A program made the position numbers and the translations under genes. This document shows, one piece after another, positions 1 through 64,000 of a stretch of 64,000 nucleotides of DNA (its first letter is position 1; the number at the start of each line of letters is the position of its first letter). The stretch is taken from positions 1 to 64,000 of IMG/VR virus record IMGVR_UViG_3300035181_000471; one strand, given 5' to 3'. Under the pieces are notes generated by a model. The model saw only the letters and a list, made by a program, of their open reading frames with translations, was not told the DNA's origin and searched no databases.

Positions 1-33
1 CTGGAAAAACGGGGTTCATTTAACATTTTCATG

Positions 34-438
34 TTACCCCCCTCCCCCCCCCCCATTGTCAGTAGAGGGATTTACTTTAACATTTTCTTTCATCCACTCC
101 GATAAAAGTGTATCGCACACGGCTAGATGGTTCACGAGCGCCAATCTAAGGGCTTCAATGGCTTCCTCTGAGTCCATCCCACGCTCTAAAAGCTTGGTGA
201 TAGATAGAGTAAAGCTATTATGAGAACGAATATGTTCATCTCTAGCCTTAGCAGGGTAGCTGATCTCATACATCAAGGTCTCTTCATGTTTGAAGTGATC
301 CAAGGCGTATTCCATCAGTGTAGATGCAATTCTCCCCAAGTTGGCCTTATCATTGGAGATCTGGAGCAAGAACATCATAATGTCTCTATGCTCATAGTCC
401 AGAGGGACCGTCAAATGAGGCAACTTGGGGAAATTCAT
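34..438 (-). CDS. bacteriohemerythrin-like protein
   Basis: EH...HFKHEETLM..ISYP...EHIRSH...HL..CD motif; start trimmed to ATG 438 after GGAG. Confidence 0.85.
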   Translation of the reverse strand: MNFPKLPHLTVPLDYEHRDIMMFLLQISNDKANLGRIASTLMEYALDHFKHEETLMYEISYPAKARDEHIRSHNSFTLSITKLLERGMDSEEAIEALRLALVNHLAVCDTLLSEWMKENVKVNPSTDNGGGGGG

Positions 439-581
439 TACACTAGTCTCCAACCGTAAAGAACAGCCATCTGAATGAGGTGAGCGGCCGTACCAGCGGC
501 AACGGAGTAAACTCCCACCCAGAAACAAAACTTAGCGGTCTTCCAGGCCATGTGGCCCACTTCGTAGAAAAAATACTTCAT
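438..581 (-). CDS. small hydrophobic protein, 47 aa (MKYFFYEVGHMAWKTAKFCFWVGVYSVAAGTAAHLIQMAVLYGWRLV)
   Basis: Below the ORF-track size cut-off; fills the gap exactly with TAATG overlaps at both ends. Confidence 0.65.
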   Translation of the reverse strand: MKYFFYEVGHMAWKTAKFCFWVGVYSVAAGTAAHLIQMAVLYGWRLV

Positions 582-1537
582 TATAGCTCCTTTTCGATTG
601 CAAGAGTTTGAGCGCCGACATACCAGGATTCCAAAAACTCTGTGTCGGACTTCTCAGGGAGTTTGGAGGTTAGGAAGAGGGCGTCACCCTCTTCCATGAG
701 CTTATCAATGATACAGGAAATCTCCCCGTTGGTCAGTTTCCCCGTTCTGATATCCATCAGAAGTTCAGCTTCAGGACGAGGGTAGGTGATCGTCCCATCC
801 TTTAGAATCTCATTCATTTCGGAGCAAATACGAACGGCATGGTAGAGAGCCTTGAGGTCCATACCATTAGACTCCTTGGCCTCTAGAGCGCGAGATCCGT
901 AAGTCTTGCGGAGGTTGATGAGAGGCTCCAGCCAGTTTTTGATTGCGGTAGTTTCTCCGAAGGATCGACCACAGACTTCCATTAGGCGAGTGTCAACTCC
1001 ACCCTTGGTGTCAACCCAGAAACGAACTCCAGGCTTGCCGTCATAGTGCTGTACCATGTGGTCCCAGTAAGGAGACATGATATGGTTTGGAACCCTGTGA
1101 AGAGAGTGCTGTTCGAGGTACTGAAGATCCTGAATGATCATGTCTAGGGTGCTGAGCTTCTCACCCTTGATGGAGTACTTCTGAGCCTGGGAACGAGCGT
1201 AGCCAACAAAAGGCTTGAGCATCTTGGAGACTACTCGGTGCTTGTTAAGACGCAAAAATTCCCATGCGGCGGAAGTTTCCAGAATCATATTGTCAGGTGC
1301 AAATAGCATGGAGTAGGCCACCGTCTGACCACCAGACAGGAGGTCGATGTAACGCTTGGCGTAATACATCTCATGCTCTTCGTTCTTCTCTTCGTCCTTC
1401 CACTGAACATTGTCGGCCTTACGGCGAATCAGTTCATCCAGGGAGAACAGGAAAATACCCTTGTAGTCCTTGTCGGACTTAGGCGTGGCACAACCATAGA
1501 GATGGCTACCGTATAGGCATTTGAATAGTGTCTGCAT
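581..1537 (-). CDS. Pol-beta-superfamily nucleotidyltransferase (T4 NrdC.11/RlaP-like)
   Basis: GSHLYG..TPKSDKD (GS..DxD) and C-terminal KALYHAVR. Confidence 0.85.
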   Translation of the reverse strand: MQTLFKCLYGSHLYGCATPKSDKDYKGIFLFSLDELIRRKADNVQWKDEEKNEEHEMYYAKRYIDLLSGGQTVAYSMLFAPDNMILETSAAWEFLRLNKHRVVSKMLKPFVGYARSQAQKYSIKGEKLSTLDMIIQDLQYLEQHSLHRVPNHIMSPYWDHMVQHYDGKPGVRFWVDTKGGVDTRLMEVCGRSFGETTAIKNWLEPLINLRKTYGSRALEAKESNGMDLKALYHAVRICSEMNEILKDGTITYPRPEAELLMDIRTGKLTNGEISCIIDKLMEEGDALFLTSKLPEKSDTEFLESWYVGAQTLAIEKEL

Positions 1538-1554
1538 TATTAACCCTCCACTAC

Positions 1555-1585
1555 ATTATACTGGAGGTTGGCTGATTTTCTTACT
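1555..1585 (-). promoter_or_regulatory. putative phage promoter AGTAAGAAAA-N13-AGTATAAT
   Basis: Motif recurs upstream of at least 7 minus-strand genes; here followed by GGAGG and ATG. Confidence 0.65.
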
Positions 1586-1934
1586 ACATCACCCAAGCTA
1601 GGGTCTGCTTGTCTTCAAGGCGGATCTCATATCCGAATAATTCAGCATCATTAGGCACATAGCCGTTATCTTTTAAGAATTCTAGAGTATCCCAGTAGGC
1701 TTCAGCCATGTCATATACTTTATCGGCTTTTAACAGTACTGATATAGACTCAACAAAATCACCCTCAAACCCAAAAGTACTAGCTAACAATAGCGAACTC
1801 AGATGTTTCGGTTTGTCCGTTTCATACCATAGTTCAACTTTAATTCGATCCCTCATATACACAGACTGTTGTAAAGTCTCGGCTACATTAAGGGTTACGG
1901 TTAGCTTTGGAGAGGTGAGTGTCGCAGTAGGCAT
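1584..1934 (-). CDS. hypothetical protein
   Basis: ORF in gene-dense operon. Confidence 0.6.
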   Translation of the reverse strand: MPTATLTSPKLTVTLNVAETLQQSVYMRDRIKVELWYETDKPKHLSSLLLASTFGFEGDFVESISVLLKADKVYDMAEAYWDTLEFLKDNGYVPNDAELFGYEIRLEDKQTLAWVM

Positions 1935-1935
1935 C

Positions 1936-2778
1936 TTAAGACCCCAATAGTCCTTCGATAGTTGTAGCGAGTTCGCGGCCCGTTAGACCCACACCCTCAC
2001 TGGCAACCTCTTGGGCATCAATGTTTAGTTTACTAGAAATAAGTCTAGCGGCGGCTCCTGTCCCACCGGATACTTGAATTAGGTAGCCACTTAGGTCAGA
2101 GGCAGACCATAGGAAGAATTCGGATTCTGGAGTGTCAGCGTGATCTTCGGCCAATCGGTGAAGAAGTTGCATTAGCTCTTCAACTGACCAGCTTTCAATA
2201 TTTGAATCGGCCCAGATCTTAATGATCTTGCCTGGAGGTAGCGATGAGGACTTAACCACTTCGGGTTCCTCGGATACTAAGCCGCCGTGTTCACTATCTT
2301 CTAAATTGTGTGCGTGTTCAACTGCATCTTCAGTTCTATCAACTTCCCCGCCCTTGTTCTCGTTGATGGCTTCAGGATTCTCTAGCTTGAAATAACGATC
2401 CATCCAAGAATCAGAGCTTGATAGGGCTAACTTGGTGAAGGAGCTTAGGGTTACCACTGGCTCTTGATCAGCTTCCCCAAATACTGAGGTTCTTAGCTCT
2501 CCACCAGAGGCATATAGGAAAGCTTCACGCTTCAAGGCATAACCGGACCCGGTTAAGTAGTAAAGTGCATCGGTGCTTATTGGGATGGCAACCACACCAG
2601 CGGTGACACTCTGCCCGGTTTCGGACTTCATTGCTGCAATTACAGGTGAATTCTGATCCACCATTCCGTATAGGAACAAGGCGTTCTGATCAATATCTTC
2701 GCCCCAGATTTGGAACAAAAGTTCGATAACAGGACGCATATCTTCTACTTGCTGGCGTGACACATTGACATAATACAC
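1936..2778 (-). CDS. hypothetical protein
   Basis: 280-aa ORF, GTG start after AAGGAG. Confidence 0.65.
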   Translation of the reverse strand: MYYVNVSRQQVEDMRPVIELLFQIWGEDIDQNALFLYGMVDQNSPVIAAMKSETGQSVTAGVVAIPISTDALYYLTGSGYALKREAFLYASGGELRTSVFGEADQEPVVTLSSFTKLALSSSDSWMDRYFKLENPEAINENKGGEVDRTEDAVEHAHNLEDSEHGGLVSEEPEVVKSSSLPPGKIIKIWADSNIESWSVEELMQLLHRLAEDHADTPESEFFLWSASDLSGYLIQVSGGTGAAARLISSKLNIDAQEVASEGVGLTGRELATTIEGLLGS

Positions 2779-2842
2779 TGGGAACTCCTTACATATAAGA
2801 GAGGCTTATTCTGTTTTCTCTACCAGTAGATAATACTGAGTG

Positions 2843-3400
2843 TCAAGAGAGATTAGAGGAGTCCTGTGCCATCTCCTTGACTCTTTCATACTCACTTTTG
2901 ATGCCATCAACATGGTTATCAAGAACGATAACCTTTCTTAGCAGAGGAGCAAAGTGTGATGGAATCCTCATATCCGAGCCATTTTTTGACTTGGTGGTGA
3001 AGGCACACATAGAAATGGAGAACTTGTTCTTATACTTCAATAGGATGTCTTCGAAGCGGGTATTATGGAACCCAATCAAGACGATCTCTGATCCGGCTGG
3101 GAGTTCAGCAAAAATCTCATGCAGGTAAGTCGAGGGCTTATAGAAGACCCCTCCAATGTTCAATCTTGACTCAATGGGGGTCATTCTGATAACTTTGGTT
3201 CCAGTCTTTTCTACTGCGGCTGTATATTTTTCAGCCTGGAGGTCTTTTGTTGATCCGAATAAGACCCAACTTCCGCCTTTTTCTGCTCTAAATACTTCTC
3301 TATTCAAGTAGTTAATAACATCCACGACATACAGTTGAGCCGAAAAAATCTCCCCAGCACGAAACAGGTGTGAGGCTTCCACGATATAGTAGGTGATCAT
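2843..3400 (-). CDS. hypothetical protein, possible degenerate NYN/PIN fold
   Basis: N-terminal YIVEASHL and strand/helix pattern recall NYN domains, but catalytic Asp residues are absent. Confidence 0.4.
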   Translation of the reverse strand: MITYYIVEASHLFRAGEIFSAQLYVVDVINYLNREVFRAEKGGSWVLFGSTKDLQAEKYTAAVEKTGTKVIRMTPIESRLNIGGVFYKPSTYLHEIFAELPAGSEIVLIGFHNTRFEDILLKYKNKFSISMCAFTTKSKNGSDMRIPSHFAPLLRKVIVLDNHVDGIKSEYERVKEMAQDSSNLS

Positions 3401-3463
3401 TCCCTAGCTCCTTAATACTTCAAAGAAAGAATCAAGAAGCTAGTTTAATGACTAGTTACGCTA

Positions 3464-4195
3464 CTAGTTACCGATAAAGACTCCTGGGTCCACTTTATCC
3501 TGAATATCCTGAAACAAAACTGGCACTAAGGTCATCATCAATCTGAGGATCTCTCTGGCGACCACTTGCATGTCTGGGTGAGCCGAAGAAGCCGTCCTCA
3601 AAAGTAAGAAATTTCTCAAAGTTCTGAGATTCATGGTCATGACGATCTCGGTCTTCAAGTCATTGGTCAGAAGACCCCTGGCGTCCTGAGGCTTCCACTT
3701 GTACTCGTCTAGAGCGGTAGCATAGTCAACGATGCTGCGCTCTTGAGAGTCAAACCAGAAGTTGATCTCATTGTCAGAGCGGTTGATTAGATGCCAAGGG
3801 AGGATGATCTTAGCTGGTTTCTTGCCGTAATTGACATAACGGGTGGATTCCTGGGTGTAGGAAGCGATACGATGCCTCACAAGCTCGTGGGTCACACCTC
3901 TGGAGGTGATGATTCTGAAGGAAATAGCCACATGCTCCAAAGTGCTTTCATGCTTCAAGCTTAGGATATGCTTCAGGATCTTAACATGACTTCCCTCCTT
4001 AATTGCGTCCTCGCTCTTGTAGGCTGTGCGGATTGCCTCCTCTAGATGACGCATGATGGTTTCACCATCTGGAATCATGCCGATCATCTCAACAGAAGGA
4101 GCTACAAGCTTGACTTTATGCCCTTGCCAGATGGGGTCTTTCATGCGGTTAGTCATGAATTCTAGGGGATTTTTATACTCGTATGGTTCAGCCAT
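3464..4195 (-). CDS. thyX: FAD-dependent thymidylate synthase
   Basis: HESTLEH and RGVTHELVRHRIASYTQESTRY ThyX signature. Confidence 0.97.
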   Translation of the reverse strand: MAEPYEYKNPLEFMTNRMKDPIWQGHKVKLVAPSVEMIGMIPDGETIMRHLEEAIRTAYKSEDAIKEGSHVKILKHILSLKHESTLEHVAISFRIITSRGVTHELVRHRIASYTQESTRYVNYGKKPAKIILPWHLINRSDNEINFWFDSQERSIVDYATALDEYKWKPQDARGLLTNDLKTEIVMTMNLRTLRNFLLLRTASSAHPDMQVVAREILRLMMTLVPVLFQDIQDKVDPGVFIGN

Positions 4196-4422
4196 TATTT
4201 TAACCTCATGAGAACATCTACATCTACTACATTGACGCCTTCGAACAGGAGGGAATCAACAACGCTTCTGGCCTTCTTAGGGTCTTTGCCACTTGACACA
4301 GAATCACATACCAGTGAAATAAAATCGGACTTAACTGAGTAATTCTCAGCACAAAGCTCTCTCCACCCACTTTCCTTGCGAGTGGAGAGTTTAGCTTGAA
4401 TTATTTCTTTAAGACTTGACAT
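4195..4422 (-). CDS. hypothetical protein
   Basis: Short ORF coupled to neighbours. Confidence 0.5.
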   Translation of the reverse strand: MSSLKEIIQAKLSTRKESGWRELCAENYSVKSDFISLVCDSVSSGKDPKKARSVVDSLLFEGVNVVDVDVLMRLK

Positions 4423-5305
4423 AGGGGGTTAGCAGTTTCTTCTGGAGTAGAAGATCTAGAGCTTCACTATCTCCGTTCTTCATAATGAGGAGTGACTCGT
4501 AACGAGGAACGATGTGCTTGATCGCAGGCTCATCAATTAATACTGTAACCAGGTACCTAGCGGCTAGAGATTTGTTTAGTATATCTCCACCTGACTCAGA
4601 GTGAACAGGGTAGGACAACCCATCAGCAACAAACCCGCAGCCTCCCTCCAGGCTATCGGCCATTCTCAAACCAGTGTAGGCTCCGACAGTAGCATGATCA
4701 AACATGAATAGCTCCCCACCAGTCAGATATGGAGTCAAAGCAATGGGAGACATAGATGATAGGTTGTTCAGGTCTGCCAAAGCAGGTGTCTTACCAATGT
4801 GGGTCACACGGTAGGAATTCATCCCAGGTTGCATTTCAGATGCAAACTTTAAGTTCTTAACGAGGGCCAGTGCCGCGTTAAAAGCGGAGTCCTCATCGTT
4901 GCTGACCTGACGATACTTGGCTTTCTTAGCCAACGGCGAGTCACCCTCAGGGGGATACTTAGACTGGAGATCCTTGAAATCTTCCGCCATTTTACCCACA
5001 TTGAAAGATGGACAGCCTTCCTGTAGATTGAGGCGAATTTGACTGTAGATATTGAAATCACAGATTCCCTGTCTTGCGGCCTTAGCGGTCTCGATGCGGT
5101 CTTTCTGGATGATGGACCCTGAGTTGAATCCAGCGTGAACAAGTGCCTCATCCACCACTTTAGTCACCAGTCTTTTAGCCCTAGTAGTGCGATCAAGGTC
5201 AGTGTGTGCCTTCTCCTTGAACCAGGAGGCCATGTCTTCTTCACTGTTCCAAACTTCACGGACTAGGGTTGCTAGATGTTGCCCCGCTTTGGTGTAAACT
5301 TCCAT
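4409..5305 (-). CDS. hypothetical protein
   Basis: 298-aa ORF with TAATG coupling. Confidence 0.65.
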   Translation of the reverse strand: MEVYTKAGQHLATLVREVWNSEEDMASWFKEKAHTDLDRTTRAKRLVTKVVDEALVHAGFNSGSIIQKDRIETAKAARQGICDFNIYSQIRLNLQEGCPSFNVGKMAEDFKDLQSKYPPEGDSPLAKKAKYRQVSNDEDSAFNAALALVKNLKFASEMQPGMNSYRVTHIGKTPALADLNNLSSMSPIALTPYLTGGELFMFDHATVGAYTGLRMADSLEGGCGFVADGLSYPVHSESGGDILNKSLAARYLVTVLIDEPAIKHIVPRYESLLIMKNGDSEALDLLLQKKLLTPYVKS

Positions 5306-5985
5306 TACTTTCTCCCTAATGCGGCTTGTAGCCGAGCGCCCAGTTCGTTATGACAGACCTCAACCTCGTGAGGTAGAACATGCCAACGAAATCTCTGAGA
5401 CAATTTTGATAGAGTGTCTGTAGCTAAGTAGGCGTGAACCTCGTCCTCTACAACGCTTGGTCCGTAGCAACCCCAACTCAACAGGCGATCATGCACGGAT
5501 TGACGATACTTCTCTGGTAGTTTAGCGATGATCTCTCGCTGACCAGCCTTGTAATCTTCATCGAGATACCATAAGGCGTGAGCTAGCTCGTGGTCTCCGG
5601 CCTTCCAAGACGCCTTCTTAGCAGCCTTGTCAGCCGATCCAATAAGGTAGTAGCGGGAGGGTAGATCTAGACTCTTTAGGTGCTTCTGTACGGTTAGTTC
5701 TGCGGAGGTAATTGCGGGAAACTTTTCATAGAACCCATCGACATAATGACCAGGGATATTGAAGCCTGTGTAGGTCCAATAGGGGTTTGCTCTACCGTTC
5801 CTAGAGGTGGTGGATCTGAAGCACCTCATATACTTCTTGAGTCGGGAAGTAGTGAACACCTGATCCTGGAACTTTGGGGATTCAGCGTACTCCTGTGGGC
5901 GAATCAAAGCCTTACCTAAATTGGTGAAGGTGTCGAAGTCTATATGCACCAATCCGGGGACTGGTTGGGTAGAGGTGAAAGCCAT
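5305..5985 (-). CDS. zincin-like (HExxH) hypothetical protein
   Basis: DHELAHAL and downstream DEVHAY. Confidence 0.55.
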   Translation of the reverse strand: MAFTSTQPVPGLVHIDFDTFTNLGKALIRPQEYAESPKFQDQVFTTSRLKKYMRCFRSTTSRNGRANPYWTYTGFNIPGHYVDGFYEKFPAITSAELTVQKHLKSLDLPSRYYLIGSADKAAKKASWKAGDHELAHALWYLDEDYKAGQREIIAKLPEKYRQSVHDRLLSWGCYGPSVVEDEVHAYLATDTLSKLSQRFRWHVLPHEVEVCHNELGARLQAALGRK

Positions 5986-6176
5986 GTCTGTTCCTTTAAA
6001 GGTGCAGTGTTGGTGAGAACCACTGTATTTACTATTACTGGTTTATCACAGTTGCAGGATGGGGCTATGAACCAACCTAATTCGTTCCTCTTCAGGGTCT
6101 CAGGCATACCACACTTACCACAACGGCGATAAGCGTAGCTAGAGTAGGACGCACAGCCCAGGCTAGTCAGCGTCAT
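5940..6176 (-). CDS. small Cys-rich (Zn-ribbon) protein
   Basis: CGKC...CNC; overlaps neighbours. Confidence 0.4.
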   Translation of the reverse strand: MTLTSLGCASYSSYAYRRCGKCGMPETLKRNELGWFIAPSCNCDKPVIVNTVVLTNTAPLKEQTWLSPLPNQSPDWCI

Positions 6177-6642
6177 ACAAACCCTCTTGCCAGAGAAGGA
6201 GCTTTAGGTCATTGATGAAATCGTCTAGATTGTCCCACACCGTAACACCGTTGCGCTCACAACAGATATCAACATTACCCTTACGGTAGAAGCCTTCAGG
6301 ACAACACACTAGAACATCGTCCTTCATATGCATCCCTAGCTCAAGGAAGGTAATTGGAGCCTTGGAGTCCTTGGTGAACACTACTAGAATTAGATCCGCG
6401 ATCTCAAGAGCATCCTGCTCCCAATTTACCTGTTCAGAAAACTGTGGATCGTCCTTCGTCTGCTTCCAGGAGGAGTCCCAGTCATCTCTGCGAGGATTGA
6501 GAATGAGAATATCAAACTCACTCAAAGCCTCGGAGATTTTAGTCTGCCAGTCCTCGGCTTCCCCCATATCAATAGCTCCAGCTAGGAAGATGGCGAACTT
6601 ATCCTTTGTGTATTTCGCGGGTGCCTTTACAATAGTTGCCAT
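6163..6642 (-). CDS. nucleoside 2-deoxyribosyltransferase-like protein
   Basis: IFLAGAID, NPRRDDWDSSW, QVNWE, PITFLELG. Confidence 0.85.
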   Translation of the reverse strand: MATIVKAPAKYTKDKFAIFLAGAIDMGEAEDWQTKISEALSEFDILILNPRRDDWDSSWKQTKDDPQFSEQVNWEQDALEIADLILVVFTKDSKAPITFLELGMHMKDDVLVCCPEGFYRKGNVDICCERNGVTVWDNLDDFINDLKLLLWQEGLYDAD

Positions 6643-7650
6643 TTAATACTCACATAGTTCCTTGACCAATTCAGCCAGCTTGGGTTCTTCTAAGCACAAT
6701 GCTTCAATCACAGTAATGGGGTCACCACTGGAAATACCATCAACGGAATCCTGCATGTCATTGAAGAACTTCTTAACTTCAGCATTGTCCTTGACGGTTT
6801 CCACCTTTTTATCCTCGATTCTGAACACCTGTTCAATGGGGAGGACAGGGATCTCTACTTCTTTAATACGGGCTTTTTCGGCTCCCAGTGTAATTACTGT
6901 AGCCGCTACTTTTCTCTCCACTTCATCCATAGATAAGGCGGCTCTAGCAATTGACCCCAAGTTAATGTGGGTGACATTTCCAACCGTTTCAGTTTCAGTT
7001 CTTGAGTGGTCATGACCCCAAAGCAAGATGTCGAAGTCTATATTTTTCAACTGATTGTAGCCGATTAACCAATCATTAAAGAACTCCTTGGAGTTCCCTG
7101 ATACCCCAGATGCGTGGACTATGCCTATTCTGTAGTCAACCCCATCTTGGCGTTCGCCGGAGCCTAAGAGGGCGGCTTGAGTTTCCACCCCTGAGGCGAA
7201 ATCGAAAGTCTCTACAGACACATTTACGGAGCCATCTTCGTTAGTGAAGATGAGTGGCTCTCGATTAAGACAGTGGCACACACCAGCCTCCATCAGAACC
7301 CCAATGGGCTGAGAGGGGATTGTGTCCATACGGTCGAACTGGATATCGTGATTTCCTACTGCTGTATAGATCTTTCCAGTGGGGAACGACCCAAAGGTTC
7401 GAATGGCTTCATTGATCATATTCAAGGAATTGGCCTTGGAGTGGCTACCCTTGATATGAAAAATGTCCCCGCCACATAAACATACGCCATTGACTGTGTG
7501 AGTTAGCGCGTTGACAAACTGGAGCTTCTTAAAAATTTGGGAACGGTAGGCGTCAGATCTACGGCCTGGAGCAATGGCTGATAAATGGATGTCAGTCATC
7601 CATGTAAACACTACATCCTTGTTGGGGATCACTACTTTCCTGTAAGCCAT
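6643..7650 (-). CDS. Mre11/SbcD/gp47-like metallophosphoesterase nuclease
   Basis: DIH, GDIFH, GNHD, GHDH, NLGS motifs; near Rad50 N-half. Confidence 0.85.
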   Translation of the reverse strand: MAYRKVVIPNKDVVFTWMTDIHLSAIAPGRRSDAYRSQIFKKLQFVNALTHTVNGVCLCGGDIFHIKGSHSKANSLNMINEAIRTFGSFPTGKIYTAVGNHDIQFDRMDTIPSQPIGVLMEAGVCHCLNREPLIFTNEDGSVNVSVETFDFASGVETQAALLGSGERQDGVDYRIGIVHASGVSGNSKEFFNDWLIGYNQLKNIDFDILLWGHDHSRTETETVGNVTHINLGSIARAALSMDEVERKVAATVITLGAEKARIKEVEIPVLPIEQVFRIEDKKVETVKDNAEVKKFFNDMQDSVDGISSGDPITVIEALCLEEPKLAELVKELCEY

Positions 7651-7655
7651 CAATT

Positions 7656-8018
7656 TCAGTCCTTATCTTTTAAATACTCCATAAACTTCTCGTCCTCAAG
7701 AAGAATGTGGTCTAAAATGCGGTGTTTGAGTTCTTCAAGGGCTTCAAGTTGGTCCTCTATAGGGGTCATGGCAGTTAGCATACCAACTAGCTGGTCCTGG
7801 ATCTTTTCATGCATAACTTCATGGTTTTCAGTATTAGGATAGCCGTAAACTCTCATGCAAGATTCTTCATCTCTGAAGTGGGTGGTCAAATGTTCAATAA
7901 TGCCTGAAACTAGAGTCTCGTTACCAGCTTTTGTAGGGTGGGTTAGGAGTTCAAGATCCTTAACCATAGCCTTGTGGTCAAAATGGATCTTGCTGACCAT
8001 CTCCATTTTGCTCTTCAT
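7656..8018 (-). CDS. second hemerythrin-like protein
   Basis: DH...HFRDEESCM..YGYP..ENHEVMH...HILLED. Confidence 0.85.
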   Translation of the reverse strand: MKSKMEMVSKIHFDHKAMVKDLELLTHPTKAGNETLVSGIIEHLTTHFRDEESCMRVYGYPNTENHEVMHEKIQDQLVGMLTAMTPIEDQLEALEELKHRILDHILLEDEKFMEYLKDKD

Positions 8019-8280
8019 GTTGCTTCTCCAACTCTTTGGTCGAACATCGAGATTTTCTCTCGACCTCCTTATAAGAAGAGTCCAAAATTGAGGTTCCCAT
8101 TTTGTTTAGAAGAAAGCGTAATTGAGCTACAATTTTGAGGAAATCGGCTTCGGATATAGGGTTTTTCCTGTCGAATCTGATCTCAAGGCCAGCGGTGTCG
8201 CTACTGACCTCTTCCTTTGAAGATACTAAGGTAATTTTTCTTTTTCCTCTACGGAAATCAAGAGCTAGTTTGGTTGTCAT
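7978..8280 (-). CDS. hypothetical protein
   Basis: ORF in operon. Confidence 0.5.
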   Translation of the reverse strand: MTTKLALDFRRGKRKITLVSSKEEVSSDTAGLEIRFDRKNPISEADFLKIVAQLRFLLNKMGTSILDSSYKEVERKSRCSTKELEKQHEEQNGDGQQDPF

Positions 8281-8737
8281 TTCGGGCCTCGCAGGAGTAG
8301 TATGCCTCCACTCTCAGTTGTCTATTACGCATATTTAAATCCTTTGCGAGAAACACCAGCCAGGGGACTGATGAAACAAAGTTCTCTGTAAAGACAAATC
8401 GGTCAATGCCGACATGGTGAATTTCTTCATCAGTGGCAGAAGTTACATCTGTGAAGGCATGTGGAGCCACGGTGAAGAAAGCGTGAAGATCGAAATCATC
8501 CCCCATAGAGTCCCTACCGTGCTGGAGAGCTAGAAACTGCCAGTCCTTTGCCTCAGTGGTGACTCCTGTTTCCTCCCAATACTCTCGCACTAGGGCCTGA
8601 ATGGGGGTTTCCTTCCCTTCAGCCTTTCCACCTACACCATTGTATAGACCAGCTTGCCACTTAGGACGGTTCTTCTGAATCAGAACTACCGACTTCATGT
8701 CCTCGCTGAAGGCGAACCCTACTACATATCGAATCAT
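8258..8737 (-). CDS. NUDIX hydrolase
   Basis: GGKAEGKETPIQALVREYWEETG Nudix box. Confidence 0.92.
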   Translation of the reverse strand: MIRYVVGFAFSEDMKSVVLIQKNRPKWQAGLYNGVGGKAEGKETPIQALVREYWEETGVTTEAKDWQFLALQHGRDSMGDDFDLHAFFTVAPHAFTDVTSATDEEIHHVGIDRFVFTENFVSSVPWLVFLAKDLNMRNRQLRVEAYYSCEARNDNQTSS

Positions 8738-8821
8738 TTTATCTCCAAAGATTTCAGTGTAAACAAGTAGCTGTCGGTGGTATGCCCCGACCTTCTTCAG
8801 CCCACCCCATAAAACTCTGGT

Positions 8822-9103
8822 TCACTTGATACCGTCAAACTTAGAGTACAGGGCCTCAGCTTTTTGGAGGTTTCCGGCAAGCTTGTCCTTGGCTGTCGCT
8901 AGGGTCTGTGTCAGAGTTTCAAGAAGATCAGTTAACTGATCTTCGTCCATTTTATCAACATCGTAACCATCGGCCTTTAGAGATGCGGTGAGTTCCCCAA
9001 CCTTATGCTCCTCTACAGCCAGAAGGCGCTTTAGGTCATCCTGCTTTTTGGTCAGCAGGGCGGCTTTTCTATTCAATTCATTTAGCTCTTCAGTGAGTCC
9101 CAT
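8822..9103 (-). CDS. coiled-coil protein (possible middle segment of split Rad50)
   Basis: Heptad-rich 93 aa starting right after the Rad50 zinc hook. Confidence 0.55.
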   Translation of the reverse strand: MGLTEELNELNRKAALLTKKQDDLKRLLAVEEHKVGELTASLKADGYDVDKMDEDQLTDLLETLTQTLATAKDKLAGNLQKAEALYSKFDGIK

Positions 9104-10376
9104 GTTCTTCTCCTAGTTGAAAAAAGTGACCGCATTCAGGGCATTCAACCCCATCGGTCTTAAGTTCGCTAATACCTTCCGACACTGTTTTATACTCGTT
9201 TTTAATGGTTTTCAATTCGGACTTGATACGGGCTACTTCTTTTACTGCTTTATTATAACGATTTATGAGCTTTATCTTACTTGAGGCATCTTCGATAGCA
9301 ACTTCCAGGGTATTCCATGAGCCGATACTAAGATCTGGAATCGTTAATGATGTTACCTTGAGTTTTAGAGCAATATAAGCCCGGATATCAGCAATTGTTT
9401 TAGCTTGCTTAATGAGAGGTTCTACCTTGTCCACTACAACGGTGGTGAGACCTGACATAGCCGACACTTTAGACTTGGCCGCTATGAGGCTAGAGATGCT
9501 GTTAACAGCCTTTGACTGAGCAATCAGGGTATCCGCCTTACCAATCGGCAATCGTGTCGCCTGGGCTAAGGTAGACACGAATTCCTTGCGCTTACGGTAA
9601 GCTGACAACTGCTTACCTATGGCTAGCACCTTTTCTGCCTTAGCGGTAGACGGAATTGGTATAGAAATGACTGTGGTCAGTACACCAACGAATTCCCTGG
9701 AGGAAGCCAGAGCCTTTAGCTCCTGAATTTTTGAATCGTAACGAGCGATATTTTCACTGATAGCATCGACATCTTCTTCTAGCTCAGAGAACTCATCAGC
9801 GATGATGCGAATCTCCTCTACTTTGCTCTCAGCTTCTTGAATCTCAATGGCTAGGAACTTAGCATTGGAGTTGAATTCTACATTCTTTGCTGCTGCGGCT
9901 TTCTTGCCAGCGTTCAGCTTTTCAGTTGAAGAGAACAAACCGAAGATAGAATTGAGTTCAGAAGGACTCATCTTCAGCATGAATTGGTCATCAAACTGAT
10001 CAGCGAAAACGGGGTCCAGCTTAACCCCGTTGATGTCTACTTCATTGCATCGCATGTCAGCAATAACTGGAGGTAGACCACCATTGAGTTTAGAAAACTC
10101 CTCATCACCGATCTTGTAGTTGACGGTTTTGGCGTTCCTAGTTAACTCAATAGTTTCCTGTCCTTCTGGTTCCAGTGTTACAGAAGTTTCCTTGGACCAC
10201 CAGCTAATGTGGTTAGCTCCTACTTCGTTACGAAGGATACCACATAGAGCGCGAATAATGGCCGACTTACCTCGGTCAGAGGGTCCAACGATTACCGTGA
10301 ATCCTTTGACCGATAAATCTAGAGCCTTCCAAGACTGGAAGTTTCTAGCTGTTACCTTGAATACCTTACCCAGCAT
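9090..10376 (-). CDS. Rad50/SbcC/gp46-like ATPase, N-terminal half
   Basis: RNFQS, Walker A GPSDRGKS, Q-loop DQFD, coiled coil ending in CPEC hook; no Walker B. Confidence 0.88.
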   Translation of the reverse strand: MLGKVFKVTARNFQSWKALDLSVKGFTVIVGPSDRGKSAIIRALCGILRNEVGANHISWWSKETSVTLEPEGQETIELTRNAKTVNYKIGDEEFSKLNGGLPPVIADMRCNEVDINGVKLDPVFADQFDDQFMLKMSPSELNSIFGLFSSTEKLNAGKKAAAAKNVEFNSNAKFLAIEIQEAESKVEEIRIIADEFSELEEDVDAISENIARYDSKIQELKALASSREFVGVLTTVISIPIPSTAKAEKVLAIGKQLSAYRKRKEFVSTLAQATRLPIGKADTLIAQSKAVNSISSLIAAKSKVSAMSGLTTVVVDKVEPLIKQAKTIADIRAYIALKLKVTSLTIPDLSIGSWNTLEVAIEDASSKIKLINRYNKAVKEVARIKSELKTIKNEYKTVSEGISELKTDGVECPECGHFFQLGEEHGTH

Positions 10377-11205
10377 CAGACACCTTTATCTTTTTAATTT
10401 TACTGGGATCTGCTTCAAGTTCTTTCGCTAGATCAAGTTTGTCCAACTGTAGAGCCAACTTTAGAACTGCTACCTTGGTCCAATAGTTAGGTCTCGCCAA
10501 GTTTAGGGCCATGAGTAAGTGAGTGAAGTCCTCAGCAGGATCTTCACTAAACTCAAATTGGATTGGACTATCGTAAAGAGTAGTTGGGAACACCGTGTCA
10601 ATTCCGTATGAACAACCGAATGGATCATTTAAAAATCCCTGACGGCCACTTGACCAAGTGTGAGATCGAATGCATTGACCACCTGGGAGAGCAAAGTAGA
10701 AATCGGTCTCTTTTTTATTGGAGTAGAATCTGAATGGTAGCTTGTTTTTGATTGGCTTCTTACCAGCCATTCTTTCAGCCATCCCAATCCACGCTGAGTC
10801 TTCTGGAACTAGAAGTTGCTGGCTACCGTCCATTACGAAGCGGAAGGTTCCGGGGATGCCACCACCGGGAGTGATGCCGATACGCTTAATGATGTCTAGC
10901 ATGACACGCTCTCGCAGATCATACATACATCCGTATTGATCAACAACCTTGTAGGCTCTACCACCCTCTTCTCTGGACTCCAGATCAATGATGGAGATTT
11001 TCAATCCGCCATTAGGTCTGGTGGTGGGTCTTGGGTTATTGTTGTTTCTAGTAGTGGCCCAGTCCCTAGCTCTTTCGTTCTGCTTAGCATTCCCCGACCC
11101 CACAGCAAAGCAGGATCGGAGAGTTAGCTTACCGCACACAGGAGAGTTATAAACTCGCTCTGGCTGTGCATAGACATTCAGTAGATCAGGGTTCTTGTCG
11201 CTCAT
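10366..11205 (-). CDS. hypothetical phage protein
   Basis: 279-aa ORF. Confidence 0.65.
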   Translation of the reverse strand: MSDKNPDLLNVYAQPERVYNSPVCGKLTLRSCFAVGSGNAKQNERARDWATTRNNNNPRPTTRPNGGLKISIIDLESREEGGRAYKVVDQYGCMYDLRERVMLDIIKRIGITPGGGIPGTFRFVMDGSQQLLVPEDSAWIGMAERMAGKKPIKNKLPFRFYSNKKETDFYFALPGGQCIRSHTWSSGRQGFLNDPFGCSYGIDTVFPTTLYDSPIQFEFSEDPAEDFTHLLMALNLARPNYWTKVAVLKLALQLDKLDLAKELEADPSKIKKIKVSDAG

Positions 11206-11213
11206 AGCGATCC

Positions 11214-12452
11214 TTATAGGTCATCGTCATCGAAGTCGGTAATGCGAATGGCATCCCCACTCTCAAGGCTCTCAGAGTCGCCAGCGAGGAACTTCTCAGC
11301 CGGACTGATCTCAGCGGTGTAAGCGCCATGATCTTCGTTGACGGCATCAATCACTAGCAGACGAAGGCGACCTAGAATCTCATAATCTGGCTCAGTTACG
11401 AGGTTACGAATAGCCTCATCCTTGGAGTCAAACACGATAATAGGCTTCTCTTCATCACCGACGATATAACGCTTGCCCTTGTTAGTGATAAGGCCATACT
11501 TACGAGCTAGTTCACGAACAGAGATCCAGTCGTCAATTCCGAGACCGGGACGAAGCCAGAGGTGGAATTCACGATAACCACCAGTGGTGATCTTGTTCTT
11601 CAGAATACGAACCTTGACCTTCGTGGCAACATAGTCGCCCTTGTTATCCCCAGGCTCAAGAATGAAGGGATCATCAGCATATCCTCCAGCGCGGAAAGCC
11701 TTGGCAACATTGACTTCGATCATCTCAGAAGGGACGAAGCGAACACTGTTACCACCTGGGAGGGTGTAGTTAAGATTGGTGATAGAGGGGTACTTGGAAG
11801 CCATCATAGCTTCGTTGGTCATCTCGATTCTAGCACGAATCTGGTTAACCATCAGGAACAAGCAGTCGTACTTGATGGCGTAAGGAAGCGTGAGGTCAAA
11901 GAACTTCTGCATACCTCTGGCGTGTTCACCAACGGAAGCCTTGAAAGCAGCACCATTGAGAATTTCCTTTTCATCAACCATAGACTTCATGCGAGGGATG
12001 GAGTCGAATACGAACAGCTTGACGCCAGCCTTCATCAGAGTAATGGTCTGCTTGATTGCCTCTTCCACGGAGGAAGGACGGAAGACCACGAGAGAGCCAC
12101 GACTAGTGTCTACACCAATCTTACGGAGGTAGTCACCAGTTGCCGTGCCTTCAAAGTCGAAGATAGCCACAGGCTCGTCCTCAACTCTCTGATAGGACTT
12201 CACAGACGAATAGCAGATGGTGGATTTACCACCGTGTTCCTTGCCGTGAATGTGAATTACACGACCACCGCGAGGCATACCACGAAGACGGAGAACATCG
12301 TCAAGGACGATGGACCCGAATGGGGTAAACTTCTCTTCCGCATCACACTGTAACATTGTGGATTCGTCTAATACGCTGAGAGCTTCAAGGAAAGCGGCCT
12401 TCCTGTCTGAAGTGTTGAATTCGACATTCTTCATTGTTCTAGTTTTTGCCAT
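11214..12452 (-). CDS. recA: RecA/UvsX recombinase
   Basis: G...LD, GKEHGGKST Walker A, FVFDS, VNQIR, PGG, KNK motifs. Confidence 0.93.
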   Translation of the reverse strand: MAKTRTMKNVEFNTSDRKAAFLEALSVLDESTMLQCDAEEKFTPFGSIVLDDVLRLRGMPRGGRVIHIHGKEHGGKSTICYSSVKSYQRVEDEPVAIFDFEGTATGDYLRKIGVDTSRGSLVVFRPSSVEEAIKQTITLMKAGVKLFVFDSIPRMKSMVDEKEILNGAAFKASVGEHARGMQKFFDLTLPYAIKYDCLFLMVNQIRARIEMTNEAMMASKYPSITNLNYTLPGGNSVRFVPSEMIEVNVAKAFRAGGYADDPFILEPGDNKGDYVATKVKVRILKNKITTGGYREFHLWLRPGLGIDDWISVRELARKYGLITNKGKRYIVGDEEKPIIVFDSKDEAIRNLVTEPDYEILGRLRLLVIDAVNEDHGAYTAEISPAEKFLAGDSESLESGDAIRITDFDDDDL

Positions 12453-12461
12453 GAGTGGCTC

Positions 12462-13259
12462 CTATATGTTAACTTCAAGTTTTTCAAGACGCTTCTTAGG
12501 GGGAATCCTGGCGTCCTTAATACTAATACTGTAGGTTTTGGTCTCGTACTTGAACCAGTAGTTAGGATTGTAAAGAATCCCCTTTTTGATGATCTTCTGG
12601 TTGCGTCCTTTACCCTTTACAACATCAGAGAAGTCACACAAAGCAAGCATAACTTTCTCCGGCATGGTCTTGATATCTTGGCCTAAGAATAGATCACTAG
12701 CATGACGGCCAAACTGACCCAATAAGACTGCATCGCAGGCGTCTGAATCAATCCCTGGATACTCAATTGCATTGGCGTATTCGTGCGCCTTACGGATGTT
12801 CTCGTGTTTATTATTACCCTTCTCCACTAGGCCAAGGCAAGAGCGCAGGGTCATAGCATTGATATGCATGACACACACTTCCTTGAAGGCGTGAGTGACT
12901 GAAGGTAGGACTTTGGATTGGATGATTTTGTTTACAATGTTGAGCCAGTCGTTGCCTGGAGTTGGAGCTTCAAGTGAAATAATCAGGCCCTTCTCAGAGT
13001 CAGCGTGAGCCAGGATAGAGGTGGTGATAAAATCAGCCATCATCACAGAACGAACCCACACGGGATAACTAGAATCGGCTGGCTTCAAGGATTTAATTAG
13101 TTCCCACTTAGGGCCATCAACGGTGTTTGTCATGACCGCTAGTCCTGTTCTGCTTAGCGAGGGGTCAATGCCGACAATCACCCATTCATTCATGTCTCTT
13201 GGAGTAGGGATTTTTACTTTGTCATCGAAGGTTAGTTTTGGTTTTGCTACTCTTGCCAT
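12462..13259 (-). CDS. RuvC-like Holliday junction resolvase
   Basis: IVGIDPSLSRTG, ISLE, DACDA acidic residues. Confidence 0.8.
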   Translation of the reverse strand: MARVAKPKLTFDDKVKIPTPRDMNEWVIVGIDPSLSRTGLAVMTNTVDGPKWELIKSLKPADSSYPVWVRSVMMADFITTSILAHADSEKGLIISLEAPTPGNDWLNIVNKIIQSKVLPSVTHAFKEVCVMHINAMTLRSCLGLVEKGNNKHENIRKAHEYANAIEYPGIDSDACDAVLLGQFGRHASDLFLGQDIKTMPEKVMLALCDFSDVVKGKGRNQKIIKKGILYNPNYWFKYETKTYSISIKDARIPPKKRLEKLEVNI

Positions 13260-13277
13260 GTCTACTCCAAAAAATTA

Positions 13278-13308
13278 GGAGCTACACGACAACTCATCGT
13301 GTAGCTCC
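13278..13308 (-). terminator. intrinsic terminator after the SSB gene
   Basis: 12-bp inverted repeat GGAGCTACACGA followed by a T-tract on the minus strand. Confidence 0.7.
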
Positions 13309-13324
13309 CGGTCTTACTGAGGGA

Positions 13325-14098
13325 TCATAGATCCCCGTTATCCTCATCATCCTCAGTGGAACCCATAGAGGCGATGAGTGCCTTCCACTCGATAGGCGTT
13401 AGACGCTTACCAAGCTTCTTTGTGAGGAGAGCGCCGTCTTCAAACTTGGCACAAGCCTCTTTCACAGCAGACTCTAGGCCCTTCTTCTGCCAGCGAGTCT
13501 CGCTTGACACACGGTTGAACTTATAACCGATGCCATTCTCACGATGGGTCATCACGATGTCGAAATCGGTGACCTTCTCATCTTCCTGGACTAGCGAAGA
13601 GATATCGCTGAAGTTTGCGCGGGAGAGGTTGACGAACTTGATTTCGAAGTCCGTATCAGTCACTTCCTTGGCATACTTACCAGTCTTGGGGTTGGCGTTG
13701 GTGTAGTGAACCACCACAGCCACGAAATGAATTGCGGCCTTGGCACCCTCAATTCCGTTGAGTGCCTTACAGCAGATGCCTTCACCCTCTTCGGTGGTTA
13801 GGCAACGGAAAGTGCCCTTCTTGTCAACATAGTGGTTGACGGCCTTCTTGGGTTTGAGGTAAGGCACGATGGCGAAGCGGGAAGCCTGACCCTTCTCAGG
13901 TCGCAGACGATCCAGACCGTCACCGCGATACATCAACTTCTGATCACCGAACTCGCAATCATCTTCATCACTGACTACGACAGCTTCAGTGGCCTTCTTA
14001 CCCTTAGGGTTGAAGTCATCTTCATCGTCTTCAGGCTTGGCACCCTTCTTGGGCTTCTTAACTTCTAGTTCATCATCATCTTCAAATTGCTTAGCCAT
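13325..14098 (-). CDS. gp32-like single-stranded DNA-binding protein
   Basis: Acidic termini, H..C..CC zinc ligands, OB-like core, position beside recA/ruvC. Confidence 0.6.
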   Translation of the reverse strand: MAKQFEDDDELEVKKPKKGAKPEDDEDDFNPKGKKATEAVVVSDEDDCEFGDQKLMYRGDGLDRLRPEKGQASRFAIVPYLKPKKAVNHYVDKKGTFRCLTTEEGEGICCKALNGIEGAKAAIHFVAVVVHYTNANPKTGKYAKEVTDTDFEIKFVNLSRANFSDISSLVQEDEKVTDFDIVMTHRENGIGYKFNRVSSETRWQKKGLESAVKEACAKFEDGALLTKKLGKRLTPIEWKALIASMGSTEDDEDNGDL

Positions 14099-14125
14099 TG
14101 TCGGCCTCCTTGTGATTGTTATTAC

Positions 14126-15514
14126 TTAGAAAGCATCGTCTTCATCGAAGGAAATTACTTTCTTTTTCTTCTTGGTTTCAGGTTCTTTTGCAGGTTCTAT
14201 TGTTTCATCTTCGTCATCGTAATCGGTTTTCTTGGTAGGTTTGACAACGATTTCTGTATCGTCATCTTCGTCAAAGTCAATCTTCTTTTGCGGCTTTTTG
14301 GAAAGCGGGACTAGGGTTGCCTTCCCCTCCTTTACTAATACTGTCCCAGCAAAAGAATCTTCAAAGACTCCATCTTTTACTACTACGGTGGCTGTGGTGC
14401 CAGGGTCAAATCCGACATCCGTACCTACTACTGAGGGAGGCTCGACATTAACTGTCTCATCCTCATCTTCGAAGTGAGCTACCTCATCAACATGAGTGAA
14501 CTCTCTAGTGTGACCACGGAAATCTTCAATCTTAGCGGAGGGTTTAAAATACTCTTCTTCGGCTTCAGACTGAGGTAGCTCGGGTGGAACCTCTTGAACG
14601 AGGCTATTGCGGAATTTTGTGATACTCGCCGTTAGGTCTTCGGCGGAAACCTCTTCTTCTAAGACTGCTTCTTCTACACCACCACTGATAATCTTGTGAA
14701 TACCTTGAGGAACATCAATGTCAGTGGTCTGTCTACGCTGAATATAAGCTGGCTCTTCGAATTCTTCTCGTAGAGAAGCAATTTCCGGCAGATCTGGTGT
14801 CTCTTCTCCGAGGTCATCAAACTCTGTTGGGTCAACCTTTGGTTTTTCTTCGGTGACATTCCAGCGTTGCTTAAGCAGGGGGAAGGCATTGAGACTCTCA
14901 CCACCGTCCTTGTGACCATTGAAGGGTAGGTTGGTAAGTGAAGCATTGGCCTGATCAGTCCCTAGCTTGTATTTCTCTTGAGCTATCTTTCGCATGTCCT
15001 TGAGGTGAGTCACCATAACCTCGACAGCGGAAAGAAGCCCTTCAATGTTGATGTCCATATCCTCTAGCAGTCTGGAGAATTCGGACTCAGCTAGAGCTTT
15101 TTGGGTGGAAGCTGGGATCTTCAATTCAGCCTCTTTCAGCTTCTCAGCAATGGCTATTAGATACCAAGCGGAGAAGGTGGCTAGAAGATTGTCTTTGACA
15201 TGGAGAGCAGACTTCAGCTTACCCTGGAAATAGATGGCTCGGGTCTGTGCCATCTCAATTTTGTCTGTCACCATCTGGAGGGCCATTGATAGCTCTACTA
15301 GATAGGACTGTGCGCCTCCAGGTGGCACGGATGTTAGTAGCTCAATGCGCTCAATAGCCTTAATCTCGCTGTTAAGCACATGGAAATACTTTTCGAAATC
15401 GTGTGTGACACCATCAGTTTCGTATACAAGTAAGCCCTTGAGCTTCTGCACTTGGCTGAGAATATTAGTGTCTTTTAATATGACTTCAGCTTTCAGTTCG
15501 TCAAGAATTTTCAT
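14126..15514 (-). CDS. hypothetical protein with N-terminal coiled coil and acidic tail
   Basis: 462 aa; helical N-half, D/E-rich C-half. Confidence 0.6.
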   Translation of the reverse strand: MKILDELKAEVILKDTNILSQVQKLKGLLVYETDGVTHDFEKYFHVLNSEIKAIERIELLTSVPPGGAQSYLVELSMALQMVTDKIEMAQTRAIYFQGKLKSALHVKDNLLATFSAWYLIAIAEKLKEAELKIPASTQKALAESEFSRLLEDMDINIEGLLSAVEVMVTHLKDMRKIAQEKYKLGTDQANASLTNLPFNGHKDGGESLNAFPLLKQRWNVTEEKPKVDPTEFDDLGEETPDLPEIASLREEFEEPAYIQRRQTTDIDVPQGIHKIISGGVEEAVLEEEVSAEDLTASITKFRNSLVQEVPPELPQSEAEEEYFKPSAKIEDFRGHTREFTHVDEVAHFEDEDETVNVEPPSVVGTDVGFDPGTTATVVVKDGVFEDSFAGTVLVKEGKATLVPLSKKPQKKIDFDEDDDTEIVVKPTKKTDYDDEDETIEPAKEPETKKKKKVISFDEDDAF

Positions 15515-15855
15515 TCAATCTCCTTGTTATCATTACTCAATTTAGCCAAAGCCTCTCTCATCTTTTTTACACGAGTTCTGGCACGAGTAATTAGTTGCAT
15601 GGCATCTGGGCCTGACAGTTCCCCAGCGGCATACTTGGCTGTGGTCACTGATTCCCACATGGCTAAATGCATATCTAGGCTCTGGTCTACTAGTTTATCG
15701 AGGCAATTAAGTGGGATGCCTGAGGAACCCTCGGGTGTTTCTGCTTTGATGTTGAAAAATCGGCTCTGTCCAGCACCATAGGACAAATCCTTAACATCAA
15801 GACTCAGCGTCATCCCCGTTATCGCTAACCGCTGTGGCGCTTGCTCTTCGCTCAT
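15511..15855 (-). CDS. hypothetical protein
   Basis: Start trimmed to MSEEQ with RBS. Confidence 0.6.
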   Translation of the reverse strand: MSEEQAPQRLAITGMTLSLDVKDLSYGAGQSRFFNIKAETPEGSSGIPLNCLDKLVDQSLDMHLAMWESVTTAKYAAGELSGPDAMQLITRARTRVKKMREALAKLSNDNKEIE

Positions 15856-16573
15856 GTAATCTTCCTTGTATGATTTTGATTCTGCTCTCAATTTCAGGCT
15901 GGATCACTAGGGCGGTCTCACTTAGACCACTCACTCCAACCCCCTGATTGAGACAAATGGAGGGTTTCTTTGATCGTTTAGTCAAACTCTGAGTCTCCAG
16001 GTATGACAGCTTGATAATCGGAAAGTTCTTCAACTGTTGCACGAAGGAGGGGGTCAGATTGTAGTTCTTATTCTCCAATACTGACTTCAGGGATCTAACG
16101 ATGATCCAGGTTGGTGTATTCCTGCCGTTTCGGGTGCTTATGACATACTCATGCTGGATGGCAGCTTTCTCATAGAAGGGAAAGGCCGGAGCGTTAATGA
16201 TGAGAAGGTCAGGCTCATAGAGTTTATTAGCCATAGCTGAGAAGTGAAGCTCCATCAACTCGTTTGGATACACCATCTTCCACGATTTAGTGATGTCTTT
16301 ACGCAGTATCAACGCAGATTTAATGTGGGCTCCGGCCACTCTAGGGTCTTCACATTCAATAATTATGCTCTGTCTGGACTTCAGAGGTCCAAGTAGCTTG
16401 GTCCCGGTCAGCATGTCGAATCTCTGAAACTCTCCTGCGTAAGCCTTAAGCTTGGCTACAATTAGGCAGGTACACTCCTCCATTACATTGTCTTTACCTT
16501 TTACTGGAACCAGCCCTTGATCGTTACACAGGGGGCACTTATCAACACTCAGGTTAAATACGGAAGGAATCAT
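15797..16573 (-). CDS. DnaC/DnaI-like helicase-loader homologue with degenerate ATPase
   Basis: CPLC...CTC zinc site, PDLLII, R...PTWI; no Walker A; TGATG coupling. Confidence 0.5.
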   Translation of the reverse strand: MIPSVFNLSVDKCPLCNDQGLVPVKGKDNVMEECTCLIVAKLKAYAGEFQRFDMLTGTKLLGPLKSRQSIIIECEDPRVAGAHIKSALILRKDITKSWKMVYPNELMELHFSAMANKLYEPDLLIINAPAFPFYEKAAIQHEYVISTRNGRNTPTWIIVRSLKSVLENKNYNLTPSFVQQLKNFPIIKLSYLETQSLTKRSKKPSICLNQGVGVSGLSETALVIQPEIESRIKIIQGRLHERRASATAVSDNGDDAES

Positions 16574-18543
16574 CAAAAGTCCCACTTGCCGAGATCGGCA
16601 TCACTTACTGATACTTTCTTTTTCTCTTTTTTCTCGGCCCCAACTTCGAATGCCATCTTGTAGTCCTTGTCGTTGGCGGCTTCTTTGACCTGAGAGCCGT
16701 CAATAAAGGCTCCCATTTTCATCACTTTAACATGAGCCTTTAGAAGTTTTCTGAACTCGGCATCATCATTGATTTTGTCCATGCCAGCGGCTAGATCCAA
16801 ATCGTTGGAGTCGTTGAGTAGACCAGAGGAGTAGGACTCACCCAGGATAATCTCAAATAGCTCTCCCTTACCCTTTAGCGTGTCAATGGCGTACTCGTCA
16901 ATGGTTCCCTTGGCTGGGAGGATATGAAGCGTACAGGCACTATGGGGGCTTGCCATTCGCACCATGCGTCCAACTAGCTGAATAAGGACTCCCCAGGACC
17001 AGGGGACATCTAGAAGAACCATGTGCGCGGCTTGCTGGAGGTTAACACCTTCAGCGGCGGCAGTATTAATGAACAGAAGGTTGTAGTCAGGGTCATTCTG
17101 GAACTTCTGCTTGTTCTCTTCTCTTTGCTTTTCACTCTCAGCACCAGTAATGCGGAGGAACTTACGATCTCCGTAGTGTCCAGCCTTGGACAAGCCTTCA
17201 AAGCGGTCAATCCAAGTGCGGAACTTGGTGAATACGATTACCTTCTCTCCGGCTAACTCACCGTCAAGAAGTTCCAGTAGGTCGTCTTCTTTAGGGGATA
17301 GGGTTTTGGAGAAGAACTTGGTTGGTTCATCCTTGAAGAGAAGATTGGGGTTGTTGGCGATCATCTGAGTGACGGCTAGCATGGTCATCATGTTGTCAGG
17401 ATCGCGCTCCTTCTCGTAGATCTCGCCTTCTGCGTTCTTCTTCATAATTGGAGGTAGAACGAACTTTTTAGCCTTGATATCTTCCAGCATCTTAGTCTGA
17501 ATTTTATCCAGATCAACGGGGTGATACTGTGTGGAAAGCTTAGGTAGGGGCTCCTTTACCTGGGCCTGCGATCTACCGTAATAGAAGGGTCTCATCTCAG
17601 TTTTGAACAGCTTGACATTCTTGTAGCCGATCAACTGTGGCATGTGCTTTCCCTTACCAACATGAACCATTTTATACTTACAGAAATTTTCTCTGAACTG
17701 TTTCATGGGGCCAAATGGACGCACACCAATAGCCACAGAAATGGAGTAAAATTCATCTAGGCTATTTTGAATAATCGTTGCAGTCATGGCCCAAATCACG
17801 GCGATATGAGGCTGAATTTTTAAAAGCATTCTGCGATTTTGAGAGGTCGTGGACTTGAACTTCTGGCATTCATCAAGAATCAGAATTACATTGTGTCCAT
17901 GTTTCTTCATGATAGCTTCAAGGAGAAGCACTTCAGGCGAATATTCCTCTTTTTGGCCCTCGCTGATGGGGTTACCATCTGCATCGAACTCTCCCTCAAG
18001 CGTCCTTCTTCGGCCTACAAGGGAGGTATACTTGGCGATAAGGACATCTCGGTCCTTGGACACCATAAAGTCTTCAATTTGCTTTAAACGAGCCTCAGAG
18101 CCTTTTAGCCCCTCATACTTATCTTGAAGAACTTGAGCGTTCAGTGTGGAGAAGTTTTCATACTCGGTTTTCCACTGATAGGTGGTGGATTTTGTGCCTA
18201 AGACGATCACCTTCATTCCCGGCTTTTTATTCATCAAGTAGGCTGAAGCTGTGATGGCGCAAATGGTCTTACCCAGACCCACCGCATGACCATCCATATA
18301 GCGATGCATCTTGATCATGTGGGCTATGGATTGAGTCTGGTAGTTTCTGGGGGCAAATGGCTTACCCGCCTTTGTGATCGTTCTGATCTGAGGCGGGATA
18401 GTCACTGGAATGGGGCCTTCTTCTGGATCATGCTCTCTGACTCGATAGAGTAGTTCCATAGTCTTGTCAGCAAGACCCAGTTTTCTCGTATAGTCTGTAA
18501 TTAGAGGACAAGGCTCTTCCTCTTCTTCTAGATAAGTTGTCAT
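16573..18543 (-). CDS. SNF2-family helicase
   Basis: GLGKT, ILDECQ, MTAT, EGVNLQ, QLVGRMVR. Confidence 0.93.
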   Translation of the reverse strand: MTTYLEEEEEPCPLITDYTRKLGLADKTMELLYRVREHDPEEGPIPVTIPPQIRTITKAGKPFAPRNYQTQSIAHMIKMHRYMDGHAVGLGKTICAITASAYLMNKKPGMKVIVLGTKSTTYQWKTEYENFSTLNAQVLQDKYEGLKGSEARLKQIEDFMVSKDRDVLIAKYTSLVGRRRTLEGEFDADGNPISEGQKEEYSPEVLLLEAIMKKHGHNVILILDECQKFKSTTSQNRRMLLKIQPHIAVIWAMTATIIQNSLDEFYSISVAIGVRPFGPMKQFRENFCKYKMVHVGKGKHMPQLIGYKNVKLFKTEMRPFYYGRSQAQVKEPLPKLSTQYHPVDLDKIQTKMLEDIKAKKFVLPPIMKKNAEGEIYEKERDPDNMMTMLAVTQMIANNPNLLFKDEPTKFFSKTLSPKEDDLLELLDGELAGEKVIVFTKFRTWIDRFEGLSKAGHYGDRKFLRITGAESEKQREENKQKFQNDPDYNLLFINTAAAEGVNLQQAAHMVLLDVPWSWGVLIQLVGRMVRMASPHSACTLHILPAKGTIDEYAIDTLKGKGELFEIILGESYSSGLLNDSNDLDLAAGMDKINDDAEFRKLLKAHVKVMKMGAFIDGSQVKEAANDKDYKMAFEVGAEKKEKKKVSVSDADLGKWDF

Positions 18544-18548
18544 TGTTC

Positions 18549-19034
18549 CTACTTGGAGGGGGCAGTGTAGAGTTCCTGGTAAGACTTAGTTTCGAACTCG
18601 GTGTGGTACTCGTGGTAACGATCCCAGTCCTTGCTGTTATTCACTCGCATGATGCGAAGGTCGCCCTTGATGGTAAGGACATTACCCTGCTCATCCTGGA
18701 ACACTCCGCCCTCAACATAGACATTGCGAAGTTTCCAGACATCCATGATCTTGCCACCCGAATCGTTACGAATGATGTAATCACCCTTGTAGGTGCCGAT
18801 AATGCCGCCATCATGAGCTATCTGATTAGACCAGCCAGCGCAGCCGACACTCAAAAGAGCGACAGAGAGGGCAGTAACGCTAAGAATCTTCATCAGCCAA
18901 GTTCGTTCGGCTGTGGTGAAGGGGTGGCGCTTACAGCCTGCGGTAACAATCTCCACCCCTTCAGGCGGGATGGACGGTGGCTGTGTGGGTTTAAGCTCCC
19001 CGGCGATGGATTGGAAGCCTCCAGTGTGGTTCAT
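18549..19034 (-). CDS. hypothetical protein, possible lipoprotein
   Basis: Hydrophobic stretch with LSVGC lipobox; start uncertain. Confidence 0.5.
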   Translation of the reverse strand: MNHTGGFQSIAGELKPTQPPSIPPEGVEIVTAGCKRHPFTTAERTWLMKILSVTALSVALLSVGCAGWSNQIAHDGGIIGTYKGDYIIRNDSGGKIMDVWKLRNVYVEGGVFQDEQGNVLTIKGDLRIMRVNNSKDWDRYHEYHTEFETKSYQELYTAPSK

Positions 19035-19184
19035 GCGGTTCTCCTTCAAAGCCAAATACCACCAATGTAGGTCGCTAGGGTCGGTGGTCGGTCCCCTATG
19101 TTAAATACTGATTAGTTGATGATCTTCGTGTCAACCATCACAATGACGATCTTCCATGTGCGCTGACCGAAACTCCGTTACAGC

Positions 19185-19213
19185 ATTATACTGGAGAGAG
19201 TCCTGTTTTTACT
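19185..19213 (-). promoter_or_regulatory. putative phage promoter (AGTAAAAA-N13-AGTATAAT)
   Basis: Copy of the recurring motif. Confidence 0.55.
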
Positions 19214-19445
19214 CGTAAACTTCCCTAGCTACAAGAAGTTGATTTATGAATGATCCCAATGAGATGCGCTTCCATCTACCCTGGTCCCTCATCTCCACAA
19301 GCATCTCACTAGTGACAGTGAAGGGTCCATAGACTCTATCGACCACCTCTAGATCGTACTTGTAGGCGTGAGCAAGCGGCACCTTCTTGACCTCAACCTT
19401 ATTAAACTCAATTCCGCAAACTCGGAGTTGGACAGGGGTAGCCAT
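19209..19445 (-). CDS. hypothetical protein
   Basis: Start trimmed to MATPVQ. Confidence 0.5.
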   Translation of the reverse strand: MATPVQLRVCGIEFNKVEVKKVPLAHAYKYDLEVVDRVYGPFTVTSEMLVEMRDQGRWKRISLGSFINQLLVAREVYE

Positions 19446-19446
19446 C

Positions 19447-19680
19447 TTAGTTCCAGGTACCTTTCTCAGCTTCCTCAGTCCCCTCTTTAGTGATTTCAAA
19501 GAGACATTCTCCAGTTTCTTCGACAACCCCAGTAACCTTAAGGAACCCACGCTGAGTTAGTCTGTGCATAACAAGCTGATCGTTATAAGGCAACTTCCCT
19601 TCTCGGATGCCTTGTGGGTGGAAGTCCCTAACACGCTCAAGGACTCGGATTGCTTTTGCCTCTATGGTCGTGTGGGCCAT
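19447..19680 (-). CDS. small winged-helix-like protein
   Basis: L..RGFL...FEITKEG pattern. Confidence 0.45.
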   Translation of the reverse strand: MAHTTIEAKAIRVLERVRDFHPQGIREGKLPYNDQLVMHRLTQRGFLKVTGVVEETGECLFEITKEGTEEAEKGTWN

Positions 19681-19755
19681 CTGTGCTACCTCTACTCAAG
19701 GCATCGGAACATAAGTCTCGTTAGAGACTTTAATGGATTAAAACCTTAGTAAATA

Positions 19756-19998
19756 CTAACTACGAGGGTCTAGCAACTTTTTGGCGGCACTAATGGAGCC
19801 GAAGTTAAAGTCCAGCATGTCTTTGATTGCCTGCTTTAATCTAAAGTTTTCCAACTCCAAATTAGTTATTTTAATTTGAGTCTCATTGGCCTCTTCATGG
19901 GCCTTGTCTCTATAGTCCTGGAAGGACTTTTCCATGCGCCTCAATTCATCACTCATGATGAGGCATTCGTTAAAAAGCTGCTGAGGGTCTTCGGTCAT
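19756..19998 (-). CDS. hypothetical coiled-coil protein
   Basis: ORF in small-gene cluster. Confidence 0.5.
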   Translation of the reverse strand: MTEDPQQLFNECLIMSDELRRMEKSFQDYRDKAHEEANETQIKITNLELENFRLKQAIKDMLDFNFGSISAAKKLLDPRS

Positions 19999-20000
19999 GC

Positions 20001-20210
20001 CTACCTTGATTTCATAACGATAAAAGGCTTACGGATAGTGCCTAGTTTGTCTACTTCAGAGATCGCCACAGTAAACTTAGGCTTGGATAGCTCTGGGGTC
20101 ACATACATACTGATCCGGTAGGTGGGAGCATACTTATTGCCATGAATATAGGTCATTCTATCAGCGGTATAGATAAAAGCCACCTTCACCACAAGGGATG
20201 TCAAAATCAT
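20001..20210 (-). CDS. hypothetical protein
   Basis: ATGA coupling. Confidence 0.45.
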   Translation of the reverse strand: MILTSLVVKVAFIYTADRMTYIHGNKYAPTYRISMYVTPELSKPKFTVAISEVDKLGTIRKPFIVMKSR

Positions 20211-20554
20211 CGTAGCCCCACATAGTTGAGGTGAGGCTCAATTTCTCCAGTCTTAACTTTCTGAGCCTGATCTAGCCATAGTTTAGCGTTGTCCAGCCTT
20301 GCTTGGATGATACCAATTTGCTTGTTCTTTCTAATGATGTAGGAGTCGATGGCTAGCTCTTTAGTGGGATAGGCAAAACGCTTTTTCCCGCTATCGAGAA
20401 CAAACTTAGGTCTCATCCAGGGACATGCATTGTAAGGTTGAATCCAAGACCCGCACGGTGTCTGCTTAACCACTACAAATTCCTCCAGTAGCGGAGGGTA
20501 GAACCGGGGATTTGAGTTGTCCCTATACCTATACATGCTAGTCCCTATGATCAT
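20207..20554 (-). CDS. hypothetical phage protein
   Basis: ATGA coupling. Confidence 0.6.
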   Translation of the reverse strand: MIIGTSMYRYRDNSNPRFYPPLLEEFVVVKQTPCGSWIQPYNACPWMRPKFVLDSGKKRFAYPTKELAIDSYIIRKNKQIGIIQARLDNAKLWLDQAQKVKTGEIEPHLNYVGLR

Positions 20555-20952
20555 ACTTTCCCCTTCTCCTGAAGATACTCATAAAGCTCCTTTAAATCCA
20601 CATACTTGACAGCGTAGCTGTAGTAGTTTCCGTAGTACTCGTTGTCACAGTAATCGGTGGACTTGATGAGGGTCTGAACCATGCGCTTGTAGGCCATGAA
20701 AGAGATCTCAGGGTAGAACTTCTCCAGGATGGTGTCTAGGGCCTCAAACTCAGGTTCAGGTGAAGAATCTATGGCATAGTGGCGGCCTTCCTTACCGTCA
20801 TTCCAACAGCTACCGCCAGTCTGACCTCCGGTACACCAAGAGATCTGAATGAAATCACCCTGAATGGTGTTACGGCGATACGAAGGTGCAAGGGCCTTGT
20901 CGATGTAAACATCACAATCCTCAACAGCCTTTAGAAATTCCGTGTAGTCCAT
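20551..20952 (-). CDS. hypothetical phage protein
   Basis: WCTGGQTGGSCW motif; downstream of a promoter copy. Confidence 0.6.
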   Translation of the reverse strand: MDYTEFLKAVEDCDVYIDKALAPSYRRNTIQGDFIQISWCTGGQTGGSCWNDGKEGRHYAIDSSPEPEFEALDTILEKFYPEISFMAYKRMVQTLIKSTDYCDNEYYGNYYSYAVKYVDLKELYEYLQEKGKV

Positions 20953-20993
20953 GACAACCCCAAATGCAAAGAGCGAGGTTGCCCCCGCTCTCC

Positions 20994-21023
20994 ATTATAC
21001 TGAGTTGTATGAAGTTTTCTACT
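20994..21023 (-). promoter_or_regulatory. putative phage promoter (AGTAGAAAA-N13-AGTATAAT)
   Basis: Copy of the recurring motif. Confidence 0.6.
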
Positions 21024-21259
21024 TAAGCAATTAGTTCAGAGAGGCCATGTAAGCATTGATTTGTGCGTAATCGTAGTAAGCTCTTGAAGTTAGATACCGG
21101 GACGGTTGACCAATTAAAAGTTCTCATGTCTTTCATCAGGACATCCCCATCTTTTTGATCAAATGGTTGAAGGTTGAACTGAGCATCTCTTAGTTCCACA
21201 TCTCCCTTGGGGGTTATAAAGGCTAGAAATTCTTTCTCATCCATTTTTACCATAAGCAT
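21023..21259 (-). CDS. hypothetical protein
   Basis: 78-aa ORF with RBS. Confidence 0.5.
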   Translation of the reverse strand: MLMVKMDEKEFLAFITPKGDVELRDAQFNLQPFDQKDGDVLMKDMRTFNWSTVPVSNFKSLLRLRTNQCLHGLSELIA

Positions 21260-21351
21260 ATTGAGTTCCTTTAGATTTACATAAAACCGAACTTCGTAAA
21301 TTGTACCAGATAGTTGATAAACATCACAGGTTTACTGTGGGTGATGATGAC

Positions 21352-24300
21352 CTACTCATCCTCTTTTTCTGACTGATCGTCAGCGTCATAGCAAGAATCA
21401 CTACAGAATACTTCCATATCTCCACTTCTGACTAGCACTTCAGAAGGATTTAGAATGGGTTTGTTACAATAATGGCAAGTTGGGTATTCATCCCTAGCCC
21501 ATTCCAAGGTGGGTTCAGATAGATCCTGCAAGGACCAAGTGTCTACGAGATCTTCGAATAGAGTTAGAGGATCGACATGGTTGGTGCGAGTAACATAATC
21601 CCAGCTAATCTGCTTTGGATCAGTGAAAATAATTCCTCTGGTTAGGACTTTTTCTAGTTTCGGGTCCACATTGGCTGTTTCCATCGCGTTAGTAAATTCT
21701 TTGTAGTTTTCTGGGGTCAGGTAAATGAGGCTGTCATATTGACGAGGTTCCAGCTTGAAAAGACGGAGGCTATGAGTTAGAAATTCAGAAGATGCGTAAC
21801 TATCATAGGCCCAAAGGCTATCTAGCCATGTTGGGCAGAGCTTAAAGGCATCAACTAGAGTGAACGAAGGCTTAGCTCTCTTTACATCTTCGATGAGGGT
21901 AGCTCCGAAAGAGGTCTTCCATACAGCTCTAGACATATCGTCAATTAGGTCTTTCACCTTATGGTAGATGAACCCGCCTTTAATAAGGCGATTAACCTCA
22001 GGGTCATGTTCTCCTACAAACTGCATGTATTCCCAGTAAGTATCGTTAGCAACCCAGTAGGCTTGAACATCTTCACCGTATTCCCCGACATAAATTCTAT
22101 CTCCGAGATCTCCGCTCTTGGTATTTTGGCACTCAATATAGTCAAGATCAGGGCAATAGATTTGAGCTAGTTTATCAGAAGTATCGTCTGCGGGTGCAGT
22201 AGGGTCAGCATCTTGGGTGATTACATAAAGAGGGCCGGATTCTAAGTAATTCCTGGAGGTTCTTTCACCTTGAGTACACCAATTGGTGCCTTGTGACATG
22301 ATAACAGAAGCCTCGGGAGTAGTGATTCTGTAGAGAATGAGATCCCCTCTGCGTCCGACTACTTCGCATCCTTCTCTAAAGTATTTATCCCTCTGTCTGT
22401 CGATCTCTTTTCTCTGCTCGTTCTTAGATAGATCAGATCTTGTAGCGGAGGCTACTGCGTTGACTAGAGACTCGTAGTGATACTGATTGATGTCCCCGGA
22501 ATTGAGTTCTCTAAATGGAGTGCCTGGACGCTTGAGCATCGAGAATCTCTCAAGGAGGGCCGTAACCTCCCCAGCATTAGGAGCGTTGGGGTTCACGATG
22601 GAGCGAAGGGCCAATCTCTTGTTTTTATACTCTCTGCATAGCCAATCAACATACTCTCCATTAGGAGATGAGTCGATGCTATCCATTGCACCAACAACGG
22701 ATTCAGGAATGCCATACTTCTTCACTAGGGCATCATGCTTAGCCTTAGAGATAGCGGCCATTTTCTTACGAGAGGTCTTTGCAGAAGTTACCTTGAATGT
22801 GAAATCGGGATTGAGGTACCCGCCACGAACTAGTGAAGCTTTGATGTCACGGATACCCCAGCTAGACTCAAATTCTCCCTGAACATAGTCAAAGGCCCCA
22901 TCACGGAAATCCGACTCACCATCCTGATTGATAGCTTCGACTAGTGGAGCCACAAGATCTCTGGCCTTTTCAAACAAGTCCAGTGGGACACCGGGGTATA
23001 GTGACTCTCTTCTTGCATCTCCAGCACGAATAGCGCCGTTGATTGAGCTAAGATGCCATCTGATGTCTACGGTATCGAGGTCGATAGGAGCTTCGGTGTG
23101 GCTTTCATTATAAATGTCCACAGCCCTTTTTGTCACTTCAAAATACTTCTTCAGCGGTGACCCAGGTGAAGTCTTCAACTTCTCCCACTCTTTTTGTGCT
23201 TTTTCAGCTTTATCCTTGAATTCCTTGCTTTCTTTAGCTTCTTCTTGTTCAATTACATCGGAGAACGGAGCGAAGATCTCATCAATAGACTCCTTAATGA
23301 ATTCATCTCTAACCTCATCCCAACAGCTATCGCAATAGGATTCTCCAGCAGCTTGTAAAAAGTGCATATCATCGGAATCATAGCTCTCGCCACAACGAGG
23401 GCAATACTCTCTCTGAGCATCATTATAGCAATCGTCACACAGCATCTCGCCATTGTACTCGTTTAGGTCACGAGCCTCAAATTCACCCCCACAGTTATCG
23501 CAAGTAGCCTCATCCCTAGGGATTTCATCTCTGTTCTGAGAGATGGTGTGATCACTAATGTAGTCATTGATTATCTCGTCATGATGCGATAAGAATTCAA
23601 AGAACTTCCAGTATTCTGGCTTGTTGACCCAGTATCCACCACCTACATTACGACCTACATCTCGGCCATCTACATCCTGAGCTTCAATGCGACTTGGCTC
23701 ATCAGGAACGAAAATCTGAAGGAACTTGTCATCGTTATAGCTATTTTTGGCTTCACTCCCAGGCAGAGTAAAGATGTAAAGCGGGGCCATAGCTAGGTAG
23801 CCTGGACCATAGGCGGTTCCTCGGGTACACCAGTGAGTGTTCTTGCCTAGAATTTCAGAGGCTTGCATGGTGGTAACCCTGAAACAAAGATACCCACCCT
23901 CTACTTCACCTAAATATTCGCTGCCTTCTGTCAGATATTTTTGCTTGTTCTTTTCTATGTCTTCTTTGCGCTTGCGCTCCTGTTCCTTCTTGGACATATC
24001 TTCATTCGTAGTGGCCTCCATAGCAGCCACAAGAGTTGAAACGGTGTAGGAGTTGATATCACCTGAATTGGTCTGTCTAAAGGGGGTTCCTGGCCTCTTT
24101 ACGATACTGAATCTCTGAAGAACGGAAGTGATGTAGTCCTCTCTCGCACCAGAGGATGCAATTTCACCCCTACTTTGGGCCTTGCAGAGCCAGTCGGTAT
24201 ACTCCCCATTGGGTGTTGGATCAATATTAGACAAGGTTTCAACCAGAACGGGGTCTAGCTTGTATTTTTTAGCCAGGGCGTCTTTCTTAGCCTGGGATGC

Positions 24301-26040
24301 GGCTGCGTCTTTGATCAGAAGTCCGTTGTTCCAGGAGGATTCCTTGAGATGAAAGGTTCCATCCTCATTTAGATAGTCATACAACACCAAGATAGATCTG
24401 ATGTCTCTGTTTTTAGAATCAAAATCTCTTTTCACATCATCAATGGCTTCATCAACTAGATGCTCAAAGTTTTCCTCAATTCGTGTATACAGGGGATTCA
24501 GGGTATCATAGACTTTGACAAATTCTTCTTCGGAGATTCCAGGGTAGATTCTAGCTCTGTTCTCATTTGATGTCCAGGACGCAGAACGAGCGGTGGCTAA
24601 TTGCCAACTAATTCGTGCCATAATTTCAGGTGAGATTTTATCATAGATAGCTCTACGACCATTTAGATCTTTAACTATATCTCTGATTTTCTGGAAGTAG
24701 CTAGCTAAGGGGGAGTCTGGGCTATTGTATAGATTATCCCACTCTTCTTCGGCCTCCTCGCTATCTGCGTTCACTTGTGGTTCAAAGGGGGATAGGAGAC
24801 TGACCACAGTCTCCTTAATATAATCGTAATTGGCGTCTTTGAAGCACTCTTCTGAGCAAAAAGTCTTATGAGTTCTACTGTCTGGGACTCCATCTTCCAG
24901 TCTAAAGGTACTATCACAATAGTCACATACTTTTCTCCCATCCCAGTAGTCTTCCTCTGTTTTACAGATGGTGTTGTCTTCGATGTAATTTTTGATGACT
25001 GGATCAAACTTAGCGATGAATTCAAAAAGTTCCCAGAATTCACTTCTGGACACTATATACCCATCGTCTAGGTGTTCACCCAAGTCATCGCCATTGATGT
25101 CCTGGCATTCAATTCTGTCAGGGTGATGGCTTGGTGCAAAGATCTGGCAGAACTTATCACTAGCATAGTCTTCGTTGTCTTCACCAGGAGTTGTGACTAC
25201 ATAAAGAGGACCGTACTTTAGATAGCTAGCGGCGTAGCCCTCCCCCTTTGTACACCAGTGGGTGTCCTTGGATAGCACCTGAGATGCTTCCACGGTGGTA
25301 ACCTTGTAAACTCGGAATGGTCCGGTATCACCTAGAAGCTGACTCCCTTCAAGTGCATATTTATCCTGGTTTTGGTTCAAGTCCCTTTCTTTTTCTTTCT
25401 TGGAAAGATCGGCTCTGGAGGCAAGATCCATCTGGCGAAGGAACTCAGCAATGCTGTAGCGGTTAATGTCGGTCTGGTTCCCTAGTCTCCACTGAGGACT
25501 GTTCTTTAGCTTTTCAAATAACTCTAGCTTGCCCCTCAAGTCAGCCTTGAGAGTATCTGGTGTCTCGTTGTGACTGATGTAGTATTTGTACGCCTTACAA
25601 ATCCATTCCGTATAAGCACCATTAGCTGTTGGATCAATGTCAGCGATGAAATCAAGCTCGTCTTTAGATAGCCTGTATTTTGTCATCAGGGCGTTCTTCT
25701 TGGCGTCTGAAGCGGCGGCTAGAATAATGTGAGAAGCGGTCTTCTCTACGAGCTTCCCAGCATTGGAGCCGACTCGGGTCATCTCAAAGTCGTATTCGGC
25801 TAGATTGGCTCCGATTTCAGCCACATCTCCAAGGGTCCTGTTGTAGAAAGGTAGAGTCTTAAGCTCTCTAATTGCGACACCTACAATAACTGAACTCCTG
25901 AAGATTCTAGGAATAGAGCCGTTATTATACAAGTGCTGAACCCAGTAATAAAGGAATTGGGGCAGCACACTGGGATCGGTAACTTTGAACTTAATCGTGT
26001 TTCCGATAGCCGTAGCTAGTTTTGATTCAAATTCTAACAT
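21352..26040 (-). CDS. large triple-repeat protein with Zn ribbons
   Basis: Three copies of IDP/S..NG.Y..W.C...DIN.Y...TT..AS......T.WCT.G...YL..[GA]PLY...QI...IE.Q, separated by CxxC clusters. Confidence 0.75.
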   Translation of the reverse strand: MLEFESKLATAIGNTIKFKVTDPSVLPQFLYYWVQHLYNNGSIPRIFRSSVIVGVAIRELKTLPFYNRTLGDVAEIGANLAEYDFEMTRVGSNAGKLVEKTASHIILAAASDAKKNALMTKYRLSKDELDFIADIDPTANGAYTEWICKAYKYYISHNETPDTLKADLRGKLELFEKLKNSPQWRLGNQTDINRYSIAEFLRQMDLASRADLSKKEKERDLNQNQDKYALEGSQLLGDTGPFRVYKVTTVEASQVLSKDTHWCTKGEGYAASYLKYGPLYVVTTPGEDNEDYASDKFCQIFAPSHHPDRIECQDINGDDLGEHLDDGYIVSRSEFWELFEFIAKFDPVIKNYIEDNTICKTEEDYWDGRKVCDYCDSTFRLEDGVPDSRTHKTFCSEECFKDANYDYIKETVVSLLSPFEPQVNADSEEAEEEWDNLYNSPDSPLASYFQKIRDIVKDLNGRRAIYDKISPEIMARISWQLATARSASWTSNENRARIYPGISEEEFVKVYDTLNPLYTRIEENFEHLVDEAIDDVKRDFDSKNRDIRSILVLYDYLNEDGTFHLKESSWNNGLLIKDAAASQAKKDALAKKYKLDPVLVETLSNIDPTPNGEYTDWLCKAQSRGEIASSGAREDYITSVLQRFSIVKRPGTPFRQTNSGDINSYTVSTLVAAMEATTNEDMSKKEQERKRKEDIEKNKQKYLTEGSEYLGEVEGGYLCFRVTTMQASEILGKNTHWCTRGTAYGPGYLAMAPLYIFTLPGSEAKNSYNDDKFLQIFVPDEPSRIEAQDVDGRDVGRNVGGGYWVNKPEYWKFFEFLSHHDEIINDYISDHTISQNRDEIPRDEATCDNCGGEFEARDLNEYNGEMLCDDCYNDAQREYCPRCGESYDSDDMHFLQAAGESYCDSCWDEVRDEFIKESIDEIFAPFSDVIEQEEAKESKEFKDKAEKAQKEWEKLKTSPGSPLKKYFEVTKRAVDIYNESHTEAPIDLDTVDIRWHLSSINGAIRAGDARRESLYPGVPLDLFEKARDLVAPLVEAINQDGESDFRDGAFDYVQGEFESSWGIRDIKASLVRGGYLNPDFTFKVTSAKTSRKKMAAISKAKHDALVKKYGIPESVVGAMDSIDSSPNGEYVDWLCREYKNKRLALRSIVNPNAPNAGEVTALLERFSMLKRPGTPFRELNSGDINQYHYESLVNAVASATRSDLSKNEQRKEIDRQRDKYFREGCEVVGRRGDLILYRITTPEASVIMSQGTNWCTQGERTSRNYLESGPLYVITQDADPTAPADDTSDKLAQIYCPDLDYIECQNTKSGDLGDRIYVGEYGEDVQAYWVANDTYWEYMQFVGEHDPEVNRLIKGGFIYHKVKDLIDDMSRAVWKTSFGATLIEDVKRAKPSFTLVDAFKLCPTWLDSLWAYDSYASSEFLTHSLRLFKLEPRQYDSLIYLTPENYKEFTNAMETANVDPKLEKVLTRGIIFTDPKQISWDYVTRTNHVDPLTLFEDLVDTWSLQDLSEPTLEWARDEYPTCHYCNKPILNPSEVLVRSGDMEVFCSDSCYDADDQSEKEDE

Positions 26041-26054
26041 TCATCCACCTAAAA

Positions 26055-26080
26055 ATTGGCCCCTCGTAAAAGGGGCCAAT
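26055..26080 (-). terminator. intrinsic terminator
   Basis: ATTGGCCCCT/AGGGGCCAAT 10-bp stem plus T-tract. Confidence 0.7.
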
Positions 26081-26101
26081 AGTCAATTTCCTGCAAGGGC
26101 G

Positions 26102-26863
26102 TTACTTGGCTACACCTTTGCCTACGAAGAACCCGAGGACCACAGCGGCTACAGCTTTAACATTTCCATTGAACTTCTCGCGCTTAACCTGTTTATCTGT
26201 CTCTTTTACGATGACTTCAAGGTTAGCCTCACGCTCTACATGCCTGGTGATTACAGTGCCTTGTTGAAGGATAATCTCGTTACCCTTGTCGCGCTCCAGC
26301 ACCAAACCCTTAACTTGCGTTGTTAGGCTAGTAGATAGGCCAAGCTGTGTGCTATAAGCGGTCTCAAGACCTGGGACTCTCTGACTTTCCTTATACCATG
26401 TCCAAATAGTAGGGGCATTCCCAGCAGGGGAAGCGATGGTTCCCAGCTTGTAGGGGTCATCCCCCAACTTAGGAACAGTGAGGGTGAATTTAACCCCGGA
26501 TTCTCCGATCTGATTGATGGCGTCGCCGATGTCTTTGGGAGGGTCCCCCACTGGCTTAGGGGGGGGATTTCTTAGGGCCTTCTCTTTCCAAACTTCAACT
26601 TCAGAGGCAAGGGTGTCGTTCTTAACGGCTAGCTCTGCCTTCTGCTTCTTAACCTCGTCTAACTGATCAGTGAGGATTCTTAGTTCGGTTTTGCGCTTGA
26701 TATCTTCTTCTTGTCTGGCATTGTTCTGATTGGTCTGGTACCTGTCATAAGCCTTCCAGCCCTGCCAACACACACCTAGAACAACTACAGCGATGATGAT
26801 ATTTAGGTATTTTTGGATGACATCCCCCACGCCACCTAAACTCTTAGTGAAGTTATCTAACAT
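26102..26863 (-). CDS. membrane coiled-coil protein (spanin-like)
   Basis: N-terminal TM, coiled coil, Pro-rich linker, C-terminal hydrophobic segment. Confidence 0.45.
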   Translation of the reverse strand: MLDNFTKSLGGVGDVIQKYLNIIIAVVVLGVCWQGWKAYDRYQTNQNNARQEEDIKRKTELRILTDQLDEVKKQKAELAVKNDTLASEVEVWKEKALRNPPPKPVGDPPKDIGDAINQIGESGVKFTLTVPKLGDDPYKLGTIASPAGNAPTIWTWYKESQRVPGLETAYSTQLGLSTSLTTQVKGLVLERDKGNEIILQQGTVITRHVEREANLEVIVKETDKQVKREKFNGNVKAVAAVVLGFFVGKGVAK

Positions 26864-26868
26864 AGATC

Positions 26869-27954
26869 CTACTTTCTCTGTCCTAGAATTCGGACGAAGT
26901 TGAGACAGCCAGTGGCAGTAGAGTCAAGAGGAGTGGCTGACTGACGAGCCTCAGGATTGACTTTGAAGCGAACATCGAGATTAGACATGAAGACCTCATT
27001 GAAGAGTTTCATGAAGCCGGGAGCCTTAGTGGTGCCACCAGAGATAACAACTGGAATAGTTTCAGGAATCTCGGTGCGGTTACCATTCATGGCGAAGAAA
27101 GTATTGACTGCGGCAGTCAGCTTAGCTAGAAGCTCCTGATACATCATTCCAATGGCTTCGGCCTGACGATCAGTCTTGGTGTCATCGGAATCAGCCTTGG
27201 TAGTCACCTTACCAGTATAGGCATCAACACCACGCTCCTTCAGGAGAGTAATGTGAGACACCACGGAATCAGTGGCTTGTGCGGCAGAATTGTCGATAAA
27301 GTCACCACCAAAAGGTAGCGAGAACGAACGAACTGGTAGACCCTTGTAGAGTAAGCAGACATTCGTCATGCCAGCACCGAAAGAGATGAAAAGTCCGGTC
27401 AGCGGAATCTCACCCTTCTTAGGCGTGACGGTTTCAGCGTAGCCAATTGCGGCGGCTTCATTCAATGGCTTAGCGGTGAACCCTAGTTCAGTAATAAGGC
27501 TTTTGAAGAAGCTGGTGTGGAATGCTAGGCCAGTGTCGTTGCTTGGTTTCCAGCCCTCAGGCTTCTCGTAGTCAAAAATGGGGCCAGGAACGGAAAAGGC
27601 CACTAGTTCTTTATCCACTTCAGGCTTACCTAGAATCTGGGATAGGATAAGCTGTAGGATCTCCTTGCCGTCCTCTTCCTTGGGGCTAATGAAGCCCTTG
27701 GATAGTGGTCTACGGAGTTCACCACCCAGCACACCAACTAGGTTGATGGCATCGTTACCCACAACAAATAGCTCATTGGAGCCTTCGATGTATTCCACAC
27801 CGGAGATATCCAGGGTGGAGGAATGCTCTAGGGGGAGAGCAAGGAAGCAGTCTCTCACGGAAGACAGATTAACAGTCTTCTTCTGGTCAGACTTAGCGGA
27901 TACGATATAGGCAGTTCCGATATCGACACCACGACCATTAATTACTTCAGCCAT
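26869..27954 (-). CDS. actin-like ATPase (MreB/FtsA/ParM superfamily)
   Basis: GVDIGT, PLNEAAA, SFGAGMTN, GGD, ISGGT motifs. Confidence 0.88.
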   Translation of the reverse strand: MAEVINGRGVDIGTAYIVSAKSDQKKTVNLSSVRDCFLALPLEHSSTLDISGVEYIEGSNELFVVGNDAINLVGVLGGELRRPLSKGFISPKEEDGKEILQLILSQILGKPEVDKELVAFSVPGPIFDYEKPEGWKPSNDTGLAFHTSFFKSLITELGFTAKPLNEAAAIGYAETVTPKKGEIPLTGLFISFGAGMTNVCLLYKGLPVRSFSLPFGGDFIDNSAAQATDSVVSHITLLKERGVDAYTGKVTTKADSDDTKTDRQAEAIGMMYQELLAKLTAAVNTFFAMNGNRTEIPETIPVVISGGTTKAPGFMKLFNEVFMSNLDVRFKVNPEARQSATPLDSTATGCLNFVRILGQRK

Positions 27955-27956
27955 TT

Positions 27957-29057
27957 TTATTTCTCCTTAGAAGGGCTCACTACACCATCTTTTACATCTA
28001 GTTTAATTACGGAATTGCGCTTGGATGCCTTAGGGTCACTCTCGGATTTGAGGGGGATCATATCATCCGTGTCTAGTTCTTTAATACTCTTTGGGGAGAT
28101 CCTCCATTGCTCACCATACAAAGAAATTACATCTTTATACGACTTGACCTTTGGGTCATCCTTAAATAAAGTCTCCATAATGATCTGTTTGAGAACGAAG
28201 TAGAGTATGAAAATACTTTTTGGCTTTTTGATGTTTTGGTTCTTAATCTCATCGAGTATGGCGAGGATCATGACCTTGGGGTCTTTCACACCATCATACA
28301 TCAGTCTCTTAGCAATGGCTGTGATGGTCTTTTGGCGACCATACTTGATCTTCTTTTCTTCAACATTGTCCTCTGTATCTTCTTCAAAGACAGGAACTTC
28401 CAACTTAAATTTAAGGTCTTGCTGAAGCATCAATAGGGCTTCTTCCTCGTATTCCTGAACATACTCTTTCACCACATCCGAGTAGTAGAACACTTGCTGT
28501 TCAGGTGGGACACTTGACAAATCCTTGAGATTGTGAATGGGGGTCTCAATGAGAAGCCTGCGGGTCTTTAGCTCCACCATAACAAGGGCGTAATCCCTTT
28601 CAAGACTAACGACCTTACCACAGAAGCCACGGTCTAAGCCGTCAAGGATACGGACGAATGATCCGACTGAGATGCCTGTTGGGGCCATTCTAAAGGAGTC
28701 TTCACACTCTTTGATGAGTCCCTGTACATACTCGTCATCCACGGTTAGGGCCTTATCAATCCTCTGTTGTTCCCCATCACACAGGATTCCAAGCACACCA
28801 GTAATGGTACGGAACTTGGTAAGCTCCTTCTTGGAGGTAGAACGAATGAAGATATAGCTGGAAGTCTTTAGGGTATACACACCTAAATCACGCTCACCAA
28901 CAGGAATGAACACCTCACAGGCACCATCTTTAATGATGTCCTGGAGGGAGTTACCTATTCGTCTAAGGATGTTTTCGGCGGTCTTTTCGGAGCGAATCTC
29001 CATTAAGTGCCATTTTTGGCCCTGTAACTTGCTAACATCGCCATAAGTTAAAATCAT
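27957..29057 (-). CDS. NusG/RfaH-family factor with C-terminal extension
   Basis: NGN (WHL..EVFIP..SYIFI..ITGV) plus KOW (VGSFVRILDG..GF.GKV). Confidence 0.8.
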   Translation of the reverse strand: MILTYGDVSKLQGQKWHLMEIRSEKTAENILRRIGNSLQDIIKDGACEVFIPVGERDLGVYTLKTSSYIFIRSTSKKELTKFRTITGVLGILCDGEQQRIDKALTVDDEYVQGLIKECEDSFRMAPTGISVGSFVRILDGLDRGFCGKVVSLERDYALVMVELKTRRLLIETPIHNLKDLSSVPPEQQVFYYSDVVKEYVQEYEEEALLMLQQDLKFKLEVPVFEEDTEDNVEEKKIKYGRQKTITAIAKRLMYDGVKDPKVMILAILDEIKNQNIKKPKSIFILYFVLKQIIMETLFKDDPKVKSYKDVISLYGEQWRISPKSIKELDTDDMIPLKSESDPKASKRNSVIKLDVKDGVVSPSKEK

Positions 29058-29059
29058 TA

Positions 29060-30085
29060 TTACTCCACTACTTCAGCATTACATAGTCTAGCAAACTCCG
29101 ATGCTCCAACTTCCCATACGGGCTGTTGTTTTTTGGTTGCAACCTGAGTAGTTACACCAGTTTGACTGGACGCTACTACTTCATCAGATTCAGCTAGCTC
29201 CTTCAAAAGAAGGGGGAGACAGTTAGAAGGGAGGGAGACTCCGCTCTTCCATTTGAGGAATATGTCTGTCATCTTTCTATAATTACTCAGATTTGAACAA
29301 ATTCCTTCGAATATAGGGGAATCATTTCTATTGAAAACAGCATTTGAGTAAGCCGAAAGCAGACCATCAATGATGTCCGTAGTAGAGTAGGATAACTCTA
29401 GTTTGTCTAAGGCGTTGATGGCACCAGAGAAATTGGGGACCAATCTGGAAAGAATGGCGTTACACCCCGCCTCAAGTTCTACGGGAGCTACGGCGGAAAC
29501 TGACTCAGCGGTAATCGGACCCTGTAGGCTTACTGCCTGAAGAAATTTTATTCCCTCTTTAGGTACCCCTTTTGTCAACTTGGCAATGGCCCCTAACGCA
29601 CTCAACTCGTAAGAGATGTCGTGTTCAGCACAAATCCTAGACAAGAACCCCATCATCTCGTCCTGAGTCAGTTTGGATAACTGGACTCTATAAGCACGGG
29701 TTTTGATTTGAGGTGGAAGCTTGAAATAGTCTGAAGTGATGAAAACAAAAACAGGGTGAGGTTTAGTCCCATCGTGAATATTACAGATGGTGTCCCAGGA
29801 TTCTTTTGGAATACGAACCGCTTCTTCGAAAATGATTGGTGAAGATCCAAGATCTCCCCACTCTGGAATTTCACTATAAGCATTAGGATTGAATTTCTTT
29901 GGAGCCGTCCCAGTCAGTTCTTTCAGGAAGAACTTAGCCAGCGCAGTTTTACCCACGCCACTGGCACCTTCAAAAATATAAAGCTGGGGAGCCATGTCCT
30001 TCTTGTCAAGAATAGCCCTAAGTGTATTGAGGGCTACCTTGTTGCCGACCATATCACTTAGGGTTTTTGGTTCGAAAAAGCTCAT
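29060..30085 (-). CDS. DnaX/RFC-like clamp-loader subunit
   Basis: PKTLSDMVG, GASGVGKT, FIT, IKTR sensor; start trimmed to MSFF (TAATG). Confidence 0.82.
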   Translation of the reverse strand: MSFFEPKTLSDMVGNKVALNTLRAILDKKDMAPQLYIFEGASGVGKTALAKFFLKELTGTAPKKFNPNAYSEIPEWGDLGSSPIIFEEAVRIPKESWDTICNIHDGTKPHPVFVFITSDYFKLPPQIKTRAYRVQLSKLTQDEMMGFLSRICAEHDISYELSALGAIAKLTKGVPKEGIKFLQAVSLQGPITAESVSAVAPVELEAGCNAILSRLVPNFSGAINALDKLELSYSTTDIIDGLLSAYSNAVFNRNDSPIFEGICSNLSNYRKMTDIFLKWKSGVSLPSNCLPLLLKELAESDEVVASSQTGVTTQVATKKQQPVWEVGASEFARLCNAEVVE

Positions 30086-31386
30086 TAGCTCTCCATTACT
30101 TCCTTGACCAAGTTCAGATAGCGGAACAAGGAGGTGTTCATTCCGTAATACCACATTTGCCAGTAAGTCTTGATGTCAAGAGCTTCATCATTTTCCTTCA
30201 GGTATTGCTTGAGGGTGTGCTTGAAGTTTTCCAGATTAATACCCTTAACGATGAAGCCAGGACACTCAGAGATGTAGGTATTACTAGTAACTTCGATGGA
30301 GAAGTCCTTGACCAGCACTTGCTTGGTCCCAGTGGCCGTAGTCTTGTCAAACAAGCGGCAGAAGGTCATAGGCGCACTGGAAAGCAGTAGCTCCTGGTTG
30401 TCGTCGTTGAGAAGCTCAGTGGCCTCGTAGGGGGTTCTGAGGGTCACTGTGGAGGCTACGGTAGGGGCCAGACGAACTGCGAGAGGGCCACCAAAGGCTA
30501 GGAACTCCTCTGAGTTACCTTCATCCATAGGAGTGAAGGCAAAGAAGTTCTTGAGGATCTTCTCAAGAGCGGGGGACTCATTAGGCTCAACACCCTGGAC
30601 TCCGTGCATCTTGATCTCAGCGGCTCTGGCGTTAAATTCGTCCTGATAGATGGTCTTGTCTACCTGCTTGCGTAGGAAAGTCTCAGTCCACTGTGGCTGT
30701 TCAATGCCGTAGTCTTCTTCAGGACGATAGTCGAGGAGGGGGACATCCAGTGAAGCCAGGACCGCAATGAGGTCCACTACAGCGTTCTTAGAAGCGGAAT
30801 TGAACCACACACGCTTGAGGTTGAAGTCGATGATAACCTGATACTGCTTTCTGACGATAGTGTCAGGGTCTTCCACGGATTCTGAAATCTGTTTCTTGAC
30901 CTCGGCTGGCTGGAACTTAAATGGAGAACCATAGGAGTAAGCCTGGGCCTCACGCTTGGAATTCATGTCATGAACATCTTCCCAATCAAAGTTTACGAAC
31001 CAGAGAGCGTACACACCCTCAGCAATCTTCCAGTTGTCGGTGTTGCCATCCCACAATGCATTCTCAGTGAGATCCAGGCTACCATGAGTATCAGAGATGG
31101 TGTTGGTAGCTTCATCATAGAGCCACTCGCGGCTATGGAACGAAGTGAGTAGAGCCTCAATGGGAGTGGGGTCGGTGGACTTCTTGAAGAGGACTTCTTC
31201 GACATCACCAAGACGAGGAGAGTAGAAAGGTGCGATGCCGAGAGCATGGCCCTTAGTAATGCGGGATTCAGACTTAGCCATAGTAGGCATGAGTGCGAAG
31301 CCATCAGAAGCCAGCTTCTGCTTGAAGGCATCTTCCTCAGATTCGATATTGAACACCGTCCAGGTGCCTTTTGAAAACATAGTCAT
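30085..31386 (-). CDS. RdgC-like recombination-associated protein
   Basis: N-terminal F..W.VF...KLA...F and IIDF...VWFNSAS..A.DL...L resemble RdgC as recalled. Confidence 0.5.
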   Translation of the reverse strand: MTMFSKGTWTVFNIESEEDAFKQKLASDGFALMPTMAKSESRITKGHALGIAPFYSPRLGDVEEVLFKKSTDPTPIEALLTSFHSREWLYDEATNTISDTHGSLDLTENALWDGNTDNWKIAEGVYALWFVNFDWEDVHDMNSKREAQAYSYGSPFKFQPAEVKKQISESVEDPDTIVRKQYQVIIDFNLKRVWFNSASKNAVVDLIAVLASLDVPLLDYRPEEDYGIEQPQWTETFLRKQVDKTIYQDEFNARAAEIKMHGVQGVEPNESPALEKILKNFFAFTPMDEGNSEEFLAFGGPLAVRLAPTVASTVTLRTPYEATELLNDDNQELLLSSAPMTFCRLFDKTTATGTKQVLVKDFSIEVTSNTYISECPGFIVKGINLENFKHTLKQYLKENDEALDIKTYWQMWYYGMNTSLFRYLNLVKEVMES

Positions 31387-31421
31387 TTACTTCTCCTTAG
31401 ATGGTAGTGCGGGGGAGTGAC

Positions 31422-32135
31422 CTACTCCAGTCCTTCTAATACTCGTTGAAGGGCGTCTTTTTTCACTCTGGTTTGAAGACAGTCGGATGGATCAGAGGCA
31501 GGACACTCCAATGGGACTACCTGCATGGTCTTAATGATGTTAGACAATACACCCATAGATTTCTTGCCAGCTTCATCATTATCGTAAAGGAGATAAGTGG
31601 TCCTAACTCCAAGAATACGAAGGTATTCCTCATGCTTGCGGCCAATAGACTTAGTGAGAGAAGACATGATGGGAATGCCGGGTGCCACGGCTCTTGCGGC
31701 TAGGATATCAAACGGCCCTTCGACCAGAACGACATACCCCTTTTCAAGAATCAATTTCAAGGTTTCTTCATCGTTACCAAGCCAAATGGGTCCAGCGAAA
31801 TCTTCTCGCTTAGCTCCGATTGAATAGTATTTACCTGGACCAAACATTGTGTGAAGTGGCTTGGTCTGCGCTCTCAGAAGTCCGTCTACATCAACCTCTG
31901 GAAATAGGAACATAGGGCCGGGGAACATCTTTTTAGGAACATAAAGGACCCCTAAATCTTTGATCACCGGCATAAGCTGTTCGGGTTTGATCACCCAAGA
32001 CCTCTCTTCGATGATTCTGGTGGCGGTAATCAAAATGGGGTCTTTTTCCAGCTTGGTATAGATCGCCACTGTCTTCTCGATCAGCTTAGCGATATCCTGC
32101 CACCAACCTTCTTCAGCTTTAAGTTTTAGGGGCAT
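31422..32135 (-). CDS. DNA primase TOPRIM/catalytic part
   Basis: KY, LVEGPFD, YDNDEAG, DPSD; no zinc-binding domain. Confidence 0.85.
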   Translation of the reverse strand: MPLKLKAEEGWWQDIAKLIEKTVAIYTKLEKDPILITATRIIEERSWVIKPEQLMPVIKDLGVLYVPKKMFPGPMFLFPEVDVDGLLRAQTKPLHTMFGPGKYYSIGAKREDFAGPIWLGNDEETLKLILEKGYVVLVEGPFDILAARAVAPGIPIMSSLTKSIGRKHEEYLRILGVRTTYLLYDNDEAGKKSMGVLSNIIKTMQVVPLECPASDPSDCLQTRVKKDALQRVLEGLE

Positions 32136-32184
32136 CAAATCCTCTCATTTTAATGAGACATTCCTTTAAACCCGATCTCTGTCA

Positions 32185-32619
32185 TTAAACACCTTCCAGT
32201 TGATCAGGAATATTTCGTTGCTCTACATTGGCGATTAGATTCTCTTTGGTGCTTTCGTATTCTGCTGGGTCGTCAAACTGACTTAACACCCATAGGAGCG
32301 TAGCGACATCACGGTATTCCCGGAGCATTCTCTGTGTGTTTCGGATGTCATCTGCGAAGTCCTGGGAAAGCTCTTCTTTCGTCCTGGAGGGGTGGAACAA
32401 GCTAGCATTGAGACAGTTGTCAGGGTCAGTAGTGCCACATTTAGTGCATTTGTAGCAATCAAGTTCTTCATTGTAGACCACATAGGCACAGTTCTCCCCT
32501 TTAGGTTTTAGCTTGTTTTTATAGAATCTCTTACGGTGGCGCGAGATTAGATCCTTCAATCTGGTTAGGATTTCCTTCGCGGTCTTAACCTTGATTCTTA
32601 TGGGTGGATTTGAGTTCAT
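32185..32619 (-). CDS. hypothetical Cys-rich protein
   Basis: C..C.C..C..C cluster. Confidence 0.6.
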   Translation of the reverse strand: MNSNPPIRIKVKTAKEILTRLKDLISRHRKRFYKNKLKPKGENCAYVVYNEELDCYKCTKCGTTDPDNCLNASLFHPSRTKEELSQDFADDIRNTQRMLREYRDVATLLWVLSQFDDPAEYESTKENLIANVEQRNIPDQLEGV

Positions 32620-33238
32620 CTAGTTCTTCCTGGCGAAGCTCTCTGAGGAGCGGCCCGTTTTCGACTACATAGACGCGATCTGCTGAGACAGCGAGTCCAT
32701 GCGCTTGTGTGATGGACATTACACAATACCCATAATCATCACAAAGCGTTTTGATCATTTCTGAAACTTTTGGTAGGAATTCCGGGCTTACATTGTTGAA
32801 TGATTCATCTAAGACGATGAGTTTAGCCAACTTAAATCGCTGGATCATGATCACACGGAGCAGAAAAGAAATTACATTAACGATTCCGCCACCCACGGTT
32901 CCGATTGGGGGAGCTACGAAGCCGTCCTTCTCCAACATGATTCTATAGGAATCTCCCTTAGCACCCTCTTTTCGTTCAATGATTAACTTGTAATCTGAGT
33001 CGAAAATGAGCTTAAGTCCGTCTGACACAACTGTTTCGATCTTTCCGATGCCGTTGGCAGAGATGATCTGAATGGCTTTATCCATTACTCCGATGGCCTT
33101 GACATGCGCCGCCTTACTAGCTTCTATACCTTTTATTTTGAGCCTGTTACGAGCAATGAGGGCTTCTTGGCTAGTCAGCATCGACAGCACTTCGGCCTTC
33201 CTAGCCTTAAATTCAGCTACTTCTTCCTTGCAATACAT
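32585..33238 (-). CDS. Rad50/SbcC/gp46-like ATPase, C-terminal half
   Basis: Short coil, signature VGGG, Walker B LIVLDESF, H-switch ITQ, ADRVY. Confidence 0.85.
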   Translation of the reverse strand: MYCKEEVAEFKARKAEVLSMLTSQEALIARNRLKIKGIEASKAAHVKAIGVMDKAIQIISANGIGKIETVVSDGLKLIFDSDYKLIIERKEGAKGDSYRIMLEKDGFVAPPIGTVGGGIVNVISFLLRVIMIQRFKLAKLIVLDESFNNVSPEFLPKVSEMIKTLCDDYGYCVMSITQAHGLAVSADRVYVVENGPLLRELRQEELDELKSTHKNQG

Positions 33239-33260
33239 AGCTACCTCTAGTCTATAATAC

Positions 33261-36113
33261 TCAGACTAGGGTGGTTTCCGCAGAATAAGGTGAGTAACCG
33301 TCTGGATTTAGGGAGCGCATACGAAGTCCGTAGGGCTTGGAGCTTGGAGATATTTGAGATAGCTCTGTGGATAGAATAACACCTGAATTGATGCGCTGAA
33401 TGACGGTCCAATCGGTGGCTCCGTTTGGCTTAGCCTCAATGTCATAGGAGGAGATAAGGTCAGGTCTTGTAACCGACCAAGACATAATGTATACTCCGTC
33501 AACTTCAGTTACGGTCACAACTGGGGTAGAGGGTAGGCCAGTGTACCCGACTGGCTTAGCGGTCAGGATTTCTCCAGTGGATACTACGGTGTTGATTCTG
33601 ACGGTCTTGTCCCAAACTCCGGTTACAGAGCGAACACTCAGATCAAACAGGGTTTCGTAGTATTCGTCACCTTGCAGGGTTCCGACTAGGACTTCGCCCT
33701 TGTGGAGACTCTCAACTCCAACAAATCTGACAAATTGAACATCATTTGCACCATACATGGTGAAGTCTTCAACCGATAGCTTGATGGTGGATTCAACCTG
33801 GAACGCAGACTCCTTGAACTGGAGAAGTAGCAGCCCCTCTGTAGTGTGAATTCCGATGACTCGTCTGTCCTTCACAACCCCATTGACTGTAATTCTCTTG
33901 ATGGAGTCCCCAGACACATAGTTATGCAGATTTATACTTCTCTGGGGAGCATCAGAGCAATTATCTGGGCCTGGAATCTCGTAGCGATACAGCATTCCAG
34001 TGTTGGTTAGAACTACGGTGAAATCGTTATCAGTATGCCAAGCATCCACGATACCAGGAGTGGCGTTAGGGAGAAGGCGTTTTCTGTAGAAGGTTGAATT
34101 CTCCCCGGTCACTAGGACTGAAGAGCTTGAAATCATAGTTTGTCTATCCCCGCCTAGACTGGAAGTGGAAGTTCTCATTCTGAAAAAGTCAGAGGACAAG
34201 GATCTATGGGGGTCAGTCCAGGCATTAGGCTGGTTCCTAAATACCAAAGTTTTGGGGGTAGAGACAGCCTGTGGATCACTAGTCCAGAACACTCTGGATA
34301 GACGATTGACATCCAAAAACTCCTGCTGAACGCTAGGAACCGATACATTGATGGAAGCTACAGTGGGGACATTGATGGAGTCGGAAACTGTAAGTTCGAA
34401 GGTTAGGACTTCGCCTAAAACCTTTGCTCCTACTAGGTTAACTTCAAGTGTAGCAGATTCAGTCCCTCCAATAACAGGCATATCAGTGCCAGAGGTTTGA
34501 CGCCAAGAGTAGGTCAACTCATTATTTTCGATGTCGGTAATTACTGGAGCAATCACTACTGAAGAATTTCTTGTCCCAACGATTAGGGGGATGGGCCAAG
34601 TTACCACTGGAGCAGCATTACTTGGAAGGGTGGCTACCGAAGTTACTACGCTCGGTGGGTTCAAGGGTGCTGATGTTGTGCTAAGATCCTGTACAGAAAC
34701 CTGAACAGTGATAGTCCTAGGTAGGGGTCCAATGGACTTGGATACCACTAATTCCGCAGTTTTACGCTCTGTGCCAAGTGGGGTGATAGTGTAGGGAGTT
34801 GGACCGAAAAATGGTGGAGAAATAGTGACTGACCAATTATAGGTCATGTCATCTAAGTCAGGATCAGAACTTGCGCTAGCGTCAAAAATGAATGGGACAC
34901 CACGCTGGATTACTGGAGCTTGTGGGGTCAGCTTGGCGATTGGAGCGGTGTTTAACTCAGAGATGTACAGTGGTGTAAATTGACCGGATATTGCCGTTGG
35001 AACTGAGCCAACAACTCCCCATTCTGTGTCATCATCAACTACATTTTTGGTGCCTCTGAGCCACTGAAAGCTGAGGGTATTGTAGTGTCCAGGTCTTTCC
35101 GTCAGATTTAAATTGGATTTGTCTATCTGGAAAACTCGGAGCTTTCCGGTTGCATCACTAACAAGGTCTTTGTCTAGGTAAGCTAAGTAGATGTCATCGT
35201 TAACTTTAACGGTTAGTGTCGGTTCTGAGATAGGGGAATCAATTTCTCTAAATGCCCAAATAGCACCATCAAAATAGCCTAAAACTAGAACGCTCTTTAG
35301 AGTTCTTTTGAATTTTTTGTAGTAGAGATGCGTAAATACTCTAGCTGTATTAATCCCAATAACTGTAAATTTATCATCAATAAAATCGCCAATGTAGGAA
35401 TAAACTGTAGTAGAACTGCTGTCCCAGACTCCGCCTACACTTCTAACACGCTTTTTAATAGAGTGTTGAGTGGGGGTGTCGGGTACAGATTTTGTGTGTG
35501 AAGTATAGTAAAGTTCTACAGACCCATCAGGGTTTCCGATTAAGCTGATACCACCATGGGTGTTACCAGAACGAAGGTTTGGACTGGAGGTAATTGGCAC
35601 AATAGCATAAACTTGCGTAAACTCTGCGCTTAGGTGAATACTCATCATTGTGTAGCCAGTGATGGAAGGGCTAGAGGAGTCTAGAACAGAGGATACGAGA
35701 ATATAGGAGCCATCGGGTAGCTCAATGAGATCGTAGGATGAGCGGATCTTAGAACCGGAAATAACGACAAAGGGTGAAGATAGAGTGAGGGTGTTGAGAT
35801 TGAAGGTGAATACTACAATGTCGAATAGAACGGAATTCAAAGGATTTACCTGAGATCCGATGATGTGGATACGACCCATAGTTGCATCGTAGTAAATAGC
35901 AGGGTCAAATCCGTTGTTTGGTGTTGGGAACTGGTAAGATTGCACAGTAACAAAGGACAACCCGTTATCAGCAGACCTGTACACATGGAAGGTGTTGTCA
36001 GTCTGCACATTGGAGACCACATAGATCTCCCCTGCTACCTGAACGAAGCAGGAGTTACCTGTCAAGTCAGATTTAGTCCAGGGCTGATTTGCTGGGGAAA
36101 TCCTTGTTATCAT
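33261..36113 (-). CDS. virion structural protein with PKD/Ig-like and FN3 domains
   Basis: DASASSDPD...YNW, N.AP, TYSWRQTSG...TFELTVSD; C-terminal FN3 (W..Y.I..Y.LR.R..N..G.SPYS). Confidence 0.75.
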   Translation of the reverse strand: MITRISPANQPWTKSDLTGNSCFVQVAGEIYVVSNVQTDNTFHVYRSADNGLSFVTVQSYQFPTPNNGFDPAIYYDATMGRIHIIGSQVNPLNSVLFDIVVFTFNLNTLTLSSPFVVISGSKIRSSYDLIELPDGSYILVSSVLDSSSPSITGYTMMSIHLSAEFTQVYAIVPITSSPNLRSGNTHGGISLIGNPDGSVELYYTSHTKSVPDTPTQHSIKKRVRSVGGVWDSSSTTVYSYIGDFIDDKFTVIGINTARVFTHLYYKKFKRTLKSVLVLGYFDGAIWAFREIDSPISEPTLTVKVNDDIYLAYLDKDLVSDATGKLRVFQIDKSNLNLTERPGHYNTLSFQWLRGTKNVVDDDTEWGVVGSVPTAISGQFTPLYISELNTAPIAKLTPQAPVIQRGVPFIFDASASSDPDLDDMTYNWSVTISPPFFGPTPYTITPLGTERKTAELVVSKSIGPLPRTITVQVSVQDLSTTSAPLNPPSVVTSVATLPSNAAPVVTWPIPLIVGTRNSSVVIAPVITDIENNELTYSWRQTSGTDMPVIGGTESATLEVNLVGAKVLGEVLTFELTVSDSINVPTVASINVSVPSVQQEFLDVNRLSRVFWTSDPQAVSTPKTLVFRNQPNAWTDPHRSLSSDFFRMRTSTSSLGGDRQTMISSSSVLVTGENSTFYRKRLLPNATPGIVDAWHTDNDFTVVLTNTGMLYRYEIPGPDNCSDAPQRSINLHNYVSGDSIKRITVNGVVKDRRVIGIHTTEGLLLLQFKESAFQVESTIKLSVEDFTMYGANDVQFVRFVGVESLHKGEVLVGTLQGDEYYETLFDLSVRSVTGVWDKTVRINTVVSTGEILTAKPVGYTGLPSTPVVTVTEVDGVYIMSWSVTRPDLISSYDIEAKPNGATDWTVIQRINSGVILSTELSQISPSSKPYGLRMRSLNPDGYSPYSAETTLV

Positions 36114-38404
36114 TACATTCCCTCGCCAGATCCCTCAATTTCACCCTCATTGGATTCCTTTTCCTTCAGACCTAGAGTAGTTCTAATACGGTCCATGAGG
36201 TCAGTGGCATTCTTAAGGTTTTCATCAGAGCCGATAGAAGCGTATAGGCTCTCCAAGAACGAATTGAACTTGGAATCATTAACTGAGAATAGGTCGGCTT
36301 CTAGGGCCTTCTTACAAGCCTCGGGATCAACATCCAAGAGTTCAAGGATGATGGACACAGGTAGCGAACCCTTCTGATAAAGATCGAATAACATCTGGTA
36401 AACATCGCCAGAATTTCTTAGGGCCATTCTTCCGAAGGTGACGGTGGGGTAGATCCAACGAGGACGGCCATATTTATCGGTCTCGTAGAAACCCTTCTTC
36501 ATTGCGATAGGCTTGAAAATCAATTCCTGAACAATGTAGGAGATCAAGTCACGATACTGAACATAGGTAGTGCTTAGGATTTCTAGCTGAATCTTGGTTC
36601 CAGAATACAGACCCTCACCATTTAGAATGTCTGGAGAGAATCCTAGGCCGATGGCTAGATCATTGGCGGTGTGTTGCCACTCATTGTCTAGAGATAGAAG
36701 TCTACCCTCAGACCCGATTTCGTCCCAACGAGCTTCGTAGCTGACTACGATAGTGTAATCTGGATCGCTCTTAGCTTCGTCAGCGTGTGCGCGAAGGGTT
36801 AGAACTTCATTAGGAGAAATGCCAGGAGCAACGATGAAAGTTTTAGGAGTCATGTTGCGGCTAGCTAGAGTGGTCTGCACCTGACGGAGTTTCTCACGAT
36901 AAATAATGGTTCTCATGCAACGCTGAAGAATAGAGCGTCCGTGATCTTCGAATGGGGCCTTCTTACGAGCGAAGTGAACACAGTAAGATCCCTTGAATGG
37001 GTCATCGTTTAGAGGAATGATGCCATCAGACTGTAGAGTCTCCTTGACCTCATCTGGAGTGTCAGGATTCTGAATGTAGCCAGCCTTCTGATCTTCAGGG
37101 GGCTTGTAGTAGATTGTGGAGTCCTGACCGAATACCTCAGACTTTCTGATTTCAATATTCTCAGGAGGTAGAAGCTGGATGCGGTCGAACCCAGTGTAAT
37201 TCTTGTTCTCAATGTGTTTGAAGAGTTCGAGGTCATTGGCTCTTGCCTCTCTGACATTTTTTAGCTCTTCAAGTAGTTCTTTCTTTTTCTTGAGCAAGGA
37301 TAGGTAACGCTTTAGGTCACGAGTTTCCTTGTCTTCTAGAAGAGCAGGATCGACTTCACCCATCTCATCCCCACCCATCATAGGTTCGGGAGGAGGTAGG
37401 AGGCCACCACCGCCTAGGCTAGAACCACCGGAGTCCCCTCCGATGCCTCCTAGAGGGTCAGACTCAAGAGATGGTCCAGCATCGTCACCAATAGGCTCTT
37501 CGGTGCCACCATCAGCGGGAGCGGAATCTCCAGCATCGGCACCAGCGTCAGGAGCAGGGGGTTCATCAGCAAACTTACGAGTAACTAGCTTGGCCTTCTT
37601 TAGAAGGGCTGCTACACGGCTAATCTCCCCCTTAATGGCGTCAATATCGTCCCAAGGCTCTTTGGAGAACCCGGAGATGGCATGAGCTAGCTTTGAGAGC
37701 TTGCCTAGAGAGGAACGCTTCTCTGGCACAAGGGAAGACATGATGCTGATTTCATCGCTACCCCAAGACTGGTTATAGGACTCAAATCCGCTCAAACCAG
37801 TTCCGGCGTTACGCTTTTCATCTTTGGTCTTTGCGTTAACAAAGTCTTGAGCCTTCTTGCATGGTCTGATATCTGGATCATCCTCGACATAAAGGAAGGC
37901 TTCCCCGATAGTCCAGTATTCTCTGGAGGCATGGAGAAGGGTCTCAAATAGACGGGAGTTGGTAACTAGAGACTGGAAGAAGTCAAATACATAGTCAGCG
38001 AATGCCTCGGAGGAACACTTAGGTCTCTCTAGGTTGATCTTAGACATGGGGATTTCGGTATGTAGGTCGATTCCTCTGCCTACAATGGGGTCACGATCAT
38101 AGGCTAGACGGTAGTAGCGTAGTTCCTGCGCTCTGGACTGAGGAAGCTCTAGGGAGTCAACAGGGAATTCATAGCTGTAATAGCCAATGTTGTTAGAATC
38201 CGAGATGTTAGCCATATTGTTGGTAGGGCCAGCGAAGAAGTCTGCCTTCTTCTGGATCTTGCCAGCTTGTCTAGCAAGTCTAATCTTTTCTTGGATTCGT
38301 AGATCTTCAGGCTTACCGCCTGCTTCGTTCATAGTGGTGTAACTACCTGCCGAAAACGCCTGATGCGCCTTCGGTCTCTGTCCTGGTCTGGTTCTATTTG
38401 CCAT
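36113..38404 (-). CDS. portal protein with internal low-complexity insertion
   Basis: YD.DP.V..IDL, YW.IGEAF, LPPENIE, HF.R....GRSIL, LG.SP..L.GEG. Confidence 0.8.
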   Translation of the reverse strand: MANRTRPGQRPKAHQAFSAGSYTTMNEAGGKPEDLRIQEKIRLARQAGKIQKKADFFAGPTNNMANISDSNNIGYYSYEFPVDSLELPQSRAQELRYYRLAYDRDPIVGRGIDLHTEIPMSKINLERPKCSSEAFADYVFDFFQSLVTNSRLFETLLHASREYWTIGEAFLYVEDDPDIRPCKKAQDFVNAKTKDEKRNAGTGLSGFESYNQSWGSDEISIMSSLVPEKRSSLGKLSKLAHAISGFSKEPWDDIDAIKGEISRVAALLKKAKLVTRKFADEPPAPDAGADAGDSAPADGGTEEPIGDDAGPSLESDPLGGIGGDSGGSSLGGGGLLPPPEPMMGGDEMGEVDPALLEDKETRDLKRYLSLLKKKKELLEELKNVREARANDLELFKHIENKNYTGFDRIQLLPPENIEIRKSEVFGQDSTIYYKPPEDQKAGYIQNPDTPDEVKETLQSDGIIPLNDDPFKGSYCVHFARKKAPFEDHGRSILQRCMRTIIYREKLRQVQTTLASRNMTPKTFIVAPGISPNEVLTLRAHADEAKSDPDYTIVVSYEARWDEIGSEGRLLSLDNEWQHTANDLAIGLGFSPDILNGEGLYSGTKIQLEILSTTYVQYRDLISYIVQELIFKPIAMKKGFYETDKYGRPRWIYPTVTFGRMALRNSGDVYQMLFDLYQKGSLPVSIILELLDVDPEACKKALEADLFSVNDSKFNSFLESLYASIGSDENLKNATDLMDRIRTTLGLKEKESNEGEIEGSGEGM

Positions 38405-38406
38405 AA

Positions 38407-38910
38407 TCAACCTTCAAAAGAGGGTCTAAAAGTTTCATTTTGTGGGGGCTTAGCCATAATTGCGGCAGTTGCGGCTTCTAGCTTGGCTTTATCTAGTTTT
38501 GGCTTCTTTGGCTTGCCATGCTTCTCTTGTGCTTCTTCCTTCTTTTTATGCTCGGCTTCCAGGCTTTTCTGGTAGTCTTTTTCAGCTTTATCAAGCTCTT
38601 TCTCGTAATTATTAAGGTTTTTACCAGCTACCTCAATCTCCCTGCTCAATGCCTGGAAGATTAGAGCGGAAGATTTAGCCAACATCATCAAGGATTCCTT
38701 TTCTTGAGCCACGCTAGCTAGCACTTGTCTTGAGATACCCTTGCTGTCCTGCTCAAACTGATCATAAAATTCGATCAGATTATTAAGCTGGCTCAGCATA
38801 GCCGACATAGAAGCCCTTGATCTAGATAGCATAGTTAGCTGAGTGGTCGATTTATTGAGTAATCGACCAAGAGACACATGCTTCTTATTCCTTGAAATTA
38901 TAAGGGTCAT
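38407..38910 (-). CDS. hypothetical coiled-coil protein
   Basis: Coupled ORF. Confidence 0.6.
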   Translation of the reverse strand: MTLIISRNKKHVSLGRLLNKSTTQLTMLSRSRASMSAMLSQLNNLIEFYDQFEQDSKGISRQVLASVAQEKESLMMLAKSSALIFQALSREIEVAGKNLNNYEKELDKAEKDYQKSLEAEHKKKEEAQEKHGKPKKPKLDKAKLEAATAAIMAKPPQNETFRPSFEG

Positions 38911-41900
38911 AGTGTGTATTCTCTGGGGAGGGTGCTGATAGCCACTTTAGAGACCTTCATCACCTTACCTTTGTATTGAAAAGTCACGGTCTTATTGCCG
39001 ATCCCGAGGACCGCTATGAAGGCGTCCATTTCCAGGTTGGTGAGAGCCCTTAGATTCTGAATTACTGGATCGTGGACCTGGGTCACTGGAATTACAGATT
39101 TGGCTTCGACAACCGCTTCGGGAGTAGGTTCGGGTGCTGGCTCTTCTTTCTTTTCTTTCTTTTTGGGTGCATAGAAAACATCATCTTCGTCAAAATCTTC
39201 TTCAGCTTGGACTTGGGCAATGACTTCTTTTTCTTCTTCCTCTTCTGGCTCATTCACTTGAACCTCCTCTGTAATGGGTTGAGAAGTGTAGATTGGAGTA
39301 ACGGGAATCTCAAACCCATAGGCTGAGGCATACTCGGCTACTGATTCGTTTAAGGCGTCCTCTTCATCCTCATCAAGACGCCAGAACTCATCTAGCTGAA
39401 GCATGACGGTGATGTAACGCTTCCTACCTTCAGTGTCCGTGGACTCCTTCAAAGACTTGAGAATAGGATGAACTCTAGTGTGGAGATTTTCAGTCAGCCA
39501 CGAGACAACCTTTTCTTCCTTACCAGCCTCTAGAGATCGAATCAATTTGTCCACTAAATCAGCATCAAACCCACGAGGGATGTAGTTCTGCATCCCTGGG
39601 ACATCATACCAACCTGCGGCCTTGTGATCAGAATCTCCGGTAAGGTGATAATCAACATCCCAAGACTGACCGTATTCACAGTCTGTTTCAATAGGCACGG
39701 GCCAGTCTTTTGCCTCGTGAAGTTTTCTCAACTTCATAAACTTGTTCAGACGAGGGACAATGTAAGGGACGAACTCATTCTTAACACTGAAGTCGATTTC
39801 GTCATGAACGGTGCAATGGAGTTTGAACACTTCTTCAACACCTGGGGTGCTAGTGGCCCAAATTCTAATCTTGTTCAAAGCGGAGCGCATAAGATCACCA
39901 GCGGTCCCCTGTAGGGGGATGTTGATGCTGACTCGCTCGGCCTTACCCAAGAACCTATTGTATTCAGTGAAGTTCTTCACACCTGATTCACGATTATTAT
40001 AGATAGCATCAGCCTGTGCCTTTGTTGCAAGGAACTCTTCTTTCTGATTACTCTTTTTGAAGTTATCGGCTTGCTTAGACAGCTTCTTCCAAGTAAAGAA
40101 ATTGTCCTTATGCTTGGGAAGTGGATGATAAATGTTGAAGCCCTTCATAGCAGATTCAAAGCTGATGATTCTACCAGTTGGGGTTTTGCAAATTAGCTTG
40201 GTTCTAGCTAGCTCTCGCTTTGAGTTACAGAATGCGGAGAACACTGGAACGGAATCCCAGTATTTAGCTACGAGATCTTGGGCGTCTTCGAAGGTTACAT
40301 CGTGGCCCTCCTTGACCATGTTCTCGTAAATAGTGTAAGCTGTTCCACCGTAAAGCAAAGCGAAGTTAATGATCTTAGCCAGAGAACGGAGAGCCTTCTT
40401 TCGGCCCTTGTCTACGGTTGGGTCGGTGAATTCAGGAAACAATGCAGACGCAGTTAGCGAGTGGAAATCACCTGAACCAGTCATGAACTCTTCAATGAAA
40501 CGAGGTTCCTTTGAGCAGTTAGCGGCCACTCTCATTTCAATGTTGGAGTAGTCAGTAGTGAAGTAAGTCCACCCTGGTTTGGCGCAGAACAAGCTACGAA
40601 GGTTGATGATTTCGTTGGCGTCTACCTTACTCTTGGACCCGATGCAAGTCTTACAAGCTGGGACAACACAATATTTCTTACCGAAGTAAACGGCAATGTG
40701 ATTGTTGTGGATGTTTGGAGCCAGAGCCTTGTCTTTATTGAAGCAGGAGGGGTCCAGATCGGATGGTTGATATTTTTCAAGGGTTTCGATGTCTACATTT
40801 TGATCTTCTAAACGCTTGCCCTTGACCCACCAGTTACCACCAATCTTTTTGATGGCCTGGACATTCAATCCGCAACCACCATCCTTCTCGTAATCTCCAC
40901 CAGCGGCGGCTAGACGGCCACCAGCAACGACATTCTGCTTGAAGTAGAACCTAGCTGAATTGTCTCTGGGATCATATCTTAGATTGCCTGGGTGAAGCGC
41001 AGAGTATTCACGGAAATCAATCAGCTTGTTGAGGAAGTCATCATCGGGATAGAGCTTCTTCAACTCAGTCAGCACACCGATAGCGGTGGAGGCTTCACCA
41101 CTCTTCTCGGATACAGCAAGAGGAGTCATGCCACGCTTCTTGAATAGAACTTCACTAAGCTGTTTTGGTGATCCAGGATTAAAATCGGGAATGCCTGCTA
41201 GCTCGGCTAGTTCAACGGTGAGTTGTGCCACTCTACTGGCGTGGAATTCGATGGTAGCTCGTAGGAGATCAACATCAATGTTTACACGCTGACGCTCAAT
41301 CCAAGTTAGGGTGTCGATTAGAAGGTGGTCTACACGATGAACAGCAGCCATAGCTCTGGCCTTGTCCTTAACGAGATTCCAACCCAGCCAAGTAGTGATA
41401 GCGTCACCAGCGGCATACCACAACGCTAGTTCAATTGGGACCCAAGTGAAGGGGGCCATGACCGTTTTGATAGTGTCTTTCTGAAGCTCTTCATTCCAAA
41501 CCTTAGCCTTCACCTTAGCGAAGTCCCCCAGTTCAATTTGCTCGATGCCAAGACGAGTCTTAGCGAAATACTTCAAGCCGCCAGTCTGAAGCTGACCACC
41601 ACCCTTAGCACCAGAATCCACGCTAGCCTTTGGGTCTTCCAAATAGCTAAGAACCTGTAAATCCTCATAGTGGGGGTAGTCGCGGAAAGTCATTCCCAGT
41701 GTAATACGAAGGACTTCTCTGTCGAACTTGGCGTTAAAGAACACCAAATGTGACTTATCGAAAAGATCTTGTAGAACCCTAACTAACTCTGCTCTGTCAA
41801 TGTTTGGGCCTTGTTCGTGTCCAACTGGAATATAGATACCTTCGATGCCATCAGCAGATAAACAGATACCTGCCAGTTCAATACCTACTTTTCCATTCAC

Positions 41901-42257
41901 TACACGGGTATCTAGACCATTGGTTTCGGTGTCAACTGCGATTACAGGACAGATTGTGTCATGAAACTTGTGGTGGCGAGAGGTGTCAGCTAAGATCCCC
42001 TCAGCCCATTTGCGAAGCTCTGAGGCATCCGTAATGAGGCGGAAACTCTTCTCGGCCATCCAAGGCTTCTTAAGTGATTCAGGCGTAACTAAAGCGATAT
42101 GCTCAGTGAAGATGGTTTTCAAATCCTTCTTCACCTTAGGCTCTTTGGGAGCCTTTTCTTTTTTGGCCTTCTTAGGCTTCTTCTCTGAGAGATCTGCTAG
42201 TGTGACCTCCCCTCCCTCTAGGCTCTTGAGTTGTTCTAGTGTATCATCGTCTTTCAC
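38907..42257 (-). CDS. polA: family A DNA polymerase with 3'-5' exonuclease
   Basis: DTETNG/FNAKFD/YAAGD exo motifs; DYSNIEMR, R..AK.INF.LLYG, VHDEI. Confidence 0.96.
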   Translation of the reverse strand: MKDDDTLEQLKSLEGGEVTLADLSEKKPKKAKKEKAPKEPKVKKDLKTIFTEHIALVTPESLKKPWMAEKSFRLITDASELRKWAEGILADTSRHHKFHDTICPVIAVDTETNGLDTRVVNGKVGIELAGICLSADGIEGIYIPVGHEQGPNIDRAELVRVLQDLFDKSHLVFFNAKFDREVLRITLGMTFRDYPHYEDLQVLSYLEDPKASVDSGAKGGGQLQTGGLKYFAKTRLGIEQIELGDFAKVKAKVWNEELQKDTIKTVMAPFTWVPIELALWYAAGDAITTWLGWNLVKDKARAMAAVHRVDHLLIDTLTWIERQRVNIDVDLLRATIEFHASRVAQLTVELAELAGIPDFNPGSPKQLSEVLFKKRGMTPLAVSEKSGEASTAIGVLTELKKLYPDDDFLNKLIDFREYSALHPGNLRYDPRDNSARFYFKQNVVAGGRLAAAGGDYEKDGGCGLNVQAIKKIGGNWWVKGKRLEDQNVDIETLEKYQPSDLDPSCFNKDKALAPNIHNNHIAVYFGKKYCVVPACKTCIGSKSKVDANEIINLRSLFCAKPGWTYFTTDYSNIEMRVAANCSKEPRFIEEFMTGSGDFHSLTASALFPEFTDPTVDKGRKKALRSLAKIINFALLYGGTAYTIYENMVKEGHDVTFEDAQDLVAKYWDSVPVFSAFCNSKRELARTKLICKTPTGRIISFESAMKGFNIYHPLPKHKDNFFTWKKLSKQADNFKKSNQKEEFLATKAQADAIYNNRESGVKNFTEYNRFLGKAERVSINIPLQGTAGDLMRSALNKIRIWATSTPGVEEVFKLHCTVHDEIDFSVKNEFVPYIVPRLNKFMKLRKLHEAKDWPVPIETDCEYGQSWDVDYHLTGDSDHKAAGWYDVPGMQNYIPRGFDADLVDKLIRSLEAGKEEKVVSWLTENLHTRVHPILKSLKESTDTEGRKRYITVMLQLDEFWRLDEDEEDALNESVAEYASAYGFEIPVTPIYTSQPITEEVQVNEPEEEEEKEVIAQVQAEEDFDEDDVFYAPKKKEKKEEPAPEPTPEAVVEAKSVIPVTQVHDPVIQNLRALTNLEMDAFIAVLGIGNKTVTFQYKGKVMKVSKVAISTLPREYTL

Positions 42258-42924
42258 TGTTCACCTTCTGCCTCAGAATACGGCTGATTCTATCCTTCCC
42301 AAGGAATTTGGCGAGAGGTAGTGGGTCTTCGGTCTGCTGAGCCTTAAAGAAGGCTTCTAGCATTGCGGTGGCCTTGTCAGCGTCCTTTACTAATACTGAA
42401 GCGTAGACCAGGAACGGCTCCCTGAGATCATCAAAAGTTAGAGAGACCACTTCCCCATCTTCATCATCGTCTTCTGTGTCTTGAGCCTTAACTTCTTCCT
42501 GCAAAACGGGTAGCTTGAACTTCTTTTCTAGCCACTTCAAGGCATCCCTACGAGAGATTCCGTAGAGGGCGGATACAAATCTAACATTGTCGTAGAACTG
42601 ATTGGTAGCTGGGGGTTCACAGCCGAAACAAAAGGCAGAATTAGACCCCTGGTAAAAGTTAAAGCTGGGGGTTGAGTCTGTGCCATGGAATGGACATGAG
42701 ATTTTGCCACCCTGGTTATTTCGGAGGAGCTTGCCCTCTTCTAGAAGCGTGATAGCGAGGTCGTGGAAGTCGATCTCCCACCTTACACGGTCCCATCGTT
42801 CCATAGAGATATCTGTCGAAGACTTGTAAATCTTCTCAATCTCTTCTTTGGCCCACTCAAAATCGTCTTCAGTTGATTGAGTAATCTGGGGGTTGGTTAC
42901 TAGCAATTTCTCTGTCTCTGGCAT
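42244..42924 (-). CDS. primase CHC2 zinc-binding domain protein
   Basis: CPFHG.DSTPSF...CFGC. Confidence 0.88.
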   Translation of the reverse strand: MPETEKLLVTNPQITQSTEDDFEWAKEEIEKIYKSSTDISMERWDRVRWEIDFHDLAITLLEEGKLLRNNQGGKISCPFHGTDSTPSFNFYQGSNSAFCFGCEPPATNQFYDNVRFVSALYGISRRDALKWLEKKFKLPVLQEEVKAQDTEDDDEDGEVVSLTFDDLREPFLVYASVLVKDADKATAMLEAFFKAQQTEDPLPLAKFLGKDRISRILRQKVNSERR

Positions 42925-43249
42925 CAAAGAACTCCTTGAGTTTCTGGTTCAGGCTGGCTAGGGCGGAAACCTTCTCAGGCGGCACCTCGTTCTTTAAATA
43001 CGCAAACATCGTGTCTCTAGAAGAGAACAAAAGTTTGAGGACCGTATTCACGGAGAAAGGCGGCTGAGGGTTCTCAAGAAGTACATTGGAGATGGAGTTA
43101 TGAGCTAGAAGCTCATTCCTGAGGGAATGGTCGTGAGGCCACTTCATCAGGAAGAGGAAATCTTGAATCTGGTGGTAATTCGTCCCCATATCGTAGGGAG
43201 TTAGATGGAAATGCACCTCCGGCTGGGTTCCGTGGACTAGGATTCGCAT
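42869..43249 (-). CDS. hypothetical protein
   Basis: TAATG coupling. Confidence 0.55.
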   Translation of the reverse strand: MRILVHGTQPEVHFHLTPYDMGTNYHQIQDFLFLMKWPHDHSLRNELLAHNSISNVLLENPQPPFSVNTVLKLLFSSRDTMFAYLKNEVPPEKVSALASLNQKLKEFFDARDREIASNQPPDYSIN

Positions 43250-44061
43250 TAGGCCCCCAGGTACTGCTTTCCTAGGGTCACTAGTGCCCTACGATTGCGC
43301 TGGAACTCGGACACAGAGATGCTAAGGTGGTTCACCATGTCATCTACCTTGTCCTGGTACATGATGGCTTCTAGGGTGTCCATAAGCTCAGGGCGCTTGG
43401 CCTTGACAAAATTCAGGAACTTGTCAACGAACAACTGCTTGTATAGGTCTGATTGAACCTTGTCGCGGTTGTCGCGGAGCGGCTTGGAGTTGTCGTGGAT
43501 AAACGACTCCTTGGACTCCTGAGGTAGATTGGCATTTTCGCCAGCCTCTTCCTCAATTCCTAGAGAGAATGCGATATTGGCTAGCGCATCCTTCTTCTGC
43601 TTAGTTACGCCAGTCAGGAACTTGTTGTTGAGGCAGGTATTTACATACCCGAAGAACCTACGAGCCGATGCTCCATAAGCCCCCCAAGGGTTGAAGGCAT
43701 CAATGACATCCACGAACCCACGCTGACGCCACTTGGACTCTTGTGGAAGAGTTCGCATGTGGATGCTTAGCTCGGAGGTCCAATCCTCTACATTGGGGTC
43801 ATAGGGGTTGCTCTTGAGCTTCTTACACACCCAGTTACGAACATAGGTGGGGTAATCGCGCTCCAACTCCAGGAAGGAGTTTGGAACGACGAAACCGTCC
43901 TCCCCAACGAAGTGACCATCCTTGCTTACGAACGGCTCTCCGGTGTAGGAGGCAATTGCGGTGGAATCCCAGTTCTTGTGAAACTTCTGGTAATCCACAG
44001 ATTCCTTTGGGGTTACCACCAGAGATAGCTCTGGCTGTGCGTCTAGCTTTTCCTTTGACAT
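43249..44061 (-). CDS. sigma-factor-like protein
   Basis: Region-2-like VEDW..E..I...F.P...F.GY...C..N and C-terminal HTH-like helix pair. Confidence 0.55.
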   Translation of the reverse strand: MSKEKLDAQPELSLVVTPKESVDYQKFHKNWDSTAIASYTGEPFVSKDGHFVGEDGFVVPNSFLELERDYPTYVRNWVCKKLKSNPYDPNVEDWTSELSIHMRTLPQESKWRQRGFVDVIDAFNPWGAYGASARRFFGYVNTCLNNKFLTGVTKQKKDALANIAFSLGIEEEAGENANLPQESKESFIHDNSKPLRDNRDKVQSDLYKQLFVDKFLNFVKAKRPELMDTLEAIMYQDKVDDMVNHLSISVSEFQRNRRALVTLGKQYLGA

Positions 44062-44086
44062 ACGGCTCCTTTAGTCCCTCATATCT

Positions 44087-44112
44087 ATGATACTAAGGTT
44101 TTGTAGGTTTCA
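44087..44112 (-). promoter_or_regulatory. putative phage promoter (TGAAA-N13-AGTATCAT) upstream of the sigma-like gene
   Basis: Variant of the recurring motif. Confidence 0.5.
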
Positions 44113-44117
44113 TGCCA

Positions 44118-44765
44118 TTATTTCTTTTTGGTCGCCCTTTCCGTGGCTTCCAACTGCTCCTCTTGCTTCTGTAAGACTTCCTTGGTCTTGTCGATCAGTT
44201 CGATGACGGCCCTGCTCTTCTCAGCGGCAAGTTCTTCTCTTCCCTTGACAACTAGGTAGAAGACACCGGATAGAACTAGTGTGGTGATGAAGCTCCAGAA
44301 GGCGCTGTGTATAATTTTTGACCATCTTGAGAACTGCATGATGGCATCTGGTATTTTGTTACCCTTCTCGTCATAGCCGTTATTGGCATAAATGATCTTG
44401 ACAATACGATCAAAGTGTTCCTGTCTGGCGTCTTCCAGTTCCACTCTCTCCTTATTATACTCGCTCATGTCCACGGATGACTGCTTTAGAGTCTCCAAAG
44501 TTTCAAGTTTTTTGAACATGGCGTTGTGTTCTTGCTTGATGACCTCAAGACCCTTCATGATATCCTCAAGGTTCTTAGACACATCGTCATCACTCAGAGA
44601 ACCTTTAATGGTCTCAAGGTGTTTTAGAACGGTGTATACGGCGGCACCAATTTCTCGGTTTAGAGAAAAAATAGACTGCAAATCGTCTTTGACTGTGGCC
44701 TGTCCCGACAAATAGGACGCTCCATAGTCGGATACTCTTCTCCCAACTCTCTCTGAATTACTCAT
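44118..44765 (-). CDS. membrane protein (coiled coil plus one TM)
   Basis: TM segment AFWSFITTLVLSGVFYLVV. Confidence 0.55.
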   Translation of the reverse strand: MSNSERVGRRVSDYGASYLSGQATVKDDLQSIFSLNREIGAAVYTVLKHLETIKGSLSDDDVSKNLEDIMKGLEVIKQEHNAMFKKLETLETLKQSSVDMSEYNKERVELEDARQEHFDRIVKIIYANNGYDEKGNKIPDAIMQFSRWSKIIHSAFWSFITTLVLSGVFYLVVKGREELAAEKSRAVIELIDKTKEVLQKQEEQLEATERATKKK

Positions 44766-44767
44766 AG

Positions 44768-44950
44768 TTACCCTATCTTATTTTTGATTTCATCCAGAGA
44801 GCTTGTTAGCTTTGATAAAGACACTTGCAAATCTGTGAAAACAGCATCTCGGTAGAGACCTGAGGATTTAACCGCACCTTCAATAGCGGTGAGGCGAGTC
44901 AAAATATCTCGCTTCAAATCTTCTAGCATTTTAAGAGCATTCGGGTCCAA
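44768..44950 (-). CDS. small coiled-coil protein
   Basis: TTG start with GAGG. Confidence 0.45.
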   Translation of the reverse strand: MDPNALKMLEDLKRDILTRLTAIEGAVKSSGLYRDAVFTDLQVSLSKLTSSLDEIKNKIG

Positions 44951-44986
44951 AATAGCCTCACATAAGGGATACGCAAATTAACTTAG

Positions 44987-46843
44987 TTATCTTCTTCTAT
45001 AGGGGTTTTGAACCCCGCCATTAGCTCTCTGCATTATACGAGACTGACGATCCATAGCTCTCAATTCGTATAATGAAGCGGTCTGTAAATCTAACCCACC
45101 TTTAGGGAGTCCCATATAGAAATTATCGGGACTCCAACCGTTCATGATGTCAGCAAACTCTCTGGCACCTTCCCCGATTGACCACTGTTGAGCTACCCAG
45201 GAGGATAGAGCGGCGGCGTCACAGAGATCGTCATGAGCATTCTTTTCAGCCGGAGCTTGAACACGGATCTGGTATTTTCCAGTGTAGGAGGCTTCAACCA
45301 ACTTCAATTCTTCAATGAACACCTTTTCGTTAGGGAACTTGGTTTTCTTTTGTTCCATCAGACCTTTTAGCACTAGATACATTTGGGAGTTAATACCAGA
45401 GGTCAAGTGAACTAAGTCTAGGCCATTGATGCCGTAGCTCTGTAGAAGCTGGACTAGCATGGAGCCGCCGTGTTGGTCAGTTGCTCCCTTGTGGCATGGT
45501 AAAACTTGGTTCATCTGGAACAACCATTCAAGGATGTCCTCAAGGGGGAGTTGCTTGTGGTCTACATACTTCCCCTCCCCCACCATTAATCTGCCAATGT
45601 AGTCGTATACCAGCTTTGCTCCAGTAGCTCCCATGGGCTCCCAGTGGGAGATTGCAAGACCCGTTCCATCGTGCTGCATACCGAGATCGAGTCCCCAAAA
45701 GAACTTACGGCCAATGGATTTCTCACTGAAGGTTTCTAGATTGTATCTGTCGTGGTCAATGCAATCATCAATAGTGCTTAGACGAACATACGACTGAGCG
45801 GCCTCTAGGAAATCACCACCGTATTCAGTCATGAACACATCAGGATTTTCTCTGAATTCCTTCTTCAAGAAGCCCACATCAGAACGGGGATTCATCTCTG
45901 CGGTGGAGCAACGGAAGGCAAGGATGTCGGAGTCATTACCCATCTTCATGCCAGACTGGTAGAGGTCATAGTATTTACCGATCTTACCATTTGGTGATGT
46001 AATGATGAGAATCATGGACTCTCTTTTACCGTCACGAGTTCCACCAGCCTTGAACTGCATGGTGGCAGGAGCGGCGGCTTTGTAGATTTCGTCTGAATTG
46101 GACCCAATCTGCGCCCTGTAGAACGCAAACTCGTCTAGAGCTAGCAAGAGGGAGCTAGGACCACGGACAGCGTTAGTGGTACAAGGGAAAGACGCAACTT
46201 TAATAGATGGCGTGATGTCTCTCTTATGACGGTCAGCCTCAGATACGAAAGTCATTTCTTCTGTGTTCATGTTCTTCAAGAACGGAGCAAAGAAAGGGGC
46301 GCGGTTGACATCTTCCTTCATCTTATCGTATAGGCGCGAAGAGCCCTCGGAGTCCTGTGCCATGAAGGTGAAATCAATTGGCGATCCTGACACCAATCCA
46401 TAGTAATCCTGAGGAGATCTAATGTTCAAGAGCTTATAAAGTTTGTAGGTGGCGATAGCGGAAACCAACTGAGATTTCCCACCACGGCGACCTACAATGG
46501 CTACGATTTCGTTGTACCCATCTGGGTTGGCGTCTTGCCAACTAGAGATGTTTATTCTGCCTTTATCATGAACATACTTAATGTACTCAGTTTCTTTGAA
46601 GGTATAGAGGAGTTTTTCGCAGAAGACATCGTACACTGGAACTTCATGCTCATTTTTATCCATTGGAATGCCAAAAATGAGTTTGAGCAGGACACGCTGG
46701 ACTGGGTATAACTTGATGCCTAAACCTTGTGGGGATTCAACGAAGTCTAGTGCATCCAATAAGTTAGTGCTATCTGTAATGTGGTGTTGGATTAGCTCCC
46801 CAAAGATGGACTCTCTGGTTTTTAGATTGAATTTCTTTACCAT
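44987..46843 (-). CDS. terL: terminase large subunit
   Basis: LYPVQ, GRRGGKS, LDEFAF, ITSP, LDLG, HDDLCDA. Confidence 0.93.
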   Translation of the reverse strand: MVKKFNLKTRESIFGELIQHHITDSTNLLDALDFVESPQGLGIKLYPVQRVLLKLIFGIPMDKNEHEVPVYDVFCEKLLYTFKETEYIKYVHDKGRINISSWQDANPDGYNEIVAIVGRRGGKSQLVSAIATYKLYKLLNIRSPQDYYGLVSGSPIDFTFMAQDSEGSSRLYDKMKEDVNRAPFFAPFLKNMNTEEMTFVSEADRHKRDITPSIKVASFPCTTNAVRGPSSLLLALDEFAFYRAQIGSNSDEIYKAAAPATMQFKAGGTRDGKRESMILIITSPNGKIGKYYDLYQSGMKMGNDSDILAFRCSTAEMNPRSDVGFLKKEFRENPDVFMTEYGGDFLEAAQSYVRLSTIDDCIDHDRYNLETFSEKSIGRKFFWGLDLGMQHDGTGLAISHWEPMGATGAKLVYDYIGRLMVGEGKYVDHKQLPLEDILEWLFQMNQVLPCHKGATDQHGGSMLVQLLQSYGINGLDLVHLTSGINSQMYLVLKGLMEQKKTKFPNEKVFIEELKLVEASYTGKYQIRVQAPAEKNAHDDLCDAAALSSWVAQQWSIGEGAREFADIMNGWSPDNFYMGLPKGGLDLQTASLYELRAMDRQSRIMQRANGGVQNPYRRR

Positions 46844-46855
46844 ACTGCTTATCCT

Positions 46856-47629
46856 TTAAGGTAGAACCTTTGTGAAATCAAACATCTTTCCGTGAACCAC
46901 GCCTGTTCTGCAAGCGATAGTCCCTCTTCTAGATAGAGCGTCCCACACATACTCAGGTTTGCTGAGTAAGGCTCTCTGGTATGCGTAATGAAGTAGCAGG
47001 TTGGCTAGGGGGTCATTAGCGATGATCGGACCCCAGGCGGCAGCAGTCTTAGCTGACTTGGTTTTAGCTAGCTCTACGGCCTGTTCTGAGACAATGGTGT
47101 CCCCCTCAGCATAAGGAGCAACACTACCTCTAGAGTTTTTCATCCCACCTGACTGAGTTACGATGTCAAAGAAGAAAGCAACGACACGAGCGTTTTCTGA
47201 ACCATTGCTCACATACTGATCAGCGTAGTTAATTGCCTTCGCTAGAACGCCTGACTCAGCTAACGCAACTTGAGCGTCAACCGATGGTTGGGAGCTTAAA
47301 AATGCCTTCCACTGAGCCGTAGCTTCAGGAGAGAGTTTCATACCATCAGGTAAGAAATTGTCCATTACAAATTGCTTCTGCTCTGCTCCGCTCATTTCAA
47401 TCATGGAGGACACGGGGACAGAGAAATTAGCATCAATATCCTCAACGGAGGATAGTTCAGCGATCTTAGCTAGTAAATGGCCGAGAGAGCCTTGTCCAGC
47501 GCACCACTGAAGCACACCAACACTCATTCCTTGACCATCAAAATTTCCTGTTAGACCATCATACGCAGGGCTTCCATTTTCATAAGAGCCAGTGATACGA
47601 AGGCATGTATCGAGTAATTCCTTAGACAT
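46856..47629 (-). CDS. lysozyme-like endolysin
   Basis: ITGSYE...GNFDGQGMS.G.LQW...QGSL, FFDI.TQ.G. Confidence 0.7.
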   Translation of the reverse strand: MSKELLDTCLRITGSYENGSPAYDGLTGNFDGQGMSVGVLQWCAGQGSLGHLLAKIAELSSVEDIDANFSVPVSSMIEMSGAEQKQFVMDNFLPDGMKLSPEATAQWKAFLSSQPSVDAQVALAESGVLAKAINYADQYVSNGSENARVVAFFFDIVTQSGGMKNSRGSVAPYAEGDTIVSEQAVELAKTKSAKTAAAWGPIIANDPLANLLLHYAYQRALLSKPEYVWDALSRRGTIACRTGVVHGKMFDFTKVLP

Positions 47630-47663
47630 AGCGTCACCTCACTAAAGGTGGCGAAAAGTCTAT

Positions 47664-47924
47664 TTATAGAAGTTTCTGGGCGTCTTCTGGTGAGATAGGA
47701 ATAGCCATATCACCATTTAAGGCGACCGAGACTGGCCCTTCAATGACCTGGACTTCCTTTTCAGGAGCAGGAGGAAGGTCGAATTTCTGTGGGTTGGAGA
47801 TAGCATCCCAAGTGGTGGCGGCGATCTTTAACTCGCTTGGGGGAAACATTCCGTTCTCGGAACACTTTTCAAATAGGTAGACTAGATACTCGTGCTGGGT
47901 TTCGGTGAGGATTACAGCGATCAT
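47664..47924 (-). CDS. hypothetical protein
   Basis: Start trimmed to MIAV after GGAG. Confidence 0.55.
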   Translation of the reverse strand: MIAVILTETQHEYLVYLFEKCSENGMFPPSELKIAATTWDAISNPQKFDLPPAPEKEVQVIEGPVSVALNGDMAIPISPEDAQKLL

Positions 47925-47943
47925 TAAATTCTCCAAAAAAATA

Positions 47944-47971
47944 AGGCTCCCCATATAATACTGGGGAGCCT
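47944..47971 (-). terminator. intrinsic terminator
   Basis: AGGCTCCCCA/TGGGGAGCCT stem then T-tract. Confidence 0.7.
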
Positions 47972-47989
47972 CTTGTGCCGGAATTACTA

Positions 47990-48745
47990 TTACTTCTTTT
48001 TCTTGTCCTTTTCGGCCTCTACTTTGGCTTCTGTGGCGGTCTCTTCAACATCCTGACGCTTTCGTAGCATTTCCTGGAGTGGAGTGTCCAGACGCTTCTT
48101 GTAGCTGACGGTGCGAACCATTACCTCTCTGGCATAGGAGTCACCCTTACCACAGTAGTAATACAAGGCCCACATATAGTCGTTCTTGCTGGTCTTACCC
48201 TGAATCATGGCCGCTTCGTGCTTATCAGCCAAGATCTCGATACCGATGGCGATGTTCAGAACTGGATCAAGTAGTGACTCGGGGGTAAGGGTAATGCCTC
48301 TGGCCTTGTAATACTTGATGGCGGTGTCGTACATCAACTGCATGAAGCCTGTGGCACCAGAAGGGTTTTTAGCAACAGGATTCCAGTTGGACTCCTGCTC
48401 GATCAACCCCATGACCAGTTCTGGACGGATGTCATACTTTCGGCACCCACTGTATAGTTCGAAGGACATTCTAGACTTTACATCCGAAGAAAGCTTGTCC
48501 CCCACCTTCTCTTCGATGATGTCACGGATGACCTGTTGCTCGTTTATGACTCGGAGATTGGCAAGCATCATCTCCTGAGTATTCTTAAATTCGTTCTGGT
48601 TCTTGAGAAGCTGGTAGCCACCGACACTAGCAACTCCTACAACAGCCAACAAAGCCGCGACCACGAGTACGAAAGATGATCCTACCACCTTCGTAAGCCA
48701 AGTCGGGATTTGCCAATGTTTTACTGCGCTTTTTCCTTCTTCCAT
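47990..48745 (-). CDS. membrane-anchored SLT lytic transglycosylase
   Basis: TM, then IEQES..NP.A...GATGFMQLM, DP.LNI.IG. Confidence 0.9.
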   Translation of the reverse strand: MEEGKSAVKHWQIPTWLTKVVGSSFVLVVAALLAVVGVASVGGYQLLKNQNEFKNTQEMMLANLRVINEQQVIRDIIEEKVGDKLSSDVKSRMSFELYSGCRKYDIRPELVMGLIEQESNWNPVAKNPSGATGFMQLMYDTAIKYYKARGITLTPESLLDPVLNIAIGIEILADKHEAAMIQGKTSKNDYMWALYYYCGKGDSYAREVMVRTVSYKKRLDTPLQEMLRKRQDVEETATEAKVEAEKDKKKK

Positions 48746-48795
48746 GATTTCTCCTTTAGAAAATAGGAATATGGCATGGGTTACCCCCACACCAT

Positions 48796-48821
48796 ATTAT
48801 ACTGGGTTGGCCCCAGTTTCA
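48796..48821 (-). promoter_or_regulatory. putative phage promoter (TGAAA-N13-AGTATAAT)
   Basis: Copy of the recurring motif. Confidence 0.55.
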
Positions 48822-48879
48822 TACCATTACAGCACTCCGCTCACTCGGCACTGGAGAGCAAATGCAGTAATAATAAATG

Positions 48880-49203
48880 TTAGATTTCGTCAAAATTAAG
48901 ATGCTCAACTAGCTGGGTAATGACCTCGTTCATGGTTTGAGTTCTGAGCTTGACATCATTCTCCAGAAGATTCTCAGACTTATCCATCTTACCGTCAATT
49001 AGGCCATTAATATGATCCTTGATTCTAGGATCAACCCCATCGTGGAATACATTGTTCATGAAAAAGGTGGATCTGTCCTCGCTAGATAGGTTGTTCCACT
49101 GAATCTTATTCATGTTTTTGAATTGCAAAGCTCCGTCTAGGTTGGTAAGCAGTTGCTTAGCCAAGTCCCTCGTTAGGAGATCTGATTTCTTTCTTGTTCT
49201 CAT
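48880..49203 (-). CDS. hypothetical protein
   Basis: TAATG coupling to the Dps gene. Confidence 0.55.
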   Translation of the reverse strand: MRTRKKSDLLTRDLAKQLLTNLDGALQFKNMNKIQWNNLSSEDRSTFFMNNVFHDGVDPRIKDHINGLIDGKMDKSENLLENDVKLRTQTMNEVITQLVEHLNFDEI

Positions 49204-49697
49204 TACCCCGCCTGGACGATTTTCTGAGTGTGGGCTTCAATCTTCCAAAGCCACTTCTCAGCCTCTCTCGCTAGTTCAATGCAAATATCATTAGTGGAGG
49301 GGTCTTCCTGACTAACCTGGACACCTGCTAAATACTGAGCGGCAACACCCTCACCCATTTCCATAATACTGATTAGAAGGGTCATTTCGTCACCTATCAT
49401 GGGACCGCCAGCGGGATTAGCTATGGCCTGACCATCAAGCTGAACAATTCTCTCGGCTATTAGGTCAGCGGCGTCAATAAGAAAGTCGTAAAAGCCTCCA
49501 AATAGCTCGTGTAGAGAGCCAAAGTTCTCCCCCTTGGCATTCCAGTGGGCTTCCTGAGTGCGATTAGCTAGAGATAGAGTAGAGGTCAAAGCAGCCTGAA
49601 GCGCCTGTAGGACGGCTGGGGTATTTGGAAATAGTTCAGATAAAGACATAGTTACTCCTGTTCCTACTACAGAATCAGATATTTCGTTTTCGTACAT
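49203..49697 (-). CDS. dps: Dps/ferritin-like DNA protection protein
   Basis: HWN.KG.NF..LHELF and D.IAERI. Confidence 0.9.
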   Translation of the reverse strand: MYENEISDSVVGTGVTMSLSELFPNTPAVLQALQAALTSTLSLANRTQEAHWNAKGENFGSLHELFGGFYDFLIDAADLIAERIVQLDGQAIANPAGGPMIGDEMTLLISIMEMGEGVAAQYLAGVQVSQEDPSTNDICIELAREAEKWLWKIEAHTQKIVQAG

Positions 49698-49745
49698 GAC
49701 GCACGACCCCCATGAAGAGGGCCGTGCGTTTAAGGAGGGAGCTAA

Positions 49746-50162
49746 TTAGGCTCCGATGATTCCAGCGGCAGTTAGGTCTGCGATTAGGGCTAGAAGAGCA
49801 TTGTTGGTTGCGCCCTGAGTAGAGGCGGTGGAAGTCAATCCGGCTCTAGCAGAAGCGAACTGACCAGCGGTCCAACCAGTTATGGCGGTCCAACCAGCGG
49901 CAACACCCTTTCCACCGGGGACCCCAGAGAAAGTGGTATTGGCAGTTAGCCAGCCAGCGGTCACTAGGGCGGTAGCCTGTGCGGAGGTGAGGGGGAAAGA
50001 TGGACCAGTCTGGACGCCAGAACGGTATAGGGTTCCTACCTTGGAAACGGAGTCAAGAATGACTACATCATTGATGTCGCCAGCGATATCACCAGTAGAA
50101 TTGTCCTGTGGGGTAGCGGCGAAGTGAACTTTCTGAGCAAGAGTGTAAGCAGTAATAGCCAT
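49746..50162 (-). CDS. virion decoration/head-fibre-like protein
   Basis: A/T/G-rich; C-terminal NALLALIADL.AAGII. Confidence 0.55.
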   Translation of the reverse strand: MAITAYTLAQKVHFAATPQDNSTGDIAGDINDVVILDSVSKVGTLYRSGVQTGPSFPLTSAQATALVTAGWLTANTTFSGVPGGKGVAAGWTAITGWTAGQFASARAGLTSTASTQGATNNALLALIADLTAAGIIGA

Positions 50163-50201
50163 GAATGGTCTCCCTTATACTATGGAGTATAGAAGTTTCT
50201 T

Positions 50202-51101
50202 TTATTTTTTACTTAAGCTGATTTCCTTTTGCTTTTGAGCCACCGGATTACCCTCCGTCTTAAGGATGGCATCGAAACAAACTATGCTGTCTTCTACTCT
50301 ACCAAGATCTCGTAAGGCCATTCCAGCCGCCAAATAAATAACAGCCGGAGCCTCCCCCCCAGAGAGTTGAAGGTAGCTTTTTACGGCTTTCATTACTATT
50401 TGTGGTTCCCCGGCTATCAAAGCCTGCTGAGCCACATTATACCATGATCTAGTGCTTGGATTGAGTTCGCTCTCTTTTAGGGCTAAATCTAGGTAAAAGG
50501 CAGATTTAGCTATCTCTTTTTCAAACAGCATCTTGCCAGCATGATGAATAACTGCGTCTGTCTCCCCTATTCTCAACTTGTGAGCTAGGAAATAGTCATC
50601 CACTGTTTCGTGTATATGGCCGGAGTAAACGCCTTTGATGTTTCTGAATAGCCTGATGGCATTGTGAACACCGTAGAATTCGTAGCATCCTCCAATGATT
50701 TCCTTTCCAAAATTGGGGTTATCATGGATGGTCTTATCCATAAAAAGCATGTCTTTGGTAGGTAAGTAATTCCAAATTGGGATATTTAGAGCATCGTAAT
50801 CGGAGTTTATAGACTTCAAAATCTTAGCATGATCCGAAGAGTCAATAGCTTCATCAGCGTCCAATACCAAAACCCAGTCGGAAGTGCAATGATCTAGACT
50901 TTCATTTCTAGCCTTGGCGAAGTCATTACACCAGGGGAAGTCAAAAACCTTAGCTCCAACGCTCTTAGCAATAAGTTTGGTGTGGTCTATTGATCCTGTA
51001 TCTACTACGACTATTTCATCAACCAAACCTCGGACGGAGGTAAGGCAGTCCCCTATGATATGCTCCTCGTTCTTTGCAATCATAGCTAGGGATAGGGTCA
51101 T
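50202..51101 (-). CDS. GT2 glycosyltransferase with TPR tail
   Basis: MIAKNEE, VDTGS.D, DF..ARN, LDADE, IHE; start trimmed (ATGA overlap). Confidence 0.92.
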   Translation of the reverse strand: MTLSLAMIAKNEEHIIGDCLTSVRGLVDEIVVVDTGSIDHTKLIAKSVGAKVFDFPWCNDFAKARNESLDHCTSDWVLVLDADEAIDSSDHAKILKSINSDYDALNIPIWNYLPTKDMLFMDKTIHDNPNFGKEIIGGCYEFYGVHNAIRLFRNIKGVYSGHIHETVDDYFLAHKLRIGETDAVIHHAGKMLFEKEIAKSAFYLDLALKESELNPSTRSWYNVAQQALIAGEPQIVMKAVKSYLQLSGGEAPAVIYLAAGMALRDLGRVEDSIVCFDAILKTEGNPVAQKQKEISLSKK

Positions 51102-52207
51102 AACTGGCCTACTCCGTGTAGGGTAGAGATCTGACGGTTCACCTTGACAAAGGTGGCGCACTTTGGTAGATCCTTCAGGGATAGAGCGCCGGAGTAGGTG
51201 CAGGCTGATCTGAGACCACCGAGAAGATCCTGAATGGTGGGTTCTACTGGCCCCTTATAGGGGACTCGTAGCACTCGGCCCTCACTGGCTCGATAGTTCT
51301 TTAGTGAACTACCGTGGGCCTCTTGAGCCTTCTTTGAACTCATGCCATAGAACTCTACGAACTGTTGCATATCAATTCTTTCATGATACTTCGGAGTGTC
51401 TAGGCCAGTTAATGAGCCAGTAACGGTGGTATTTCCGATGACATTGCTCTTAACTAATTCGTGAGTCACCTTCCCGCCACCTTCGGTGTGACCCGCAAAC
51501 ATAGTTCCGATCATAACAAAGTCAGCGCCAGCGGCGAATGCTTTAGCGGCATCCCCCGGAGAAGTAATTCCACCATCACCCACAATCCAACCACCGATTC
51601 CGTGAGCGGCGTCAGCGCATTCAATGATAGCCGATAGCTGAGGGTAGCCGACTCCGGTCTTGATGCGAGTTGAACAGGCATTCCCAGGTCCAATGCCCAC
51701 CTTAACAATGTCTGCACCGTCTAGGAGAAGTTGATTGGTCATGTCTGGAGTAGCTACATTTCCCGCCATTAAAATAATGTGGGGATACTTGTCTCTGAAT
51801 CTCTTAATGAAGTCCGAGAATTTGCTAGTGTAGCCGTTAGCTACATCTACACAGACAAAGTTAGCACGAACCTGATCATACTTTTCTACATCCTCAGCGG
51901 TCATCCCCATGCTGTAGATTGCGTAGTCTGAGGACGGAGTTTTATAGAATAGCTTCAGTTCATTTACATCATAGTGCTTGGTTAGGCAGGTAGAAATACA
52001 CTGGTTGCCTAGAGCTTCGGCCATTTCAAATGTTCCTACTCCGTCCATGTTGGCGGCAACAATAGGAATCCCACAGAAGCTCAAATCACTATGTTTGAAT
52101 TGGAAGGTGCGTTGGAGGACTACCTCAGATCTGGATTCTAGCTCGGATCTTTTTGGAACAAGTAAGACATCAGCAAAATCTAGCTTTACATCTTCAATAA
52201 TTCTCAT
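51098..52207 (-). CDS. guaC: GMP reductase
   Basis: DVLL.PKRS.L.SRS, AANMDGVG, DVANGY, KVGIGPG..C.TR, YGMSS, YRASEG. Confidence 0.95.
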   Translation of the reverse strand: MRIIEDVKLDFADVLLVPKRSELESRSEVVLQRTFQFKHSDLSFCGIPIVAANMDGVGTFEMAEALGNQCISTCLTKHYDVNELKLFYKTPSSDYAIYSMGMTAEDVEKYDQVRANFVCVDVANGYTSKFSDFIKRFRDKYPHIILMAGNVATPDMTNQLLLDGADIVKVGIGPGNACSTRIKTGVGYPQLSAIIECADAAHGIGGWIVGDGGITSPGDAAKAFAAGADFVMIGTMFAGHTEGGGKVTHELVKSNVIGNTTVTGSLTGLDTPKYHERIDMQQFVEFYGMSSKKAQEAHGSSLKNYRASEGRVLRVPYKGPVEPTIQDLLGGLRSACTYSGALSLKDLPKCATFVKVNRQISTLHGVGQL

Positions 52208-52698
52208 GAAAATTTCCCTTGATTACAGAGAGCAACAAGCTCGTTGATGGTGGTCATAGCGGATTTATGAAGTATACCATGGCCCCCTTTAGCCTTCCAT
52301 TGAGCAATGTTCTTTTCATTGTCATCAATGAGGATATCACCGGGGGTGCAATGCTTCTGTTTGTCAATAGCGTATGGTCCAATATTGAACTCTACCCACT
52401 CACCAAGATTAACCCTTACCCACTCAGCCTTATCTGCTTCTGCGGTAGGGATTGACACTCTACGAGGAATTCCTGTAAGGATTCGTGGCTCATAGCCATG
52501 AACAACGAGATAGCCCCATAATTCTCCGGCATCAGGCATGGGCTTAAGCTGACGGTAGAACCCGGCACCGTTGCTGTTCTTTATCAAAAGATCCCACATT
52601 TCCTGATCTGATACCTCATTTGGATAGCGTCCTGTTAGGTGTTTAAAGCCATTGTCATAATCTGCTACCACACCATCTAGGTCTACGAATGTTTTCAT
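52204..52698 (-). CDS. HAD 5'(3')-deoxyribonucleotidase
   Basis: DLDGV.AD, K..W, ILIDD...N...W. Confidence 0.88.
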   Translation of the reverse strand: MKTFVDLDGVVADYDNGFKHLTGRYPNEVSDQEMWDLLIKNSNGAGFYRQLKPMPDAGELWGYLVVHGYEPRILTGIPRRVSIPTAEADKAEWVRVNLGEWVEFNIGPYAIDKQKHCTPGDILIDDNEKNIAQWKAKGGHGILHKSAMTTINELVALCNQGKFS

Positions 52699-52792
52699 TT
52701 CACTCTCCAGTTACTATTACTTGTTTTCAGTTACTTTCATTGAAGTAAAAAAATAGATGGACTACGAACATGAATTGTAAGGGAGATTTTCA

Positions 52793-53536
52793 ATGAGAAA
52801 ATATACTTGGAAACCAGACATACCAGATTTTAGAGATCGTGCCTACAGCACAGTAGCTCCGACTGTTCTGCCGCCTTCGATAGACCTGAGGGCGTCATTT
52901 CCACCTTGTTATGATCAGGGTCAGCTAGGTTCATGCACAAGCAATGCTATCGCAGGAGATTGTGAATTTAATATGATTTTGCAGAAAGAGGACTCGTTTA
53001 CCCCTGCAAGACTGGGAATTTACTACTTAGAAAGAAGGCTAGAGGGGACTGTAAATCAGGATTCCGGGGCTCAGATCCGTGATGGAATTAAAGTTGTGGC
53101 TAAATATGGAGTATGGCCAGAAACGATGCAGCCCTACAATATTACCAAATTCAAAAAGGCACCCACAAATGCTATGTTGAAAATTGGGGCCACTCACCAA
53201 GCCCTCACTTACGAAAGATTAGATGGGAGTCTTCTTCAGATGAAGACTCGTTTGGCCTCGGGATTTCCTTTTGTCTTCGGGTTCACTGTATATGAGTCTT
53301 TTGAGTCTGCCACGGTTGCTAAGACAGGCATCGTCCCAATGCCCAAACCCACTGAAAGTGTTCTAGGAGGCCACGCTGTTTTGGCTGTTGGATATGATGA
53401 TTCCAAAAATGCGGTCCTGGTTAGAAATTCCTGGGGTTCTGGGTGGGGACTAAACGGCTATTTCTGGCTACCATATGATTACATCACTAATCCCAATTTA
53501 GCAGATGATATGTGGGCCATTTCCAGGATGAAGTAA
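52793..53536 (+). CDS. papain-like C1A cysteine protease (xylellain-like)
   Basis: DQG.LGSC, GGHAV..VGY, RNSWG..WG..GY. Confidence 0.93.
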   Translation: MRKYTWKPDIPDFRDRAYSTVAPTVLPPSIDLRASFPPCYDQGQLGSCTSNAIAGDCEFNMILQKEDSFTPARLGIYYLERRLEGTVNQDSGAQIRDGIKVVAKYGVWPETMQPYNITKFKKAPTNAMLKIGATHQALTYERLDGSLLQMKTRLASGFPFVFGFTVYESFESATVAKTGIVPMPKPTESVLGGHAVLAVGYDDSKNAVLVRNSWGSGWGLNGYFWLPYDYITNPNLADDMWAISRMK

Positions 53537-53561
53537 TTACTTTATACAGCTTTGAATGGAC

Positions 53562-53610
53562 CAAGTGTCCCTGACTCGGGTGTCGGTTAATCTGGAGTCA
53601 GGGACACTTG
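53562..53610. terminator. 16-bp perfect inverted repeat between convergent units
   Basis: CAAGTGTCCCTGACTC / GAGTCAGGGACACTTG. Confidence 0.7.
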
Positions 53611-53654
53611 ATTTTTAGTTGAGAATTTCATGACGGCCCCACTATTTATAGAAT

Positions 53655-53729
53655 TGGCGGGGGATGAGAGATTCGAACTCCCAGGCGTGGATTTGGAGTC
53701 CACTCGTTTAGCCATTAACGGAATCCCCC
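53655..53729 (-). tRNA. tRNA-Trp(CCA)
   Basis: Cloverleaf, loop CT CCA AA, G73, CCA. Confidence 0.9.
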
Positions 53730-53754
53730 GTAACTAAATAAGAATAACATGAAT

Positions 53755-53829
53755 TGGAGCCTAAGGAGGGAGTTGAACCCTCTTTCCATCCTTACCAAAG
53801 ATGTGTAATAGCCGTTATACTACAGAGGC
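53755..53829 (-). tRNA. tRNA-Thr(GGT), two acceptor mismatches
   Basis: Loop TT GGT AA; acceptor GCCTCTG/CTTAGGC. Confidence 0.8.
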
Positions 53830-53835
53830 ATTGAG

Positions 53836-53856
53836 GTGAGGGGACTGCCCCCTCAC
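53836..53856 (-). terminator. GC-rich hairpin after the Pth-like gene
   Basis: GTGAGGGG/CCCCTCAC. Confidence 0.5.
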
Positions 53857-53862
53857 TAGGGA

Positions 53863-54474
53863 TTACAGAAGTTCGAAGTTTCTGTGGTACCAGAAACCGT
53901 CTTGGAAAGTGTTCATAATGGCAACAGCGGTAATCTTGTTGTCCATGTCTGGCTCTCTCCAAATTGTTTTGTATTCGCCAGGACCAGTCTTCCCAGAGAG
54001 ATCTTTGCTACTGGCGTAAGGACTAGTGTCCTTTTTAGGAGTCATTAGGATGAGAGTCCCATTGGTCCAAGGAGCGAGTGGATGCTCCTTTTGAAACTGT
54101 GCGGCGGCGTGACTAGCCTGGACAACCTTTTGTGAGGTCGAGAGACTTGGATCGACAACGATGTAAAGCTTTTTGGCTCCAGGGTTGTTGAGGTAGGTCT
54201 TGAAGTGTTGAATCCCGGCCTGCATTGGGGCTAGAAGGGCCTTGTATTCTCTTTGCTTGCCTTCGGTATAGGGTAGGGTCTCACAAGGGCCTTTAGCCTT
54301 GTGTCCCGCTAATCCGCGAATCAGAGCGCGATGCTCACTGAGAGCGATATGGAGCATTCTGATTTCGGTTCTAAGGCCACCTTGCTTCTTGTGCTTTTCG
54401 ATAAGCAGTCTGAGCAAGAGTCTAGCGTTGAAGTAAGCTTCTTTTTGTTCCTGAGTGTAAGTGACATAAGCCAT
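53863..54474 (-). CDS. Pth2-like peptidyl-tRNA hydrolase with N-terminal extension
   Basis: KLYIVV...LS..Q...Q.SHA and WREPD....TAVA; start trimmed to MAYV. Confidence 0.72.
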   Translation of the reverse strand: MAYVTYTQEQKEAYFNARLLLRLLIEKHKKQGGLRTEIRMLHIALSEHRALIRGLAGHKAKGPCETLPYTEGKQREYKALLAPMQAGIQHFKTYLNNPGAKKLYIVVDPSLSTSQKVVQASHAAAQFQKEHPLAPWTNGTLILMTPKKDTSPYASSKDLSGKTGPGEYKTIWREPDMDNKITAVAIMNTFQDGFWYHRNFELL

Positions 54475-54551
54475 GTTTTTCTCCTTTAGAATGGTTGGCT
54501 GGTTTGTTAGCGGCAACTTCTAAGGATGGCTTATGGTGAGCGTGATGGCAC

Positions 54552-54575
54552 CTAGAGGTGATTTCTCCCGGTCAT
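54552..54575 (-). promoter_or_regulatory. uORF MTGRNHL-amber upstream of the Pth-like gene
   Basis: AAGGAG-N6-ATG, TAG stop; next in-frame stop TAA at 54531. Confidence 0.5.
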
Positions 54576-54602
54576 ATTATACTCCTTTATGGTTAAGTAA
54601 AA

Positions 54603-54680
54603 TGGTGCCCTCGGAGGAATTCGAATCCCCGATCAAGGTTTTAGAGACCCCAGCTTTAGGCCAGACTAAGCTACGAGGGC
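54603..54680 (-). tRNA. amber suppressor tRNA (anticodon CTA)
   Basis: Perfect acceptor GCCCTCG/CGAGGGC, A73, loop CT CTA AA, TTCGAAT, CCA. Confidence 0.88.
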
Positions 54681-54687
54681 TAGTAAC

Positions 54688-55050
54688 CTAGACTTCTGGG
54701 ATGATTAGAGGCTCAATCTGGCTTAGATCATTGGGAGTCAACTTGACATCACCAAAGGCGGCAAGAGGGAGTGGTTCGAAGGGGACTTCAATCTCAGTGG
54801 TTAGAAGCTCGGTCATTGCGGCGGTAAAACCAGGACCATCTTCAGGTGAAAAGACGAACTGGGTCTTGTCATCATTCAACACACCGTTGAACTTCTCAAT
54901 GAGCTTCTGTCTTTCCGTGTCGAAAGTAGCCATCTCAGCGATCAGCACCTTGGCTAAACGAGAGATCTGGTATGATGTCTTAGTAGGGAACACCTTGTCG
55001 TAAATGGTTGAACCTAGAATGGACTGAATTTCTTGAATCTTTAGCTTCAT
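54688..55050 (-). CDS. hypothetical phage protein (DUF1617-like)
   Basis: P.K.SY.ISRL.K....E...F..ER.KLI.K pattern. Confidence 0.6.
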   Translation of the reverse strand: MKLKIQEIQSILGSTIYDKVFPTKTSYQISRLAKVLIAEMATFDTERQKLIEKFNGVLNDDKTQFVFSPEDGPGFTAAMTELLTTEIEVPFEPLPLAAFGDVKLTPNDLSQIEPLIIPEV

Positions 55051-55075
55051 GTTAACTCCTAAAATATGATACTGC

Positions 55076-55573
55076 TTAAACTGGTCTTTCTGGTCTCATA
55101 CCTTTAAATTTCTCTGGGTATGTTTTCAAAAGGAATTTTCTGGTTTCGGCTTCTTGCTTAAGCGCGCTTTTTTCAAGAGTTCGATCTTTCCAAGGAAGGT
55201 CTTTCTCTTCGTCTACAATGGAGATAAATCTATCAACTCCAAAAACTATATATGCATCGAAGGCGTGGTCTAGTTCGTGAGCGATAATTGGTTCAAGTTT
55301 TTCACGCTTCAAATTGATCTCGTTCCAGTCGAAAGTAATCTCGGCTCTATCATGGAAAATGGCGGTCTGGGCTAGTGTGTTACCCTTTAAATCCCCGATC
55401 TTCCAAGTGATAGGCACGGGAATGGCCTTTAATCTGGCGTTATCAGCGGGTGATAGCTGAAGTAGAGTTTCTAAAGCGGTCTGAATTTGTTGCTGTGGAG
55501 TAGGCTGAGGCTTACAAGTCACTAAAAGAAGGACCGTAAGGGTCGCCAGACATAGCTTGCTGAGTGTGTGCAT
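55076..55573 (-). CDS. putative lipoprotein with HExxH motif
   Basis: LLVTC lipobox; IAHELDH...LE..A. Confidence 0.6.
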   Translation of the reverse strand: MHTLSKLCLATLTVLLLVTCKPQPTPQQQIQTALETLLQLSPADNARLKAIPVPITWKIGDLKGNTLAQTAIFHDRAEITFDWNEINLKREKLEPIIAHELDHAFDAYIVFGVDRFISIVDEEKDLPWKDRTLEKSALKQEAETRKFLLKTYPEKFKGMRPERPV

Positions 55574-55613
55574 ATGAGCCTCAACATAGAAATAGAAATT
55601 AGTTATTTTTTTT

Positions 55614-55699
55614 TGGCGGAAGCGATAGGAATTGAACCTACAACCCTGTTACGGGCGACAGTTTTCGAGACTGCTTGTCATGCCAGTGACCACGCTTCC
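55614..55699 (-). tRNA. tRNA-Ser(CGA)
   Basis: Loop CT CGA AA, long V arm, G73. Confidence 0.9.
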
Positions 55700-55705
55700 G
55701 TGATA

Positions 55706-55888
55706 TTGTGACTCCACCGGACACGGTATTTCGCGCCAACCTAGTCCGAATCGAACGGATTATAGCCCCGAAAAGCTCTTTGGTTCTCCCGTAAGGAGTC
55801 AAGGCGTGAATGGACTTAGGAGGTCTGAATCGCATCTTATAGCCGTCTGCTAAACTGCATCTATTCAGTTCGTTCGTTCAGGTCACAA
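55706..55888 (-). ncRNA. unknown structured RNA, about 183 nt
   Basis: Terminal TTGTGAC/GTCACAA helix, internal hairpins including TCCG-TTCGATT-CGGA; fills the tRNA spacer. Confidence 0.55.
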
Positions 55889-55890
55889 AT

Positions 55891-55964
55891 TGGAGCGGGA
55901 TAGGGGGCTTGAACCCCTGACACTAGCTCGGCAAGCTAAAGTTTTACCACTAAACTAATCCCGC
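55891..55964 (-). tRNA. tRNA-Gly(GCC)
   Basis: Loop TT GCC GA, U73. Confidence 0.9.
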
Positions 55965-55966
55965 AA

Positions 55967-56054
55967 TGGCGGAAGATAAGGGAATCGAACCCTTTAGGCT
56001 GTTATACCTTCACTTTAGCAAAGTGACGCACCTCTCCAACTGTGCCGATCTTCC
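55967..56054 (-). tRNA. tRNA-Ser(GCT)
   Basis: Loop TT GCT AA, long V arm. Confidence 0.9.
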
Positions 56055-56060
56055 ATGATT

Positions 56061-56138
56061 TGGTAATCCCAGCGGGATTTGAACCCGCATTCTCACCTTG
56101 AGAGGGTGGCGTCCTGGCCTGAGTTAGACGATGGGACT
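56061..56138 (-). tRNA. tRNA-Glu(CTC)
   Basis: Loop CT CTC AA. Confidence 0.88.
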
Positions 56139-56142
56139 GTCG

Positions 56143-56964
56143 TTACTGGTGTATCTTGTGTCGCCTATCATTAAAGGAGAACTCAATATACTCTACTTTC
56201 TGGTTACCAGTGAATTTAGTCTTGAATTGTTCAATATATTTATTAGCTTTGCCCTTTTTGACATATGCTATTGTAGTATGAGGCGCATAGTCAGGGAATG
56301 AATTGGCGTTATCTGGGTAGACTTCATTGCAATAATCGAATAAATCCTGGAGTTCTGGACTCTTTTCAACCTTTATAATGAGAACATCGTATGGTGCATC
56401 AGCGGGAGTGAACTGGCTTAAACCTAACCACTCAACCGACTTGACTTCTAGGCTTGGGTTGAACTTGTCTGGTGTTTGGTCCTTAATTCCGTAGAGACAA
56501 GTAATGTGGGGGTAGTCCTCTTTTCCCTTGATCTCTCCATCGGTGTAGACATCCTCTGGATCAACACTTTCAACGAACTCTAGAATTTTCTTAGTGACCT
56601 CTGGAGCGTAAGTCAACTGCACTGTGCTGTAGTCGTAAGCGGCTTGCTTTGTAAGGAGTCTGGCGAAAAAGGTTAGGAACCCCTTTTTACCACCTTGGCC
56701 GTAAGCTCTATCGTGATCGCCTTGAACACTAAGAATGAACAAAACTCCTTCATCAACCTTACACACGGCTCTTATTCCTTGGGATACTCGGATGGAAAGG
56801 AAGCCTGGGTTAGACTTAATTGGTTCTAAGTGGGTTCCTGCCCCATCTCTTAGCTGTTGTTCAGTGGCCTCAGTGACTTTAATCCTCAGAGCATCAAGAA
56901 GACGCTTTATATTCGGATTCTTTTTTGCCTGTTTAGTAGCGTCTTTTCCAAGTTCCATTTGCAT
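56143..56964 (-). CDS. RelE/HigB-like domain fused to a 2H phosphoesterase (Acb1/T4 57B-like)
   Basis: N: HLEP....GFLSIRV..GIRAV.......H..Y; C: PHITCLYG and FPDY.PHTTIAY. Confidence 0.8.
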   Translation of the reverse strand: MQMELGKDATKQAKKNPNIKRLLDALRIKVTEATEQQLRDGAGTHLEPIKSNPGFLSIRVSQGIRAVCKVDEGVLFILSVQGDHDRAYGQGGKKGFLTFFARLLTKQAAYDYSTVQLTYAPEVTKKILEFVESVDPEDVYTDGEIKGKEDYPHITCLYGIKDQTPDKFNPSLEVKSVEWLGLSQFTPADAPYDVLIIKVEKSPELQDLFDYCNEVYPDNANSFPDYAPHTTIAYVKKGKANKYIEQFKTKFTGNQKVEYIEFSFNDRRHKIHQ

Positions 56965-56975
56965 GTAAAGCCCTC

Positions 56976-57131
56976 TTATTCAGCGATGTAGCCAGCCTTG
57001 CGAAGAGCCTGCTTACCGCCAGCCTTGCGAAGAGCCTTGTAATCTTCGATTTCCTTGTTGTAACGAGCAACCTGCTCAGCGGTCAGAACGATCTCAGGCT
57101 CAGCGGTCTTCTTGTTCTTTTCGTTGGTCAT
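56976..57131 (-). CDS. small basic protein, 51 aa, with an ALRKAG duplication
   Basis: Promoter copy plus GGAGG RBS; 20-bp direct repeat. Confidence 0.65.
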   Translation of the reverse strand: MTNEKNKKTAEPEIVLTAEQVARYNKEIEDYKALRKAGGKQALRKAGYIAE

Positions 57132-57147
57132 GTGTCCCTCCACTATT

Positions 57148-57178
57148 ATTATACCAGAGTTAAGTTGATTCTCTTACT
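57148..57178 (-). promoter_or_regulatory. putative phage promoter (AGTAAGAGAA-N13-GGTATAAT)
   Basis: Copy of the recurring motif. Confidence 0.6.
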
Positions 57179-57190
57179 AGAATTGAGAAG

Positions 57191-57358
57191 TTATTTGTTC
57201 CTGTGGGTCTTTTTCTTTCTGACCCCATGCCTAGGTTTGCGGGAAGCATTTTCATTGCGATGCCACTTGCAGTAGGGGCAACTGGCTTCTAGTTCTTTAT
57301 GCCTTTTGGCCCAGACCGTAGAGTTTTCGGTAGTGTCTAGTTCATTTTTGGCTTTCAT
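57191..57358 (-). CDS. small basic Zn-finger-like protein, 55 aa
   Basis: AGGAG RBS; CPYC..H; K/R-rich tail. Confidence 0.6.
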   Translation of the reverse strand: MKAKNELDTTENSTVWAKRHKELEASCPYCKWHRNENASRKPRHGVRKKKTHRNK

Positions 57359-57374
57359 AAAGCTCCTGGAATAA

Positions 57375-57465
57375 TGGGTCCGTCCTAGGGGAGTCGAACC
57401 CCTTGTGCGTAAAATTACGCTGTGGTTTAAAAGACCACGGCCTGAACCGTGCGGCAAAGGACGGA
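57375..57465 (-). tRNA. atypical tRNA, anticodon TTT (Lys), long variable arm, 8-bp acceptor
   Basis: GTGGT-CT TTT AA-ACCAC; V arm GCGTAA/TTACGC; TCCGTCCT/AGGACGGA. Confidence 0.8.
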
Positions 57466-57486
57466 TAATGGTGCTATTTGTGTTTT

Positions 57487-57560
57487 TGGTAGCCACTTGC
57501 AGAATCGAACTGCAAACTCTTCCATGTCGAAGAAGCGGTATCCCACTTACCTAAGCGGCT
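57487..57560 (-). tRNA. tRNA-Val(GAC), C33
   Basis: Loop TC GAC AT. Confidence 0.8.
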
Positions 57561-57645
57561 ATTTTAATTCACTGGGTAGTTGCATTCACCCATCCGGTAG
57601 GGACACCTGTTTTCAAAATCCCGGCTTGTCAAGCTCCTTTAATAG

Positions 57646-57730
57646 TGGTGCGGATAGAGGGAGTCGAACCCCCATGCCGTTAGGCGCTGGCTTCTAAGAC
57701 CAGTTTGTCTACCAATTCCAACATACCCGC
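57646..57730 (-). tRNA. tRNA-Leu(TAG)
   Basis: Loop CT TAG AA, long V arm. Confidence 0.92.
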
Positions 57731-57736
57731 ATCGAA

Positions 57737-57811
57737 TGGAGCCTCTAAGGGGAATCGAACCCCTATCGTCTGATTACGAAACAGACATAATTGCCATTAT
57801 ACTACAGAGGC
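57737..57811 (-). tRNA. tRNA-Thr(CGT)
   Basis: Loop TT CGT AA; T31-T39 mismatch. Confidence 0.88.
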
Positions 57812-57841
57812 AAGAAGTAATTTAGTTGTCCAGTTAAATGT

Positions 57842-57917
57842 TGGTGTGACATGGGGGTTATGATCCCCCTCCGCGACTTTCACAGAGTCGTGTGCATCCG
57901 ATTACACCTATGTCACC
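57842..57917 (-). tRNA. tRNA-His(GTG) with non-canonical T loop
   Basis: Loop CT GTG AA; encoded G-1 opposite A73; T loop ATCATAA. Confidence 0.8.
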
Positions 57918-57959
57918 GTCTGGGGAATGAAGGACCACCTGTCCTAAATTCCGATTCTA

Positions 57960-58038
57960 TGGCGGTTCGTACGGGATTTGAACCCGTGATCTTTTGCGTG
58001 ACAGGCAAATGGGGACGGCCAGACTCCCCTAACGAACC
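57960..58038 (-). tRNA. tRNA-Asp(GTC)
   Basis: Loop CT GTC AC, G73. Confidence 0.9.
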
Positions 58039-58040
58039 AT

Positions 58041-58117
58041 TGGTACCCCCGGTAGGACTCAAACCTACATAATTCACCGTGTAAAGATGATGCCTAATCT
58101 CTCGGCGTCACAGGGGC
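58041..58117 (-). tRNA. tRNA-Val(TAC)
   Basis: Loop TT TAC AC. Confidence 0.85.
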
Positions 58118-58125
58118 ATTGATGT

Positions 58126-58201
58126 TGGAGCCGAATATCAGAATTGAACTGATCTCTCTGCGTTACAAGGGCAGAATAATTATCCACTATACTAATCCGG
58201 C
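58126..58201 (-). tRNA. tRNA-Thr(TGT)
   Basis: Loop CT TGT AA; C31-C39 mismatch. Confidence 0.85.
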
Positions 58202-58208
58202 ATGATAT

Positions 58209-58279
58209 TGGAAGGGCTGTAGGGAATCGAACCCTATCTGTTCGCTTCAAAGGCGAATCTGTCATCCTGTCTCAACCCT
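58209..58279 (-). tRNA. tRNA-Gln(TTG) with degenerate D arm
   Basis: TTCGC-CT TTG AA-GCGAA, good T arm, no clear D stem. Confidence 0.7.
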
Positions 58280-58280
58280 A

Positions 58281-58378
58281 TGGTTTCACACCTGAGCCGT
58301 CAAGCCCCAATCTCCCTAGCCCATCAAGCCGTATGGAAGACAATCGCTAGACTGATGAGATCCGTGCGATAGTGTGAA
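58281..58378 (-). ncRNA. CCA-ended tRNA-like RNA without an anticodon arm
   Basis: TTCACAC/GTGTGAA plus ACCA; nested helices ATCTC/GAGAT, CTAGC/GCTAG, CCAT/ATGG. Confidence 0.6.
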
Positions 58379-58460
58379 TGGCTCTCCATGTAGGAATCGA
58401 ACCTACTTAGCTTGCGCGACTGGTTAACAGCCAGTTACCGACCCGGACAGTATATGGAGA
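58379..58460 (-). tRNA. atypical tRNA-Asn(GTT) with extended variable arm
   Basis: ACTGG-CT GTT AA-CCAGT; V region with GC-GCAA-GC. Confidence 0.78.
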
Positions 58461-58525
58461 ATGAATTTCTTAGATAGTGGCCGTTGATCCACTTACGCTC
58501 TGTCGCTCAGTGCAGAGTATCTGTT

Positions 58526-58601
58526 TGGTGCCTCAGATGGGAGTCGAACCCACAACCAATAGAGTAAGAGTCTACTGCTCGACCAATTGAGCTTCTGAAG
58601 C
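58526..58601 (-). tRNA. tRNA-Lys(CTT)
   Basis: Loop CT CTT AC, conventional fold. Confidence 0.88.
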
Positions 58602-58671
58602 ATAAATACAGCACCCGGCACACTGGCTCTTTTACGCATACGCGACCTGTAGCCTGACGGTGTTGTGATTT

Positions 58672-58733
58672 TGGTGGATACAGTGGGTATTGAACCCACC
58701 TAGGGAGCTACCCTACTCGCCTTGAGTGTACCC
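58672..58733 (-). ncRNA. 62-nt mini-tRNA with Ala identity
   Basis: GGGTACA/TGTATCC (G3.U70), A73, CCA, T arm TTCAATA, 5-nt loop TAGCT. Confidence 0.7.
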
Positions 58734-58738
58734 ATGAT

Positions 58739-58825
58739 CGGTGATCCCAAGGGGAGTCGAACCCCTACAGTCGAGGACGCCTGGGTAAGAGCCAGGGGTG
58801 GTAGCCAGTTGCCACTATTGGGACC
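58739..58825 (-). tRNA. atypical tRNA, anticodon CTT (Lys), long V arm, foldable as 8/4, no encoded CCA
   Basis: CCTGG-CT CTT AC-CCAGG; V arm GTC/GAC; GGTCCCAA/TTGGGATC; ends ACCG. Confidence 0.75.
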
Positions 58826-58902
58826 GTAATTTGCGGCTCTAGGAACCCATCTTCCTAAATTTGATCCTGTCATGCAGGAACCGCCTATTTTTAAAGTTGC
58901 CA

Positions 58903-59259
58903 CTATTTCCAGAGTTTAAAGTTGGTAATTTCATCTTCCGCATTGGAAAGAGCATCCTCAAGGGAGGAGACTTCGGTTTCAAGATGAGAGATACGGCCTT
59001 CAAGAACTGAGAGAACTATTGCAAGACGCTCGGAAACCGTTCCATTCCAAATACCTGGAGTGTCGGGGAACATCCCACAGAGGGGGAGAATCAAGTCACT
59101 GCACTTGGTAAAGTCAGCGTAGACGGCATCTACTTCGTCCAGGGCGACCATTGCTTCCTTGGTGAAGAGTAGCATCTCGTTGGACTCAGGGTCAAAACGA
59201 GTGAGATCCTTGATGTTCTCATCAAGAGCTTCTCGGATCAGTGCAAGCTTTTCGGACAT
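58903..59259 (-). CDS. hypothetical protein
   Basis: Promoter copy plus GGAGG; start trimmed to MSEK. Confidence 0.65.
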   Translation of the reverse strand: MSEKLALIREALDENIKDLTRFDPESNEMLLFTKEAMVALDEVDAVYADFTKCSDLILPLCGMFPDTPGIWNGTVSERLAIVLSVLEGRISHLETEVSSLEDALSNAEDEITNFKLWK

Positions 59260-59275
59260 GAGTGCCTCCATAGTT

Positions 59276-59306
59276 ATTATACTCGGAAGCTTCGTGTTTT
59301 CTTACT
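59276..59306 (-). promoter_or_regulatory. putative phage promoter (AGTAAGAAAA-N13-AGTATAAT)
   Basis: Same boxes and spacing as the copy at 1555. Confidence 0.65.
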
Positions 59307-59313
59307 GTTTATT

Positions 59314-59387
59314 TGGTGGAGCCGGGGAGAATCGAACTCCCGATATCTGGATGCAAACCAGAGGTTATCCCTCTTAACTACGACCCC
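59314..59387 (-). tRNA. tRNA-Ala(TGC)
   Basis: Loop TT TGC AT, G3.U70. Confidence 0.9.
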
Positions 59388-59392
59388 AAAGC

Positions 59393-59473
59393 TAGACACA
59401 TTGTTGGCATTCTTTGAAGAGGAACACGCCAAGACTCTTGTTCAGGGGTTATGGGTTGCTGTTGATGTGTCTA
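59393..59473 (-). ncRNA. ACAGCAAC hairpin element, copy A
   Basis: TAGACACAT/ATGTGTCTA closing stem then CAACAGCAAC. Confidence 0.55.
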
Positions 59474-59499
59474 AGGGCTTAAGCACTACACTTAGGCTT

Positions 59500-59573
59500 T
59501 GGAGCGGGTTACGAGATTCGAACTCGTTTCGACAGCTTGGAAGGCTGAGGCACAACCCATATACCAAACCCGC
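59500..59573 (-). tRNA. tRNA-Gly(TCC)
   Basis: Loop CT TCC AA. Confidence 0.9.
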
Positions 59574-59583
59574 TTAGGCTACT

Positions 59584-60282
59584 TCACTTCTTAATACTCA
59601 ACTTATCAAGCTCTCGATGAAGAGCTTTCAACTTTTTTGCGACTGCTGGAGCTTCCTCTTCCATAGTGTGTTCATGCCACTCTTGGCTAGGACTACTGTG
59701 TGAGTTAGTATTAAGATCCCACCACTTCTCAAGCTCGTCGATTTTAGCTTTAATTTTTTCGATCTTGTCTTTTCGAACCTCAGGGAATTCTTGGAAGGTG
59801 ATGGCGTAATCGTCCTTGTCACCCACATAGGTTCTTCCAAAGTTTACCCAGTTCTCAACATTTCTGAGTTCTTTGTAGTGTTGACCCCAGATGTAGTCTA
59901 CACCCAGCTTCTCAGGGATGGATCTTAGTTGTCTTCCTGCTCCGTAAGCACGGTATTCAGGTAGAACAAAGATTGCAACACCTTTGATACCAGTCTTGTT
60001 TTCCAAGCCGTGGACGCCTAGCTCAACTAAATCAGAGGCGGGTTTCTTCTCTTTCTTCAAGAAGTAGCCACCAATAATCTGTCCATCAGCAAGCGCAACA
60101 TAACAATTACTGAAGTTATTGCCCATTTCTTCTTTGATTTCAGTCTTTACATCCTCTTCTGATAGCCCTAAGGACTCTTTAAAGGACTTAAAACAGACAT
60201 TTAAAGCTTCAGCTACTTCGCTACGCTTCATCTTTCTGATCTGGATATCAAAGGCTGTCTTGGTGAGTAAGGTGGAAATCAT
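59584..60282 (-). CDS. GNAT-family acetyltransferase
   Basis: YVA..DGQIIG, IFVLPEYRAYGAGRQL motif A; start trimmed to MISTLL. Confidence 0.82.
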   Translation of the reverse strand: MISTLLTKTAFDIQIRKMKRSEVAEALNVCFKSFKESLGLSEEDVKTEIKEEMGNNFSNCYVALADGQIIGGYFLKKEKKPASDLVELGVHGLENKTGIKGVAIFVLPEYRAYGAGRQLRSIPEKLGVDYIWGQHYKELRNVENWVNFGRTYVGDKDDYAITFQEFPEVRKDKIEKIKAKIDELEKWWDLNTNSHSSPSQEWHEHTMEEEAPAVAKKLKALHRELDKLSIKK

Positions 60283-60319
60283 TGTGTTCTCTCTATTGAG
60301 AAATAGAAAGTTAAAAGAT

Positions 60320-60396
60320 TGGTAGTCCCAACGGGATTCGAACCCGTGATAGCCACATTGAAAGTGTGGTGCCTTAAGCCGCTTGGCTATGAGACT
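60320..60396 (-). tRNA. tRNA-Glu(TTC)
   Basis: Loop CT TTC AA. Confidence 0.9.
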
Positions 60397-60405
60397 ACGA
60401 ATTTG

Positions 60406-60505
60406 ATCATCTGGATGGAGTCGAACCATCGGCCACCCGGAGTCCCCTGCAATTTGGTCCTTAACCGTGAGAGGTGGTGCGCTCTGACCGCTGAGCTACA
60501 AATGA
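60406..60505 (-). ncRNA. tRNA-like RNA with expanded anticodon domain
   Basis: Canonical acceptor, D and T arms; about 50 nt between D and T arms; no CCA. Confidence 0.65.
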
Positions 60506-60506
60506 T

Positions 60507-60586
60507 TGGTGTCCGTGGTCGGATTCGAACCGACAGTCACGACCTTCTGAGGATCGTTGCGTTGCCAGAGATTAGCATACACGGAC
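60507..60586 (-). tRNA. tRNA-Leu(CAG) with short variable loop
   Basis: Loop CT CAG AA; V loop TGACT. Confidence 0.85.
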
Positions 60587-60591
60587 ATGAT

Positions 60592-60665
60592 TGGCGAGAG
60601 TGCCAGGGGTCAAACCGGGGCCAAAGATTTTGGAGACCTTCATGCTATCGTAACACCTCACTCCC
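60592..60665 (-). tRNA. tRNA-Trp(CCA), second copy, irregular T arm
   Basis: Loop CT CCA AA; T loop TTTGACC. Confidence 0.72.
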
Positions 60666-60754
60666 ATGAGTAAATTTTGCAGAGTTATTGGCATATCTGC
60701 AACCTCCTTATGCAAAACCTACTGCGATCCCTACTGGGATTCTAGGTGGAGTAT

Positions 60755-60831
60755 TGGTCGGCCACAAGTGATTCGAACACTTGACCCCTTGCTCCCGAAG
60801 CAAGTGCGCTACCAGACTGCGCCAGTGGCCG
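60755..60831 (-). tRNA. tRNA-Pro(CGG)
   Basis: Loop TT CGG GA. Confidence 0.92.
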
Positions 60832-60841
60832 TTAATTTTAT

Positions 60842-60928
60842 TGGTCGGTGTGACAGGAATCGAACCTGCGTTTGTCCCTAATGGACCTAGCACCCCAAGC
60901 TAGTGGTCAACCATTGACCCACACACCG
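60842..60928 (-). tRNA. atypical tRNA-Pro(GGG) with long variable arm
   Basis: Loop TT GGG GT; V arm GTCC-ATTAG-GGAC. Confidence 0.85.
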
Positions 60929-60957
60929 AATTTCGTAACTCTGAATGAAATTTGAAT

Positions 60958-61032
60958 TGGTCGGGGTGAGAGGAATTGAACCTCCTACTACTCCCATCCA
61001 AAGAGAGGCGTCTACCGATGACTTACACCCCG
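60958..61032 (-). tRNA. tRNA-Pro(TGG)
   Basis: Loop TT TGG AT. Confidence 0.85.
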
Positions 61033-61144
61033 GTATTTTTAAGATGAATGGGGACTTTTTAGTCTTTGGATTAGTTTTAGACCATCCACATTCACAACAC
61101 ACTGGCCCATGTTTTTTAATGAGCAAAGTTCTTTCATAGTTCAA
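61033..61144 (-). pseudogene. truncated HNH-endonuclease remnant
   Basis: R..LI.KHG..C.ECGW...NP.T.K.P resembles the segment preceding an HNH core; the frame runs into tRNA-Pro. Confidence 0.55.
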
Positions 61145-61154
61145 CCTACTTTAT

Positions 61155-61229
61155 TGGTAGCCCTACCTGGGATCGAACCAGAATCTAACGATTATCGGTC
61201 GTTTGCACTAGCCATTGTGCTATAGGGCC
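61155..61229 (-). tRNA. tRNA-Ile(GAT), C33
   Basis: Loop CC GAT AA. Confidence 0.85.
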
Positions 61230-61278
61230 AATTTGGAGGCGGTCCCTCCAGCAAAGAGGGCGCTTATCCGGCGTTGGC

Positions 61279-61354
61279 TGGTGGAGCCATCGGGAGTTCA
61301 ACCCGATCCACTAGACTGCGAAACTAGTATGCCACGCCTCAACACTTTGGCCCC
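61279..61354 (-). tRNA. tRNA-Ala(CGC)
   Basis: Loop TT CGC AG, G3.U70, T31-T39 mismatch. Confidence 0.8.
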
Positions 61355-61356
61355 AT

Positions 61357-61432
61357 TGGAGCGTCTGACCGGACTTGAACCGGCTCCCTGAGTTTGGAAG
61401 ACTCTAGTGCTACCATTAAACACCACAGACGC
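61357..61432 (-). tRNA. tRNA-Gly(TCC), second copy
   Basis: Loop CT TCC AA. Confidence 0.88.
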
Positions 61433-61440
61433 ATTGAAAT

Positions 61441-61516
61441 TGGTGGATCTGACAGGGATCGAACCTGCCACCTACTGGATGCAAACCAGTCGCTCTCCCA
61501 AATGAGCTACAGACCC
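61441..61516 (-). tRNA. tRNA-Ala(TGC), second copy
   Basis: Loop TT TGC AT, G3.U70. Confidence 0.92.
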
Positions 61517-61531
61517 GTGTTTGTCTCTTAT

Positions 61532-61610
61532 TGGTGCAGGTAACGGGAGTCGAACCCGCAAAAACACAGCCTTCTCAGAACTGCCGCAATACCAAATAGC
61601 GTATACCTGC
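61532..61610 (-). tRNA. tRNA-Leu(GAG) with short variable loop
   Basis: Loop CT GAG AA; V loop TGTTTTT. Confidence 0.83.
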
Positions 61611-61617
61611 ATAGATA

Positions 61618-61696
61618 CAAGACTCTCTTTTTTCAAGGCAGGATTACCTGCGGCATCCCCATTAACAGGAGAATTTTGGTTGCTGTAAGAGTCTTG
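61618..61696 (-). ncRNA. ACAGCAAC hairpin element, copy B
   Basis: CAAGACTCT/AGAGTCTTG stem then TACAGCAAC; two inner hairpins. Confidence 0.6.
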
Positions 61697-61770
61697 GTGC
61701 CTTAGGTTGGAGTTGAACCAACCACACAAGGATTTTCAGTCCTTTGCTCTACCACCTGAGCTACTAAGGC
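61695..61770 (-). tRNA. tRNA-Phe(GAA)
   Basis: Loop CT GAA AA. Confidence 0.93.
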
Positions 61771-61848
61771 ATGATAAAAATTTGCGAGTGTGACTTACAT
61801 TGACTCCCAAGGTCACACAGACTGTAAGCCTACCTTTTTTCACAAAAT

Positions 61849-61927
61849 TGGTGGAGGATACCGGAATCGAACCGATTTCTATTCCTTTTCAGGGAATCGC
61901 TGGAATGACCACACTAGCTCACCCTCC
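61849..61927 (-). tRNA. tRNA-Phe(GAA), second copy
   Basis: Loop CT GAA AA; large D loop. Confidence 0.82.
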
Positions 61928-61944
61928 ATGATATTTAGATGAAT

Positions 61945-62029
61945 TGGTGGAACATGATGGGAATCGAACCCATAACCTCTGCACGGCATTGCGCCCAAAC
62001 AGTGTGCTTACCAAAGCCACTTCAGCCCC
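61945..62029 (-). ncRNA. tRNA-like RNA with Ala-type acceptor and elongated anticodon arm
   Basis: GGGGCTG acceptor with bulge, G3.U70, ACCA, good T arm; no 7-nt anticodon loop. Confidence 0.65.
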
Positions 62030-62035
62030 ATATAT

Positions 62036-62110
62036 TGGTGGAGCTACGGGGAGTCGAACCCCGAACTTTTGGATGCCGTCCAAATGTGTTCCCGCTAGCA
62101 CTATAGCCCC
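62036..62110 (-). tRNA. tRNA-Ala(GGC), C33
   Basis: Loop AC GGC AT, G3.U70. Confidence 0.85.
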
Positions 62111-62117
62111 ATGATGC

Positions 62118-62191
62118 TGGCTCCAAAAAGGGGAATCGAACCCCTGTCTCTGACTTAACAGGTCAGCATCCTACCATTGGATGATTTTGGA
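62118..62191 (-). tRNA. tRNA-Asn(GTT), conventional
   Basis: Loop CT GTT AA, G73. Confidence 0.9.
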
Positions 62192-62270
62192 ATAGTAAGG
62201 TCTCTCCCTTGTCAAGCCTGGATGATTAGCGGCTTTCCCTCCGAGGTTGGGTTGGACAGTGAATCGTTTT

Positions 62271-62981
62271 TTAGATTGCCTTCACTATCTCATTCGCCTG
62301 ATTTTTACAAACCCAGGTGTCCAACTTTTTAAGGACTAATTGTCCATGATCAAATTCCCAATGACAGTTGGGGCAAAGACCAACCAGATTATCGGGGGCA
62401 TTGATTTCTTTCAGTGTAGCGGAATCTGGGAAACTCATTACTGCTTGAATATGGCAGACCTCCACATGCTTACTATACCCACAATTAAAACAAGAATCGG
62501 TCTTGTGGCAAACACTAGCTATTCTTTGAGCGTGTTTTGTTATAACAGACCTAGCTCTCTGCCAATTAGTGCCACCGGATTCAGATTTCCCAAATAACTC
62601 TAACTTTGTTACATGGTCTCTTTTCCCTTTTAGGGGGTCTTTCTCTGCTTTAATCTTAACTACTTTTTCCTTTTTAGGTCTAAGTTTGTTATTGTAAGAG
62701 GCCGCGCAAGAGGTGGAACAGAAAATCCCGCTTTTAGTCTGAGATGGGACTCTGTGAAACTGCTTGGAACAGTTAAAACAAGAGACCTCTAATCGAGTTA
62801 TGTTATGATCGTGAAAGCATCGTTGGGAGCAGAATAATTTGATTTGCCCTCGTCTTTTCGATATAATTAAGTTGGCCTTAGATTGAGTGGTCTCTTTCCC
62901 ACACTGCTCACAAACTACAGGAATGCGATCTTTGTATTTCTTGTCCTTATATTCGATCAGCAGCGTTTCTAGTTGAGTCAT
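62271..62981 (-). CDS. HNH homing endonuclease with N-terminal Zn ribbons
   Basis: CxxC/FCSxxC repeats; C..CGY...EVCHI...N..NL..LCPNCH. Confidence 0.88.
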   Translation of the reverse strand: MTQLETLLIEYKDKKYKDRIPVVCEQCGKETTQSKANLIISKRRGQIKLFCSQRCFHDHNITRLEVSCFNCSKQFHRVPSQTKSGIFCSTSCAASYNNKLRPKKEKVVKIKAEKDPLKGKRDHVTKLELFGKSESGGTNWQRARSVITKHAQRIASVCHKTDSCFNCGYSKHVEVCHIQAVMSFPDSATLKEINAPDNLVGLCPNCHWEFDHGQLVLKKLDTWVCKNQANEIVKAI

Positions 62982-63020
62982 AATTTCTCCCTCTATAATC
63001 AAGAGTTAGAAAGTCGATTT

Positions 63021-63097
63021 TGGTTGCGGGAGGTGGAATCGAACCACGCTTTCACTATGAGCTTATGAGACTCTAGGCCAACCTCTGGCCCCGCTAT
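63021..63097 (-). tRNA. tRNA(CAT), initiator-like 1:72 mismatch, irregular
   Basis: Loop CT CAT AA; A1/A72; lacks the three GC pairs of initiators. Confidence 0.68.
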
Positions 63098-63105
63098 AAT
63101 TTTAT

Positions 63106-63180
63106 TGGTCCTCCAGGCAGGAATTGAACCCGCACTTCATGGTTCGAAGCCATGTGTTCTATCCGTTATACTACTGGAAG
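63106..63180 (-). tRNA. tRNA-Arg(TCG)
   Basis: Loop CT TCG AA. Confidence 0.88.
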
Positions 63181-63189
63181 ATAATTTCT

Positions 63190-63307
63190 CGGCCTTGGGG
63201 TTGTGGCCCCTCGCTTGCGTCTGACTCCCTGCCATCAGTCAGAACCGTGTATAGAGCCGCTAAGTCTTCCTACCTACTCCATACGGAGAGGGGCTCTCTT
63301 GTGCGGC
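63190..63307 (-). ncRNA. candidate structured RNA, about 120 nt
   Basis: On the + strand: GGGG/CCCC, TCTGACT/AGTCAGA, AGAGCC/GGCTCT enclosing CTCC-ATAC-GGAG. Confidence 0.45.
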
Positions 63308-63308
63308 A

Positions 63309-63396
63309 TGGCGGAAGATACAGGAATCGAACCTGCTTGCCTTTGACAGCCCATGCTTTCCAGGCATGTGTGACGCTCCTACTTCACCGATCTTCC
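63309..63396 (-). tRNA. tRNA-Ser(GGA)
   Basis: Loop CT GGA AA, long V arm. Confidence 0.9.
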
Positions 63397-63525
63397 ATTC
63401 TATACTAGATACTGAAAGTTTTTCAATATCGTTTGGTGGTAATTTTAGAATTATTTTTTGTAAACAACTCAGACCTTTGCTCTTATTATCGGGCGGTCCG
63501 GCGAGAACCAATCTTCGTCTTTATG

Positions 63526-63603
63526 TGGCGAGGCATAGGGGATTCGAACCCCTGATCTCTTCGTAGACAGCGAAGCGGGAACTCCGGACTTCCCCAATAC
63601 CCC
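63526..63603 (-). tRNA. tRNA-Asp(GTC), second copy
   Basis: Loop CT GTC TA, G73. Confidence 0.87.
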
Positions 63604-63611
63604 ATGATAAT

Positions 63612-63686
63612 TGGTGCCAACAAAGGGATTCGAACCCTTGACAAGAAGCTTATGAGACTTCCCCCTCACCTTTCGGGCTTGCTGGC
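63612..63686 (-). tRNA. tRNA(CAT), elongator Met or Ile2
   Basis: Loop CT CAT AA. Confidence 0.82.
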
Positions 63687-63745
63687 AAAGTGAGAGTTTT
63701 TAACTACCCAGTGGCTCTCACACTGGTCCTGGCCGTCCAAGTCAT

Positions 63746-63832
63746 TGGTACTCCTGACAGGATTCGAACCTGCGTTGGGCTTTCGCCGCACGGTTTCGTA
63801 GACCGTTACTAATCCATCTCAGTTACAGGAGC
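63746..63832 (-). tRNA. atypical tRNA-Arg(ACG) with long variable arm
   Basis: Loop CT ACG AA; V arm GGC-GAAA-GCC. Confidence 0.85.
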
Positions 63833-63840
63833 ATAGAATC

Positions 63841-63898
63841 AAGACTCGTCTTTTAGTTTCATCTTAAGTGAAAGGTTTTTAGTTGCTGTGAGAGTCTT
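63841..63898 (-). ncRNA. ACAGCAAC hairpin element, copy C
   Basis: AAGACTC/GAGTCTT stem, CACAGCAAC, inner TTTCA-CTTAAGA-TGAAA. Confidence 0.6.
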
Positions 63899-63992
63899 TG
63901 GTGACGCATGTAGGAATCGAACCTACTCAGGGCTTACTTGTGTGCCAACGGTTTTACAGACCGCCTCCGCTCTCCTACTCGGACGATGCGCC
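63899..63992 (-). tRNA. tRNA-Tyr(GTA)
   Basis: Loop CT GTA AA, long V arm, A73. Confidence 0.9.
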
Positions 63993-64000
63993 ATAGACGA

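What the first reader, a model, noticed from the sequence alone, without database searches (positions are those of the whole stretch)
61945..62029. Second Ala-identity tRNA mimic, with an elongated anticodon arm
Seen: GGGGCTG 5' end (as in many tRNA-Ala and tmRNAs), G3.U70, ACCA, bulged acceptor, intact T arm, and an anticodon arm extended to CTGT..GGGC-GCAAT-GCC..GCAG with no 7-nt loop. With 58672 this makes two independent alanylatable, apparently non-decoding RNAs beside four tRNA-Ala genes.
Basis: partly seen in the sequence, partly recalled or inferred. Interest (0 to 1): 0.62.

Follow-up and report, generated by a model that had tools for sequence, protein, structure and literature searches.

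The report
Anticodon-less alanine tRNA look-alike in phage
A giant phage's tRNA gene array holds an 85-base RNA gene with every alanine-tRNA feature except a readable anticodon, and a distantly related phage keeps it almost unchanged, so it is probably a working RNA that does not read codons; its job is unknown.

Summary
On the minus strand, 62029..61945 encodes an 85-nt cloverleaf. It has a GGGGCUG acceptor with G3.U70, G4.U69, one bulged U, A73 and an encoded CCA. It also has a 3-bp D stem with GG in its loop, and a canonical T arm. Its 24-nt anticodon arm is a 5-bp stem, a 2x1 internal loop, a GGC/GCC helix and a 5-nt cap, with no 7-nt loop.

The window is a 221-kb IMG/VR phage with about 45 tRNA genes in 53.6-64.2 kb. 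One other phage (G001, 210 kb) has the same RNA. Shared proteins are only 40-50% identical, yet the RNA matches at 75/85 positions and 59/61 outside the arm. The arm has 9 differences that keep or improve pairing, including U-A to C-G. It ranks 5th of 45 array elements for conservation, so a decaying pseudogene is unlikely.

It is not a tmRNA or a TLD-only tmRNA: models of both score it below real tRNA-Ala. It looks like a tRNA-Ala(GGC) whose anticodon is paired in cis by a short insertion.

Charging by host AlaRS is plausible but untested, and no RNA data exist. Neither phage encodes AlaRS, SmpB, FemAB, a splicing endonuclease or RtcB. The function is unknown; my best guess is an off-ribosome decoy or alanine carrier.

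The parts
61945..62029 (-). Whole 85-nt tRNA-Ala-like RNA gene with an extended, capped anticodon arm
   Evidence: Sequence. Homologue in phage G001 at L047:2139-2222 = L207:10277-10360, 75/85 identical.
62023..62029 (-). Acceptor 5' strand GGGGCUG (G3 at 62027)
   Evidence: Read from the sequence. Identical in G001.
61949..61956 (-). Acceptor 3' strand CA(U)GUUCC with the bulged U at 61954; U70 at 61951, U69 at 61952
   Evidence: Read from the sequence. The bulge is identical in G001. Ordinary viral tRNA-Ala genes have the same stem without the U.
61945..61948 (-). Discriminator A73 and encoded CCA
   Evidence: Read from the sequence.
62004..62020 (-). D arm: 3-bp stem GUG/CAC and an 11-nt loop containing GG
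   Evidence: Appears in the MFE fold of the G001 copy. It has the same GUG/CAC stem as the neighbouring tRNA-Ala(GGC). The stem columns do not vary, so there is no covariation test.
61979..62002 (-). Extended anticodon arm: 5-bp outer stem, 2x1 internal loop, GGC/GCC helix and a 5-nt cap (4 nt in G001)
   Evidence: Folds as drawn. Carries 9 of the 11 differences from G001, all of which keep or improve pairing, including U-A to C-G. A second allele is seen in metagenome contigs.
61993..61995 (-). GGC, at the place of the anticodon of tRNA-Ala(GGC), paired in cis with GCC at 61985-61987
   Evidence: The CM alignment puts it on the anticodon of 62036-62110. Invariant in both phages.
61957..61973 (-). 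T arm AUGGG-UUCGAUU-CCCAU
   Evidence: Canonical T loop. One change in G001, U-A to U.G, keeps the pair.
62036..62110 (-). Context: tRNA-Ala(GGC) 6 nt upstream, the closest paralogue
   Evidence: ARAGORN and Rfam. It is the next-best match of model R1, at 42 bits.

Best explanation
This is a selectively maintained, non-decoding derivative of a phage tRNA-Ala(GGC) gene.

Shown:
- It keeps the acceptor, D, variable and T regions of an L-shaped tRNA and the alanine identity set (G3.U70, A73).
- The former anticodon GGC is base-paired in cis to GCC supplied by a short insertion.
- As a result the arm is a closed helix about 3 bp longer than normal, with no U33 and no 7-nt loop.
- Two phages whose proteins are only 40-50% identical keep the body almost unchanged, while the arm changes in sequence but not in pairing.

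Inferred:
- It is transcribed with the array.
- It is cut out by RNase P and 3' trimming down to its encoded CCA.
- It is alanylated by the host's AlaRS, which does not read the anticodon.
- It cannot pair with a codon or fit the decoding centre, so it acts off the ribosome through its acceptor/T half.

Most likely role (guess, about 0.3): a decoy or competitor that occupies a host factor recognising the tRNA-Ala/tmRNA-type acceptor end, such as AlaRS, EF-Tu or an acceptor-end-directed toxin.

Next most likely role (about 0.15): a non-translating carrier of alanine for a tRNA-dependent transferase.

The confidence given is for 'functional, non-decoding tRNA-Ala derivative', not for either specific role.
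For: - Structure and identity elements can be read from the sequence and folded.
- The homologue in G001 is 75/85 identical and 59/61 outside the arm.
- Orthologous proteins of the two phages are 40-52% identical and the spacers do not align.
- The RNA ranks 5th of 45 array elements for conservation; non-orthologous tRNAs give a background of 65-70%.
- Differences cluster in the arm: 9 of 24 positions against 2 of 61 (Fisher p = 1.2e-4).
- Every stem change keeps or gains a pair: 29-50 U-A to C-G, 31-48 U.G to U-A, 32-47 U.U to U-A, 58-72 U-A to U.G. Overall 97.8% of cells are paired, against 35-59% when the partners are slid.
- Both flanks differ between the phages: Ala(GGC)/Phe in G000, Ala(UGC)/Lys in G001. 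The unit has therefore survived array rearrangement.
- Metagenome contigs from four samples carry it.
- Its acceptor equals that of many ordinary viral tRNA-Ala genes plus one U.
- That AlaRS recognises G3.U70 independently of the anticodon is established knowledge.
Against: - Only two full sequences exist, so the covariation statistics have no power (256/500 shuffles reach the observed values).
- The two phage types co-occur in the same samples and the arm alleles recombine. Part of the high body identity could therefore reflect recent exchange rather than long selection.
- There is no expression or charging data.
- Closer relatives by terminase (G002-G004) lack it, though they are 14-49% complete and the two that carry tRNAs (G002, G003) show only about 6.
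- A8 instead of U8 and the acceptor bulge could impair folding, RNase P processing or AlaRS recognition.
- Neither phage encodes a partner protein that was looked for.
Confidence: 0.55

Rival explanations
1. It is a dead tRNA-Ala(GGC) gene, ruined by an insertion in the anticodon loop and a 1-nt insertion in the acceptor. On this view it looks conserved only because it moved recently between co-occurring phages.
For: - It has two lesions relative to a normal tRNA-Ala: the arm insertion and the bulged U.
- Phage arrays hold other odd elements, and the 62-nt element at 58672-58733 has no counterpart in G001.
- Recombination between the two phage types is visible.
- It is absent from G002-G004.
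Against: - A recent transfer would not leave 9 differences in 24 nt of the arm beside 2 in 61 nt of the body (p = 1.2e-4).
- All stem changes keep pairing, and one is compensatory.
- Both lesions are kept exactly in both phages.
- Spacers next to it have diverged beyond alignment.
Confidence: 0.15
2. It is a TLD-only tmRNA, like the one in mycobacteriophage DS6A. Such an RNA would bind SmpB and block or redirect trans-translation.
For: - It has the GGGGCUG...CCACCA ends, A8 as in tmRNA, G3.U70 and no anticodon.
- It gives a weak Rfam tmRNA match (23.1 bits, E = 3.9e-6).
- TLD-only tmRNAs are known in a phage, and a similar molecule inhibits tmRNA (PMC4131195, PMC11915505).
- They are common in IMG/VR.
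Against: - Real tRNA-Ala genes of the same array score higher on the tmRNA model: 39.1 and 27.9 bits.
- They also score higher on a model built from 15 phage TLD-only RNAs: 37-39 bits against 31.4 and 28.4 for the two copies.
- It has a D stem and a full-length arm where SmpB would sit.
- The UUCGAC and GGAC motifs of the TLD are absent.
- G001 carries a true tmRNA as well.
- Neither phage encodes SmpB.
Confidence: 0.08
3. It is a decoding tRNA after all. Either the 6-7 nt after position 37 are removed like a mini-intron, or the inner GGC/GCC helix opens to give a large loop that reads GCC or a quadruplet.
For: - The insertion lies at or near the canonical intron site.
- The anticodon-insert helix resembles the anticodon-intron helix of intron-bearing pre-tRNAs (established knowledge).
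- Other tRNA-like genes of these phages carry roughly 25-40-nt insertions in the anticodon arm.
- The inner helix is only 3 bp.
Against: - Position 33 is G, not U, in both phages.
- There is no bulge-helix-bulge motif.
- Neither phage encodes a tRNA splicing endonuclease or RtcB.
- The tRNA-His has the bacterial encoded G-1, so the host is bacterial.
- The insert differs in length between the phages (7 against 6 nt).
- Ala codons are already covered by UGC, GGC and CGC tRNAs.
- The loop sequence is not conserved, which is the opposite of what a decoding tRNA shows.
Confidence: 0.07

Closest known systems
Canonical bacterial/phage tRNA-Ala, in particular the neighbouring tRNA-Ala(GGC) at 62036-62110
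   Same: - Same acceptor type: GGGGCU., G3.U70, A73 and CCA.
- Same GUG/CAC D stem, a 5-nt variable loop and a canonical T arm.
- GGC sits at the anticodon position.
   Different: - One bulged U in the acceptor 3' strand.
- A8 instead of U8.
- The anticodon loop is replaced by a closed helix with a 4-5-nt cap, and the arm is 23-24 nt instead of 17.
- It is not called by ARAGORN or by the Rfam tRNA model.
TLD-only (tag-less) tmRNA of mycobacteriophage DS6A, and the 81-86-nt class seen here in IMG/VR
   Same: A phage-encoded RNA of about 80 nt with an Ala-type acceptor, a T arm and no anticodon, where the arm is replaced by a plain helix. A similar molecule is reported to inhibit tmRNA, perhaps by titrating SmpB (PMC4131195).
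   Different: - The candidate keeps a tRNA-type D stem and variable loop.
- It lacks the UUCGAC/GGAC signature.
- It scores below ordinary tRNA-Ala on the tmRNA and TLD-only models.
Non-proteogenic tRNA-Gly isoacceptors of Staphylococcus aureus (PMC7826273)
   Same: A tRNA-shaped aminoacyl carrier kept apart from translation that serves a reaction off the ribosome. This is a possible analogy for an alanine-carrier role.
   Different: Those tRNAs keep a normal anticodon loop and are held away from translation by weak EF-Tu binding. No tRNA-dependent transferase (FemAB family) was found in these phages.
Intron-containing pre-tRNAs of archaea and eukaryotes (anticodon-intron helix)
   Same: An insertion next to position 37 pairs with the anticodon and lengthens the anticodon arm.
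   Different: - The insert is only 6-7 nt.
- There is no bulge-helix-bulge motif.
- The host is bacterial.
- Neither phage encodes a splicing endonuclease or RtcB.

Membership tests
tRNA (Rfam RF00005 / ARAGORN) | Cloverleaf with a 5-bp anticodon stem and a 7-nt loop (U33, anticodon at 34-36) | tested here: not met
   No ARAGORN call, even at relaxed thresholds with introns allowed. Any RF00005 match scores below the listed 23.1-bit tmRNA match, under RF00005's own 29-bit gathering score. The arm is 24 nt with G at position 33.
tRNA (Rfam RF00005 / ARAGORN) | 7-bp acceptor stem stacked on a 5-bp T stem, with a T loop UUCRANY and G18G19 in the D loop | tested here: met
   Read from the sequence. 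There is one extra bulged U in the acceptor.
tRNA-Ala identity (AlaRS substrate) | G3.U70 wobble pair in the acceptor stem, A73 and G2-C71 | tested here: met
   Read from the sequence and invariant in G001.
tRNA-Ala identity (AlaRS substrate) | Is actually charged with alanine | not testable with these tools
   Needs an AlaRS assay or an acid-urea gel. The effect of the bulge and of G4.U69 is unknown, although G4.U69 is common in ordinary viral tRNA-Ala genes.
tmRNA (Rfam RF00023) | Reaches the gathering score; has a tag reading frame and pseudoknots between the two halves of the TLD | tested here: not met
   It scores 23.1 bits against a threshold of 47, lower than true tRNA-Ala genes (39.1 and 27.9 bits). 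It is only 85 nt and has no ORF. G001's real tmRNA scores 93.4 bits.
TLD-only tmRNA (DS6A type) | D-loop analogue GG..UUCGAC without a D stem, a P2 helix closed by GGAC before the T arm, and a better fit to a TLD-only model than tRNAs give | tested here: not met
   On model R2, built from 15 phage TLD-only RNAs, the candidate scores 31.4 bits and the G001 copy 28.4. The highest-scoring tRNA-Ala genes score 37-39. The motifs are absent from the sequence.
Permuted (two-piece) tmRNA (RF04321) | An acceptor piece followed by a coding piece with a tag ORF, above the gathering score | tested here: not met
   The 36.2-bit match (threshold 47) at 62014-62063 only spans the 3' end of tRNA-Ala(GGC) and the 5' end of the candidate, that is, two tandem Ala-type genes.
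Intron-containing tRNA | A bulge-helix-bulge or group I intron, and a splicing system available | tested here: not met
   There is no BHB motif in the arm. The insert, at 6-7 nt, is far too short for a group I intron. PF01974 and PF01139 are absent from G000 and G001. Host enzymes are unknown.
tRNA pseudogene | Evolves like the surrounding non-coding DNA, with helix-breaking changes tolerated | tested here: not met
   It is 88% identical to the G001 copy (97% outside the arm), while the spacers are unalignable and proteins are 40-52% identical. No change breaks a helix. Caveat: only two sequences, and recombination is seen.

The most novel reading that the evidence does not exclude
This would be a new class of phage RNA: an alanine-charged tRNA body whose anticodon is permanently capped by its own codon-like strand (GGC paired with GCC).

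Its possible uses are either to deliver or hold alanine outside normal decoding, or to enter ribosomes whose A site holds no codon, without needing SmpB. The arm would be swapped between phages as a cassette.
Probability: 0.1. Interest if true: 0.8.

Novelty: new variant of a known kind. Interest (0 to 1): 0.5.

Why it matters
Phage tRNA arrays are usually read as codon-usage or anti-defence supplies of decoding tRNAs. A conserved member that keeps the alanine acceptor end but cannot decode would show that these arrays also encode tRNA-shaped effectors that act off the ribosome. TLD-only tmRNAs, which turned out to be common in viral contigs during this work, point the same way.

The RNA is small and its predicted properties are simple to test: stability, charging by AlaRS, EF-Tu and ribosome binding, and an effect on trans-translation.

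Its reach is narrow for now. It has been found in two phage genomes and a few metagenome variants from sediments and microbial mats, and its function is unknown.

Tried and rejected
- **More homologues.** Five IMG/VR pattern scans, one JGI metagenome scan and two scans of GTDB species genomes found only G001. Model R1, run over about 70 fetched loci and five phage records, found nothing above ordinary tRNA-Ala, at most 50 bits against 110 for the true copies.
- **GenBank phages.** Only generic tRNA matches.
- **Synteny through the neighbouring ORF.** This failed because the ORF is a mobile HNH endonuclease.
- **Terminase relatives.** G002-G004 lack the RNA, but they are fragments; G002 and G003 carry about 6 tRNAs each and none was found in G004.
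- **Partner proteins.** SmpB, AlaRS, FemAB, the tRNA splicing endonuclease and RtcB are all absent from G000 and G001. The weak GNAT ORF inside the array (59584-60429) is not found in the fetched part of G001 (178-210.6 kb), which includes its tRNA array.
- **Antisense target of the arm in G000.** One 12-mer was found, within chance.
- **An 8/4 or 9/3 acceptor/T layout (PMC5389517).** It does not pair; the bulge reading is the only one that does.
- **Another genetic code.** The standard code already covers 91% of G000 with open frames of 120 aa or more.
- **Fold energy against shuffles.** Not informative (z = 0.14).
- **Covariation statistics.** Two sequences give no power.
- **Expression.** No RNA run holds the stretch.
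- **Promoter and terminator scan.** Nothing above the shuffled expectation.

Full report
**What is there**

The window is the first 64 kb of a 221-kb IMG/VR virus record, G000, estimated 77% complete. All of its tRNA genes lie on the minus strand between 53.6 and 64.2 kb. ARAGORN finds 36-37, and Rfam and T-loop scans bring the count of tRNA-like units to about 45. Nearly all have an encoded CCA.

The finding is the 85 nt from 62029 down to 61945, between tRNA-Ala(GGC) 6 nt upstream and a tRNA-Phe 17 nt downstream. Its parts, read from the sequence:
- Acceptor GGGGCUG paired with CA(U)GUUCC, giving G3.U70, G4.U69 and one bulged U.
- A73 and CCA.
- A8 and A9.
- D stem GUG/CAC with GG in its loop.
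- Variable loop AGGUU.
- T arm AUGGG-UUCGAUU-CCCAU.
- A 24-nt anticodon arm made of a 5-bp stem (CUGUU/UGCAG, with U.G and U.U at its inner end), a 2x1 internal loop, a GGC/GCC helix and a GCAAU cap.

The arm has no 7-nt loop, and position 33 is G. The arm alone folds this way in both alleles, and the full G001 copy folds into exactly this cloverleaf as its MFE structure. The MFE fold of the window copy keeps the acceptor, anticodon arm and most of the T stem but draws the D-stem strands into a longer helix stacked on the acceptor. ARAGORN never calls it, and its best Rfam match is the tmRNA model at 23 bits, under threshold.

**Is it alive?**

A degenerate pattern scan of IMG/VR found one homologue, in a 210-kb phage G001 (L047:2139-2222 = L207:10277-10360). 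The two copies match at 75 of 85 positions. Outside the arm, 59 of 61 positions are identical. The arm holds 9 of the 11 differences (Fisher p = 1.2e-4).

No difference breaks a helix:
- 29-50 goes from U-A to C-G.
- 31-48 goes from U.G to U-A.
- 32-47 goes from U.U to U-A.
- 58-72 goes from U-A to U.G.
- The GGC/GCC helix is invariant.
- The cap changes from GCAAU to GUAC.

With two sequences the shuffle statistics have no power. Even so, 97.8% of cells pair, against 35-59% when the partners are slid.

The two phages are far apart:
- Shared proteins near the arrays are 40-52% identical.
- The arrays are rearranged and only the tRNAs align.
- The RNA ranks 5th of 45 array elements for conservation at 88.2%, against a background of 65-70% for non-orthologous tRNAs.
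- Its neighbours differ on both sides: Ala(GGC)/Phe in G000, Ala(UGC)/Lys(CUU) in G001.

This is the pattern of a functional RNA whose acceptor, D and T body is under sequence constraint and whose arm is under structural constraint only. It is the reverse of a decoding tRNA, in which the anticodon loop is the most conserved part.

**Population data**

The stretch occurs in sediment and microbial-mat metagenomes; no RNA run holds it. Laying the contigs of four runs showed the G001-type arm in all four.

In two runs (X2, X4) it was the only arm allele laid at those places. In X2 it lies on a contig that is otherwise identical to the window across tRNA-Asn, tRNA-Ala(GGC) and the spacers. That X2 contig carries one further change, U31 to C, at depth below 5, which may be an error.

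The arm is therefore exchanged as a short tract between co-occurring phages. This adds a third genomic context. It also weakens the conservation argument somewhat, because recombination could homogenise the body.

**What it is not**

- *tmRNA or TLD-only tmRNA.* TLD stands for the tRNA-like domain of tmRNA. True tRNA-Ala genes of the same array score higher on RF00023 (39.1 and 27.9 bits against 23.1). The RF04321 match at 62014-62063 only bridges two tandem Ala-type genes.
- *The TLD-only class found here.* While scanning for long Ala-acceptor RNAs I found a recurrent 81-86-nt class in viral contigs that is a tmRNA tRNA-like domain and nothing else. It shows clear covariation in its P2 and T helices. 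This kind is known from mycobacteriophage DS6A, and a similar molecule inhibits tmRNA, perhaps by titrating SmpB (PMC4131195, PMC11915505). A model built from 15 of them gives the candidate 31.4 bits and the G001 copy 28.4, below the best-scoring tRNA-Ala genes at 37-39. The candidate also has a D stem and a full arm where SmpB would bind.
- *A substitute for a missing tmRNA.* G001 carries a real tmRNA (93 bits, tag AEPQLALAA) in addition to the candidate. The G000 record has none. Neither phage encodes SmpB.
- *An intron-bearing tRNA.* There is no bulge-helix-bulge motif and the insert is only 6-7 nt. Neither phage has a splicing endonuclease or RtcB. The host is bacterial, as shown by the encoded G-1 of tRNA-His.

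**Origin**

Model R1, built from the two copies, ranks the neighbouring tRNA-Ala(GGC) next, at 42 bits. It aligns the candidate's GGC to that tRNA's anticodon, followed by a roughly 9-nt insertion.

The acceptor equals a very common viral tRNA-Ala acceptor (GGGGCUG/CAGUUCC) plus one U.

The simplest history is a duplicated tRNA-Ala(GGC) that gained an insert pairing with its anticodon, and a bulge in the acceptor.

**How it probably works**

- *Shown.* A conserved L-shaped body with the alanine identity set, and a capped, lengthened arm that cannot present an anticodon.
- *Inferred from established knowledge.* RNase P and 3' trimming release it. AlaRS, which reads G3.U70 and not the anticodon, charges it. 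It cannot be selected at the decoding centre.

It therefore acts through its acceptor/T half. I put about 0.55 on 'functional, non-decoding tRNA-Ala derivative'. Within that, I put about 0.3 on a decoy or competitor for a factor that binds Ala-type acceptor ends. I put about 0.15 on a non-translating alanine carrier, by analogy with the non-proteogenic tRNA-Gly of S. aureus (PMC7826273).

No phage-encoded partner was found: AlaRS and FemAB are absent. No antisense target of the arm exists in G000 beyond chance.

**Rivals**

- Relic kept similar by recent exchange: 0.15.
- TLD-type SmpB binder: 0.08.
- Decoding after processing or loop opening: 0.07.

**Limits**

- The family is narrow. Eight collection scans and two covariance searches found no further member.
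- Terminase relatives G002-G004 lack it, but they are 14-49% complete and the two that carry tRNAs (G002, G003) show about 6 each.
The picture of two such RNAs therefore rests on this one.

**Verdict**

It is probably functional: a new variant of a known kind, namely tRNA-shaped RNAs without an anticodon. The mechanism is open. Interest is 0.5.

Noticed in passing
L137:13090-13170(-), L164:123-206(-), L161:2681-2762(-), L167:10575-10656(-), L168:5456-5537(-), L171:9368-9450(-), L175:4066-4151(-) and 8 more (alignment A2): A recurrent 81-86-nt RNA in unrelated IMG/VR contigs that is a tmRNA tRNA-like domain only: GGGGCUG, GG..UUCGAC, a P2 helix, a small internal hairpin, GGAC, a T arm and CCA. 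Eight of 16 predicted pairs show compensatory changes. This kind is known from mycobacteriophage DS6A but appears far more widespread in phages.
   Followed up: partly
L207:6444-6784 (G001:C1:184444-184784): Phage G001 carries a full tmRNA gene inside its tRNA array (Rfam 93.4 bits; ARAGORN tag AEPQLALAA), without an encoded CCA. The G000 record has none, and neither phage encodes SmpB.
   Followed up: partly
window 60403-60505 (-); L207:4597-4712 (+): Two tRNA-like genes carry long insertions in the anticodon arm. One is a 100-nt unit in the window whose arm is a long closed helix and whose 3' end is not CCA. The other is a 116-nt unit in G001 with a roughly 40-nt insert after CUUAU in the anticodon loop. 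Both inserts are too short for group I introns, and no splicing enzymes were found in the phages.
   Followed up: partly
window 57375-57465, 58740-58825, 60842-60928, 63746-63832, 58379-58460 (all -): tRNAs that are normally class I carry long variable arms here and are 82-91 nt long: Lys UUU, Lys CUU, Pro GGG, Arg ACG and Asn GUU. G003 has a 100-nt tRNA-Ile(UAU) with a two-hairpin variable region (L208:5139-5241).
   Followed up: no
It folds well (z = -2.7) but has no counterpart in G001 (best match 63%, which is background).
   Followed up: partly
window 61979-62002 in runs X1-X4: The candidate's arm exists as two alleles differing at 9 of 24 positions. In runs X2 and X4 the G001-type arm is the only allele laid, and in X2 it sits on a contig otherwise identical to the window over more than 300 nt. 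This points to short-tract recombination or cassette-like exchange.
   Followed up: partly
window 54603-54680 (-); L207:14253-14328: Both phages encode an amber suppressor tRNA (anticodon CUA). Even so, the standard code already leaves 91% of G000 in open frames of 120 aa or more, so there is no wholesale TAG recoding.
   Followed up: partly
window 62271-63002 (-), 56143-56964 (-), 52793-53536 (+): Protein genes lie inside or beside the array: an HNH endonuclease with a zinc finger, a weak 2H phosphoesterase / Acb1-like protein, and a papain-family cysteine protease on the opposite strand.
   Followed up: no
L096:4774-4857(-), L076:10035-10118(-), L187:478-561(-); L107:1049-1121(-) and 4 identical copies: Other odd Ala-acceptor RNAs turn up in viral and metagenome contigs. 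One is an 84-nt unit with a 7-bp helix in place of the anticodon arm. Another is a 73-nt tRNA-Ala(GGC)-like unit with a reduced D region and a mismatched acceptor base, found in five contigs.
   Followed up: no
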